Source of the DNA: Basidiobolus meristosporus CBS 931.73
Lineage: Eukaryota > Fungi > Basidiobolomycota
Assembly (NCBI GenBank): GCA_002104905.1
Contig: MCFE01000004.1
Span: forward strand, 186,001-250,000
Length of the DNA: 64,000 bases
Reading direction: 5' to 3'
Both the position numbers and the translations under genes were made by a program. Shown in pieces: positions 1-64,000 of this stretch. Within the stretch, counting starts at the first letter, position 1, and the number at the start of each line of letters is the position of its first letter. The notes beneath the pieces were generated by a model. It was not told where the DNA came from, made no database searches, and was given only the letters and a program-made list of their open reading frames with translations.

Positions 1-406
1 TGTTTTAAACCATATTTGTTACCGCATTCAAGCTTAGGTCAATTCAAATTTTATCATACATGATCTCTCAACTGAACCCTAAACCTTGAATCCAATTACT
101 ATTCATCCTTGCGCTTGGAGGGTTCCCGTCAAGCCCAAACTTCCTTTAGCCTCGCTCTAACCCTAAGATAGACATCTGGCTCAAGTGTATCCGCCACTTC
201 ACCCTTGCTCTACTAAAACCCTACTGCCTAAACCTCCTGAAGTCTGGTCTCCATCGCTTTACAAGAAACTTCATTCTTGTATATTAACAGTATCCCAAAT
301 ATCCCCAGTTTTGGTTACTTCATATTTTCTTCATCCACAAAGTCTCTTGCTCTTTTCGAAGACATCGCATCCAGAGAGTTCTATCTGACACAGCTCACAA
401 GTCCTC

Positions 407-3400
407 ATGACTGTTCAACCGTTTCCACCACCAGCTGGAAGAAGACAGTCGGATGCACTGAAGAACCGGTATAGCCAAAGCCACCGAGAGGCCATGGTGT
501 TCTCCTCTGGCACGGAGGGTTCTTTATTAAACTACGTTGGCTATTCGCAGGACAACGTTACCCAATCTTGGGATTCACTGTCGAACCAAGTAAAGTTGTC
601 GGTTCTCAACTTGGAAAAATCCAGCTATATCCTACAGGCACATAAAATTCACTCCAGCATATACAACCTCTTGAACGCGACGGATTTACTTTATTGGAAC
701 TCACCGGTATTTAAAATTGGTGGCTTGAGTGGCGTTTTGCACCAGTTGGTCGGGGAGATGAATTGGCTTATTATCCTGTGTAAACTGGCCGAAAGTGCTT
801 GGCCACCCAAAGACATCATCCCTACTTTAAGGGTCTTATCGAAAGACCTCTTACAGACGCTCAAGGATTTCATATCCAAGGCCAAAGAGAATGAGGTTCA
901 AGTTAGACCACCGCATGTAGCACATCCGTTCTATCAGTTGAACAATAACTCGAGTGACTCCATCTTTAGACGCAAAGTGGAGCTGCAACCGGCGAATTAT
1001 GATGAGACCAACTTCATTTATCTGTTCGAGCAATTTTCCCAGAGTTTGCTCTCGGAAATCACATCCATAAAGGAGACCGAGGTCACCAGTTCAGAGGAGC
1101 TGGTGGCCAGCATTCTCCTTTGCATTGATTCTATCGGAACGTTTTTGTGCTTGGTCGAGATCCTCAATTTACCCAACCCTGGTGACCCGGTTCTCACAAG
1201 AGTGTCGGAGGAGGCATTCCTTGCACACCACAACTACATCCAGAAGAAAATAATCCTCTATGCGGATATCAACGAGCTGGTTACTAGCGCTAGAGCGGTA
1301 TTATTTAGTTTTGTGCAAGATAACGCTCGGCTGGATTTGGATGAGTATGTATCGAGCGTGATCAGCTCGACACGCGAAGCAGTCCAGGCGGTGAAACACT
1401 TGCTAGGTCATAAGGAGATCGTCAAGTCTGTCAATCTGTTTGAGGTAAGAGATGACTCCGATGATCCTGCAACGGAAAACGAATTAGATCTGTTCAAGCG
1501 TAGAGTCGATAGTTTGAAAGAATTCCGAGAGGAAAACGAGTTTTTCTCTAGTAGTTCAGACTCAGATTTCGATCGTCCCAAGGAGATTGAGCGAGAGAAA
1601 TTGACTGTCAACGAAGGTGTTGACGACGCCCTCGGTCGCACTTCTTTCTCCTCCACAAGCTCTGCCTGGAGTTGTAACACTCAGGAGGAAGCTGGGGAGA
1701 TGGCCAAGGAAAGGCGAAATGCCTCGGCGGGCGATCAGTTGGATGAGAAGACGCGATTATCTACGTCTTCTGAACAATCCAGGTCCAGCTTCCAGTCCAC
1801 CAGTAGTAGACATACCAACGGTGATACTAGAAGTAGCTACGACTCCAATAGATCATCCAGCTCAATCATGACCCAATTAGTTCTGGACGGCCCAGTTGGT
1901 AATGGCCCTAAGCTGCCTAAGGGCGTACATGATTCTGTCAAATCCAAATCTAGAAAAAGATCCGTGTTTGATCTATCTAGGTCCAGTACACACAACAACA
2001 GAGACAGCACGCCGACTAGTGTAGCGGCCAAATTGAGCTTAGCGCTAGGATTTAACTCTTCCAGAAGACCTTCCTTACCCGCAGTTCTACCGACTGGACT
2101 ATTTTCGTCGGATGGTGAGAAGCACCCCAAGAAAGGTTAGTTTGCATGGAGTCGCTGCGGATCGTCCTGGGGATCTGCTAACTTGAAGATAATACAGGGT
2201 TTTTCCGTAAAAAGTCATCATTGGATCAGTCATCAGATAAGAAGAGCCAGCTCAACAACATCATCGAGGAGAGAAGAGGCTCCATTGAGGTGAGAGCTGC
2301 GGGGATACATTTCAAGCCACATTGGGGTACTAACTGAGATTCTCCCTTGCACTAGTGTAAAAATGACGAGTGGTTCTTAGATTATGACTACGATCCAGCC
2401 GATGTGGTATTCAGTCCTGAGGGACAGCTGCTAGGCGGTACTATTGAGGCACTTGTTGAGCGGTTAACTCTGCATGATACAACAATTGGTACGAAGATAT
2501 ACCAGAGCCAGGTCCATTACCCAATTTCATACTTACATCCATCTTTCGTAGACTCGGACTTCGTGAACGTTTTCCTGCTTACCTTCCGGAATTTTTGCAA
2601 ACCCAAGGATTTCTGCAATCTCTTGTTGGCCAGATTTAATATGAGCACCCCAGACGGATTATCTGAGAGCGAATATGAAAACTGGCGCTTGAAGAAATTG
2701 ACACCTATCCGACTGAGGTAAGCCTGGCATCCTAGGTATCGAAGCCAATGGGGTCTTCTCACCTTGTCCGTTTGAATGTAGAGTGCACAATATATTGAAA
2801 ACCTGGCTGGAATCATATTTTTACGAGGATGAAGATTATGAGTGCCTGCAGCCTATGCTTAATCTTGCTGAAGGAACGATGAAAGAGATGATGGCCAGCT
2901 CCGCTGAACGACTAGCTAACATCGTCAAACTCAAGGTACAGTCCATCGGCATTGGGTTCCGGATCTTTCCATGATTCTAACCGAAACTCCCAATCTCGTA
3001 TATCAGATGGAAACGTTGCAACAGGAAAGCCCTGACGATTGCAAACCGTCTTCGTTGCGCCTGGGTAATTCCAAATCTGTGGACCGATTGATGGCTGCAG
3101 CCATGGCCCTTGTCCCAGATACGCCCCCGCCACCATCAATTCTGTCTAAAACCATCCTGGACTCCCTGGCAGACGACGAGCCCATTTGCATCACCGATAT
3201 CGAGCCTTTGGAGGTTGCCCGCCAACTTACCATTATGGACAGTAGGCTTTTCCGAGCCATCCGTCCGCATGAGCTGATCGGTCAGGAGTTCTCCAAGAAA
3301 GAGGACAGTTTGTCAGTAAATGTCCGAATGATGTCGAAAATCAGCACTCAGGTACGGGTATGGGTTGTGGTTTGGTAAAGGGAGTTGTGCTGATCTGTAG

Positions 3401-4336
3401 ATTGTCTAGATTACCGAGTGGGTTGCCCATACAATTCTGCAAGAGGAGGATGTGCGCAAACGTTTGGGAGTCTTGAAGCACTTCATCATGATCGCTGAGG
3501 TATGTCGATTTTCGCCGAATAGATTTGAGGCAATGCAAGTAACCAAAGCCGACACCCCGTATCTCCTTCAGAAATGCTACACCCTCAACAACTTCAACAC
3601 CTTAATGGCCATCATGTGTGGACTGAACTCCTCCATGATTGCCAGGCTCAAGAAAACCTGGAGTGTTAGTAGTTGTATTGATCATTGGTCAGTACCCGAG
3701 CTACATGCTAAAGCCAACTTTCACGTTTAGTTGCTCCCTGGGAAACATGAGATCCTGACGGAGAACCTCCGACGTATCACCGACCATACCCGAAACTACT
3801 CTGAGTACCGAAAGCAATTGAAGGAGAGTCCGCCTCCGTGCTTGCCATTTTTAGGTACCCCCAGACTTTTTCACCAACCATCAGCCGTCTGATTTGGCCA
3901 AGGAAATCTAACCTCCAGCTTTTGCGCAGGAATCTATCTTACCGACCTGACTTTCACTGATGATGGTAATCGCTCATTTCGACGAAACAACCAGGTGATC
4001 AACTTCAACAAGCACGTAAAGACGGTCAGAATCATCCAGGAAGTGCAGCACTTTCAGGTCCCATACAATCTGGCCGATGTTGTGGAGCTGCAAGACTACT
4101 TGAACAGAGAGATCGAAGCCTGTTCCGGGTGGGATCCCAACGAGCTCTACGAGCTGAGTTTGAAGCGAGAGCCAAGACAAGAGTCCGGGGCCCCTAGCCT
4201 TCGTCGAACCAGCTCATTTTGTGACTCTACCACGCCAACCAACAGCGCCCCACCTTCCCCCGCCTTGGTGCCCCTATCAACACCAACCTCCCCCCTGGCC
4301 AATTCCAGCATCACCAGAGAGTCCATCTCTAAATGA
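407..4336 (+). CDS. Ras guanine-nucleotide exchange factor (Cdc25/Ste6-like; REM + RasGEF domains), multi-exon; 5' end uncertain and may extend upstream
   Basis: REM motif GGTIEALVERLT...DSDFVNVFLLTFRNF (2404-2720) and RasGEF motifs IEPLEVARQLTIMDSRLFRAIRPHEL, CYTLNNFNTLMAIMCGLNSSMIARLKKTW, PPCLPFLG, INFNKHVK, ELYELSLKREPR. Exons are joined by GT-AG introns. An in-frame TGA precedes ATG407, and a possible acceptor (ctgacacag) lies at 393. Confidence 0.9.
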
Positions 4337-4392
4337 TCCGTAGTCGTAAAATTAGACCATTCTTTTTGATTAACCTGTATTCTGAACCCCCT

Positions 4393-4446
4393 CTACACCT
4401 ACACCTACACCCACACCCACACCCATACCCATACACACCACCACCA
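4393..4446 (+). repeat. Degenerate hexamer microsatellite (CTACAC/CCACAC/CCATAC)n in the RasGEF 3' region
   Basis: ctacacctacacctacacccacacccacacccatacccatacacaccaccacc read directly. Confidence 0.8.
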
Positions 4447-4805
4447 ACATAATTTCCCCTCCTGTTTTAAAGCATCTTCACCATCGACCCGTTTTTGTTT
4501 GTTCCACCATGTTGCAGTGTTCATACACGTTGGTCGTCGTGTTTCACAACCAACCCTCGCCTCCACTATACCACGTCGAACCCGGAGGGCGATCCGTTTT
4601 TAGACATAAATCGAGTGATATTTATTACCTTTCATGGAACTAATAAGCGTCTAATGATACAAATAAAAGAAAAGGAACTAGGTTGGATAGACTAATCTAA
4701 GGGGATGCGTTTCTCGGAACAGCTAGTTCTCCTCCCGGTAACGTCGCGAAGTGGATTGGTGTGAGTGAGGGGGGGGGAGGAAAGGAGGAAAGGGGAAAGG
4801 GGAGC

Positions 4806-7800
4806 TTAGATGGAGTAAAGCTGGAAATAGCTGAGCTTGAGAACGGCGTGGAGACGTTGGTCTTCCGGAAGCGGAAGGCTCTTGAGCAAGTGCTGCTCCC
4901 GATGCTCCACCAGGTCTATCTCGGAGAGGGCTCGGGTGACTCTGGATGCCATTTCCGCTATGCACACGGTTTGCTGGGTATTGGTCACCTTCTCCTTCAT
5001 GCGGGAGAGGGTACGAAGCAGCTGGGTCATCAGATCCTTCAGCTCGACATACTCGTGATCGGAGTATCCCTTGGGCTCCAGGAGCTTGGGAAGTCTCTCG
5101 AAGATCTCGATGTAATCCAAGAACACGGAGCCCCCACTCTCCCAGTCAGAGACCTCCTGCGAGGCCACCTGGTCGAGCAACGACTTCAAACGATGCACCC
5201 GGTCCCGTAACAACGCATCCGGCGCCAGTCTCTCGACGATGATCTGGTGGGCTTGGTTCCACTTGGCGGCATGGATCAAACACACCGCCTCTTCGTACTC
5301 CATGCCGTTGTACTTGGCGTGAAGTGCCTTCGCCTCGTATATCCAGTCGCTGGGGATCTGAAGCGCATTGACCAGGAACGTTTCTTCCTCGGTGAGCGGG
5401 ATTTCCGGTAGGCCGGCCGACTCCTCGATCGCACTGACACTGGTGTGTCGGAAGATGAGCTCGCGGATGCTCACCTCCCTCGCGTGGGGATCACTCAAAT
5501 GAAGTAGAATGAACGCTGCCCATTTCCAGAGACCCAAGGTCTCCAGCTGGAAAGCGAACCCGACACAGGAGTTCGCGCCGGGTGTACTGTCGATGGCGTC
5601 TTCGTAGCGTTCGAACAACCTCACCCCCAACACCCGCTCAAGCATGATGAAAAGATGCCAGGAGAGGCGGTAGTCGAGCGGGGATGGGCTGATCGAGAGA
5701 GGGAGAATCGCGTCTTCCAGTGAGTATGCTGGGTCTATGTACACCTTGAGCAGGCCGAAGAGAACGTCGTACAGATCCCTCTGCTTGGAAGACTCCTTCT
5801 GATACCATGGGAGTGGCAACGCGATCGGAACCGAGCATTTTTGCTCCAGGAAAGCGTGCTCGTACTTAGTGACGGAGTCGGCCATCGAGGTCTCTAAGAA
5901 ACTGGCATACCAAATGAACAGGCCTAGGGTTCGCTTCCAGTCTAGTCCTTCGTGAACATACACGGTCTTGTCGTGACGATCGGTGAGCTCCACATTCTGT
6001 GGACAGATGTTACCGCTTAGCAGCTCGTAGAGTCGAGTATAGTCGGGGCTGATGCTGGATTGGAAACGATACTCCTTCCATTTGAGCACTTGATGGGCTA
6101 CATCGATGCGGGACTGAGCGTCTCCACCAGCCTGGGAAATCAAAGTGGAGAGACGGAAGTCGCGGTTCTTGATGGATTCGACGCATGCCTTGCTGATTCG
6201 GTTTCCGGTGATATAGGCGAAAATGATCCCCGCGCTGTTCCCTTTGGCCTCCAATTGCTGGATATGTGCAAGCATTTCGGGACGAACCGCCTCCTTGAGC
6301 CAGTTGGTGAAGGATGCTTTGTTGTGTACAGCGGCCAGCCTCTCCAAGGTTTGCCCCGGGAGCATCTCGTTAGGGGGGACAAAAACGTTGTCCCACAAAG
6401 CCTCGGCAAGCTTCCATACCAACACCTCGTGGTTCTCGAAATGGGCTCGCCCGCTGGTCTCCACCTTACGAACAAACTCCCCGAACAGCAACTCAGGCGA
6501 GGTTAATGCCATTGGAACACCGCTCTCGTCGAGAGCGATCTCGGTATGCTCCAATTGAGTCTCCAAGGTGGCCTCGTGCTTCTGGTACTCGGCGGTTTCA
6601 TCTTGGAAAACCTTGACCTTTTGAATGGTCACTTGCGAAATGGATTCGGTGGTTAGCGAGGTGTCGGAGAGGCCTCCTACAGACACGATACGACCCGAAG
6701 ATACCATCAACCCACCGGGACCCCAGCCGACTCGGAATGAACGGCCCATCATAAGGCCGGCGTCAACAAGACAGCCGGACTTTGAATGCGAGAGCGACTT
6801 GTCGTAAGATACGCGAGCACATTTCTTGGGTGGTCTGGCCAGTCCAGCCGAGGAAAAGTGGGAAACCCCCGCGTTAGGGATGTCGTCAGCAAAATCCTCC
6901 ACTTCCTCCTCGGACACCTCCATCTCCTGTCCAAATTGCAATGGCGTGGGCTCCTTCGTGGGCTTCGATGACCATGAAGCGGCGGTAGTGGAGACTGGCT
7001 TCAACAACGGTGGAGCATTCTCCTGGACGCTGTCTTTGAATAAAGAAGCTTGCATGACATGGACTTTATGGGCCTCTAGACCTAGTTGCTTAGCCCATGG
7101 CTTCGATTGCTGTGACTCGTTGAGAACACTTGCCGAAGACCTGAACAGGTCTACGTTGGGAGAGGTACCCCTGTAAGGACCGGCCATGTCGGCATAATCG
7201 CTTCCCTCCGAATCCAGAAAGTTCCCTCGGGGCGAAGCGAATGTATCGTCCATGCTGGACTCGTCTCTGGAATCGAGCATCTCCTCGCTTTCCGAATGGT
7301 CGCTTTCGGGGGAAAGCCAGGAAACAGGTGGGGCATCGTCCATATCCTCGTCATTGAAACGGCTCACGTTGGACACCTGTTCGCTATCTTCAACAAGAAT
7401 CTCCGGGGTCACTGAAAGATCAGGCTTGGTGTGGGAAGCGACAGGCACCTCCTCGTCGTCATCATCATCATCAAGGCCATATCGACTGAAATGCTGTACG
7501 ATGAAAGTCCAAGAGCCATCATCCAGGTTAAAATCAACAAACTCAGTCTCGGGGATGCTCTTCATCTTCTTAAGGTGCTGCTGGAATCTAGGGGAGTTAC
7601 GATCCTTGATGAACTTTCTGGTGGATTTGTCGATTGGCCAGCACTGGTCCAGGGAAATAAGCGCGGGCACATTCAAACCGTTGCCAACCTTGGGCTTGAT
7701 GGTCTCGTCTGGATAGACAGTACAGGACTTTCTTTCGAAGATCACGATCTCACCCAGGATCGAGGATAACTCAAGATCCGACAGATCCACCGTCTCCAAG

Positions 7801-10722
7801 AAACGGACCTTGCCGTAGCCAATACGGCCCACCTCGAATTCCGAGATTTGCTTCAAGGACTCCTTGGACTTCTTCCTCAATTCTTCGATCGATGGTGTGC
7901 ACCAATATTCGGCAGGTGGTGATTTTGCCAAGGGCGAGGTAGAGCCATAATCCACGCCAAAGTCGGTATTCGCTTGAGGTGAAGTCAACACGCCCTCATT
8001 GGATGTATCCGCCGTCAAATAAGACAAAGTTCTCACCCCATTCTCTTGGGCTGTGGGGGACTCGGTGCTATCCTGACCATGGTATGTGTCTAGATCATGG
8101 TTGAACTTCACAGTTCTAGTGCTGGCATTTAGAGTACCACTGGGCGAGGCTGGAGCAGACTCTCCAAAGAGGGCAGTTCTCTTGTCAAGTAGTTCACCAA
8201 TTTTATGGTTTATGACTAGTTTCTTGACACTTTGCTTGGGGGTGAATGCCTCAGGGCTCAGCACGGTGTCATCACTAGTGCTTTCGAAAAGGTGAACTGA
8301 GGTGGAGCTGTTCGGTTTGTATGCCGATGCGCCCATAGAAGAGGCCAGAGGAAATCCGCGGAGCTTGATTTTACTTGAGGACCTGGGGGTCGATTTGAAG
8401 TGAGGTGTATTGGGGTACTTCTTCTTTTGAACTGTAGACGATGTCAATGGCTCCGCGGTAGCGACACTGCTATGAAGAGGGGAAGTCGCGTTGGTACTCG
8501 ATGAGGGAAGAGTAGAGAAGAGTGGGTTGTTTCCATAAGGATTTTTGTCAATCGAAGCTTGCATTGGAGCTTGGTTGATACTTCCCAAACCAGCAGCATT
8601 CTGTGTGGTGCTTCCAAAGCCTGAGGTTGAAAGACCAAAACCAGTACTAGCACCGGTATTGGCAGCGGTTGTGCCGAACAATCCTCCGGTGGTTGCTGGT
8701 TTATTGAATAAACCTCCACCAGTACTGGTAGTAGAGTTTAGGGTAGATCCGAAAGTGTTGGTTGCAGTACCAGTGTTCCCGAACAGGCTGGGTGTCGTGG
8801 TGGCAGTGTTCCCTCCAAACAGGCTTGGAGCTGCTGTACTAGTGGCGGCAGTACTGCCAAAGAGACCACCGCTAGGTGCACTGGTTGCAGTGGAACCGAA
8901 CCCAAATGAAGGCTTAGCTGCGGTGTTAGCACCTAGAGTATTCGCAGTATTTCCGAATGCGAAACCAGAAGAAGTGGCAGGGGTGCTCCCGAAAGAGGTT
9001 CCAGTATTGCCTCCAAAACCAAAGGATGGCGCAGCAGGGGCGGCTGAAGTAGCAGCACCAAATCCGCCACTTCCAAAACCAGTGTTGGTGGCTCCAGCTC
9101 CAAATCCAGTACTAGCAGTGTTGCTACCACCAAAGTTGAGGCCTCCAGCAGTATTGGTAGTACCACTTCCAAAAGCAGGGGTGCTTGTAGAACCGAAAGG
9201 TGTAGAGGTTGCAGTGGATGTATTCGTCGATCCTATTGCAGATGCAAAAATCAGGAACATGCCAACTTGAAATAGCACTCTCCACAAAACACTTACCAAA
9301 GCCAAAAGCAGGCTTTGAGGGTGTCGTAGCGCCAAACCCACCACCAGAACCGAAGGCAGGTGCGGTAGATGTTTGGCCAAAAGGTGAAGTAGTGGTATTG
9401 CTAGCACCAAATGCGCCAGTGGTATTGGTCGTATTTTGTCCAAAAGGAGAAGTTGTATTGGTGCTTCCAAAGCCGGATGACCCAAAAGACCCTGTACAAT
9501 AAAAAGTTAACATCCTATTATCCTTGCTTAGTAAAAAGAGCTGAGCTATACCTGTGGTGTTGGTAGTATTTGTGCCAAAACCGCCAGATCCAAATCCAGT
9601 GGACTGTCCAAAACCAGATGTTTGCTGAGTATTAGTATTGCCGAAAAGACCGCCGGCACTCGATGTAGGTGTACTACCGAAAGCAGTACCGCTGCCGCCA
9701 AAACCAGTGGTATTGGAACCAAAACTGCTAGTTTGTTGGCCAAACCCAGTGGTGCCAGATTGTCCAGCACTCTTGCGACCTTGAGCGTAATCTTGAACTC
9801 TCAATTCCTATAAAATTCAACATTGCGTCTCAGTATGTCGTTTCCTTTCGCCTCTACAATGCTACGAATAAATGATTTGCACCTCAAATGAGAAATTGCG
9901 ATATGCAGGCATTGCAGTAATACTTTGAAGCAAAGATATCACACCAGTGCTGGTGTCTTTATCTTGAGTGACGCTATAAGCTGGGCTTGCGGTACCATTT
10001 GCAGCATTTGCATTGGAATTAAAGGAGCCTACAAAAACCATCAATATGTGAACAAATAGAAAGGTGCTGAAACTCAAATCCCACCTGAGCCAAAACCACC
10101 ACCAGTATTGGCAGAACCAAAAGTATTGCCCTGACCAAACATACCAGTAGATCCAGTTGAACCGAAACCGGAAGTCGTGTTGTTGTTGGTGGCGGTGTTA
10201 TTGGAACCTACAAACAAGAATATAAGAACGCAGAAGACGGGCAATAATCTGAATGAACCATACCAAATCCGCCAAACCCCGACGTGGTATTTGAAGTCGA
10301 TCCGAAAAGCCCGCCCCCAGTGCTCCCGAAACCTGATTGAGTTGTCTGACTGGGCTGTTGGCCAAAAGATGGAGTGGAACCGAATCCTAACGCAAAATCA
10401 GTGTGTTAGACGGGGGGAAACAGCGAGATCGATTCTGGACATAGGCGGTACCTGATGTATTGCTATTATTGAAGCCAGTCTGCTGATTTTGCTGGCCAAA
10501 TCCAGCCGTCTGTCCAAAACCTATAGATTTAGCAAGGCCAAACGTTCAGTATGTAATGCGACGAATCGGGACTTTGCCCAACGTAAATGATTTCCAACGC
10601 TTACCACCAAAGCTGTTGCTGGTATTTGTTTGTCCAAAAGTTGTGTTTTGATTTTGTTGGCCAAAACCACCCCCACCGCCACTTCCAAAGCTCGAGTTTC
10701 CAAAACTGCTACCACCAAACAT
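4806..10722 (-). CDS. NUP98: Nucleoporin Nup98-Nup96 precursor (Nup145/Nup189-like), multi-exon
   Basis: ATG at 10722 (MFGGSSFG...), FG/GLFG repeat exons, GLEBS motif (LLQSITAMPAYRNFSFEELRVQDY), autopeptidase domain (VGRIGYGKVRFLETVDL...WTFIVQHFSRYGL) and Nup96 domain (DAGLMMGRSFRVGWGPGG, LDWKRTLGLFIWY). Confidence 0.95.
7485..7493 (-). other. Nup98/Nup96 autoproteolysis site HF|S
   Basis: Codons CAT TTC AGT within VQHFSRYGL; this is the established conserved cleavage motif. Confidence 0.9.
8600..10720 (-). repeat. FG/GLFG low-complexity coding repeats of Nup98
   Basis: Repeated GGLFG, SFGFG, TSPFGQ, TGFGS units in the translated exons. Confidence 0.9.
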
Positions 10723-11906
10723 ACTTAAATGATGGAGAACAGTAATCTATCTAGTGAATTGGTGTGAAGAAATAGAAAAAATGTGTATATATATATAAAC
10801 TCGACAGAGGTGGAGTGGAGCGGGAAACGCGTGTTGGATAAGCTGTAGATTCACCTGACCAAGTTCAAGAGTATAATCGTGTAGCTAACAATCTGTTGCT
10901 TGAAATTTTTTTCTCAGATTTTCGAGAGAATTGTAGCTACAAAATTTCGTACGAAAAACTAATGAATGGCTTTTTGTTTACACATTCCAGCATTTTTGAA
11001 GTAAATATAGGGATATCGATTGTTATCGGGATTCCGATTTATATTTCGCATACAAGGAGTATGAGCATTGGACTTGACTTCAACTCGACGTAGCATTGGC
11101 CATTACATGAGACTGGCAATAAACCACACACCATGTGGAGGGTGTAATTTCCATGTCTTAGCATCGTGACTATCATAACACACAAGAGCCATATTGATCA
11201 TGGTGTAAGAAGCACTGGAGCAGGCTTTAATCGTAGAGGCAGAGGACTGTTTGGAAAAGTTACGCTGCGGTGATGCAAAACACCACAATAGTCCCTTGGA
11301 AGAAAAGGTATTTGACAAAGACCCATTCGAAACAGGAAAGCCACTGTATTCAAGGCACAGAAAATGATTATCATAATATTCCACAGGTGATGAGAATGAA
11401 TCATTGCAAATAGGGTGGCGGCAATCCACAATAAAATGCAGCCGTGTAAGATTGAGTTAGACAGCTTACCGCCAGTATGCTAACCCCCTCTGGACACGAA
11501 TTATGGACTATTTATCCACCAATCAATTTGAGGTTTTTATTGGTAAATACTGTCAATATCGAAGATCGCCTCGTTACTTGAATACCTCACGTACCAATAT
11601 CAATCGGAACACTGCTTACCAAACTTGGAATTCCATTGGGTCTGATTTGCATCATTTTCATGTTGTATAGATGGCTGTTTGACGCGACCACCAGTTTGTT
11701 ACTTGAATAGTATGGCCTATTCCCAATAAGCTTGCATTTCTGGTGAATATGGTTCTGAACGTGAAAATGAGCAGTGGGTAATTGTGATGCCTACTGACCT
11801 GAGACCAACCAATAAGGGGCGAGTGGTGAGTTTACCAAACTTATCACGGTGATATATTAGTGAATGCGGTTGCTCAAAGTATATACGAATTTGGAGTGTG
11901 AGGCGA

Positions 11907-11916
11907 TATATAAAAG
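11907..11916 (+). promoter_or_regulatory. TATA box upstream of ORF 11955
   Basis: TATATAAAAG about 40 nt upstream of ATG11955 (cacaATG context). Confidence 0.6.
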
Positions 11917-11954
11917 GCTTGGTTGCCGTACCGAAATGTTACTCGCACACCACA

Positions 11955-12596
11955 ATGTCGTTCATCTCATTTAGGGTAGAAAAAGCAAAGGGCAACAACA
12001 TTACTCACGCAGTGGATATCATCGATGTTCTAACAAACGAAGTGCTCTATCGAAAAGAGCCAAGCGGAATGATGAAGGAAATGGACTCCCTTCACCTGGT
12101 GACTACTAATAATGAAATACCCTTATGGGAGGCTAACCCTGTCAGAAGATCAACGGAAATTCGCCTGGATAGCCACCGCTACAAATCCCAGGTCGTGTTT
12201 GATAATTCGAATCAGCGGCCAACGTGGTTCTACTTTGTCTGGAAGAACATCACGTTCACTTGGGAGCGCTCCCAAGCTCAATACCTCTGTTTCGCTCCAG
12301 GTGAGCGATTGATAGCCAAAGTAGACCTGAGCACAAAGATGATATCCGTGCTAGAAAACGTAGAGAAGTTTGCCCCTGGTACCGAGTCTCTCCTGATTCT
12401 AGTAAGTCTGAAGGTCCTATCCAGAGGAAAGAAACCCCTGGGAGAAATTTTCCGACCAGTTGCTTCGCTTTTTGCGAGGAAAAAGGGCACCAGAAGTGTC
12501 GCCGAAGGCTATTACGATTATAGCGCGACCTACAATGGTGAATACAGACCGAGTAGCTTTGAAAAGCAAATGATAGCTCGTACAAGAACCGCCTAA
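11955..12596 (+). CDS. Uncharacterised 213-aa intronless protein, possibly DUF6593/tubby-C-terminal-like beta fold
   Basis: Open frame from ATG11955 with an upstream TATA. The pattern F.WKNITFTWE...YLC...LIAKVD...LLILVSLKVL resembles fungal DUF6593/LURP-type proteins (from memory, not searched). Confidence 0.6.
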   Translation: MSFISFRVEKAKGNNITHAVDIIDVLTNEVLYRKEPSGMMKEMDSLHLVTTNNEIPLWEANPVRRSTEIRLDSHRYKSQVVFDNSNQRPTWFYFVWKNITFTWERSQAQYLCFAPGERLIAKVDLSTKMISVLENVEKFAPGTESLLILVSLKVLSRGKKPLGEIFRPVASLFARKKGTRSVAEGYYDYSATYNGEYRPSSFEKQMIARTRTA

Positions 12597-13523
12597 TACC
12601 CCCTTTATTCGAGATAGAGATACCTCACTGCCATTATCATTTTCGCCCAAGCATCACATCTGTACAGTTTAATTATATTAAAGTCCCAAAATGTACGTTC
12701 TTCATCTTTTTCTTTGTTGTTGTTAAATAGGGTAGTACATAGTACAGGTACCTCACCGCGCCCTTATATGCTCATATCGAAGATTCTTGTAGAACAACCT
12801 TATATCCACAAATGTCCATGTATTTTCTGGGTGAGCTAGTGCCCCAATGATCTGTAGTCTAGATCAATCAGATCAAGGTGAGCGTTGATACGATATTTGT
12901 TCCTGAATCTACACAAGTAGTAAGTATATGTTGTATATAAGCAACGCTTATGGCTTGGTGAAGACTGGCTGATTGGTTCTTCATCGGATTAAATATGTTT
13001 CCATCAAGACTGGAAAGTTGGCCAATAGTATCCTCTTTAGTCGAACTGTAAGGGATCATGGACCGTATCGCAGATTGGTGTTGTTGTACAATGAATGTTC
13101 GAGTAGAGACATTCCTCTCAGATTGGCGTCTCTTTCTTTTTATACAAACGCCATGCAGACAACGTACTCGAGAGGCGTATCGTTGAGCACGTTAACCAAC
13201 ATTAGCCTACAATGAGTAGGATTATGCTGGGCTGTTGGTGGTATGCTTAGTGTGAGAGAGAGAGAGAGATGCATGATATCCAGAAATTTGGTTCGAGTTG
13301 GGAGTGGTTGACATATCCGTGAACATAAAATGTGTGGTCACCTTTTACATCAAGTAGTTGGGGAAAATAGGCTGACCCATGTTTATTTGACAATGATGTT
13401 GAGTGAAAAATTACAGTGAGAGTAAATGGCGTGGAATTATAAGAGTGAAACAAGTACAAAAAGTCTCACTAATTGTACCTTGCTGAGCATTCTAAGAATT
13501 AGTGTTCTCCTGACGAGACCTGG

Positions 13524-14522
13524 TTAGTAACGTGAAGCCGACACGATATATCCTTTGCTGGCGATAATTCCGCGGCTGCGAATCACTGAGGTGTACTTGA
13601 GTACCCATCTAGGAATTAGCTCTGCCTGCTCAACAGAGGAAACTAAGCCATGCTTTGTCAACAACGCGTTGAAGATTTCGGCTGGTAAAATGTTTGACGA
13701 GTCCTGATGGGTGAGCAATTTGATGCTATTAGCTTTGGCATAGGCAGCCATATCTACAGGTATATCGAAGCATGGAAGTACGTCGATATGATTGATTTGA
13801 GGAACAACTTGGACTCTTTTCGACAAACGATCAAGCTTTTCAATCGAAAATTCACTGACGCCTAGCTGCTTAATGGCGCCCTCGGCGTGGAAATGTTCAA
13901 TTTCATTCCAAGCAGGAATAACATCATTGATGTCTTCTTCTGAATCCTCCTGGAACTTATATCCGGGGAAGGCCAGTACGAAATCTTGGATATGGTTGAC
14001 GCCTAAATGGCGCTTGATATTTTCAAGTGATTCGGTCACGTAGGAGGCTGGGAAGTGAGAAGTACTGGTGCTATCTGGCAAATAGAACAGTTTGACTGTA
14101 GATACATCGATTTAGCGATCATTGTTTAGCACGTCAGCGATAGCTTCCTCTACCTGAAACATCCAAGTCTTCCAAGTCCTCTTGGTCAAACTGGTCCTTA
14201 TGACGAGTGTCTGGTATTTCCAGATAATCGTTCTCGGGGACATAAAAGCACGACCCTTGTTTTTGAAGAAAAGCTTGCAGAGCATCGTCAAGTGAGGATA
14301 TCAGCTAGAGAGGCTTGGTTAAGGAGTATACGGATACAGTCGAAATATACAAAGACTTACCTCTTCTTGGGACTTGCGTAGCGCGCTATTGCGGATCCCA
14401 GAAGCACCGGCTTTCATAAGATTCCCGGAATACACTAGACATTTTTTGATATGGCAAGCAGGGACTGCCTTGGTCCGGGCAGTACGGGTATTGGCGTGGC
14501 TGAGAGAGGCCGTAGTCAACAT
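13524..14522 (-). CDS. GCLM: Glutamate-cysteine ligase modifier (regulatory) subunit, aldo-keto-reductase fold, 3 exons
   Basis: Exon 1 LVYSGNLM...RKSQEE, exon 2 LISSLDDALQ, exon 3 VKLFYL...GAIKQLGVSEFSIEKL...PQINHI...IKLLTHQD...PRWVLKYTSVIRSRGIIASKGY, typical of GCLM/Gcs2. Confidence 0.85.
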
Positions 14523-15522
14523 TATATCAAAACAATATATATAGCCCAGTGGGTGTGCTAGAGGTAGACAAGTAGGAAAGAAAGACTTGCTTGTGATTTC
14601 GGAAATTTAGCCGATACGTTTAAATAGACTGTGATTAGTAAGTCATTTTGTGGTATCGTATGAAGTTGAAACTCATTGTAAGTATATGAATAGAATGGAG
14701 AATCTTACTTGTAGAGCCGAAAAAAAGGTCTGTAATGTTTCATGGATAAGGATTGGATTAGTAATGATCGATTGACACTAATGCAACCTCGGGGTGCTAC
14801 AGGAGAAAACCCATTGATTGGACAGCTCCACATTGGACTACGCCTTTATTGTGCTTTTGAATAAATCAAGAAAACCACTGATGAGATTAAATGAAGTCCA
14901 TAATTGGGTGAGCCAATCGATGGCAAGTCCATGCCAAGCGCCATAAGCTTCCCAGAGCTTTAAGCAAGAATTAGCCAGCGCTATGCACCGAAGAAAATGG
15001 CTTTGTGTGGATTTTCCTGGAGGGCGACAATTAAATTGGCTATATTTCAGAAGTCCACTGGCTCCCAAAGTTGGGGAACAGTTAAAGTATAATGAACTTG
15101 AAGTATTCGTTTAACATCAGATATGGTTGAGATATTCAATACTCACATGAAGCTGATGGCAAAGGGCTATCTCACGCCTACACATTCAGCAGCTCATCAT
15201 TAGCCAGTCTTGAAACTGAACTTGATTGTATGATAGGATACTTTCGCACCAACGTTCGCACCGACGCAAATCATCCACACTGGCGGGGAAACTTGCAATA
15301 ATTACTCATCATATTTAATCAACTTTTCCCGAATGTTGATTACTTTCGACGACATTAAGTGGCAGTGAGCTTGTGCGTTTAGGAGTTTAATTTATGCACT
15401 GGTTCAATGCGGATTTAGTCGGGATGTTTGGTATCAAGACGACACGTAACACGTACGGCAAGTCATATCGCATGCGACGCGTCCGATTCGCATAAACATC
15501 GGACCGACCAATCATCACTGAG

Positions 15523-15533
15523 TGAAAAATTTT
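15523..15533 (+). promoter_or_regulatory. RRPE-like motif TGAAAAATTTT in the GCLM/BDF1 divergent intergenic region
   Basis: Exact match to the yeast RRPE consensus; function in this species is unproven. Confidence 0.3.
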
Positions 15534-16248
15534 ACTCCGCTGAAATGGCTGAATATTCGGGGAATCTAGTGAAATCATCGGCCCAATAATGTGTGGGTTT
15601 ATCGCGGAATTTCGCAGAATTTATTAGCAATTAGTTCATGCATGGAGTATTATCTGATAACTACTCCGATGGCTGATGAAAATTTCTCAACCCCTTGAAA
15701 AAAACCCCAAAATGTTCATATTCCTCAAATCACTTCAGGGATGATGAGTAACCGGTCCTGACTGATTGGCTTTTTCATGGGGCGTGTCACGAGATTTTTT
15801 CCACTTTTATCCAACCACATATACTAACTTCGATGTTTCTGGATCTTCAGATTCAACTTAGGATTCGCTACGAATCCTTCCCGTTTCAACAAAACAATTT
15901 TTTTAACTTATTTCCTTCTTTCCTTCTACCCACTTACTACCACCTTTACTCTCTTCTCCCACTTTTTTTATATCTCACCGTTTCACTATCCTTCATTTTA
16001 CATTTTCTTCAGTCTCGTCACACAATTAAGGGTCCCATTCGCCATTCCTTAGTTTTTCGTTAGCCTGTCACTATTTTTTTTGGAGATCTGCTGATCAAAC
16101 TTAGAGTAAATTTGGTTAGTAGAACTTTTCACCATAGAGCAGTCGTTGCCTGCTTTACCTTATGATTCTTTTTTACCCAACTCTAACCAAAAGTTCTGTT
16201 TGTTGTTTCGCCATATAGCCACCGCTTATTAGATCGCTTTAACTATCA

Positions 16249-19188
16249 ATGATCAGCATGGCTAATGGCATTGAGTTGAAAGCATATCCCGAAGAAATGT
16301 CTTTGGAGCCTGGGTACTATCATTTGTTCTTGATGCCTCCTTTATTTCTGCTAATCCTACCCAAATTTACAGATCAGAGATGAAAACCTTTACCGAATTT
16401 CCACAAACGAAAAATACTGTCGAATTGAATGTTGGTAGATCCTCGCCCATCACGCCTACCGATGTTGTATCCGAAGTATCACACACAAACGAGAACACTT
16501 CAGATAATTGCACTACTGAAGCCGACCAACCCGCACCGGTTGTAGAATCGGAGATCGCGGATGAGCCCATTGATTTTGTGGAGGTCAATGCGGATGAGCT
16601 GCCTGATCCTCTTGTCAATGATCATGCGCACGAAGACACACAGATGATTGACGCAGAACAACTGCCCACGACTACTACCGACAATAGCCTACCAGCTGAG
16701 GCCGAAAATCCCGACACCGCAGCTGAGCCTGAGGAAACACTAGCAGTGTCCACTGAAAAGGACTTGGAGAATAAGCCTTCAGCTGATGTTGCTACTGAGG
16801 AAACTCCCGCGCCTCCCTCCGAAATGGACTTCGAAAGTAAACCCTCAACCGAAGTCATTTCTGAAGAAGCCTCAGCGTTTCCTATCGACACGGACCTGGA
16901 AAATAAGTCCTCAACCGACGATATCCCCAAAGAAACTCCAGCCTGTCCCACCGAAGTGGACTTCGATAGTAAACCCTCAACCGAAGTTATTCCTGAGGAA
17001 GTCTCAGCGCCACCCACCGAGATGGACTTGGAAAGTAAGCCCTTGCCTGACGTTGTCGCCGAGGAAATTCCAGCGTTTTCTACCGAAACAAATGTGGAAA
17101 ATAAGCCCTCAACTGATGTTATTCACGACGAAAGCACCCTCGAAGCGCACAACTCGACCGAGCCTGCTTCCAATGTCGAGTCATCTTTAGCCGAAATGGA
17201 TATCGAGGCTGCTCCAGCCGCTACCAACGGTCACGAAAAAGCACCAGTAACCGAAGTTGTGGATATTGCACCAAAGGAGGAGAAGATTGCTACTACCTCG
17301 GCAGTTGATGAGGGGCGTCCTAGTAAAAGGCCCAACTACGATGAGCCTGCTGTGAAAAGATCTCACAAAATGTCACGACTGAGTGAAATCGAGCATGCTA
17401 AGGTATCCATAGTTGTGATGATTCCCTCGTACAAGCCGTTCTAACATGAATTTTACGTTACAGGCATTAGTCGGTACATTTGCATCTACGGCAGTCAGCC
17501 CACCTCGTCGGCCCAACATCACACGAGAACAGCTGAAATACTGTAGCGCCATACTCAAAGCGCTAAAAAGACATCGCGATGCTGGACCATTCCTGAAGCC
17601 AGTAGACCATGTCAAAATGCAGATCCCAGATTACCCTAAAATCGTTAAAACTCCCATGGATTTCAGTACCATTGAGAAAAAACTTAATAATAACCAATAC
17701 ATTACAGTTGATGATTTTGTTGCTGACGTTCGCCAAGTTTTCGAGAACTGTTATTTGTATAATGGTCGGGAATCTATTGTTTCTACTTTTGCACAAAACC
17801 TTGAAAAAGTTTTTAATAATCAACTACGGAAAATGCCACAAGCTACACCAAAGATTGTAGAGAGTACTAAAGATGAAAGTTTCAATGAAAGTAGGCCACG
17901 GTCTCGTCCTAGAAGTAACTCTAGAAGAAGTTCAACTGGATCTAAGGATAGACGGGAAAGCCAGTCTTCGATCACTTCGACGAAACGGGGAAGCTTGAAG
18001 AATCCACTGCCTGACGTCCATTACAAGTTTTGCATGTCTGTAATCAAGGAGTTCTTCAAGAAAACGCACTCTCACTACGCCTATCCGTTCTTGGAGCCGG
18101 TGGACTGGAAAAGCCTGGACATTCCCGATTATCTGACCATTATCAAGCACCCCATGGATGCCTCTACCATCAAAAGGAACCTGGAGAGCGGACTTTATTC
18201 CACACCCGAGGAGTTCGAAGCGGATGTGCGCCTGATGTTCAGAAACTGTTACAAGTACAATCCACCGAAGACCCCCGTATACACCATGGGCCAGACGTTG
18301 GAGAATATCTTCAACGCGAAGTGGGCGCAGAAGCCTTCTCTCCCTCCGCCAAAGGAGCCTACTCCTGAGCCAGAGCCTGAAGAGTTTTCCGAACAGGAGG
18401 AGTCGTCCGATGAGGAGGATGACAAGCACGCGCAGCAGATTGCCGAGCTTGAGCGCCATCTGGAGTTTATGTCCAAGCAGCTCGCCTCCATGAAGGGCGC
18501 GGCTCGTGAGAAGAAGAAGAAGGAGAAGGTGAAGACTCCGGTTAAGGCGAAGACCCAGGCATCCAAAGCGCCCAAGGGAACCAAGGCATCCAAATCCGCC
18601 AAAACCAAATCCACCCCGAAGCCCAGATCCCGCAAGGCTTCAGCACCCGAATACAGCACCGACGACGAGAAATATCCCGAGATAACCTTCGAACAGAAGC
18701 GTGAGCTGAGCGACAGCATCAATCTTCTCCCAGGCGAGAAGCTGAACACGGTCGTGTCCATCATTCATAGTAGTATGCCGCATCTGAAGGACACCTCGGG
18801 ACAGGAGGAGATCGAGTTGGATATCGATTCTCTCGACCACCGCACCCTGTACAAGTTGTACAAGTTCGTCCGCACCAATGTAGCTCCGAAGCGCGCCAAG
18901 CCTGCGCGCAAGAATTCCCGACCACACTTCTCCGAGGAGGAGCAAACACGCAAGATCCATGAGTTGGAGGAAAATCTCAGGAAATTTGAGTCGGCCGAGT
19001 CACACTCTTCTGGTAAGCATTTAATCGATTTCAACTAGAGAGGTTTGCAAGAATATATGCTAAGCAGTGATTTCATTTACGTAGTCAAAGCAGACAGGGT
19101 GGAAGATGACAACTCTGGGTCCTCCAGCAGCAGCAGCGGATCCTCCTCGTCGGGTTCGGATTCGGATAGCGGCAGCGAGAGTAACTGA
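16249..19188 (+). CDS. BDF1: BET-family double-bromodomain protein with ET domain (Bdf1-like), 4 exons
   Basis: BD1 AGPFLKPVD...PDYPKIVKTPMDFSTIEKKL...NCYLYN; BD2 AYPFLEPVDW...PDYLTIIKHPMDASTIK...NCYKYNP; ET domain ITFEQKRELSDSINLLPGEKL...EIELDIDSLD; Ser-rich tail ending TGA at 19188. Introns at about 16314-16372, 17403-17463 and near 19012-19085. Confidence 0.93.
16761..17130 (+). repeat. 66-bp (22-aa) coding tandem repeat, about 5.6 copies, in the BDF1 N-terminus
   Basis: DLENKPSADVATEETPAPPSEM / DFESKPSTEVISEEASAFPIDT / DLENKSSTDDIPKETPACPTEV / DFDSKPSTEVIPEEVSAPPTEM / DLESKPLPDVVAEEIPAFSTET / NVENKPSTDVIHDE; the first two units start at 16761 and 16827. Confidence 0.9.
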
Positions 19189-20287
19189 TACTCGGAACGT
19201 ATTGTGATTGCTGACCCCGACCCTGCACACATTTTCTTCCAATCGACTTGTCTCTTTATCTGTACCAAACGTCTTTATTCACTCTGTGCTCTACCTGATC
19301 CACGCCTTCCATATGTTTTTGTCCTTATATAGCCTACTCTCGGTTCGTTTGTTTGTGTTGTTTATCTGAATGCGTTTGGTTAATGTAAATGTGTAATCGT
19401 AGTACTATTTCTTTCTGCCATCTTTTATTTTGTTTTTGTCTTGAACATTTCTCTAACACCAACACCCAACCTGCTTCAAAAAAGATATATGGAAACTCTA
19501 GAAACGAATCAAACCACACGACCATCCGAATATTTCTCGAAATAAAATTGTATCAAATGGTTAGCTGGCTCGTTCCGTGTGTCTGGCAGTGGCTGGTGTG
19601 GATTCCATGCCCGGCGAATGGCCCTGGTGAATATTGGATAAAAATACAAGTCCGAATTCGTAGGGTATTTAGGGTTGGAATCTCCCAATGGCCGAGACTC
19701 ATCAGCTTCGGTGGAGACACGCTTCACTAAATGGTCGGTACGCAGTTCGAACGATCTACTCCCAGCTCCGTCGAAGGAATGTTCTCCTGCTTGTGACCAA
19801 TGCGTTGGTAGTCTAGTTTCCTTGTGTCAATTGGCTTAGATTTAGAATCGATATCACAGGTCACCGAATTCCCTTGGGAGTGGGGATTCCACACATCGCC
19901 AAACCTCGTAATCCCGCGATATCTCTACCAGCCGAGTGACGAGTTTGCATACGGAAACAAATGGAATATCTGGGGTAGAGTTGACGTTGACTTCAAGTGT
20001 CCATCGCATGCAATCAGCTGGATTGTTGATTTGATTCGTACCAAGAACCGAGTGAAGCGGATTCCACTTATCGTGCTCTTTCGCTAACATTCATATCGTG
20101 TATATATGCTGGCCAAAGGATTTCAACAAATGATCGAGCCACCGATGGATAAATACTGGAGGTTCTGGCACCAAGTTTACTTTAAGATCTATTTATTTGA
20201 ATGATTCGGGTTAGTGTATACATCGCATATATAAACAATTTCATAGCAATGGGGGTGGGATTAAAGTGCTAAGTAACTATAGGTTCT

Positions 20288-21527
20288 CTACAAGAAAAGG
20301 CAAGCGGCCAATACAACAACTAAGGCGTATCCACCGCGAACGATGGTGGCTCCGTTCTTGTGATCCTTATCCTTGTCATCGGACTTTCCGTGGTCCTTTT
20401 CGCCGTTGGTGGCGCCGTTACCACCGTCCATGGTGGGCTTGGCGACCTTGGCTTTGCAGGTAAAGTTGTGGCTGGCTGTGATGTGTTCGAGCTTTCCACT
20501 GGCTTGGGCACAATCGAATTCATCGCTGGATTGGATATTTGTGATACCCTTGATGTTTTTCAACTCGGGAAGAGTAAGGTTGGTAAGGGCACCGACGATC
20601 TGAAGAGAACCGCCAATGGTGGTGAGCTTGTCGAATCCTTCAACGATGTGCAAAGCAGAGTTGTTGGCAATCAACAAAGCACCACCGATGCTCTCGAGAG
20701 CTGGGAAAGTAACATTGCTCAATTTGCTGTTTCCAATGATGCTCAAAGCGTCAGCAACCTTGGTGACATTGCCAAGGTCCAACTTCTCGAAGAAGTTGTA
20801 GGAGAAGTCGAGGACTTCATTGACATTGGTGAGGCTGGCCAGGTTCAATGAGGTGACGTTGTTCACGCTGAAGCTCCCGGTACTCACGAGCTTGGGGGCA
20901 GAGAATTCGAAATCGAAGTTGTTGTTGGTGATGGCGAGCTTATCGGTGATGGTGGTAAGGTTGGCCAAGTGGATATCCTTCAAATGTCCGTTGGCGGTGA
21001 CTACGAACTTGTCCATCTCCTTGACCTTCTCGAGTCCTCGCAAAGAGTAAATACCGTTGCTGTTGACATCCAACTCCTCCACCTTCTCCAAGCCAGTAGT
21101 GAAGTCAAGGCTTTGGAGTTTGGGGTTGATGTTGACGAGAATATCTTCGGCGGTTGCAAGCGAAGCAACATTGAGGTGGTTAAGCAGCCTGTTGCTATGG
21201 ATGTTCAAGGTTCCAACCGACTTGAGGTTAGGAAGGAGGATGGACACCAACTCGGTGTTGTTCGAGATAATCAAGTCATCAGTGACCTTCTCCAGACGTG
21301 ATAGGTCGACAGTGTTGATTTGGGTGTTAGAAATGGTCAGAGTGGAGTAGCAAGAAGAGATGGTGTTAAGATCGGCCTGAGACTTGACATGGAATTCGTC
21401 TTGACAAACAGTTTGGGCTACAGAAGTGAACGAGTGAGTGAGCGTCCAGAGAGGATTAAAATGGCGATGGGAACATACCACTGCCAACCATGGCCAAAGA
21501 CAACACAGCGAGGATCTTGTACATCAT
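20288..21527 (-). CDS. ECM33: Ecm33/Sps2-family GPI-anchored cell-wall protein (receptor-L-like repeats), 2 exons
   Basis: Signal peptide MMYKILAVLSLAMVGSA, one intron, L-domain repeats (LKSVGTLNI, LESIGGALLIANN, LTTIGGSLQIVG, LPELKNIKG), Cys pattern and hydrophobic C-terminal GPI signal (NGATIVRGGYALVVVLAACLFL). Confidence 0.85.
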
Positions 21528-22738
21528 TTTGATAGTTCTCGATTGATGGATATCAAGTACTGGCACAGAGGTGGATATAAATACTTTGGACTCCAGTCGG
21601 TTTGACCAATTCCAAACCAAGTAGCCAATTTCCAACATTCCTGGGAACCAATGGCTAACCTTTGATACATGGAATCTACCCGTCCAGAAATGGCACCTTG
21701 CCATCAGATGTACACATTATGTCCAGTCAACGCACAAAATTTTTTGATTTGAACAAGCCTTTCGAAGCAAACCCCAGGGAAGGAACATCAATCCACAATA
21801 TAATTCTTTACTTTGTTTACGATTCCTTGAGCTTGCTTGGCTCGCCTATCGTTCTGTTGTATCCATAAGAATCGATTGGGAACATGCATCCCGTTTTGGC
21901 CAGATAAGCCTCTGACCGCAACAGCGTGGAATTCTGAAAAGATGGGTCGAGATTGGTACTCCACACTGGCGTCGAGCTGATTGGGTCTTGAATATCTAGC
22001 TAGCTAATCCTGGTGACTGCCAAAAACATCCCTTTGGTTTGGGTAAACACCACTCGCGATTGATGGAAGATAAACAGAGTCCTTGAGGGATTTTTCCAAT
22101 TCCGGCTAAGCGGCGAGTTGAGCTCTAACGCGATATACGTTGGGCATGCACGAATTCACCCTGTGTCTGAAACCGCTTCTCTTGCGACGGATGAGCCAGA
22201 AATGTGACTTCCATACAAGCCACAACGAAGATAACTGGGAGATCGTCCATTCCCGAGTGGAATTTTCCATTCCTGAGAAGAATCGACTTCCAAAGTAAGA
22301 GAATTCTCCGGCTCCCTGCTAACCTATCGTTATGGATACTCACGCTCAAGAAGAAAAGCCATGCACAAGGGTTCACCCCCCCCCCCTCACAGTCCAGCGG
22401 TCTCTTTAGTCTGATATTGAGTTAAATTGTATCGACGAAATGCCAAGTAATAGTTGCTCTTTCAGAATCGGCATCCGAGATTAAACGGGATGTTCTCGCT
22501 CATATAGCCAAGAAATTGTGCTGGCGAATGAATGGACACCCATTGCCATATTTGCCTTTTCAAATCAGATGATTTCTTTAGGTGGTTTGATGAATCAATA
22601 AATGAATTTCCCTCGGACGATAAAGTCTTCATGGCAGCTTTCGTTTGGTAAGCGCTATATCATCGTGGGAAGATGGCTCACTTTCGGTAGGTGCTATGTT
22701 GTTCATGGAAAGAGGGAAACTCTATTGCCTAATCCAGG

Positions 22739-22835
22739 GAGTAGTGTTGATTTTCCTCAAATGACATGGGGTGATATTGCTAGCAGTGAGTGGTGTCGAT
22801 TTCCCTCAGATGACATGGGTGATATTGCAAGCAAT
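22739..22835. repeat. Imperfect 49-bp tandem duplication, intergenic
   Basis: gagtagtgttgattttcctcaaatgacatggggtgatattgctagca versus gagtggtgtcgatttccctcagatgacatgggtgatattgcaagca. Confidence 0.85.
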
Positions 22836-23308
22836 TTGGCTTGATGAATGTGTTTAAACCATCAACTTCTCGCCTCCATTAAACCTTATCTGCAGGGTTT
22901 ACCCACACCAGGTCCATTTGATGAAGCATGGATTTGTCCTTTGCTCGGCATAATTACGAACGACCTTTCCTTCGCTCGGGTGAAACGTTTTCTTTATTTG
23001 TTATAACAAATACAGAACCGAGTCCCTTCAGAGAGGGATGGGGTCCAAATGTGTCCGTGGATTCTCAAGAAATGAGCCATACGAAGCTGATTAAACTATT
23101 AATGCGATCCTAATATGTACATGGAAGCTTGCCGAATCCAATGTCCCCCTGAGCTCTGGTGGATGTGGCCATTAGAGAGAGCGTAAGAAGGCACCTTCCA
23201 GTCAACCATGATATGTCCGTGCTCATATACGTATAATAAAAACATGATAGTACAAAGTATAACCTGTAGCACAACCGAAAAGACTATGTACGTGTTGGTT
23301 ACCAAACT

Positions 23309-24040
23309 CTACAACGGTGGAGGGATAGCATTGTTAGGACCATACGAGCGCGAGTCCTCGGGTGGGTGATAGTGCAGATGGCGGTTAAGGTGCTCCATAC
23401 GATCAAACTTCATATTACACCCTGATACCTGACAAGGGTATATGGTGGTAGATCGAGACCATGGATTATACGAGTATGTGACAGATGTGAATGAAAGCTC
23501 CTCCAAGCTGGGAAGCGAGGGCACCGCATAATTATGGGATCCTGGATGCCCCAAGCTGCCATTAGGCGAGGGAAGTGGTTGGTGGGCTTGCTTATCCATA
23601 TTGAATATAGTTCGAATACTGGGGAGCGACGGGCTCGTGGGCTTCGGACTATATGGGGAATTTATATTCTGTGGTGTATTTGGTGTTTCGGAAACCGGCG
23701 AATCGGTCCTGGTGGTGAGGTTAGGAGGTGAGGTGGAATCCCGAACTCGAGTTTGCTTGTGACTTTTCCACTGCGATTCATTGGTGGTGCTGGGGCTTCT
23801 TTTACGCTTGCTCTGGGCGTTTGGCGAGGCAGCGCGAACCTGGGGAGGGGAGGATTGCATATGCGATATGCAAGTCTCGCAATAGTCAGAATCGCAACGC
23901 GAGAAAGTGTTCATGTGATGGTTGAGAACATGTCGCTTGACGAAGTCGTAGGTTTTGAATTTACAGCTGCAGTTTCCGAAAGGACACGAGTACCAGGTTT
24001 TGGGGAATTGATTCGTGTGGATTTTACCAATCACTTGCAT
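23309..24040 (-). CDS. C2H2 zinc-finger protein with two widely separated fingers
   Basis: CPFGNCSCKFKTYDFVKRHVLNHH near the N-terminus and CQVSGCNMKFDRMEHLNRHLHYH near the C-terminus, with a Ser/Pro-rich linker and basic KRKR motif. First ATG at 24040. Confidence 0.75.
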   Translation of the reverse strand: MQVIGKIHTNQFPKTWYSCPFGNCSCKFKTYDFVKRHVLNHHMNTFSRCDSDYCETCISHMQSSPPQVRAASPNAQSKRKRSPSTTNESQWKSHKQTRVRDSTSPPNLTTRTDSPVSETPNTPQNINSPYSPKPTSPSLPSIRTIFNMDKQAHQPLPSPNGSLGHPGSHNYAVPSLPSLEELSFTSVTYSYNPWSRSTTIYPCQVSGCNMKFDRMEHLNRHLHYHPPEDSRSYGPNNAIPPPL

Positions 24041-24688
24041 TTTCTCCAAAGACAATTCAGGTGCGGGGAAATATAGGGTTGAGTTGAGTTTCTGTGAGGC
24101 TGCAGGCGGAAATGGTTAGGAACAGGCTAGTGAGTTGGGAATATCCATGCTATAGCTATACCTGACGTGTATGTGGGGAGAGTTTAAAGACTTTGTATAT
24201 TTGATAGCTTGGCAGTGCTGAGGAAGAGTTTCAATAAATACTGCAATAAATAGGTTCGATTTTCTGGAGTAACTGGGCAATTCAGTGAATTTGGAGGAAG
24301 TAATATACTTATATACTTGACACGTACTTGACCCGGGGTTGAGACTCCCCCATGGCCGAGTGATTTTGTGACTAGATTGGACATGGCGAGTTGTCTTCGA
24401 GATTGAGCAGTAGCCCATCTGAGAAATTCCAAGACCTTGTGGTCAAATGATTTTTTGTGGTCTTGATTGGGCCGACCGCGATGTCGCAAAAATTGTATAG
24501 CCTGTATGTGCAGCGTCCCCAATCATATCCATTTCAACTTAAATTCGAACTGCGTTCAATTTAAGGCTAATTATAAATATATATCAGAACGTCTGTGAAA
24601 TGATCCACCCATTGGGAATTCATTGGGAAATCAAGATCACCGGTCTTCCATGCTTCATTTTTTATTCTAATGGCAGGTGGTTTCGGAG

Positions 24689-25234
24689 CTATCTCGACTT
24701 GGTGATGTGGTGCATATCACCCAGGCTAGCAAGTGGCAAAACCCTAATATAAATATGGTGAGCCAATGCTGATACCACTTCGGATTCCACACTCATTAAA
24801 CTCGATGGATTTGGAATCTGCTGAATGAGTATCCAGGAATGCACACGTGTTGGCCGCATGAGCACAGCCAAGGTCCCCATAGATACATATGTCTTACTGT
24901 TCAAGCATTCATACAACCCTTTCTGATTCGGAGTGCCCATGGTTGTATATTCAATGTCACAAGTGCTGTGTACTGGGGTTTTAGAAAATTCATGATGATC
25001 GGAGATTATTACCTCTTCCATGGAGCAGTCACTCAGAGCTGATTCAATATAGCCAGATTCAGGTAAATCAGCCGAGACATGATTGAAATTCAGAGTAGGT
25101 AATACGAGGAACTGAGACAGTGAGTGAATCAAATCCTCAGTGGGAATGGATAAACTCGGATGGCACGCGCCCCGTCCCTGATTGTTGAGTCTGGGAACAC
25201 ACGAAGTGCTCGATTCATTGATAGTATGGATCAC
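24689..25234 (-). CDS. Hypothetical 181-aa ORF (GTG start), no recognisable domain
   Basis: Only ORF length supports it; there is no motif and no ATG at the 5' end. Confidence 0.2.
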   Translation of the reverse strand: MIHTINESSTSCVPRLNNQGRGACHPSLSIPTEDLIHSLSQFLVLPTLNFNHVSADLPESGYIESALSDCSMEEVIISDHHEFSKTPVHSTCDIEYTTMGTPNQKGLYECLNSKTYVSMGTLAVLMRPTRVHSWILIQQIPNPSSLMSVESEVVSALAHHIYIRVLPLASLGDMHHITKSR

Positions 25235-26338
25235 GTGATCATTTGGGTTTGTGATGGCAGATAGTTGTCACACTTGCTGCGTAGTACAATCCATGTACCT
25301 TTTGAGACGCAAACAGACTATGCTCAAATGAAGCGCAGTTTTTCTTTTCCAACCGTCTCCGAAGCACTTCGAAAATGGTAACTTGGAACAGGCTGAGAGT
25401 GTATATGGTGCCAGTTTCTGGATGCCAGATACCCTAACCCGTATATCAATCCATATCGAAGGGCACCAATGTCGGCTAAATTATGAAACAATGGTGAAAT
25501 GACTAGGCTGCTCAAACAAGAAACTTTTTAATATGGGTGTAATTAAAGTTTGAGGCATCGGCTGTGATGTGAAGGGGGGGGGGGGTTCGGTTCATTTGTC
25601 AACGCATGTTAATCTTATCTGGATATCGTCAAAAAATATCATGCTATGTTGTATTGCGGCTGGTCACTTCGATTCTAGTAACATGTTTCTCCGTACCCTG
25701 AAGCTGATGTATTTGGTTGGATGCGGGTGCGTGAGTAACGTACTAGCGAAGTAACAGCATATTATCTGAGCCCCAAGGATACTCGACAGATGAGATGAAT
25801 AGCCAACAGGTCCCGTCTCAAGATGGATTTAATCCCAGTCAACTGGCTCATGTAACCGGGAGATCATTGCCCATGGATTGTAGCCAGGGCAATCACTGCT
25901 TGATCAACACGGGAAAATAATTTATCCCGAGTTATCTGAGCCAATTTTGCTAGTGAATAGTATTTGCGGACGAGCAGAATTTGATCTACCTAATTTACTC
26001 TAAGATGGATGTGAAGATTTCAAGACATACTGAAGCGTTGCATCTTGAAGAGAAGCGACGAACGCCGCTGAAAATACAGAGACAGAGCAGCGTTCGGTTG
26101 TAAAGATGACGGGACTAGGGGTGAGGGGGGGGGGAAATCCAGTGTATACATGAAGAGCCAGTAGAATGTTGTACAGTTAGAAGAAAATGACAGGTTTCCA
26201 AAAAGGTTGAAATATGTGATCATGATGGGGTGGGTCACTAAATGATGGGTTCGACCAGGTTTCCCAAACCCATGATATGGAAGAAACTACGTCAACCCAC
26301 GTTGCCCAATGATATACTAAAGTCCACGGTTGCAAATA

Positions 26339-29300
26339 TCACTTCAATCCAAATCCCTCACTCTCGGTGATTGCCGTATGTAGCTTCTCGCTCAGCTTTT
26401 CTCTTGATGAATATCGGTAAATACAGAGTTGATTGAAGCAGGTGTGCGCTATGGGAAATCTAAAGATGGGTCAGTGCAAAGTGGAGAAACACAGTTATTG
26501 GTATGCAAGTCGGTGGGTACCTTTCTGAATCCTCTCCTAAACATGAGATTTTGAAAGCAAGGTTTGCGATGCCAGTTGCCGGAATCCGATCACTTCCAGT
26601 AACGAACACCAGAAGACGACGTTGTAATTCTGGCGTCATTCCACCAAATATGTACCAAAAATTTCTAGATATCAACATTAATGAGGGCCATCTCTAATGC
26701 GCATGGGAGTGTACAATAGGCGCACCTGATTGTTTCTTCATCTTTGTCAAAGCCATCGTATTCGGTTACTGCCTTCAGTTGCTCTAAATCCAATGTCTCT
26801 GCGCTACCACGCACTAGTAGCTCGATTTCTTCCGGGCGAAATAGCTAAATTAGGAAGTGTTACTCATTAGTGATATACTGGCTAGGATCGAGATGGGAAA
26901 TGGTGCTTACTGAGAGTGCATTCCCACCGCACACATGATAGAATCCACGCTTGAATGGCTCGAATTGCTTCGCGATGGATTGTGTCAAGATAAATTGCGA
27001 GTGCTTTGAGACATATTCTGTCACGTGTAAGGGTTAGATTACTGGTTTGAGTAAGCCACTTCTCGAAATGCTAAGAACCTTGCCGGTTTGCTTTGGTGAC
27101 TGGTATGTTTTCCCCGTTCGGGACTAGTGGAACTTGATAGATATCTCCGAAAACCTCATATTCGCCAACAAAGTCGCGGCAAAACACATCCTCCAAGTCA
27201 TCACCGTCATAGTCTAAAAGCATCTGAAGTCCTTTAGCAAGGGACTGGGGGAAGGTGAGTGGTTAGTGCTACTGCTCCCAATAGGCATGCTGGGAAGGCA
27301 TCTTACGGGACGGAGTGCCTTCAGGTCGTCAAAGTCAACCGGGATATTAAGCAACTTCTTGTAGCAAGCCAGCGGAAATTGGATATCCAAAATGGTTGAA
27401 TTGTAAATGGCTAAGCCAATGATCTGTATTCGATATTTGTTAGATAGGAACGGTGGAGAGGAGTCATCAGGCATACTTACAACACCAACTAGATAATATT
27501 GATCGCTTGTCTCAAAGCTAGCAGGGTTGAACCAGAAATAGTTCGATTCCTCGTCCCATGTGAACATTCCTTCCCAAATATGATCAGTAAATATGGGTTG
27601 TGCCACACAAAAGACTACGAACGTGCAGGTACCATATTGAGGGTTGAATAGTTCCCGTACAAGGAGTAGAAACCATTCTTTTGTTAGACCACCAGCATCT
27701 ATCCCATCTTCATTGACGAATTCAATCTTCAGTTTCTTCTTCAAGTCCATCTGATGGAAAGAAAGCTAATTTACACAACAGGTAAGGCATGGATTGTCGG
27801 ATGATACTTCAGTGGAGGTGAGCAATTACCTGGTTGAGCGAGTCCTCTATAAGATAGTCGCGTCGGATATGGAGGACCAGGTAAGGCACAGTCACCCGCT
27901 TTTGAAAGAGTATGGTGATAATCGCTTCCTAAAGCCCCAAGCGTGAGTACAACGTTCACCACACGGTTGGGAGAATCAGAAATCACCTTGACTTTGTTTT
28001 CCATTTGTCTTCTGGCATCAACCTCAAGAATCCGAGTCTTGGCACCCATGCTAATCAGGAAGGGGTACTGGCAGAACGAAAATCGCCTACGAGTGACAAA
28101 GGTTCAGGAAAATTCGGGGGCCTCGAGGTGAAGCTGGCCACTTACCCTGATCGTTGTTGCCATGAGTCGTAATCGCGTACAAGATCTATGTAATCAACAA
28201 GGGTATTATAGAAGTCGAAGATAGGCAGTTTGTGGCTGATGTTATTGGCAGCAACTAAGGCAAGCACGAGATTAGTACTCAGGTACAAATGAACGAAGAG
28301 TCTAAACATGTGCTCGAGTGCTTACATAATAACGCCATCACCCGCGCAGCTGCCACTATTCGCCAATCGTTATCGTAGGTGATTGAGGGTTTCCCTCTCG
28401 AGCGCTGCTCCTTGGAGAGCCGGTAGGTGACAAAATGGTTTACAAGATCCACTCTTTTGCTGAGGATATCTTTGTTGAGTCTGTAAGCACGCAACTGTCA
28501 GTCATACGATCCCGATCAAACATCTACTTCACACCCCTTAGATACCTGGCAAACCAGTTAACGATGTAGTGGTGGATCTCGTTGCCGAGCGAAGAGATTA
28601 GCCCAAATATCCGCTTCAACAAGTTGTGGTGATATTGTGTTTCTTGGGGGAAGTTGTGCTGCAGTAATAACGGGTTCTGCAATAGCGATGTCGCCATGTT
28701 AGTGCCCAGAGTGGTAGAATGGAGTCGTGAAGGTGCAAAGTATGCTCACCTCTAATATGATAATCAAGAATTTGATATCTTCCTTGTGTTTCAATTTCCT
28801 AGCAAACGACTGCTGAGTTCAAATGGTCAGATCGAGTTGCAAGGTCGTATGCTTACCTTCCGGGTCTCCTTAGCAGACTCTCTGTCGATGACATCAGAGT
28901 ACGGATTATATTCACCGGCTAATTCGCATTCATGATTAAAGCTTAGAACGCATTGATCATAATGATAAAGATGGATCATAATACCAGCTCCAAGATGAGT
29001 CTATATGCTTCCCGGACTTCGCCCAGGGCGACTCCACACTCCTCCAATGACATATTACAGCCCTTTCGGAAAAAACGGTGAGTAAAGGAGTTTTGGTTGG
29101 GGTTGGCCAAGAATGATTACATTGCTAAAACTATAATTTAGGCAATCGCAGGAGGAAAATGTATCTTTGATGAGACGTTCGACAGAATCATAATTTCTAG
29201 GTGAGCCTTGTACTTTACAGGATTCGATCGCGCTCTTTAATCGAGTTAGATTCAAGTAGGGACCGCCGCGATGGCCTAAGAATTGGTTCAAAATAGCCGG

Positions 29301-29405
29301 ATTAACAAGAGTAGACCCTTCATCGAGAGAAGGGGTGACCGACCTTGTGGGTAAGGAGGCGTATTGAGGTCGTTAATCATATCACAGACTGTACATCGAA
29401 AACAT
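26339..29405 (-). CDS. HECT-domain E3 ubiquitin ligase (Hul4/HERC4-like), multi-exon; start codon uncertain
   Basis: [82 protein letters not shown] and catalytic [10 protein letters not shown]...SEGFGLK-stop at 26339. Confidence 0.9.
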
Positions 29406-30152
29406 GGAACTGATATTGGAAACCTCAATTGACTAAAAATCGTTAGTCGAGAGCCCCTATTCCAAGACTACGTATATATATATATATACCTGTTGCAACA
29501 CATGCAACGACCAGACGTCTAGAATCACAAAGGTTCAATATTTCTATATTTTTTCGTCGCGAGCTGTGTTTTCTAAAGGGCCTACCATAGAATCACTGGA
29601 AGGCGAAGGAGTGGAGGGAGACCCGAATCCCTTACGGTTGGGATTCTCCATTGTTGTGTATATTTAGAGCGATGCAGGATAAACCGGCTACGTGGAATAA
29701 TGGTATGACAGAAGCACGTAGCACTATATGGGATATCAGATGTGAGAAATGGAATGAATAGATGCTAGCCTTGTGGTGCTTAGAATAAAGTATAGAGGCT
29801 GCTATCAATGATACATTTGGAAAAGACCAATTTCCAAATTCACGAACAAAAAATCAACATTCATCATTCGTCAACCGGAATTTAATGATCAGCTATCAAC
29901 ACCCATAACCAAGCATAGACCACTAGAATGATAATGCTAATTATGAAATTATGGAACAATCAGCGCACATGATGCTGATGAAAATTCTCTAGGTAGTCGT
30001 CATAATGGCTAAAACCTTCTAACGAATTATCACAGGGGAATGGTGTTTCGATGTTTCGATGTTTCAAGCGTATATTGAAGGGAATGGATTTCTAGTTCGA
30101 ACCATATAGGTGACCCATTTGTCATACTATGATAACGTAAAACCAATTTCAA

Positions 30153-30608
30153 ATGTTCAGAGCCCGTCTTGCGTTGTTCTTTGGAAGCACAAGTCCATAT
30201 TCACTGGTATATCGAATGTCATCAAACAGCGCACCCACCACCTCTCAAAAGCTAGCCCAAGCTCAAGAGGAGTACGACAGTCTCGCCGGGAAGCTAGCCA
30301 AGAAGATAGGCACTCATGCGCCAAGTGAGGTGATTGAGCGCCTCGAAATCGATCTTGCAATTGCTCGTCAAAAAGTCAAAAGATTCCAGCTTTTACACGA
30401 CAGCGAGAACACGGGGGACAAAGAGCAGAAGCCTGGTACTATGAGCCCTAGGAACTTCTTGGTAGCTAGTCTAAGTGGGGAGATATCTCCTGAAATGGTC
30501 AAAAACATACACGACAAGATTCCCGATGCCAAGATAACCCCCACCTACAGCAACCTCAAGGACATTGCCCAAGGGTTATCTCAAGAGCTCAAAGGAAACA
30601 AACCCTAG
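30153..30608 (+). CDS. Uncharacterised 151-aa protein with a mitochondrial-presequence-like N-terminus and a coiled coil
   Basis: MFRARLALFFGSTSPYSLVYRMSS is Arg/Ser-rich and acid-free; a heptad segment follows (KLAQAQEEYDSL...LEIDLAIARQKV); AATAAA at about 30650. Confidence 0.6.
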   Translation: MFRARLALFFGSTSPYSLVYRMSSNSAPTTSQKLAQAQEEYDSLAGKLAKKIGTHAPSEVIERLEIDLAIARQKVKRFQLLHDSENTGDKEQKPGTMSPRNFLVASLSGEISPEMVKNIHDKIPDAKITPTYSNLKDIAQGLSQELKGNKP

Positions 30609-30935
30609 GTTAACAGCAGCCCAGTCTGTGAAATTGTCCCCATACATACAATAAAGCGTCAGCCATGCTTACATGATAATTCAATTCAGACATTCTGATC
30701 GAGCGAGTGAGAATGCCAATTGCGCTTGATCCAACAATATTAGTTAATCTGAATTCCAGCTGTCCAGCATGACAAAAAATTTCCACACATCAGGGAATAG
30801 ACGTTAGCAGTTGCGGTTGAGTGTCTTGTATTTTGATAATGCTCCGGAGGAAGTTACGAGACCTGTTATTACCTACGACACGGTACAGTTGACTATTTTC
30901 CCTCTTCAATTCTATTCATCTCTGAGAATGGTTGA

Positions 30936-32468
30936 GTGATGAATACGGAGCTTGTTCATTTTGTTCATTTAAACTATTGTACTCATGATCATTTCAGAGT
31001 AGGTGGCTCTCCATGGATTCGAGCTCTATCTAATACTCGACCACAAAGGAATGATGAGAATGAGCGAGGTCTCGATTTATTCAAATTATCCGAGAAGCTG
31101 AGCAGCTATTTAAATCCACAGGACTCGGTTCCTGTGGATGTGCAAGCAGCCTGGTTAGATTCCACATCTGATGAAGCCGCGCAGAATACAGAGGAGTTTC
31201 ACCAAGCGGAGGTCACTACTAAGGAAGTAAAGCCCAACGCTAATGAGAACACTGATACAGACATAGTAGCTGCCGAACCTGCTCGAAACACACCTCAAAC
31301 GCCACAGACAGATGACAAGTTGAGCGAACCACCTACAACCTATAAAGAGAGCAAGCATAGGCAAACTCTTTATAAAAAAGTACTGCAATTAGAAGAACTA
31401 GAGTTAGCTATAGAGCGGGTGAATAGAATCAAGTCCACGACCGACACAACTCATTCCGAGCTCTCAACAACAACTCACGACTATTCAGAATTAGGGACTG
31501 TCGCAACTTTAAAGGAATTCTACACAGAAGTGATGGAGTTGATGGCTATCGAGAGAACACCAGCCAAAAACAGTCCAAGGCTATCGCCATTTGCTGATGT
31601 GAAGGTGGATGAGCTCCAAGGCAGTGCCGGCAAATCGGCTGATCCAGTGGTCATCAGAGCATTTCTTGATTCTTTAAACCTTGTTGCGCTGAAAGAGAGA
31701 TGCCGTTCTTACGGCATAAGCACGTGCGGTAACAAGATAGACATTATCAAGCGGATCGAGAAATTCCTATTTGACTTTGGCGGTGAGCGGAAGCCGATCC
31801 CCAAGAGTATTATTTCCATTGACATCGGATATCGTAACCTTGCTTATGTGCACATCGACTCAACCTTACAAATCCTCGACTGGCAACGGATCAACCTAAA
31901 CGTACCTGACTCATATCACCCGATAGAGTATGCCAGGGTTGTCAATGAATTCGTAGAGACATTGTCCAACCGGGGCGTAAGCGATTTCATCCTAGAAAGG
32001 CAGAGCCTGCGGCACAGCTCTTCATCCTTGTTCGAGGCAGTGGTCCGATCTAACCTGGTAGAGGCGCTGATTATAGGGTCATTGCACGGTCGGGGCTACA
32101 ATATTTTCTCCATCAATCCCATCACCATCAGCAGTTACCTCAAGTCTGAAAGGGGTTCTAAACTGCTCCATAATGCCGGCGTTGTTTACAACGAGCGCCT
32201 CAAGAAGCTGAAGCTGATGGCGCCTTCCCTGTCAGGATCACAATACAACTCCAAGCGTTACCTGGCCAAGAAATCCAATCACATCGGGGTTGTTAAGCAT
32301 TTGCTTAAAACCAAGCAAGTCATCCAATGCCCGGCTCATCTCGAAGATATGTACTTGCGCGAGAGCAAGAAAGACGATCTGGCGGACTGTCTTATTCAAT
32401 CCGTAGTGTGGTATGAGTGGCAGCACACAAGGCTTCAGGATCTCTACAATCAAATTTTGGATGTCTAG
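30936..32468 (+). CDS. CCE1: Mitochondrial Holliday-junction resolvase (Cce1/Ydc2, RuvC-like) with SAP domain; exact start uncertain
   Basis: SAP motif LNLVALKERCRSYGISTCGNKIDIIKRI; catalytic motifs IISIDIGYRNLAY, FILERQ and KKDDLADCLIQ. Confidence 0.85.
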   Translation: MMNTELVHFVHLNYCTHDHFRVGGSPWIRALSNTRPQRNDENERGLDLFKLSEKLSSYLNPQDSVPVDVQAAWLDSTSDEAAQNTEEFHQAEVTTKEVKPNANENTDTDIVAAEPARNTPQTPQTDDKLSEPPTTYKESKHRQTLYKKVLQLEELELAIERVNRIKSTTDTTHSELSTTTHDYSELGTVATLKEFYTEVMELMAIERTPAKNSPRLSPFADVKVDELQGSAGKSADPVVIRAFLDSLNLVALKERCRSYGISTCGNKIDIIKRIEKFLFDFGGERKPIPKSIISIDIGYRNLAYVHIDSTLQILDWQRINLNVPDSYHPIEYARVVNEFVETLSNRGVSDFILERQSLRHSSSSLFEAVVRSNLVEALIIGSLHGRGYNIFSINPITISSYLKSERGSKLLHNAGVVYNERLKKLKLMAPSLSGSQYNSKRYLAKKSNHIGVVKHLLKTKQVIQCPAHLEDMYLRESKKDDLADCLIQSVVWYEWQHTRLQDLYNQILDV

Positions 32469-32749
32469 CTGTCCTCATTTCTATCCTTCACATTGATTAT
32501 TCCTCTTTAGAACAGGTGTACATTTAATCCATTAAAAAGCGTTCTGTTGACTTTGACTGCAAAAGTATATTGATGGTATTGGGTTAAGGGGTGCGATGTG
32601 CGATGTGGGATGTGGTTGGATTTGTACAACAGTTGTGGTAACTTGCTTGATAATCTGATCATTTATCTACAACCACAATCGGCCAATGTTGAGATGTGCT
32701 GCAATATATATACGCTTCGATGCTGGCAATAAACTGTCAAAGAACCGAG

Positions 32750-33602
32750 ATGACTGTAACTGGTAGGTCTACCATTTGAATTACATGCGAGTTCTTTGCA
32801 CTAATCATTCGCTCTAGCCAAGCCTATTATTCTCTACAGCAACAGCAGCTGCCCCTATGTACAGAGGGCTCTTATCGCCCTCTACGAGTGTGATCTGGAT
32901 CACGAGGCAGTGGAAATTCCTTTACCAAACAAGCCAGACTGGTACCTCGAATTGAATCCTGAGGGAAAAGTACCCGCACTCAAATATGGTGACGATATAC
33001 TGGTGGAGTCCTTGGTAATTGCCGAGTTTTTCTCTGACCTTGCCGGCGGAAAGTAAGTACGCGTCCACCACTGGCTATTCGCAATTACTCACAGCCTCTG
33101 GCAGGTTGCTGCCCAAAGACCCATTGAAAAAGGCACAGGCACGCTACTTGATTGAGTTTTTCGGTGCCAAATTCTTGCCCTTGTATTACTCCATCCTTGG
33201 TAATACAGATACCGAAAAAGCTAAGCTTCTCGAACAGCAATTCGTTGAGAATCTGAAGAGGGTAAGTCTTTGAATTGTAGAGAAAGCTGCTTTGTTTATT
33301 CCGTCGACTCAACCTCTTTTGCTCCGTAGCTCAACAAGTTGCTATCGGCCCAATCTACCGAGGGACCTTTTTACTTTGGCGAGGAGTTTAGTTTGGTTGA
33401 AGCAGCAGTTGCACCTTTCCTGAGCAGATTCACCCCTATGGCTAAAATTGGGGGTATCCAAATCCCCAAGATTCCTGAGCTTCAGCGTTACCATCAGTGG
33501 TCCGATGCTGTCGGACAAAGGGAGTCGTTCATAAAAAGTTCCCTTTCCTCACAAGAGCTTTACGAGAGCTGCGAGGCACTTGCTCTTAAATACAGAGGCT
33601 GA
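32750..33602 (+). CDS. Glutathione S-transferase, omega-like, 4 exons
   Basis: Spliced reading MTVTAKPIILYSNSSCPYVQRALIAL...KPDWYLELNPEGKVPALKYGDDILVESLVIAEF...GPFYFGEEFSLVEAAVAPFLSR; CPY active-site motif. Confidence 0.88.
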
Positions 33603-34022
33603 TTCCTGTTTAAAAAAGCCCAATAAAAACATCGCATTCACAAGCTGAATTAAAATGAGGTCTGCTATTAGTGAGCGAAGAGTTCAGTTACTACTAAATT
33701 AAAGAGCGTTCTACTGCTTTGTTCCCTGAGTGAACCCAGGTTAAATAGCGGCCCATAGAGGGTTTATCGCAGAGTATGGCCAAGTCCATGAATGCTCCAC
33801 ATTCTCTAACAACCACCAGTCCTTGAATACTCCACACGCCGTTGGCTGATGGATCGTTGGTGGCCAATCAATGTTGGACCCGGGTCCACCAGATCTTTTT
33901 CCAATTCGACAACAGCGCACTAAGAGTAGGGATAAAGGATTTGTCATTGTATACTTGGCACTCCTTTCTCTCTTAGTGTGCAGACGTGGTAATTGGCGCC
34001 GGTCTTTACTAACAATTTAACA

Positions 34023-34650
34023 ATGGTGGGTGTTGTCATTGGAGTAGCGATTAGAGCCTAGCATATGCATCCTTCGTCGGAATCTTCCCATCCATTCATA
34101 ACTAAGTCTGTTCTCTATTTAGTCCGCCGAAGCTCCCTCTACCAACCCCATGCGCGAGTTGCGCATCGAGAAACTTGTTCTCAACATTTGCGTTGGTGAG
34201 TCTGGTGATAGACTTACCAGAGCCGCCAAGGTGTTGGAACAATTGACTGGTCAAACCCCTGTCTACTCCAAGGCTCGTTACACCGTCCGTTCCTTCAGCA
34301 TTCGTCGTAATGAAAAGATCGCTGTTCACTGCACTGTCCGTGGCCCCAAGGCTGAGGAGATTTTGGAGCGCGGTTTGAAGGTCAAGGAATACGAACTCAA
34401 GAAGTCCAACTTCTCCGCCACCGGCAACTTCGGTTTCGGTATCCAGGAACACATTGATTTGGGTATCAAGTACGATCCTTCCATCGGTATTTACGGTATG
34501 GACTTCTTCGTTGTTTTGGGTCGCCCTGGTTTCCGTGTTGCTCGCAGAAAGAGATGCCAATCCAAGGTTGGTTTCTCCCACCGCGTCACCAAGGAGGAGA
34601 CCATGAAGTGGTTCAAGCAAAAGTACGATGGTATTATCTTGAACAAATAA
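34023..34650 (+). CDS. RPL11: 60S ribosomal protein L11 (uL5)
   Basis: ATG exon at 34023, intron 34026-34122, then [46 protein letters not shown]...[12 protein letters not shown]. Confidence 0.98.
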
Positions 34651-34845
34651 GTTCGTTCTTGTCCTTCTCGCACACCATCTCATTGTTTCAATCAATAAAA
34701 AATAAATGGCCATTGAAAACTCGAGAATGAACCTCCATTGGATACTCCGATTTATCCTTTTTGACTGACAAAACAAAAACAATGAATTGGGCCAAGTGAC
34801 TGAGCCCACGCTCGTGTTAGAACCCTCCCCTCTTGAATACCGGAT

Positions 34846-36355
34846 ATGACCGTCGAAAAGGTACACAACTCCAAATTGGCCCGAGACTTGGCACAACTTG
34901 GCTATTCGGAAGTAGAAAAGCTTACGGAGGAAGTCCTTTATACTGCAAGCGTTGTACGAACAGAGCTCATTCAATGGTTGCTACAAAAGTAAATTCCCTG
35001 CTTCTATGCCACTGCTAGCTCCTTTCTTTTTAACAAAGCAACACTAGATTTGAACCCAAGTATCCTGAGCTTTTGAGAGAGTTAGAGAGTGAAGGCCAAG
35101 GGGAAGGTAAAACATCGAGGCACCACGGCTATGTTGCACCATTTACAAACAATTTGCCAGCTCTAGCTTCAGTTTTGGACGCATTTGGGTTTGCTGAATA
35201 CGAGCAGGCTATCGAGTTCGTGGAGGTGCGAGTGAATTTCGTAACACATCAACTTCTATTGATGCTCAAACTTTACTCATTTGACTCAGGCTCGATCCAC
35301 CTCGAGGGTGCAGTATAACCTTTTCTGCGAGCTGACAACAGCAGCATTAAACGCTCTAGCTCTAAACAGCTCACCCGTCGATGGCGAAGGGTAATTCCGG
35401 CATGTTTTGTTTTCTGAAAACACTCCTTGCTAATAGTGGGATTCACTTTCTTAGTGGCTCTACAGAGCTAGACCTGGCTATTGAGAACGGAAGCAACTTT
35501 TTGGATATGATTGTCGATGGCGAGCTAAATTCTGTATTGGTGTCTAAACATTCAGTTTTTCCAGAAGGATCAGCTCTGATGGACATTATAAAATTGAACG
35601 CTTCTCAATCGTATGGCTCCTTACTAAAAGGCTAAACCCAAGTGGCCTCTATTGACCTTATGATTGATTTCTATTAGAGACGATTCCTTCGACTCTGTTG
35701 ATGAACTCATACAAGAGCAATCAAGAACACTGCAAGAGCTAAAAGCGCAGCTGTCAGAATTGGAGGTAAGTCGGGTACACCATATATTGAGAGTCTAACT
35801 AACATCACCCCCTCGGTAAGAACATCAAACCCGAACAACCCGAGGCTTTCGAAAGAGAATCCACTATGCACCTAGCTTCGGTTGCTCAAAAGCTGACAGA
35901 TACCCTCAAAAAGTTCGACGACATCTATGTCAACGAGATATATCCGTGGGTTGAGGCGTTCACGCAAAACCTTCCTCCCCAGGAAAAAACCGCAGGTTCG
36001 ATCCTCACCTTGCTCTAGTTCGGCTAGAAAGCCCATCTGATCATGTTTATAGATTTCGGAAGTGCGCTGCTCGCTCTTGACGAGCGGACGACAAAGATTA
36101 ATGAGGTGAGTGTTGGATTCTCGGGTGACTCTTATTCCGCACATCTAACCTACTGCTCTTCAGCTTCTCCATAATTACAACACAATCAAGCATTCTCACT
36201 CACAGCTGGCCGAGTATTGGAGTAAGCACGTAGAAATTAACGACCGTCTGCTCAAACAAGAACTTGGGACCAAGAGGTTGGCTGAAATGGAACGAATCAA
36301 CACCACGTTGAGAAAAGCCCTGGAGAGAAGAGGACTTGCAACCACATCTACGTGA
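34846..36355 (+). CDS. Coiled-coil protein resembling augmin subunit HAUS7/Aug7, about 7 exons
   Basis: Exon 1 MTVEKVHNSKLARDLAQLGYSEVEKLTEEVLYTASVVRTELIQWLLQK; C-terminal LTDTLKKFDDIYVNEIYPWVE and LLHNYNTIKHSHSQLA recall the plant/animal HAUS7 pattern. Consistent GT-AG exon chain ending TGA at 36355. Confidence 0.5.
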
Positions 36356-36588
36356 CACATTGATTAGGACAAGCGTTGACTAATACACATAATATATATA
36401 AATACATCTTGTTGAAACTATCTTATCATTCGTGTTGATCATGACGATGAATCCCCCTAGACCGAGAATTAGTGCTACTGAGGTCATTCATGGCAATTAA
36501 AAATTAAGGCGGCCCGGCTCTTCAAAACCAAGTCAATTCGACTGGCGAGATAACTATTGGTGAACAGTACCGTTCTTTCCATAACAGA

Positions 36589-37453
36589 ATGAATCAACCG
36601 GTGCAAGAGGGCGCACTTTCTCTATCCTCCCTTTCTCTCACCCATGTCCAATTCGCTTCCGGGGATAAAGTTGCATATTTGCTGGCTTACGTCACCTTAA
36701 CTCCTTTGGCAATCTTAATCTCCTATGTAACGGTGATCGGGTCTAGAAGGGAATTTGGAGCAATATTCATGCTGTTGGGTCAATTATGCTGTGAGGGCTT
36801 GAACTTTGTTCTCAAGAAGACTATACGACAAGATCGCCCAACAGGTATGCTTCTTTTCAAGTTGGTTATTCACAGTCAAAGCTACGGCAGGTGGTATTCA
36901 ACTGACCGGCAAAAATAGATCATCTCGGCACCGGTTACGGGATGCCCTCTAGCCACGCTCAATTCATGTCTTTTTGGGGGGTATACCTGTGCCTGTATAT
37001 TTACCGGAAGTAAGTGGTTTTCAACACTCCGGCTTGAATTGCTATTGATTGTCACAACAGAATTCACTTTGAGCATAATATTTGGAAGATTGTCTGTGGT
37101 CTGTTTGCCTTGATAGTATCATTTACGGTTTCGTATTCACGGTAAAGTGACCGAATATTCGCCTCCTCTTCAACTGTTTATTAAGACTTCACATTACTAG
37201 CATTCACCTAAACTACCATACAAAGGCTCAGGTGGTGGTTGGAAATATCGTGGGTTGTTTATTTGCCATTGGCTGGTTCATTCTGTTCGAGATCAATCTC
37301 CGTTCAGCTGGCCTTTATGACCGTCTGTCTTCTTTGAAAATTTGCCAATACGCCTACTTCAAGGATTCGACACACATAGATAACGTGGTGAAATTCGAAT
37401 ATGACAACTGCGTTAAGGCTAGAGGCATCAAAAATGCCAAAAAGTCCCAGTAG
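36589..37453 (+). CDS. CAX4: Dolichyl-diphosphatase (PAP2 family; CAX4/CWH8/DOLPP1), multi-exon
   Basis: SLSLTHVQF, GQLCCEGLNFVLKKTIRQDRP, GYGMPSSHAQFM and SR-IHLNYHTKAQVVVG phosphatase motifs. Confidence 0.92.
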
Positions 37454-37642
37454 TATGCAGTTCATTAAGAGTCTTTTATTATATCGGGTAAAGTCTATTC
37501 AAAACACTCCATAATAAAATGAAATATTTTGTCCTCAACGAACCAAGCGGCCTATTCACCAGAAATTCATCAATAACGAGCTGTACCAGGACACAAAGAG
37601 GGAGAGTTAAGCCTACCTTGTATCCGTCGAATGCAAGAGAAC

Positions 37643-39122
37643 CTAAGATGATGCAGCAGCAGAATACCAGCGGACCGATTTGTCTTCAGAGGCCGAGACA
37701 ATTTTGTTACCTTCCTCATTCCATGCAACACCCCATACTTGATCAGTATGATGCTCCATTGTGTCAACACATTGTCTAGCACCTAGATCCCAAATTTTCA
37801 CTTTCTTATCACTAGACCTGAAATTCGAAATAAACTTTAGGCGAGTTGATCGGATCAAGACTTCAAATATAATGTACCCTGAGACTATATGAACCCCATC
37901 AGTGCTGGCAGCAACGCTCAGAACCCAAGAGGCATGGCCGGACAACGAAGCAAAGATATTGCCATGTCGGCTTCACAAAGAGTTAAGGATTGCTGGCTTT
38001 AAGGTCAACAATAAGGCATTCTGGATTACTTAAAGGATACACATCATATATATTGATTCTCTTGTCGTCAGAACCGGAGACCAACATGGAGGAATCCTGG
38101 GTAAATGCAATTGAACGTACTGTCATCGCATGTCCTGAGCACGGTGTATTAGTTGTAAACCAAGTGACCACGAAACTGAATATATATTACCAGCCAACGA
38201 ATGAAGTAGTTTTCCTGTTTCAACATCGAAAACATGAATGCTTCCATTTTCAGACCCACATGCAACATACTCTCCACTAGGACTCTAGTTTCGAGTTAAG
38301 GATACCAGGCAGAATACAAAAAACAAGTGGGATTAAACAATGCTCGAAAAAAGATACATATGCCACGCACATCGCAAATTTCCCGCGTGTTTCCAAAGTG
38401 GCTACTTTCTCCTCGGAATCGACAGACCAGATATTAATGTTGCCGGCGTGGCTGCCAGCAGCAATCTGTTTTCCAGAAGGCGAGAATTTTGCCGACCAAG
38501 CCTCGACTAATACGATCGAAGCATCAGATTCCGTTTAGTCGTTCAAACGTAGTCTTCAAAACTAACCAGGTCCGGCATTGATGCTCTTAAACAAGTTTCC
38601 GTTGTCTAGATCCCAAAGCTTGATTTGATTGTCCAGAGAGGTAGATACCGCATCTAAGCGAATAATCAGTCACTACGTTCGTTGTATGAACGTGAACTCC
38701 ATAACTTACATTGACCAGTTGAGTCAATGTCCACTGATACGACACCAAGGAGATGGCCCGAGAAAGCATGAGTCAGCTCGCCCGTATTTCCGTCCCTATG
38801 ATTTTGGAAATGTAGTTAGGTTACAAACAATCCTTCAAATCAATAACGATTGATCAAATATCCTTCTACCAGCATTTCACGGTATTATCCACAGAACCTG
38901 TCACGATGCGATTTGTACCTTTCCCCCAAGCCACAGACCAGATCCCATCTTCATGAGCTATGGAATTAGAGTATCAATATTGCCATTGCAAAACAAGCTA
39001 GCTACACTGGGATTTACCATCGTCCTTAGCAAGTGTACATGAATAAAGTATAGCCTTCACGAGATAGGGTTATTTCGAGATTCTTGTTGGAGTTCGAAGG
39101 ATCAAGCATAAATGCTTACCAT
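37643..39122 (-). CDS. SKI8: WD40 protein Ski8/WDR61, multi-exon
   Basis: [46 protein letters not shown]...[32 protein letters not shown] match the WDR61 blade sequences. Confidence 0.9.
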
Positions 39123-39727
39123 TGCAGGTCAGTCAAGTATGTTTAGATAAACACTGGCTAGAGCGGTTCGAGAATTGTGCTTAAACCAATATTTCGGTGA
39201 AGCCGCGCATATACGCACATATACGCATATATAGAAATGCCTATTCTTACCAATGAAATGATTGTACCGATAAGCGTATGAAAATTATCGGACAGTCGGG
39301 ATCAACAAAAAATTTCCATCAAAATCAACAGTCGTAAATGTGACATAGGGGGTTGGATTCATACATGATGAAATGTAAATCTTCTCATTGAATAGCTAGA
39401 CTGTGGTTGTGCGCGAAGAGCGTTCCATCCCTCTCATGCGTATGCGTAATGTGAACCCGAAGCCAATCAAGTAGTATGGTGGATTCTGAAAATGGTTGGA
39501 ACAAGTTGACCATGTTGATTGGTGAATTTACCATTAAATAATGAAGGAGATTCACAAGTAAATATTTCTATGTATCTGTACAGTGATATACTGATTACCT
39601 ACCCCCTCCCCAATTTACAATGTCACATACCCATTAATGCCTCGGTTCGTAAGCGCAAATAAACGTCACTAGATAAGTACAGGTAGTTTCCCACTTGCCT
39701 CTTTACCATCCAACTCAATTCCAAAGT

Positions 39728-41086
39728 ATGAGAGAAATCCTTCAACTTCAAGCTGGTCAATGTGGTAACCAAATTGGTTACAAATTCTGGGAGACCATCT
39801 CTTCTGAGCACGGTATCGATGGCTCCGGTACTTACAACGGGGATACTGATGCCCAACTTGAAAGAATCAATGTGTACTACAACGAGGCCGCCGCAGGAAA
39901 GTATGTGCCTCGTGCGGTGTTGGTCGACTTGGAGCCTGGTACTATGGACAACATCCGCGCCTCTCCTCTAGGTCAGCTTTTCCGCCCCGACAATATGGTC
40001 TTCGGACAAAGTGGTGCTGGCAATAACTGGGCCAAGGGTCACTATACTGAAGGAGCCGAGTTGGTGGACTCCGTTCTCGATGTTGTTCGCAAAGAGGCTG
40101 AGAACTGTGACTGCCTTCAAGGTTTCCAAATCACCCACTCGCTTGGTGGAGGAACTGGCTCTGGGTTAGGAACGCTTCTTATTTCTAAGATTCGGGAGGA
40201 ATATCCTGATCGAATGATGTGCACTTTCTCAGTTGTCCCCTCTCCCAAGGTCTCGGATACAGTTGTTGAGCCATACAATGCCACACTATCCGTTCACCAA
40301 CTGGTTGAAAACTCCGACATGACTTTCTGTATTGATAATGAGGCATTGTACGATATCTGCTTCCGTACATTGAAGTTATCCAACCCATCATACGGTGACC
40401 TGAATCACCTTGTATCTTCTGTCATGAGCGGTACCACCACCTCACTCCGCTTCCCTGGCCAGTTGAACTCTGACTTGAGAAAGACTGCCGTGAACATGGT
40501 TCCTTTCCCTCGCCTCCATTTCTTCATGGTCGGATTTGCCCCCTTGACCTCCCGTGGCTCCCAGGATTTCCGTGCATTGTCGGTTGCTGAGCTTTCTCAA
40601 CAAATGTTTGACTCCAAGAACATGATGGCGGCCTCCGATCCCCGTCACGGCCGCTACCTTACCTGCGCTGCCATGTTCCGTGGCCGCATGTCGATGAAGG
40701 AAGTGGATGAGCAGATGGTTAATGTTCAGTTGAAGAATTCGAGCTATTTCGTTGAATGGATTCCCAACAACATCAAGACCTCTCTCTGCGATATCCCACC
40801 CACCAATCTTAAGATGGCAGTGACTTTCCTTGGAAACTCCACCGCCATTCAAGAGTTATTCAAACGTGTCAACGAGCAATTCACCGCCATGTTCCGACGC
40901 AAGGCCTTCTTGCATTGGTACACTGGAGAAGGCATGGATGAAATGGAATTCACCGAAGCCGAGTCCAACATGAACGATTTGGTTTCCGAATACCAACAAT
41001 ACCAAGATGCCACTGTTGAGGATGAACTCGAATATGAAGAGGAGGGTGCTCTGGAAGAAGAGTATGCCGCTGAAGAAGAATACTAG
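39728..41086 (+). CDS. TUB2: Beta-tubulin (intronless, divergent)
   Basis: [17 protein letters not shown]...GGGTGSG...[11 protein letters not shown]...[30 protein letters not shown]. Confidence 0.98.
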
Positions 41087-42044
41087 CACTAGTAGCTGAA
41101 GCCAGCCCAAACGTGGGCATTTGGCAGTGAATGTTCGGTGTAGTTTTTATTCCTTGCAATATTATTTCTTTCAATAATCGGTACATGCGGAAAACAGGAT
41201 ATATTTATGTATTATCATCTTCAATGGCAGAGCACTTGGTACATTAAACACAATGAATATTCCTGAACATGTTGCTGCTACTTGATCCTGCTGTGGTGTT
41301 CAATCATGTGAGAAATGATGGTTTTCCAGGGATAATCACCATTGGAACACAGTCTCCACACATGATCATAGTTTCCCGCGATGGCCCAATCACGCGATCC
41401 AAAGTGGAATTAGGATAGTGCGCTTATCTGATCTTTACTGTGCGCGACACTAATGCGTCCAGAACAAAACGCTTCATCGACACTGTTTCTGTAACTTCGT
41501 AGTAACAATTTACGCGGTTATTGGGTGAATCCAATCCAACATCCGAAACTTACATCTATGTGATCAAAGGAGAGATGGGAACATACTGCAGTCAATATTA
41601 CGCAATGGAATTATGGGATATTATCGCAGCGCTAGGGGTGGGATTCTCTACAAACAATCGGAGTTATGACCACAGATGGTACGTCAACCTGTGGTGAGAT
41701 GGGAGGTTTGCAGTGTTCCCGTGATGCGAACGTAAAGATAGCGTTTCGATTCATTATTCTAGTAAACTGTGACCGCTGTAATGCTGGGGATTCAATGCCA
41801 TATTCCGCTTCAGCTGATTGGGCTATGGCCCAAAGCACCCACTGCTTTTATAAAGGATCAATGAATCACCGTCCCCTAAATCAAATCTTTCAAATCCCAA
41901 CATCACCGCCGTCAGTCTTCTCGTAGATTTCAATTTGGTTGAATTTCGCTACGCCTGCCCTTTTCCATTATATCCTCCTTCTTGTAGTTGTACAATAGTT
42001 TTAAATTCAAATTCGAAGTATTTTTAAGTCAGCCTAATTCAACC

Positions 42045-44362
42045 ATGTTGAGCCGCGCTTCCTCCGTCCGTCCCACCACCAGCGCTATTGCCAATAGAGC
42101 CACCGTGCAGACATCTCTGAGAGGAAATCCTCTTCAACTCTCTCCAAGCTTGCGCCGTTATTCTACGAATAATTGGAAAGGTAAGCAGCCTGGTTAGTCG
42201 CTACTTCTGTGTTCAGAAAATATTGACATAACCTTTACCTCCGTTCGTAAGGGAGACTCAACTTTTCCAAGAACACTGAAAACATTACCAAAGTGGGGAC
42301 AGAGGGGGTTAACCAAACGGCCCATCTAGCTCCCAAGCCGCTGCCTAAAGATCACCATACCACAGAAACACAAACCCAATCGAGGTTCTCCACCAAAATC
42401 AAGCGTGCGTTAAGTAAGTTGCAGATTTCCTAGTACTGTTTTTCTTAGCTCCAAGTGTTCAACGACGTTATCCTACGCTCCTCAGATGCTGCCAAGCTTG
42501 CTCAAGCCAAAAAACCAGCCCCAGTTGTGTATTTAGAAAAACCATATTTCCGTCACTTGCTTTCATCCTCCTCGTCTGGGTCTACCGGGAACCCCACCAG
42601 TGGAACTCCACCATTCAACTTTGCCCAACATGAAACATACTCGCAGTTTGACTCTGCGGGCTCAGGGTACGAGAATACTACTGAAAGCGGTGGATCGAGT
42701 GATCATATTTGGAGCACAATATTAACCAGTCCCAAATCGGTATGTTCTAGAACTAGTTAGTTGCATGTAGACCGGGTGTATTAAAATGTGTAATTATTTC
42801 AGATTGCCAAACACTTGGATGAATATGTAATTGGACAGGAACGGGCCAAGAAGATCCTTTCGGTGGCAGTATTCAACCACTACAATCGTGTTAAAGCCAA
42901 CACCCAACACCAAGTGCAACAAAAGCCGTATCCGGGCGCAGAAGACGAGCATCCGGGTAACGTTTTTGTCCCCCCAAGTCACATGCATTTGTCTAACTGC
43001 ATTTACCCCAGCCCGCCCTCCAGCCGCTGCCGCAAACTACTCGAGCAATAGCCAATCTTGGGTGAACCCAAGCACTAATAGCTCGGAAGCTTCGGCACCA
43101 ATTAATGACTCTCGACCCAAGTCACCTGAAGCGAAGAGTTTGCCGGTCTTTGATAAAAGTAACGTATTGCTCTTGGGTCCAACGGGTTCCGGTAAGTACA
43201 GCGTATTATCAAGCTCACACACCACTTTCTCTAATCAATCCCCATCCTTCCAGGCAAAACGTTGCTTGCACGAACTCTAGCGAAGATTCTGAAGGTTCCA
43301 TTTTCAATGTCCGACGCCACCCCATTTACACAGGCAGGCTATGTAGGAGAGGATGTTGAGTTAGTAATCCAGCGTCTATTACAGGCAAGTATTTCTAAAC
43401 GTAATCCATAGGTGAATTTGAGCTAATCTCCTGACTTCCAGAACTGTGACTTCGATGTGAAACAAGCGGAACAAGGGATCGTCTTCATTGATGAAATCGA
43501 TAAAATCGCCAAAAAAGCGGATACCATGTCCATGTCCAAAGATGTTTCAGGAGAGGGAGTTCAGCAGGCTTTGCTGCGCATGCTTGAGGGGACCGTTGTG
43601 AATGTGACCGACAAAACAGGGGCGGCTTCGTCAAGCCATAAAAACCGGTTTGGACCAGGAGGACCCGGATCGGGGGGCAAAGGCGACGTATATGCAGTAG
43701 ATACTAGTAATATCCTCTTCATCCTGAGCGGAGCTTTCATTGGACTAGACAAAATAGTGATAGATCGTGTCGCCAAAGGATCAATCGGCTTTGGAGCAGT
43801 CATTCATGGCTCAGACACCAGCGCGGCACTTCCCCCCGTATCAGGAACACCAGCTAATCACACCAAACAGCACGTTCTAGATTTGGTGGACCCGGTGGAT
43901 ATGATCAAATTTGGCCTGATTCCAGAGTTTGTTGGTAGACTCCCGGTGGTGGCAAGTGTAGCACAGCTTGACGAAGCTGCACTGGTCCGTGTCTTGACAG
44001 AACCGAGAAACTCGCTCGTCAAGCAATACGAATCGCTGTTTGATCTGAACAAGGTGAACCTGAAGTTTTCCAACTCCGCCTTGCGCGAGATCGCCAAACA
44101 AGCCATTGAAAAGCAAACTGGCGCCCGAGGACTGCGACGAATCATGGAAAACCTATTACTGGACCCCATGTACGATGCGCCCAACTCATCCATCAAATAT
44201 GTCCTGGTCGATAGCGACTCTGTGCTTCAGAAGCGGAATCCGCTCTACTTCTCCCGCGGCCAGGAAAGCGACATGGAGAGAGCGCTCGAGGAAGACGACA
44301 ACACATTTACCTTGAACTTGGCTACGAAGGAAGAAGGGAAGCAAGGGATTGCATTCTCCTAA
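42045..44362 (+). CDS. CLPX: Mitochondrial ClpX AAA+ chaperone (Mcx1/CLPX), multi-exon
   Basis: Presequence [10 protein letters not shown]; [23 protein letters not shown]; Walker [17 protein letters not shown]; [11 protein letters not shown]; [11 protein letters not shown]; [10 protein letters not shown]-like [13 protein letters not shown]; TGARGLR. Confidence 0.95.
43385..43441 (+). other. Non-canonical GC-AG intron in CLPX
   Basis: CAG|GCAAGT donor and cttccag acceptor. Only this junction gives in-frame RLLQ|[12 protein letters not shown]; read-through hits TAG. Confidence 0.8.
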
Positions 44363-45079
44363 CTCTTCCACCCTAGTTTTAATATACTCGTTCATATTTC
44401 AGTAAATAGCTATTCAAGGTGTGTACTTCGCCGCACCTATAAATCGACTGTTTCTACTTGGTTTTGTTGTATAATAAAAATCCGTTTATGATGTGTCCCA
44501 GTAGCCATTACGGAATCCACACTCTTTGCGTTTTGAGCAGCCATTAACGATCTACATCGATGATATTATTTCTATAATTACTCATATTTGTAATCGTCCA
44601 CCAGTGAAATTGAGTCGAAAATAGAACAATTACCCGTTGAATCCGTTGAATCCGTTAAATTCCTCAGGCATTACGACCTCATCATTCGAAGCTCCATTAC
44701 GAAGCATCCCCCACCAATCGGAGCCCGGGTTTCTTGGAATTAAGCATTCTCTACTTGGCCAATTATTGTGGTTTCTGGAACAATCTCCCAACGCTCGGTG
44801 CCAACAGGCCAACTCATAGGGGGGATTCCCCATGGATGCACCCTACCTCTTGACCTATCCGCGTTATGCCAATCCCAGGTTGAATTAGTAATATCATATG
44901 TTGATGATATATCTACTGAACATTGTTTCGATCAGTCAGATTTCCACCGAAATTTCCCAGAGATCTATAAATTCTCCTCTTGTGGTTTTATCTCCAGCTA
45001 GTGGTGTCTATTTAATTTAGCTTCTTCTCTGCAATTAGCCGAGTTCTCTTCTTTATCTTAATACGTATTCTACCTCACT

Positions 45080-46048
45080 ATGACTTTTGACTCTGTTGAA
45101 GATTCGGGTTCCTCTGTCATGTCGACCCCCACCCTGCCCACACCTCCTGAATTCTCCGGAGAGCCTTTCTCCGCACTCTACCTATCCAAGGAATTCCCTC
45201 TGGCCACGTTCTCCACCGGTGCCAAAGCCCTCGAATCGAACAAGCCCCTCAGGGTCGAATGCCAGGCCAGAACTCGTATACCTACACCTTACGGGGAATT
45301 CTTCTTGCACCTGTACAAAAACAACCACGACTCCAAGGAGCATTTGGCCATAGTGTTCGGAGATGACATTAGAAGCACCACTTTAGACGCTGTCCAAGAA
45401 GGAGAAACGGAAATGGACCGGATCATTCGTGGAGCATACCAAGGCCGCTTGAATCCAAACAAAACCAATAACAGCTCCAAAGTATCAACCTCCTCCCCTC
45501 TGCCACCGCTTGTTCGGATCCATTCTGAATGCTTCACTGGTGAAACCGTTCATTCCGTTCGTTGCGATTGTGGAGACCAGCTGGCTGAGGCCATGCGCCT
45601 TATGCACGCCGAGGGCCGAGGTGTTGTTGTCTATCTTCGTCAAGAAGGGCGTGGCATCGGTTTGCTCGAGAAAATCAAGGCATACAACCTTCAGGACCTG
45701 GGATACGACACCGTCTCCGCCAACGTGGCCCTTTCCCATCCACCGGACCTTCGCACATATGATGTTGCTTGCGAGATCCTAAAGGACTTGAACTTGCCCA
45801 CCATCCGATTGTTGACCAACAACCCGGATAAAATCGAGCAACTTGAGAAGGGTGGGCTGAAGGTAACCGAAAGAGTACCCATGATACCCAAGGAATGGAC
45901 TGTGGAGCATGAGGTCCAAACAACGCACAAACGTAAAAGTGAGGAAAGCTACACCGAAGTAGACTCGTACCTCAAAACCAAAGTCGAGCGTATGAGGCAC
46001 TTGATTGACATTCCAACCCTTGCCTCGGCCGTCCCTGATACTTTATGA
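45080..46048 (+). CDS. RIB1: GTP cyclohydrolase II (riboflavin biosynthesis)
   Basis: [73 protein letters not shown]. Confidence 0.97.
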
Positions 46049-46440
46049 AGAGAGATCAACCCACCCCCTCCCGTTGGTACACACCTATTGCAACCTTGCT
46101 GTGAGTTGAGCACCTGATGCTATAGACCGGCTCGCAGTAAAAACCAGCATACTTCATCACATACTGCCCCACAAGCACTTTCCGGACTTGATGTAACCAT
46201 TTTCATTGATTTGAAATGTAGACGTTATTTGTATTATTGTAATTCTATTCATATTAGCCCATTAAACCATATTCAAGCATACGGAGATAATCCCTACGAT
46301 TGATTTATTCATCTGACGATGGTGACGGTGTTCATGGGTGGAGAGTGGAGGGTGGTATGATTGTAAAGGAGGAAAATGCCAAGAGTGTACAGAATAATGA
46401 TGGTTGATTGATATTCCCAGTTCAAACAAACCCGCAAGAT

Positions 46441-46904
46441 TTATTTCACCTTGGGCTCTAGGAAATCCTTCGCTTCGTTGATTTTACTAGCAAGGTACGG
46501 CGAGCCGCCTCTATCTGGATGGTTGAGCAGCATGATTCGACGGTGGGCGTCCTTGAGCTTGGTTTTGTTCAACCCAGCCTCACTAGAAGTGGAGAAGCTT
46601 AAGCACGCAGACCTTTGGGAGGCAACGAAGGAAAATTTCTTACCGAAGGCCAAGGATAAGAGTAGCCTCGCGGCGGTTCATCTTGGGATCGAAGCCACCC
46701 TTGTAGTAACGGGAGGGAGCGGTGAATTTGGGTAAAGTGATGGTAGGGATTTTGATGGCGCCCGACTCGTAAGCTCTAAGCGCGACACGAGCGGTTGTGG
46801 CGGCGGCAGCAACACCAAGCCCAACAAAGAAAGGAGTGGCCTGTCAGGGGAAAGGTCAGAAGAAACGTCTACAGACGGTCGAAACGTGGATCTTCACTCA
46901 CCAT
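46441..46904 (-). CDS. PAM18: Mitochondrial import motor J-protein Pam18/Tim14, 3 exons
   Basis: [22 protein letters not shown]...[35 protein letters not shown]; ATG|gtgagt first exon at 46904. Confidence 0.96.
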
Positions 46905-47228
46905 ACTGTTAAACTGGGACGGGAAGCAACAGAGTTAAAATTCTCACTCTCCGGCGGTTAGTAATAAATAATTTTCTAGGGCCAGTAAAATCACCAGTAA
47001 TATCGCCCATAGATTGAGATGTTCCCATTCATTCCGCGCTTGACATCCTCCAGGATGGCGAAGCAGACTGCATCGGCCGCAGCTGGGATCGCAGCTGGGA
47101 TAGATTATCCAACCCCATAGGAACCAATGGGGGCCAATCCAATTGGCCGCACCCAAACCTGAAGATTGCTTGGTTGTTGGCATAGTTTGAGCAGGAACCT
47201 TGACCATGAAAAAAAGGGATGGAGGAGA

Positions 47229-47270
47229 GAAAAAATTTCGAACCGAAGAGGAAAAGAAAAAAAAATTTTT
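47229..47270 (+). promoter_or_regulatory. Two RRPE-like A/T tracts upstream of RLP24
   Basis: GAAAAAATTTCG (47229-47240) and GAAAAAAAAATTTTT (47256-47270) upstream of a ribosome-biogenesis gene. Confidence 0.4.
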
Positions 47271-47452
47271 GAACCCACAAAAGTGAAGGTTATGTCACAA
47301 CGTTCGTACTTTGCTTTAGCGTTGCTGCAAAGACGAAGTTGCTCTATCGTGAACACTAGTTTTTTTCCTATTTTATTATTATACAGTTAGTTTTATAATA
47401 CCACCTTGAAGGAGATTTTCGCCCTCTTCCCTGTAAGATTTAAAGTACTAGT

Positions 47453-48004
47453 ATGCGTTTAGAAAAGTGTTACTTCTGTTCCTCCACTTGCTATCCCGGT
47501 CACGGATGCATGTTCGTCCGTAACGACAGTAAGGTATATATCTATCGAGTGTGCTTGATCTCCCCGCTGCAAACCCCCCATTTACGCGGTTTTCCAACGT
47601 TTTAGACCTTCCGTTTCTGTCGTTCCAAGTGCCACAAGAACTTCAAAATGAAGAGAAACCCCAGAAAGGTCCGCTGGACCAAGGCCTTCCGTAAGTCGGC
47701 CGGCAAAGAAATGACCATCGACTCTACCTTCGAATTCGAGAAGCGTCGTAACGTACCAGTCAAATATGATCGTGATTTGATGGCCACCACCATCAAGGCC
47801 ATGAAGCGAGTCCAAGAGATTCGCGCCCGTCGTGAGCGTTCCTTCTACAAGAGCCGTATGTCTGGAAACAAGGAGAGAGAGAAGGCCGAGAACATCAAAG
47901 AAATCCAGCGCAACATCCATTTGGTTTCTTCACCTGCTCTCAAGAACAAGCTCCAGGTGGACAAGATTCTCGAGAGCAGCAAACAGATGGACATGGACGC
48001 TTAA
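47453..48004 (+). CDS. RLP24: Ribosome biogenesis protein Rlp24, 2 exons
   Basis: [27 protein letters not shown]|[56 protein letters not shown]. Confidence 0.96.
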
Positions 48005-48378
48005 GCTATCTGTTACTATTTATCGAATTAATGATCATCCTACTATGCCACACCATTCCCTCGCCTTTGTGTCGCTGCTCTCAAACCGCCTCTTCATTCA
48101 CCAATGCTTCTCTACTTTATCGGGGATTATATATTATATATTCCTTTATTTCTTTAGATTGTACTCTTTACACTCATCGTTTTGTGCATAAAATATCCTG
48201 AAGTCAACCTAGAATGGAGAAAGCAGGGAATATCGTAGCCACATGTCAGTGTGTGTTTTTATAGAGCAATCTACTACATCGAAGGTGCATGCCATAGTAA
48301 ATGAAAGTGAAGAAAGATTGTAGAGCAAGTGGTGGGTCATGTGATCAGAAAAGACAAGTGTGTGGTGGAAGGAATTGA

Positions 48379-50158
48379 TTAGTGTTGGGACCATTCAATG
48401 GATTTGATGTCGATTCCTTCTTGAACCATTTCCCAAAGAGGACTCATATCGCGCAATTTGTGAACGTGGTTCTTTACACGATCGACGACGTAGTCCACTT
48501 CGGCTTCGGTGGTAAAGCGACCAATACCAAATCGAATACTGCTGTGTGCCATGTCATCTTCCGCACCTAGGGCACGCAATACGTAAGATGGCTCCAGGGA
48601 GGCCGAGGTACAAGCACTTCCGGAAGAGAGGGCAATCTCCTTCAAGGCCATGAGCAGAGATTCACCTTCAACATAGGCGAAAGAAAGGTTGACGCATCCG
48701 GGGTAGTTGTGTTCGGGGTCTCCATTTCTGACAACGTGCGATACGCTAGAAGTGATTCCGTTGATCAATCTATCGGAAAGCATCTTGATTCTCTTGGAGT
48801 CATACTGAATGGAAAATGTTCAGTAAACATGAGCTTGATCAGATTCAAAAGATATTCTCAGAACCCCTGCACAACTGTCATAGCATGCAGATGCACATCT
48901 CGCTAGAGACGGCTAGCATTCTGTATGCTCAGCTATGTTATACTTCTTGAAGAAGATTCATCACAGAATATCGTGTCGTAAAAGGGACAAACACACTTAC
49001 AGCCATATCCTCCTGTGCAATACGGCAAGCTTCGCCTAAACCAACAACCAGTGGTGTGGGGACAGTACCACTTCTGAGCCCTCTCTCTTGACCACCACCA
49101 GATTGGATGGGCTCCAGTCTAACTCTGGGTCTTCTGCGAACATACAGGGCACCGATGCCCTTGGGGCCATAGACCTTGTGTCCCGAGATGGACATCAAAT
49201 CGATCTTCATGTCATTGACGTTAAGTGGGATCTTTCCCACAGCTTGAGCAGCATCGGTGTGGAAGAAAATCTTTCTTTCACGGCAGATATTTCCAATCTC
49301 AGCAACTGGTTGGATGACGCCGATTTCGTTGTTGACAGTCATGACGGAGACGATGGAGGTGTCGGGTCTGATGGCAGCCTTCAATTCCTCAAGGTCAACG
49401 ATGCCGTTGCTTTGGACAGGCAAGTATGTGACATCAAATCCTTCCGACTGAAGGACACGGCAGGAGTCAAGAACGCATTTGTGTTCCTAAACAGAATTGA
49501 TGTTGGTAACGACGAACATGGTCCATTTCAAGAAGGTTACATACGGTCTGTGTAGTGATGATGTGGTTCTTCTTTCCTTTATAAAATCTAGCGACACCCT
49601 TGATGCTGATGTTGTTGGATTCGGTAGCTCCAGAGGTGAAGATGATTTCTTTGGGGTCCGCGCCGATAATGTCTGCGACTTGCTGTTGAATATCGATAAA
49701 GTTAAATAGGCATCATACCGGAAGAGCAGTTAAAGGTAATAATCACCTTTCTGGCTACTTCGACAGCATCCTCAGATTCCCAGCCATACTTGTGTGTTCT
49801 GGAGTGAGGATTACCGTATTGAGCAGTCAAATAGGGGAGCATGGCATCAAGCACACGAGGATCAGTTGGGCTGGTGGCTTGCATGTCCAAATAGATAGGA
49901 CGGCTGGAGGAACTGCTAAGCACCTTTTCTTTGAAGCTCTCGGGAACTACACAAGACGGTTATTCAAGGCGAATTTTACCTTGAGCCGACCATAAACATA
50001 CCTGGGGTGATATCCGGAGTATTTTCAGCCACATGTGCAGGTTGAGTGCTGGATACAAAGAGTCTCTTGGACAGAACAGCCGGTGTAGCCACACGGGCAT
50101 TCAGGCATGTTCGTCTCAAGGTATAAGCCAAAGTGTTACGGGGGAATTGTCTCAACAT
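48379..50158 (-). CDS. NFS1: Mitochondrial cysteine desulfurase, multi-exon
   Basis: [82 protein letters not shown]. Confidence 0.97.
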
Positions 50159-50781
50159 ATCCGATCCTTCGACTTTCTTGGGTTAGAAGGTCAAGTGGGA
50201 GAAACAGTGAGGTATCTCAAGGGAATAACAGTAAAAAATGATTGAATTGGCGATGAAAAAGTGAAATTTGCTTGTGTAATCGATATCACTCATAATTACA
50301 AATATATATAATATCAGAATAGGATTTCCATATGAAACTGGAGATAATCTCTACTGCGGTTTTGGGGTGAGGTCATTCATTTTCTGGCTAGTTTAATGCC
50401 ACAAGGGCCGCAACTATCTACAAAGTTAATCAAACTGTTTAGAGGAGTGAAGCAGTCAAATGGTCGTTGCTTTTGTACAACCTAAGCGGAGAAATAGGCA
50501 GTGATATTATCGGGAATTCTATGATGGAGGTCTCGGGCGATCTAGAGTTCAATCTTCCCATTTCTATGGGAATGGCTTGTGTGAATACAGCGTAAGCATT
50601 GGAACAAATGCTCGTCACTGCCATATAACCGGTGCCACAGTTTATGCAACCAATCATAGCTTGGTTCTCGTTGCAAGTAAACAGGTATGTGTGAATTCGT
50701 GTTCGCCTTCCAACACAAAACCAAGCACCCGCCTTGTGCCTCACAACTCCAAGTATACCGACCACCTAAGCAACCGTTGAG

Positions 50782-52356
50782 ATGGCGCCTGTTGAACTAA
50801 ACACCATTCAGCAACATAAAGATGACCTGGAGGAGCTGGGCGAGGATATTCTCCGAGCCAATCGTAAAGAGATTATGAACAGAACGCGGTTGCTTGAAAA
50901 CGACATCAAGGTAAGCCTTAGTGGTTTGTCGCTTCTTTGTATAGTAAATAAATGTTGTTCCAGGTCATGAAGAACGAGCATATGCGCCTACAACACGAAC
51001 AGACCTCCACCATGGAGCGCATCAAGGAAAACAAAGAGAAGATAAAGATGAACCTACAGCTACCATACCTCGTGGGAAACGTGGTCGAGGTAACTTGCAG
51101 CACTTCCTTCCTTCCCTTATCCATGAACACATTTTCACACAAGAGTGCAGATTATGGATATGATTCCAGATGACGACTCCGAGGAGGGTCAGAACGTTGA
51201 CTTGGATTCTCAGCGTAAAGGGAAATGCGCCGTGGTTAAAACGTCTACCAGACAAACCATTTTTCTACCACTAATTGGCCTGGTAGATAGCGATAAGCTA
51301 AAGCCTGGTGATCTGATTGGAATGAACAAGGATAGCTACTTAGTATTGGATACACTTCCAGCAGAGTATGTTTGTTTGCGCTGTCTTGGTTACCCATGAT
51401 GCATGTATTGATACAAGCCTAGGTATGACTCTCGAGTCAAAGCTATGGAGGTTGATGAGAAGCCTACAGAGGATTATACTGATATCGGTGGCTTGGATAA
51501 GCAGATCGAAGAGTTGGTCGAAGCAATTGTACTACCGATGACTCATGCAGAACGATTCAAGAATCTTGGAATTAAGCCACCGAAAGGTACATCCGCACTT
51601 TGTATAATCACTGGCCGAATTTTGCTTAACTCGTAGTTGCCATAGGTGTACTCATGTATGGACCACCAGGCACCGGGAAAACTCTACTGGCTAGAGCATG
51701 TGCCGCGCAGACCAACTCAACTTATCTAAAGCTTGCGGGTCCTCAGCTAGTCCAGGTAAGCGTGGTCATTGGGAGTGTTTCCGAGTAGCCAAGACTCAAA
51801 GTATGTTTAGATGTTCATCGGAGATGGTGCCAAGCTAGTTCGCGACGCATTTGACTTGGCCAAAGAGAAAGCGCCGACGATTATTTTCATCGATGAGCTG
51901 GACGCTATTGGTACCAAGCGTTTTGACAGCGAAAAAAGCGGCGACCGCGAGGTGCAAAGAACCATGCTGGAGTTGCTCAACCAATTGGATGGGTTCAGTA
52001 GCGACGAGAGAATCAAAGTGATCGCCGCCACAAACCGTATCGATATTCTTGATCCCGCCCTGCTACGTTCGGGCCGTCTTGATCGTAAAATTGAGTTTCC
52101 ACTTCCCACTGAAGAGGCCCGGGCTCGGATCTTACAAATCCATTCACGCAAGATGACCGTCTCCCCCGACATCAATTTTGAAGAGCTTGCGAGGTGTTGT
52201 GACGAATTCAACGGAGCCCAATGCAAGGCGGTTTGTGTGGAAGCTGGTATGCTCGCGCTTCGTAGAAGTGCCTCTGCACTCAGTCATGAGGACTTTATGG
52301 ACGGAATTCAAGAAGTCATCGCAAAGAAGAAGACTTCCCTAAAATACTTCGCCTAA
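50782..52356 (+). CDS. RPT5: 26S proteasome regulatory ATPase Rpt5 (PSMC3), multi-exon
   Basis: [86 protein letters not shown]. Confidence 0.97.
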
Positions 52357-52639
52357 TATCTGATGATCTTTCTACTCTTCCCCCACACCACCCCAAGCTC
52401 ATTGCATACCCCTCCATCCATTCTGTTAAATATACGCTTTCACCACCGTTGATCGCTTGACATCATGCATAAATTGAACTTTCGTTTTGAGCTATGGCCA
52501 GTGTCTCTTGATATTCGTGTGGTGCAGTGGTATCATATAGGAGTGAGTTGATGAACCGTGTGTAGCGTTCTATTATAAATAAATAGGGGGTCTAGTTTAT
52601 TTGTAATAAATAAAGATTATTAGGAATGCGTCGCTGTAT

Positions 52640-52921
52640 CTAACAAATAACACAACCGTAGTATCTAACACCACGTTTGCTCTTGCTGTGGTTGACCTTG
52701 AGCGGCTCCTCAGCGATCTTGTGCTCGTCTGTGTTCCATGAATCACGCACCTCCTTGCTGCTATCAAGAACCGTTGATACTGTCAACTTCTGAGAATCAT
52801 GCACCTCCTTGTTGTTATCAAATACTGTCAACTTCTGAGAATCAATGGGGTGTGAGGTTGTGGCAGATATAAGAACAGAGGCGATGCTCAGACATGCCAT
52901 TGCTTCGTTTCTAACTTTCAT
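52640..52921 (-). CDS. 93-aa putative secreted prepropeptide ending KR-GVRYYGCVIC
   Basis: ATG52921; signal-like MKVRNEAMACLSIASVLISATTS|HPI; codon-phased internal duplication; dibasic site; TATA-like CATAAAAG about 50 nt upstream; AT-rich 3' region with AATAAA on the minus strand. Confidence 0.6.
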   Translation of the reverse strand: MKVRNEAMACLSIASVLISATTSHPIDSQKLTVFDNNKEVHDSQKLTVSTVLDSSKEVRDSWNTDEHKIAEEPLKVNHSKSKRGVRYYGCVIC

Positions 52922-53101
52922 GATCAAGGGGGTGTGAATAAGTTTCAGTCGTGTGCCATGGGGCCATCTGGCTCTTTTATGTTTACCACTGTCAGATCAT
53001 TGACCTGCTTGTCGTCCCCAATCGAACCGAATTTGATTGTTCGCTCCCTTCCAGATAGCGGACAATGCACATCCCATATCGGGTTGATGTCTAGTTATAT
53101 C

Positions 53102-53206
53102 TCTAAGAGGGTGTTAAGGCCTTGTGCCACTTACATGGCATCTAAGAGAATATTATGGCTTTGTGCCTCTTGCAGGATATCTAAGAGCATATTACAGCCT
53201 TGCAGG
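53102..53206. repeat. 39-bp imperfect tandem repeat, about 2.7 copies, each starting TCTAAGAG
   Basis: Copies start at 53102, 53141 and 53180: tctaagagggtgttaaggccttgtgccac / tctaagagaatattatggctttgtgcctc / tctaagagcatattacagccttgcagg. Confidence 0.85.
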
Positions 53207-53259
53207 CGAACAATCCCCTTTCAAACACATGAGATGGTATGACTTTATGGATCTATAAA

Positions 53260-54799
53260 CTAGGCGTCTATGCTTGCAGGTTTCCTATTGGCAGTTAGCA
53301 TGTGCAGCAATACTCCTGTGGCCACACTCACATTCAACGAGTCTAGGAATGGGGCAATGGTAGGATTGGTGGAAGGGATGGAGACATGGATTTGGCAATT
53401 TTCACTAACAAGTTTACGAAGACCAAACCCTTCATTTCCCATCACCAGGATTCTGGGCCTGTCAATCATAGACATGGCAACCGGGTCTATAGACCGCTGG
53501 CCATCCGAGGTTCTCTCCGCAGACGCGCCGATGACCGTCCAACCGTTTTCTTGGGATTCCTTGAAGCAAGTGGGTCAATTCGGAGAATCGTCGGGGAAAT
53601 GGCAAGTAGCACCTACCCGCAGGAATTTCATCATGTTTTTCACACTGTACACATCCATAACCTCCAATGCGCCGGAACTTGCCTTGGACACGACCGGAGT
53701 CAACGGAGCACTTCGGGTGTTAGCAAAACATCAGAAAACAGCTCTTTATCACGAACACACGGAAAGTTCCCTACCTGTTCCTTGCGCAGAAAACAACGCC
53801 ATCAATGCCGAAGTAATAGGCGGACCTTAGGGGAAGATTAGCAAAGTAGCGGGCGCTCACAGTCGTACTCCACCCACCTCAGAATTGCTCCCAGATTTTG
53901 AGGATCGACCACCTGATCCAAAGCAAGCCAAATTGGTGATTGCTTACTCTCAAAAAGATATTCCCCGGAGCCAGATACGGCATGGTATCTAAGTGCATTC
54001 GGGGTTAAGCCCAGCCACGGCCACTTTTAATAAAGCAACTTACGATTTACCCTCCACTGCACTCAACCGGTTGATCGTATGAGGCTCCAAACGATCGGTC
54101 TTCAGCACCACTCCCTGGTAAAGGTGACTGTATGAATACAAAATACTGGGTTCAGCAGAGAGTTGGTAATTACCTGATGCGGTCTGTTTCCAGTATAGTC
54201 GTTTAGCTCTTTCCTGTCCATTTTCTGGATGGGCAGCTGTAGTTCCTCGGCTAATCCCAAAATCTTGTCGAGCTTATCACTGGGGGCACGACTCTTAGTA
54301 TGTAGTGTTTCCTCTAGATAGTATTGAATACTTACCTGTCTTCCTTTTTGGTGGTCTCGCTTTCACCCCTATAGAACAACCGATATGGAACCCGACGTTT
54401 GCTTTCGAGAGCAGGCAGTACCACCGAATAGCCGTACAACAAATCGCAATTCTTGTTGCTCGGTTCTCCCTGTCTTATACATTCACCCTGAAATTAACAA
54501 CCAAACTTGGAACCCCTCCGAGGAAACAAGTTCCGTACTTACTTCAAGCGCTTCATAAGTCTCGGCTCCTCCATCGCATCCCACACTCTGATATTCTTGG
54601 ACTTGTCGAATATGTCTTGAAGGTCAAACTCGGCGTCTTTAGTCGTCGTCGTCGTCGTCGCCGCATCTGCCCGAGCGGGCGATTTTTTCTTTGGATATTG
54701 GTTGACCCACTTTCCCTTCGAGGAGAATAGTCTGCAGAGCACACCACTGTTCCCCGTCCAAACTGGAGAGATAGCACGGCCGGGAATTCTTAGAAACAT
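53260..54799 (-). CDS. MRM1: Mitochondrial rRNA 2'-O-methyltransferase (SpoU/TrmH family), multi-exon
   Basis: Presequence MFLRIPGRA...RLFSS; LLYGYSVVLPALESKRR; ILVMGNEGFGLRK...DSLNVSVATGVLLH SPOUT motifs. Confidence 0.9.
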
Positions 54800-55242
54800 G
54801 AGCCAAGTTGATTCCCACCTCTTCCCGAAGTACCAACTGGAAAAAATTTCGTGATTCGATTCGATTTCGACGATTAGGATGTTTGCAGTAGTGTGGATGC
54901 TTTGTGCTGAATAATTATTGTGACAGCTAATCTCATTGAGCGAAAGTCCGCCAGGATCCAAGTGCTTAAACTTAAGTGAGGTTTCGCATGAATAAACAAG
55001 AAACCGAAAGGTTGATCAAGAGAAGTGCATCCAACACACTCACTCAATCGAAAAAAAATTCCATCAATCAGAGCCAGCCAAGCCATTAGGTACCAGACTA
55101 CGTCAACTAATGGAGTTCTTTGTGGGTGAAAATCCTAGGGAATCTTGACCCTTGTCACATTGATTTTTAACCAAACAACCTTGGTTTACTGGAGTTGTCC
55201 ACCACCACACAAGTCTTTCGCACTCTGGGAGTTCTACACCTC

Positions 55243-56079
55243 ATGTTGCTACGTGTTTTCACCACTTTTGCCTTACTGTGCGGGATTGCAACCGCCCTGA
55301 AATTCGACCTTCAGGCATACCCCCAAAGTTACAACGTCAAGAAGTGCATCTCTCAATGGGTCCCTAGAGACACCCTCGTTATGGTCACCATGAAGGTTGG
55401 CCAAGGTTACAACCAGCGTGTGGATGTAGAGGTAGAGTCCTCGTATCAAGTACGGCCCCGATTCGTTGACATCTAAACCCCCTTGCTTTGATGTAGATTT
55501 CTGATGATAGTCCCGCCAGCAATGTGTATCTTAACAAAAAAGACATCACCGAAAGGAAAGTCGCACTCACCACTCAGGCCCACGCTGATGTTAAAGTCTG
55601 CTTTACCAACACCCTGTCCGAAGGTCAACCTTCTAGATAAACCTCGTTTACTGCCTCGCCGATGCTCATCCTTTTTCCTTAACCTATCAGGCTTCCAACC
55701 CGACTCCCAGTACAAGCGTACTGTTGAATTCCACTTCGATGTTGGAGCTGAAGCTATCGATTATTCTGCCGTAGCCAAGGCCGAAAAACTGAAGCCCATG
55801 GAGGTTGAATTGTACAAGTTGGAGAAACTTCTTGACGAGGTGGTTGACGAGATGGACTACCTCCGTCACCGTGAAGCCCGCAGACGTGATACCAACGGTG
55901 AGTTGCCCCTTCAGCCCCTTGACAGACCGGAAAACACTCAATGAACTCCTTTCTATCTAGAATCCACCAACGAGCGTGTGAAATGGTTCTCCATTTTCTC
56001 CATGGTCATCTTGGTCAGTCTTGGTATCTGGCAAATCTTCTACCTCAAGAGATTCTTCCAAACCAAGAAGCTCATCTAA
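55243..56079 (+). CDS. ERV25: p24 family cargo receptor (Erv25/TMED10), 4 exons
   Basis: Signal peptide, LKFDL...[15 protein letters not shown]...[20 protein letters not shown]...[16 protein letters not shown] dilysine tail. Confidence 0.95.
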
Positions 56080-56512
56080 GTGTAAATGTGGTGCTCTATT
56101 CTATCGGTCTACAATTGTATAGAGCTTCTTTTCGCGAGCTTTTAAGCTGCCATCCTTTCTACTGAGCCTTTCACCTCTTCGCAACTTTTTTCAGCTTCGT
56201 TTGTTACTTAGAACATCCATGTATTGGGACCTACTGAAGCCGCGTTCACCTCAAATAATAAAATGATATCCCATCTTATGTTTCAAGATCCTTTTTGTTT
56301 ATTTGGATACCTGGCCACAGATGTGGAAAGCAATCCACACTAGTGAAATGAACATCTACCTCAAACACTGGAGCAGAAAGAGAACAGGGATGGAAGCAGA
56401 GAATGAGAAGGGGACAAATAGAGAACTATGAATGCGTGAGATGGGTGCTTTAATGTAGCATGATCTAAAGAATGAAGCAGAAACGTAGAGGGATCATTGG
56501 GCTGCAAGGGAA

Positions 56513-57163
56513 TTATTTCTTGGAAGGTCTGGCTGCCTTCTTAGGCTGTTCCTTCATCATGCCAGCCACCAATTTCTCGGCCAAAAGCTTCACTCTCTCA
56601 CCGTCGGGAAGATCGCTATCACGGATGTTCACCTTGAGCTTCTGTCCGTGGCCGACTTCGTGGAAGTCCCATACGGAAGCCTTCATACCGATACCGGCTG
56701 GGGCATTCTCTTGAAGGTAAGAGAGCCACTTACGGACGACCTGAGGATGGCTATCCTTGATTTGAATCAACCGCTTGTGTGTCTTACGCTCAAACACCTC
56801 TTGTCTTTTCTTATGAATGAAAGGAGACTTGGGAACACACCAGCGCTCGGTACGGGTAGGCAAATAGACAGGCCCGGAGCAAGGCATGTTTAAAGCAGCG
56901 GCAGCTCTACGGGCAAAGTCGACATAGAAGTCCATGATGGAGGGTTCAAAGGTACGGAATTGTAAGTTGCATACAACAACACCGTGGGTGGGGGAGATCT
57001 TCAGAGGCTCGTAGTAAATATCGTCCACTTCAATAGGGGCCTCTGCTACCTCAGAGGTGGCATTGACTGGGGTGGAGTAATTACGAAGGTAGGTGGTCAT
57101 TCTTGGGCTGGCCAAAAGAACGCTCTTCTGGCGAAAACCCTGTGCGCAAAGTGAGCGTAACAT
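56513..57163 (-). CDS. RSM10: Mitochondrial ribosomal protein uS10m
   Basis: Presequence; [41 protein letters not shown]...[16 protein letters not shown]. Confidence 0.93.
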
Positions 57164-57587
57164 GATACAGATGCTGAATGGATAGGTCTACTAAATTGAA
57201 TATCTTCTTAGAAAACACCAAACAAATTGGTCGCTTGCGTATAACAACCTACCGAGCGTTTTGTTACCCTTCACGAGTGCTTGTCGACCAACTGGTTAAA
57301 AGCTTTCTTGGATGAAAATTCGAAATTTTTTCATCGCATTGACCCAAGTCTTACCCCGCCAAATACCAAACAGATTAATCCTCCTATTCATCGAGTTCCC
57401 CCACTGATCCTCATGGATGTTTGGCGATTCCCCCCAATTTCCAAAGGATTGCCGATATTTACTGATTCGGTTCAACAAGAACTTGGATGCAACAGGTAAT
57501 CGTTTCGTTCAAAGTGGATTTATTGGTGTTTTGACTGTCATGATTAAGCTAGCACTGGTTGAACACTAGGAAGCATACTGTACTTTC

Positions 57588-60079
57588 TCAAGGTCGATTA
57601 TTCAGGGTTCTTTCTAAAACCTTCACAAACTCAGTTAAAGACGCGGTAAAGCCGGCTATCTTCTCCAGGTCAGCCAGTTCTTCAGGTCTCCACTGAGTGG
57701 TTTCCCCTGGCTGTAAAAAGCGGTTGTCAATGAATTTATCGCACCACGGCTCAAATTTCAGCTAGCTAATAGTTAGTTTATGGTTGATTACGCCCAGGGA
57801 TGTTCTGGTAAGGACCAACCTTCACTCCGAAACAGGTTCTATTGGGGTTGGGCGGTAGAACAACTTCGAGATCGGGTGCATCTGCACCATCATACGTCCA
57901 GAGCTCTTCTCTCCAAACCACTACGATGAAGTCGTGCCAACTATAAATCCACTCGGTATTTCGGGACATGGTGAGCAACTGGATGGCAGTTGTGTTGGTG
58001 AAGATAAACTGGTCTTGCTCGCTACAAATGCAGACGATTGTTTAGTTGGTTAGTCGCTGGAAGGTAGCCGGAAACAGGACCACCTTAGGCGAATTCGATT
58101 GACAAATTCCCCCCAGGGACCATCATTCTGCGGTAACAGACACTTCTTCGTGGAAAGATTCAATTGCCAGCTATAGTCACTAAACGCCACACAGTCCAGT
58201 TAATTTCCATGGATTCGAGGCGCTTTCAGAATTTAGGTGCTTACTTCTCGGGAAAAATCCAGTTCACGGTCAGGACATTCTTCGCGTCCGCATCGATATC
58301 CCAGGAACCAACGCTCTTGACCGAGTTGAAGTTAAGCGAAATGATGAAGTCTTGAGGATTATCGCAGTCAGCGTTTCTTGCGCGAATCTGGTATACTGTT
58401 TTTGGCGACGCGGTGAACTCCAGGCCTTCCCTGGACAGAAATTCCAGTAGCGGGATCACATCCTTTTTACTGTAGAATAAACTGATGGTGTCGTGAGCAG
58501 CTGAAGAGTTAGCATTCCCGGGAACGTGCAGGGCTTACTCTGGAGCAAATAACGACGACAGTCTGTCGCTGGGCAATACAGAATTGTAAAGCTTGATCAC
58601 TTTCCACTTCTCCTTGTTCGGATAGGAGTCAAGGCATACTTGGCCAATTCTTGTGAAGTCCATGGTTATTGAGGCAGTGGTTCCGGCGCAAGGTGGGGGT
58701 TCTTACCGAATAGCCATGCTGATTTCACCTTTGAAGACACAAAGCTGCGTCAGGACTTGAGAGAGGGCATCCTGGAATGTCTCGAGATTGCGGGCGGCAA
58801 TGCTGGGGAGGAAATTAGAGGTTGCTCATTGCAATCAGGTCAAGGCTAGACGTACTCCTGGTAATCTTCTTCCTCAGAGTCTTCTTTGTTGCCGGGCATG
58901 ATGTGGTGCGTTACTGCTCGTAGCACTTTGACCTCCATGTTTGAGCTCCACTGGATTGGCCGAATGATTGTGGGATCCTCGAGCTTGATTCGGATCAAAC
59001 TACGGGGCGCTTGGAGCAAATGGATTGTTCGCGGGACGATCGTTTGCGTCTAATCGCTCGCTTAGAGTCAACCAGGTGATCGTAAGTGAGGGCTACAGCA
59101 ATTCTACCTTTTGGAGGAACAGATTCCTAATTCTCGAGGTGGCCAAGTCCACACTCCCTTCACTATCCCCTGCAATGCGTAATATCTACAGATGACGAAC
59201 GGTTTGTTTACAACGCAATAGGTGTGATACTGTTCAATGACGACCTTACGCTGTCATCAAACTCGAACCATATGTGGCAGTTGGTGTCTTGTCGAATTTT
59301 TTTGAGATACTGCTCGCCTTTTCCAAAGATCTTCTGCACATTGATGGGCTCTACGGGTAGAACAAACAAACCGTTGTATTGCTTGTTCACCACCGGGATC
59401 TTGCTCAGATAGCTTTCTCTATCTCTTCGTTCCTTCTTGCGATGTTGTTTTTTCTCCTGGCTTGAGCTGAGGGGCTTATCAGGTTTATTCCAGATACTCT
59501 TTTTATTCTTTTTCTTTTGTTGGCGCATATTGTCTCGTAGCTGTGTTCATGAAAAATTGAGTAGTTTGGTCGAGGACTACGGGAAACCCCGAAACATTAC
59601 CGCAAGTATGTGCTCGCCGTGGCTATTCCAAGCCCTCTTGGCTTCAATGATACTCGAGGGGGTGCCCCACATCTCAATTTGCTAGTGTAATCCTCGTTTA
59701 GCCCTATTGTTGTTGGGAAAGCAAACTATCCTGGCAGCTGACCTTGAAATCATCGTTGTAAAGCATGTAAGCTCCAGTAGCACTTCTAATTTTGTTTATG
59801 ATAAACTTTTTCTCCCCCAAGAATTCCTGAGGCGACACGTCTACGGGAATCTGCGCTCCACCAAATAAAGTTTGTATGAGTATCTCTTGGTTTAAGAAGC
59901 GTTGTCTGGGCAAATACCAGCCATATGCCATCTGGCTCATTTCTCTGTTTGGTCTTATTTTCTAATTCTTGCTCCCAGAAGGGAGTCTCGGCAGGTTTGG
60001 AAGAGCCAGAAGGAGCGAATAGTTCGCTTCTCCAATCTTCTTCCATCCCATTCTCAAAAAGATCCACCTCCATGTCCAT
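57588..60079 (-). CDS. Uncharacterised protein with two KH-like domains and a conserved-looking C-terminal region, multi-exon; start at 59940 or 60079
   Basis: KH1 FLGEKKFIINKIRSATGAYMLYNDDFK|QIEMWGTPSSIIEAKRAWN; KH2 IFGKGEQYLKKIRQDTNCHIWFEFDDS|ILRIAGDSEGSVDLATSRIRNLF; last exon LKFEPWCDKFIDNRFLQPGETTQWRPEEL...NRP-stop at 57588. Confidence 0.65.
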
Positions 60080-60768
60080 ATGAATATAGCTATACCACGA
60101 TAATACACCGCATATACTTTTAGCAGGATGTGGAGGTTCTCAGACCAGCAATATATAGAATAAAAACGTGTATAGCCTTTAGGCAGATATCCCTAGTTTC
60201 ATCCCATCAATTACATCATTCATGGGCAAAATGGATTACGGTGAATGACATGCGAATCCAATGAGATTAGTGGAGCTTATTGATCAAAGCCAAGTGGAAT
60301 AGACTATGACTGCTTTCACAGACTGTGTTTGGTAGAGCTTCATCTTTAGCTCTCAGCTGTCTCTGTCATTCGCAACAAAGTTTAATCTTATTTAAATAGA
60401 ACCCCCACCCTCAACCTCACTGATTTTGGATCGAAGTCGGCGGCATATTTCCAATGGACGAAACCTCTGCTGATTGCCTCGGATTCTGACGGTAGGAGCT
60501 CGACCAGGGAAGTGCTACGGCACATTATTCATCATTTCCTGACTTCGCACCTTTTCGTGGAAATGATGGTTGACCAAAAAATGTTGCTGAATTTATTACT
60601 GTCAAGTCCTTGGCCATTTCTGCCCAGTAGCCGCAGATGGCGTTGTGATGGGCTGAAAGGAGGCTTAAAGGCAGTACTACCACTGCATATTAGAATTTCA
60701 AAGCAATGCAGTCGATGGGAGTAAGCGGGCCATTGTGGGAACGATGTATAGTTAAATGATTATTGACA

Positions 60769-63700
60769 TTAACGATGAACACTTTCTTCATCATCAACCC
60801 AGATGCAGCGCCATCCTTTCGGTGTGAATTCCTCGCCTGAATCCCAACGACGCCATGCTTCCAGATAGCCCTTTTCCAAGTTTCGTACCCATCGGGGAGT
60901 GTCAAACAACGGTGAGCGATCTCGCTTAAGAAACAGGTCTTGACGGAGATCCATCAGAATGCCATGACCAACGCGGTAGTACGCTGGCTGTAGAATATTA
61001 CCTTGCAAAATACCCAGCGTTTGATGGGGCTGTTGTAGCTGAGGCACCTGATCGTCCGCAACGTATTCGTAGGTGAGGTCTTGGGCGTACTTTACAGCGA
61101 CATCCTCGTATTCCATTTCTGAAGCAACTACCATTTTGTCACCGTGTCCAGTGGCGATCGCTATGCTGGCTGCAACCCGAGAGCAAAGTTTATGATTATG
61201 TCGAGGATAGGTGAGAATAGGTGTTCCTGACCAAAGGATATCGCAGCCAGTTGTATGTCCATTGCACTCGGGTGTGTCCAAGAATAAGTCAGCAACACGT
61301 CCACGATGAATATGAACATTCTTGGGCGCAACGTCGGTAAAGATCACACGCGAAGCTACATCTTTGCCAGCATATTCCTCCGCAGTTCGAAGTAAATGTG
61401 CTTCACCTGCAGCGGGGAACCGAAGTAGCCACATGATGGAATTCGGAACACGGGATAAGATTCTTAACCAGACTTTGAATATTGATGGATCGATCTTGTA
61501 GAGTTGGTTAAAGTTGGCAAAGATCACCGTATCGTCAGATAAATTTGGGAACAGCTCACGTCGCATCGTCCAACGTTTTTTCTGCTCCAATTTCCAAATT
61601 AACTCCGGGTTGGCTTGTGTCGAAAGACCTGTTGATTTCATGTCCTCTTCATCCCTAAATCCTTGTCTGTGATCGTTAACGAAATATGAGTGCGGCATAT
61701 AAATCATTTTCTCCGTATAAACCCACTCCTCGCTAGCCTCCTCGGGGTCCATATCTCCCACGGCAATACCTTCAACCTCATGATTGTTGGTAATATGGCC
61801 ATCCTGTATCTGATAGTTGCTCAGGCCTTCCATATTATTCAGGTTCCTCCAGCGTTCGCAGGCCACTAATTCCGGTGGGCAAACAACTGGATCTGCAATC
61901 AGGTAATCGCACCAGCCAGCCCCGAGACTACCGGCGAACCCCATATAAGCCATAAGGATTGGTGCCGGTCTAGCGGCAAAAACTTCATTGCGCGCCCCTT
62001 TGGTATACCCGTTCAGATTAACCAGGATATGGATGCCATCCTGAACGATCTGTTCAACTATTGCTTGCGTGGTCCAGCTGGAAACATTCTGAAATACGTG
62101 GGCTTCTCGCTCGATTTTGGCTCGGTAGGGGGACTGATCGTTGGCTGTAGTGGCATAACAGTAAACCATGAACTTGTTAGGATCATGAAGACCGAACACT
62201 GACTGCATCAAGTGAGACAGCGGGTGATTGTTGAAATCAGAGGATACATATCCTATCTTGATCAAAGGCGAAGGAGGTGGCGGAGGTGGGTACACAGTTG
62301 CGGGTAGCCAGGAAGAGTTCAGTACGTTGTGCGAGATCCGAACGGCATTACGATGAGAAATTAGCCGAATTTGCCGAGGAGACAGTGGGTACGTAAAGGT
62401 ATGAAACGGAAGGACAGTTGGGGCAGATGGAGGACTCATGGAAGGGAGAATCGGTCTTTGGTACTCAAGGGTTGCTTCATTGTCGTTGATCCTGCGACCA
62501 TATTTATATTGGTCAAGATACCAACGCCTTTGGATATATCTCATGCACCGTTCAACAATTCGGATAAGCCAACTACCTTCGTTGCGGTGCACAGCCTCGT
62601 CTTGACGTCTCTCACGAGACACACGGCTTTCAAAAGTGCTCATGGAAAAAATCCAATCGTTGATTTTTGACTTCTGAGAGTCATCTAAAGGTTCGATTCC
62701 AAGTGCTTTAGAGACCATGGCAATGATAGTTCCATGTGGTGAATTATCTTTAAGCAGTATGCCGCGGCCCCACTCAAGTCCTTCAGTCAATTGTTTGTCA
62801 ACAATTCGACTAACTTTGTCCATCATCCATCCTGTAGAGTCGCTGGGGCGTTTCTTTTCGGATCGAACAAGAACTCCTTCAGCCCCCTTCTCTAGCTTAA
62901 CTACGCAATCTGCTGGTCCGCCTCGGCCTCTCCAATCGCAAACACCGCCTAACGCGTTCACTAGTCCGCAAATAGCTTCGCCAAAGTCAGGATTCACCTC
63001 TACTGCTCGCATATACCATTGAATACTATCCTGTACTCTACCGATATCTTTGACGGCATTTCCTAAATTGGCAAGAGCAATATCGAACCGAGGGTTACAT
63101 TCTACGGCTTTCTCGTACATGCGTATAGCATCTTGTAGACGTCCCATGTCCTTGAGTAAAGATCCGAGGTTCGTATACAGGTGAGGATGTCGAGAATCCA
63201 GAGTGAGGCCATAGGTGTAGTATTGATATGCTAATGCAGGCCCGTTCAATGGCATTGAACATTTAGGCGTAGGCGCTGGAGCTCCGACAGTACTTAGCAA
63301 TATCCCCAGGTTATTGCATGTTGAAGGAGACGGATAAAGTGAAAGGGAGAGATAATAAATAGGAAGCAATAGCTGTAATGGGGCAGGGCTGCCATTATCC
63401 TGGTACAACTTCGCCAACGTAAGTAGGATATTGGAACAGGTTTGGTTGGTTTGCTGCACACTAGAACTGGAAGGCGAATAGCCTGCTGCTTTTTTTTCGT
63501 ATCCACTGGCAAGTCCAGGGAGCATACCATCCGATTTAACGAATATAGATTTGCAAATTTGGACTGCCTGCTCAGGAATCAACAATAGCATTGGTAGTGA
63601 TCCAGGGTTACTTTGCTCCTCAGTAGACATCCCAGCAAGTCGGGCAATAGATGACACTACCTCAGCTAGAGTATGTCCGTCAAATACAATCTCTAACGCA

Positions 63701-64000
63701 CGCTCATACTCTTTTTTGGCACCAGGAGAGTCGCCCATCGCGTAGAGTAAGTTGCCTTTGGTGTAGAGAAGGTTTTGAATGCGAGGGGTGTGAACAGCCG
63801 CGATTCCTAAGTGTTTTGGTGATAAAGGAACACCTCGCTTGGCGTTCGAAAATACGTGAGACTCAACAAAAGTACAAACTTCCATTGCCTCAGTATAACG
63901 TGTTTGCTTGCTAGTTGCGGTTCGAGTATCTTTGCAATTCTGGCTACAAAGGACACCTAGAAGATTCTCCACGGCATCCCAGTAGCCTGGACGAAGTCGA
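60769..64000 (-). CDS. OGT: O-GlcNAc transferase-like protein (TPR + GT41), 5'-truncated by the window edge
   Basis: TPRs (HPHLYTNLGSLLKDMGRLQDAIRMYEKAV, FDIALANLGNAVKD); catalytic motifs IGYVSSDFNNHPLSHLM, NLNGYTKGAR, FANFNQLYKIDP, DLFLDTPECNGHTTGCDILWSGTP. The frame stays open to 64000 (LRPGYWDAVENLLG). Confidence 0.93.
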   Translation of the reverse strand, partial: RLRPGYWDAVENLLGVLCSQNCKDTRTATSKQTRYTEAMEVCTFVESHVFSNAKRGVPLSPKHLGIAAVHTPRIQNLLYTKGNLLYAMGDSPGAKKEYERALEIVFDGHTLAEVVSSIARLAGMSTEEQSNPGSLPMLLLIPEQAVQICKSIFVKSDGMLPGLASGYEKKAAGYSPSSSSVQQTNQTCSNILLTLAKLYQDNGSPAPLQLLLPIYYLSLSLYPSPSTCNNLGILLSTVGAPAPTPKCSMPLNGPALAYQYYTYGLTLDSRHPHLYTNLGSLLKDMGRLQDAIRMYEKAVECNPRFDIALANLGNAVKDIGRVQDSIQWYMRAVEVNPDFGEAICGLVNALGGVCDWRGRGGPADCVVKLEKGAEGVLVRSEKKRPSDSTGWMMDKVSRIVDKQLTEGLEWGRGILLKDNSPHGTIIAMVSKALGIEPLDDSQKSKINDWIFSMSTFESRVSRERRQDEAVHRNEGSWLIRIVERCMRYIQRRWYLDQYKYGRRINDNEATLEYQRPILPSMSPPSAPTVLPFHTFTYPLSPRQIRLISHRNAVRISHNVLNSSWLPATVYPPPPPPSPLIKIGYVSSDFNNHPLSHLMQSVFGLHDPNKFMVYCYATTANDQSPYRAKIEREAHVFQNVSSWTTQAIVEQIVQDGIHILVNLNGYTKGARNEVFAARPAPILMAYMGFAGSLGAGWCDYLIADPVVCPPELVACERWRNLNNMEGLSNYQIQDGHITNNHEVEGIAVGDMDPEEASEEWVYTEKMIYMPHSYFVNDHRQGFRDEEDMKSTGLSTQANPELIWKLEQKKRWTMRRELFPNLSDDTVIFANFNQLYKIDPSIFKVWLRILSRVPNSIMWLLRFPAAGEAHLLRTAEEYAGKDVASRVIFTDVAPKNVHIHRGRVADLFLDTPECNGHTTGCDILWSGTPILTYPRHNHKLCSRVAASIAIATGHGDKMVVASEMEYEDVAVKYAQDLTYEYVADDQVPQLQQPHQTLGILQGNILQPAYYRVGHGILMDLRQDLFLKRDRSPLFDTPRWVRNLEKGYLEAWRRWDSGEEFTPKGWRCIWVDDEESVHR

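What the first reader, a model, noticed from the sequence alone, without database searches (positions are those of the whole stretch)
52640..52921. Small secreted prepropeptide releasing a KR-flanked decapeptide GVRYYGCVIC with a CaaX-like end: a candidate peptide-pheromone or signal system
Seen in sequence: a 93-aa ORF with a signal-peptide-like N-terminus, an acidic repeated spacer, a single Lys-Arg site, and then only GVRYYGCVIC before the stop. Established knowledge: alpha-factor-type fungal pheromones use a signal peptide plus Kex2 (KR) processing. a-factor-type pheromones end in CaaX (e.g. CVIA), are farnesylated, and lack signal peptides. Hybrid precursors are known in some ascomycetes. 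Peptide pheromones are not the established mating signal in zygomycete-grade fungi (Mucorales use trisporoids). Inference: this precursor combines features of both classes and could encode an undescribed signalling or antimicrobial peptide. ER entry and cytosolic prenylation conflict, so CVIC may instead be a CxxC disulfide or metal-binding motif.
Basis: partly seen in the sequence, partly recalled or inferred. Interest (0 to 1): 0.8.

Follow-up and report, generated by a model that had tools for sequence, protein, structure and literature searches.

The report
Conserved Basidiobolus peptide-precursor gene family
The small reading frame is a real, mostly unannotated gene of the fungus Basidiobolus, one of at least five relatives that keep only an export-type leader and a short tail (RYYGC plus three residues); it is a testable candidate for a peptide or lipid-peptide signal in a fungal group where none is known.

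Summary
A 93-codon frame lies on the minus strand at 52921-52640 and ends KR-GVRYYGCVIC-stop. The genome is Basidiobolus meristosporus CBS 931.73, and its annotation calls no gene here.

B. ranarum has a copy in the same Rpt5/SpoU gap ending KR-GIRYYGCVIC. Three further copies lie in duplicated segments of both species. They form two old types: A ends KR-G[VI]RYYGCV[IV]C, and B ends R[RK]-[VI]RYYGC[AV]IL.

Only the 25-residue leader and the tail are conserved (dN 0.06-0.25). The spacer is unconstrained (dN above 0.8) and synonymous sites are at or near saturation. A TATA-like box and an AATAAA block are also conserved. This is therefore a translated gene under purifying selection.

The last Cys is Leu in type B. 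This weakens the CxxC-disulfide idea. The CaaX reading fits better, because Cys always sits at -4 with aliphatic a1 and a2 and X is Cys or Leu.

The leader looks like a signal peptide, so secretion and prenylation remain unresolved rivals. A pheromone role is untested. The scan also flagged this same stretch in another window (s1-202621), and a similar precursor on another piece of this genome (s1-222422).

The parts
52640..52921 (-). Complete single-exon coding sequence (93 codons plus TAG) of the type-A RYYGC precursor of B. meristosporus. It is unannotated in GCA_002104905.1.
   Evidence: sequence and translation; no gene is called between Rpt5 and SpoU; orthologue and paralogues; codon usage like real exons.
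52847..52921 (-). Conserved leader, residues 1-25 (MKVRNEAMACLSIASVLISATTSHP). It is signal-peptide-like, with a likely cut after ISA (residue 20). M1, K2, C10, S12, S15, T21 and P25 are invariant in the family.
   Evidence: invariant columns; hydrophobic core of 9-12 residues, and the 19-residue window is below membrane-span level; dN 0.18-0.23 against dS of 0.8 or more; blastn block 52859-52921 is 81% identical to B. ranarum.
52679..52846 (-). Variable spacer (pro-region), residues 26-81. It is rich in Ser/Thr/Asp/Glu, has no predicted fold and is unconstrained between species.
   Evidence: spacer dN 0.83-1.85, with 8 of 36 aligned residues identical to the orthologue. AlphaFold2 mean pLDDT 50 and no secondary structure; indels between members.
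52740..52844 (-). In-frame two-copy repeat inside the spacer (DSQKLTV...KEV[HR]DS). It is specific to B. meristosporus.
   Evidence: repeat families D2 and D3 with spacings of 54 and 45 nt; the repeat falls in a gap of the B. ranarum orthologue.
52673..52678 (-). Lys82-Arg83, a candidate kexin (Kex2-type) cleavage site. Arg83 is invariant in the family. Position 82 is K in type A and Q or P in type B, where the dibasic pair is shifted by one residue to RR or RK.
52643..52672 (-). C-terminal decapeptide GVRYYGCVIC. R86-Y-Y-G-C90 is invariant. The last four residues form a CaaX-type box, C-[VA]-[IV]-[CL], followed by the stop in all five members.
   Evidence: against the orthologue, 6 of the last 14 codons differ synonymously and only 2 differ conservatively; tail dN is 0.06.
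52971..52981 (-). TATA-like box CATAAAAGAGC, 60 nt upstream of the ATG.
   Evidence: the identical 11-mer lies at -72 in the B. ranarum orthologue. Related ATAAA[AG]GA motifs lie 50-72 nt upstream of the other three members. ATAAAAGA is the only 8-mer shared by three or more of the upstream regions.
52591..52619 (-). Conserved 3' block TAATCTTTATTTATTACAAATAAACTAGA, with AATAAA 39 nt after the stop. It is a likely polyadenylation signal. Its complement also carries AATAAA for the convergent Rpt5 gene.
   Evidence: the block is identical in the B. ranarum orthologue and near-identical in the second type-A copy. The blastn block 52591-52685 is one of only two sizeable alignable stretches in the whole 900-bp gap.

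Best explanation
This is a real protein-coding gene. It belongs to a Basidiobolus-restricted family with at least 2 copies in B. meristosporus and 3 in B. ranarum, in two ancient types. The genes encode prepropeptides of 81-103 residues.

The most likely mechanism has four steps:
1. The conserved, weakly hydrophobic leader takes the precursor into the ER and is cut near residue 20.
2. The disordered, freely evolving spacer acts as a pro-region.
3. A kexin-type protease cuts at the conserved basic site. This is KR or RR, or the invariant R-x-[VI]-R.
4. The strictly conserved 7-10-residue C-terminal peptide (...RYYGC plus three hydrophobic residues) is released as a short extracellular signalling peptide.

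Shown: the gene structure, the homologues, and selection on the leader and tail. Inferred: ER entry, cleavage and release. Speculative: the signalling role.

My odds are about 0.9 that the gene is real and translated, about 0.65 that it enters the secretory pathway, about 0.55 that it is cleaved at the basic site, and about 0.4 that it is a signal rather than some other activity.
For: - Orthologue in the same Rpt5/SpoU gap of B. ranarum (E 3e-18) and three paralogues in duplicated segments.
- Selection pattern: leader dN 0.18-0.23, tail dN 0.06-0.25, spacer dN 0.83 or more. dN/dS is about 0.1 on the leader plus tail, with dS of 1.4-2.2.
- In the 900-bp orthologous gap, only the ORF ends, the TATA-like box and the AATAAA block align.
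- Codon usage matches real exons.
- The leader has a basic n-region, a 9-12-residue hydrophobic core and a polar c-region with Pro, Ser, Thr and Ala. The core is too short for a membrane span.
- No fold is predicted, as expected for a propeptide.
- The conserved-leader, variable-spacer, conserved-C-terminal-peptide layout is the standard design of secreted peptide-signal precursors. An example is Cryptococcus Qsp1, which is secreted as a pro-peptide (PMC7537855).
- B. meristosporus is reported as the fungal strain richest in Kex2-processed repeat proteins, so kexin processing is heavily used there (PMC7329392).
Against: - The JGI/NCBI annotation calls no gene here, and only 1 of 5 members is annotated.
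- No signal-peptide predictor was available.
- One member has RK, a poor Kex2 site.
- Type-B peptides would carry a single unpaired Cys, which is unusual for secreted peptides.
- The C-terminus behaves like a CaaX box: Cys is always at -4, a1 and a2 are aliphatic, X is Cys or Leu, and 3-4 basic residues lie just upstream. That pattern points to cytosolic prenylation, which the plain secretory model leaves unexplained.
- An invariant Cys10 inside the leader is also unexplained.
Confidence: 0.5

Rival explanations
1. Prenylated lipopeptide, similar to a-factor or basidiomycete pheromones. In this model the C-terminal C-a-a-X is farnesylated in type A (CVIC, CVVC) or geranylgeranylated in type B (CAIL, CVIL). 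The aaX residues are then trimmed and the Cys is methyl-esterified. The N-terminal part is removed at the basic site, giving G[VI]RYYGC(prenyl)-OMe or [VI]RYYGC(prenyl)-OMe.

There are two ways to reconcile this with the leader. Either the conserved N-terminus is not a functional ER signal, or this short precursor is modified in the cytosol before it is translocated post-translationally.
For: - In all five members the invariant Cys sits exactly four residues from the stop. a1 is V or A, a2 is I or V, and X switches between Cys and Leu across the two ancient types. That fits CaaX rules and does not fit a CxxC disulfide.
- CVIL is used as a GGTase-I reporter sequence in yeast (plasmid list in the supplement of PMC11304957).
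- Isoleucine at a2 is a positive determinant in the Ras-based screen (PMC10320760).
- From my own knowledge: yeast Ras1 ends CIIC and G-gamma-2 ends CAIL.
- Three to four basic residues lie in the 10 residues before the Cys.
- Small presecretory proteins are completed in the cytosol and imported post-translationally (PMC5946456, PMC3793985), so the conflict is not absolute.
- STE3-type receptors are reported as the one GPCR family generally conserved across fungi (bioRxiv 10.1101/546531).
Against: - The leader has the anatomy of a cleavable signal peptide and is itself conserved.
- Known lipopeptide pheromone precursors, including the h-type HPP1, lack a signal sequence.
- I know of no precedent for a prenylated peptide that carries an ER leader.
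- The predicted mature lipopeptide of 6-7 residues is shorter than known ones.
- No prenylation predictor was run, and no search of the proteome for receptor or exporter was possible.
Confidence: 0.25
2. A small membrane-tethered protein that is not released. The N-terminal hydrophobic segment and a polybasic-CaaX tail, like the tails of Ras and Rho GTPases, hold a disordered linker on a membrane. The basic residues serve membrane binding, not proteolysis.
For: - Both ends are conserved and the middle is not.
- A basic cluster lies directly before the CaaX-type box.
- Cys10 in the hydrophobic segment is invariant and could be acylated. That last point is inference.
Against: - The hydrophobic core has only 9-12 residues and is followed by a Pro/Ser/Thr c-region typical of cleaved signals.
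- A freely evolving, indel-rich linker with no fold offers no functional domain to tether.
- The invariant RYYG next to the Cys looks like a recognised ligand rather than a generic polybasic stretch.
Confidence: 0.1
3. A defence product: an antimicrobial or toxic peptide, or the core of a ribosomally made, modified peptide (for example one with Tyr or Cys cross-links), rather than a signal.
For: - Earlier unchecked notes from this scan describe many amplified families of secreted prepro-peptides with Gly/Tyr/Arg-rich cores and Cys-containing ends in this genome.
- The Tyr-Tyr-Gly-Cys motif could be a cross-linking site. This is inference.
Against: - The released peptide would have only 7-10 residues and a net charge of +1 to +3.
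- It is strictly conserved across species instead of diversifying, and is present in 2-3 copies rather than large arrays.
- The neighbours are housekeeping genes in conserved synteny. No DUF3328/UstYa, tyrosinase, P450 or methyltransferase of a RiPP cluster was found.
Confidence: 0.1
4. A chance ORF or non-coding element in an intergenic gap, such as a conserved 3' regulatory region of the flanking genes.
For: - There is no gene model in the reference annotation.
- No protein homologue was found by database searches.
Against: - Five intact ORFs exist in two species.
- Many synonymous differences are found, yet the amino acids at both ends are conserved.
- A copy is retained in a duplicated segment that has lost the flanking Rpt5 and SpoU genes.
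- A conserved TATA-like box and an AATAAA block are correctly placed for this strand.
- Codon usage is like that of exons.
Confidence: 0.03

Closest known systems
a-factor / basidiomycete-type lipopeptide pheromone precursors (S. cerevisiae MFA1/2, Ustilago Mfa1/2, Cryptococcus MFalpha)
   Same: Both are short precursors whose only conserved product lies at the extreme C-terminus and ends in Cys-aliphatic-aliphatic-X. Aromatic residues lie next to the Cys. Several paralogous types sit in one genome.
   Different: This family carries a conserved leader that looks like a signal peptide, and a dibasic site directly before the peptide. The precursor is longer (81-103 aa). There is no sequence homology. 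Prenylation is untested.
h-type (hybrid) pheromone precursor HPP1 of Trichoderma reesei and Fusarium (PMC3068285)
   Same: Both combine Kex2-type basic sites with a C-terminal CaaX box.
   Different: HPP1 has three copies of its motif and no predicted signal sequence. This family has one copy and a leader. HPP1 belongs to Hypocreales and this family to Basidiobolus, and there is no homology.
alpha-factor-type precursors and Kex2-processed repeat proteins (KEPs; PMC6339444, PMC7329392)
   Same: Both have a signal-type leader, a pro-region and a basic processing site ahead of a short peptide. B. meristosporus is very rich in KEPs.
   Different: KEPs are defined by at least three repeats of the peptide separated by Kex2 sites. 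This family has a single C-terminal copy, no STE13 (X-Ala or X-Pro) dipeptides, and an ending like a prenylation box.
Cryptococcus neoformans Qsp1 quorum-sensing peptide (PMC7537855)
   Same: It is a fungal signal made from a small secreted pro-peptide that yields one short mature peptide. It acts in density sensing and mating. This is the best functional analogue for the secretory model.
   Different: Qsp1 is matured outside the cell by the wall protease Pqp1 and imported through Opt1. It has no CaaX-like end, and there is no sequence similarity.
Polybasic-CaaX tails of Ras/Rho GTPases
   Same: Both have a basic cluster followed by C-a-a-X, with X being Cys or Leu.
   Different: This family has no GTPase or other folded domain, and it has an N-terminal leader.

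Membership tests
a-factor-type lipopeptide pheromone precursors | C-terminal CaaX box (Cys at -4, aliphatic a1 and a2) | tested here: met
   The five members end CVIC, CVIC, CVVC, CAIL and CVIL. This is a sequence-level test only.
a-factor-type lipopeptide pheromone precursors | No ER signal peptide; export by an ABC transporter | tested here: inconclusive
   The leader has signal-peptide anatomy by a hydropathy heuristic. SignalP was not available. The exporter was not searched for.
a-factor-type lipopeptide pheromone precursors | Farnesylated, carboxymethylated mature peptide sensed by a Ste3-type receptor | not testable with these tools
   This needs mass spectrometry and genetics. The only support is a literature statement that STE3-like GPCRs are general in fungi.
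h-type hybrid pheromone precursors (HPP1) | [quoted passage not shown] | tested here: not met
   There is one RYYGC motif per protein. The definition is from PMC3068285.
alpha-factor type / KEP | At least three tandem peptide repeats separated by KR, RR or KK sites | tested here: not met
   There is a single basic site and a single peptide copy. The internal repeat in the window's ORF is not flanked by basic sites. The definition is from PMC6339444.
alpha-factor type / KEP | N-terminal signal peptide | tested here: inconclusive
   The heuristic is positive in all five members. No dedicated predictor was run.
Dikaritin-type fungal RiPP precursors (ustiloxin class) | Repeated core peptides plus neighbouring DUF3328/UstYa and tailoring genes | tested here: not met
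   The neighbours are Nfs1, Rpt5, SpoU methylase, EMP24 and mitochondrial S10, in conserved synteny.
Kex2-processed pro-domain (K2PP) effectors | A folded, usually Cys-rich mature domain after the KR site | tested here: not met
   Only 9-10 residues follow the basic site, and no fold is predicted.
Any Pfam or known protein family | Significant profile or sequence match | tested here: not met
   Pfam gives nothing for any of the five members. The word search gives nothing. The exhaustive HMMER search gives one repeat-inflated bacterial adhesin hit. The Atlas best score is 0.79.

The most novel reading that the evidence does not exclude
Basidiobolus uses ribosomal peptide pheromones of a new class. 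The precursors carry both an ER-type leader and a functional CaaX box. They occur in two anciently separated types: A, with X = Cys (farnesyl-type), and B, with X = Leu (geranylgeranyl-type). These could act as complementary lipopeptide signals during zygospore formation in this self-fertile fungus. That would be the first peptide mating or cell-cell signal system in a zygomycete-grade lineage, and the first prenylated peptide made from a leader-bearing precursor.
Probability: 0.13. Interest if true: 0.9.

Novelty: new variant of a known kind. Interest (0 to 1): 0.66.

Why it matters
Peptide pheromones are established only in Dikarya. For zygomycete-grade fungi the known sexual signals are trisporoids in Mucorales, and the literature I could search reports nothing for Basidiobolus.

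This work gives a conserved gene family under clear purifying selection, with defined candidate products of 6-10 residues in two types. These peptides can be synthesised, looked for by mass spectrometry and assayed directly.

The family also poses a sharp cell-biological question: can a precursor with a signal-type leader use a CaaX box? It further shows that reference annotations of both Basidiobolus genomes miss four of the five members of a selected small-gene family.

Tried and rejected
- **Paralogue in the window:** none found by tblastn or by a scan for ORFs ending C-x-x-x.
- **Word-index protein search of the ORF:** nothing found.
- **Exhaustive HMMER search:** the single hit, P0122, is a 2161-aa bacterial cadherin/RTX-type repeat protein. 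The match is 11 weak repeats of about 33% identity to the Ser/Thr/Asp-rich spacer, so I rejected it as inflated by composition and repeats.
- **ESM Atlas:** best score 0.79, below the useful level.
- **Rfam and tRNA scans of the window:** empty, so the gap holds no known RNA gene.
- **Rpt5 last exon as bait:** the best hits were 92% identical (Entrophospora and a metagenome contig). Their loci L001-L006 have neither synteny nor an ORF relative. This was a detour caused by the length filter hiding the full-length Basidiobolus Rpt5.
- **JGI metagenome scan with the family alignment:** 87 pattern matches, none confirmed.
- **CxxC disulfide or metal site:** set aside because type B ends in Leu.
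- **KEP, h-type, K2PP and dikaritin membership:** each fails a defining feature.
- **Bacterial-type promoter/terminator scan:** irrelevant for a fungus.
- **Supplement look-up for CVIC, CVVC and CVIL in the yeast CXXX screens:** the stored tables are cut after the CA... rows, so only CAIL and CAIC neighbours were visible and their columns are not clearly labelled. I did not use them as evidence.
- **Spliced models:** the neighbouring spliced genes (Rpt5, SpoU) were searched by single exons only.

Full report
**Observation.** It has one Lys-Arg. It also has an in-frame two-copy repeat in the middle, with spacings of 54 and 45 nt. Its N-terminus has a basic start and a 9-12-residue hydrophobic core (Kyte-Doolittle 2.4-2.6). 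The 19-residue window scores only 1.35, which is like a signal peptide and too short for a membrane span.

The ORF lies in a 900-bp gap between two convergent genes. One is the last exon of the proteasome ATPase Rpt5 (plus strand, stop at 52356). The other is the last exon of a SpoU-type methyltransferase (minus strand, stop at 53260).

**Organism and annotation.** The single-exon GTP cyclohydrolase II gene of the window (45080-46045) is an exact match to a protein on MCFE01000004.1 of GCA_002104905.1. A paralogue on another contig of that assembly is named Basidiobolus meristosporus CBS 931.73 by NCBI. NCBI places the species in phylum Basidiobolomycota. In that annotation nothing is called between Rpt5 and SpoU, so the ORF is unannotated.

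The rest of the window is housekeeping: Nup98-96, a BET bromodomain protein, tubulin, a ClpB-like ATPase, Nfs1, mitochondrial S10 and O-GlcNAc transferase. There are no RiPP-tailoring genes, receptor genes or exporter genes near the ORF.

**Database searches on the ORF itself were blank or spurious.**
- Pfam gave nothing.
- The word-index search gave nothing.
- The ESM Atlas gave nothing useful.
- The exhaustive HMMER search gave one hit, a bacterial 2161-aa cadherin/RTX repeat protein. Its 11 repeats each match the Ser/Thr/Asp-rich spacer weakly. I regard this as an artefact of composition and repeats.

**Synteny gave the decisive result.** I used the cyclohydrolase as bait and fetched three loci:
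- the B. ranarum orthologous locus (L008, fully collinear);
- a second B. ranarum segment (L010);
- a paralogous B. meristosporus segment (L009).

tblastn with the 93-aa ORF found one copy in L008, in the same Rpt5/SpoU gap and on the same strand (E 3e-18), ending KR-GIRYYGCVIC. It found two tandem copies in L010 just downstream of the Rpt5 paralogue, ending KR-GIRYYGCVVC and PRK-IRYYGCVIL. It found one copy in L009 ending QRR-VRYYGCAIL. L009 has lost the Rpt5 and SpoU paralogues but kept the small gene. Only the 102-aa L010 copy is annotated, as KAK9763919.1, a hypothetical protein.

The alignment (A1) has these invariant residues: M1, K2, C10, S12, S15, T21, P25, R83, R86, Y87, Y88, G89 and C90. 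There are two types, each present in both species. Type A ends KR-G[VI]RYYGCV[IV]C. Type B ends R[RK]-[VI]RYYGC[AV]IL.

**Selection.**
- Between orthologues, the leader has dN of 0.18-0.23 and the tail has dN of 0.06-0.25. The spacer has dN of 0.83-1.85.
- Synonymous sites are near or beyond saturation.
- On the leader plus tail, dN/dS is about 0.1 with dS of 1.4-2.2.
- In the last 14 codons of the window gene against its orthologue, six codons differ synonymously and two differ conservatively (Ser/Asn and Val/Ile).

The blocks were chosen because they align, which biases dN downward. Even so, the abundance of silent differences shows that the conservation is at the protein level.

**DNA-level conservation.** The orthologous gaps align only over four stretches: the N-terminal codons, the C-terminal codons plus a 3' block containing AATAAA (39 nt after the stop), and an 11-nt TATA-like box, CATAAAAGAGC, at -60 and -72. 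The other three genes have similar ATAAA[AG]GA boxes 50-72 nt upstream. Codon usage of the window ORF equals that of real exons and beats 95% of shadow ORFs. AlphaFold2 finds no fold (pLDDT 50). I conclude that this is a translated single-exon gene whose functional parts are the leader and the C-terminal peptide.

**Mechanism.** A conserved leader, an unconstrained spacer and a conserved C-terminal peptide after a basic site make up the standard design of secreted peptide-signal precursors. The leader has the n, h and c regions of a cleavable signal. B. meristosporus is reported as the fungus richest in Kex2-processed repeat proteins (PMC7329392).

My best single model is therefore ER entry, kexin cleavage at KR or RR (or at the invariant R-x-[VI]-R), and release of a 7-10-residue peptide. 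Strict conservation and small size fit a receptor-recognised signal better than an antimicrobial peptide. Cryptococcus Qsp1, which is secreted as a pro-peptide and acts in density sensing and mating, is the nearest functional analogue (PMC7537855).

**The family data change the reading of the C-terminus.**
- The invariant feature is a Cys exactly four residues from the stop, with a1 = V or A, a2 = I or V, and X = Cys or Leu. That is the grammar of a CaaX box.
- X = Leu is the classical geranylgeranyl signal. CVIL is used as a GGTase-I reporter (PMC11304957 supplement).
- Ile at a2 is a positive determinant for full CaaX processing (PMC10320760).
- From my own knowledge, yeast Ras1 ends CIIC and G-gamma-2 ends CAIL.
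- Three to four basic residues precede the Cys.

The conflict between ER entry and cytosolic prenylation is real but not absolute. Small presecretory proteins are finished in the cytosol and imported post-translationally (PMC5946456, PMC3793985). I therefore keep a prenylated-lipopeptide model at about 0.25 and a membrane-tethered small-protein model at about 0.1. The invariant Cys10 in the leader is unexplained by any model.

**Comparison with known classes.**
- It is not a KEP or alpha-factor-type precursor, because it has a single peptide copy (definition in PMC6339444).
- It is not an h-type HPP1 precursor, which has three motif copies and no signal sequence (PMC3068285).
- It is not a K2PP effector, because there is no folded mature domain.
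- It is not a dikaritin precursor, because there are no repeats and no cluster.
- It shares the CaaX end with a-factor-type precursors but carries a leader.
- No relative was found outside Basidiobolus, in Pfam, in two protein searches or in JGI metagenomes. These searches have limited power for an 80-100-aa protein with only about 35 conserved residues.
- Searches of the held literature found no report of a peptide pheromone in Basidiobolus.

**History.** Both types occur in both species. They lie in tandem in L010 but singly in the window (A) and in L009 (B). This suggests an ancestral A+B pair downstream of Rpt5 that predates both the segmental duplication and the split of the two species, followed by differential loss.

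**Limits.**
- There is no expression, secretion, cleavage or lipidation evidence.
- No SignalP or PrePS run was possible.
- An independent first-reader note (s1-222422) describes a 'signal-like leader, dibasic site and CAAX end' elsewhere in this genome. It may be the L009 copy or a further member, and I could not check which.

**Verdict.** The function and the processing route remain open.

Noticed in passing
window 53102-53202: A 39-nt tandem repeat (2.6 copies, 77% matches) lies between the SpoU stop codon and the TATA-like box of the peptide gene. It is not among the blocks that align with B. ranarum. It could be a minisatellite or a promoter or 3'UTR element.
   Followed up: partly
window 52591-52619; L008 and L010 equivalents: The 29-nt block TAATCTTTATTTATTACAAATAAACTAGA is identical between the two species although synonymous sites are saturated. 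It carries AATAAA on both strands, so it may act as a shared bidirectional polyadenylation or termination element for the convergent Rpt5 and peptide genes. The second type-A copy keeps it even without Rpt5 downstream.
   Followed up: partly
window ~40000-64000 versus L009 (MCFE01000040.1) and L008/L010 (B. ranarum): Both Basidiobolus species carry paralogous collinear segments (ClpB-like, GTP cyclohydrolase II, Nfs1 ... OGT) with differential gene loss. The cyclohydrolase paralogues within B. meristosporus are 79% identical, while the B. ranarum orthologue is 83% identical. This suggests a large-scale duplication older than the species split.
   Followed up: partly
window 52922-52966 (upstream of the ATG, minus strand): Two out-of-frame ATGs lie at -46 and -38, between the TATA-like box and the start codon. 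The first would open a short upstream ORF overlapping the start. Whether they are in the mRNA depends on the transcription start, which could not be mapped.
   Followed up: no
window 60769-63972 (-): A long exon encodes a TPR plus GT41 O-GlcNAc transferase. L009 holds a paralogue.
   Followed up: no
window 16380-17444 and 17446-19038 (+): Two long ORFs abut in different frames. The second encodes a double-bromodomain BET protein. They are probably one gene split by an intron or a frame change.
   Followed up: no
L010 6823-8037: In B. ranarum the type-B gene (annotated) and a type-A gene (unannotated) sit head-to-tail 630 bp apart. Their tblastn score with each other (51 bits) is higher than other A-B pairs (30-39 bits). 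This hints at gene conversion between the tandem copies.
   Followed up: no
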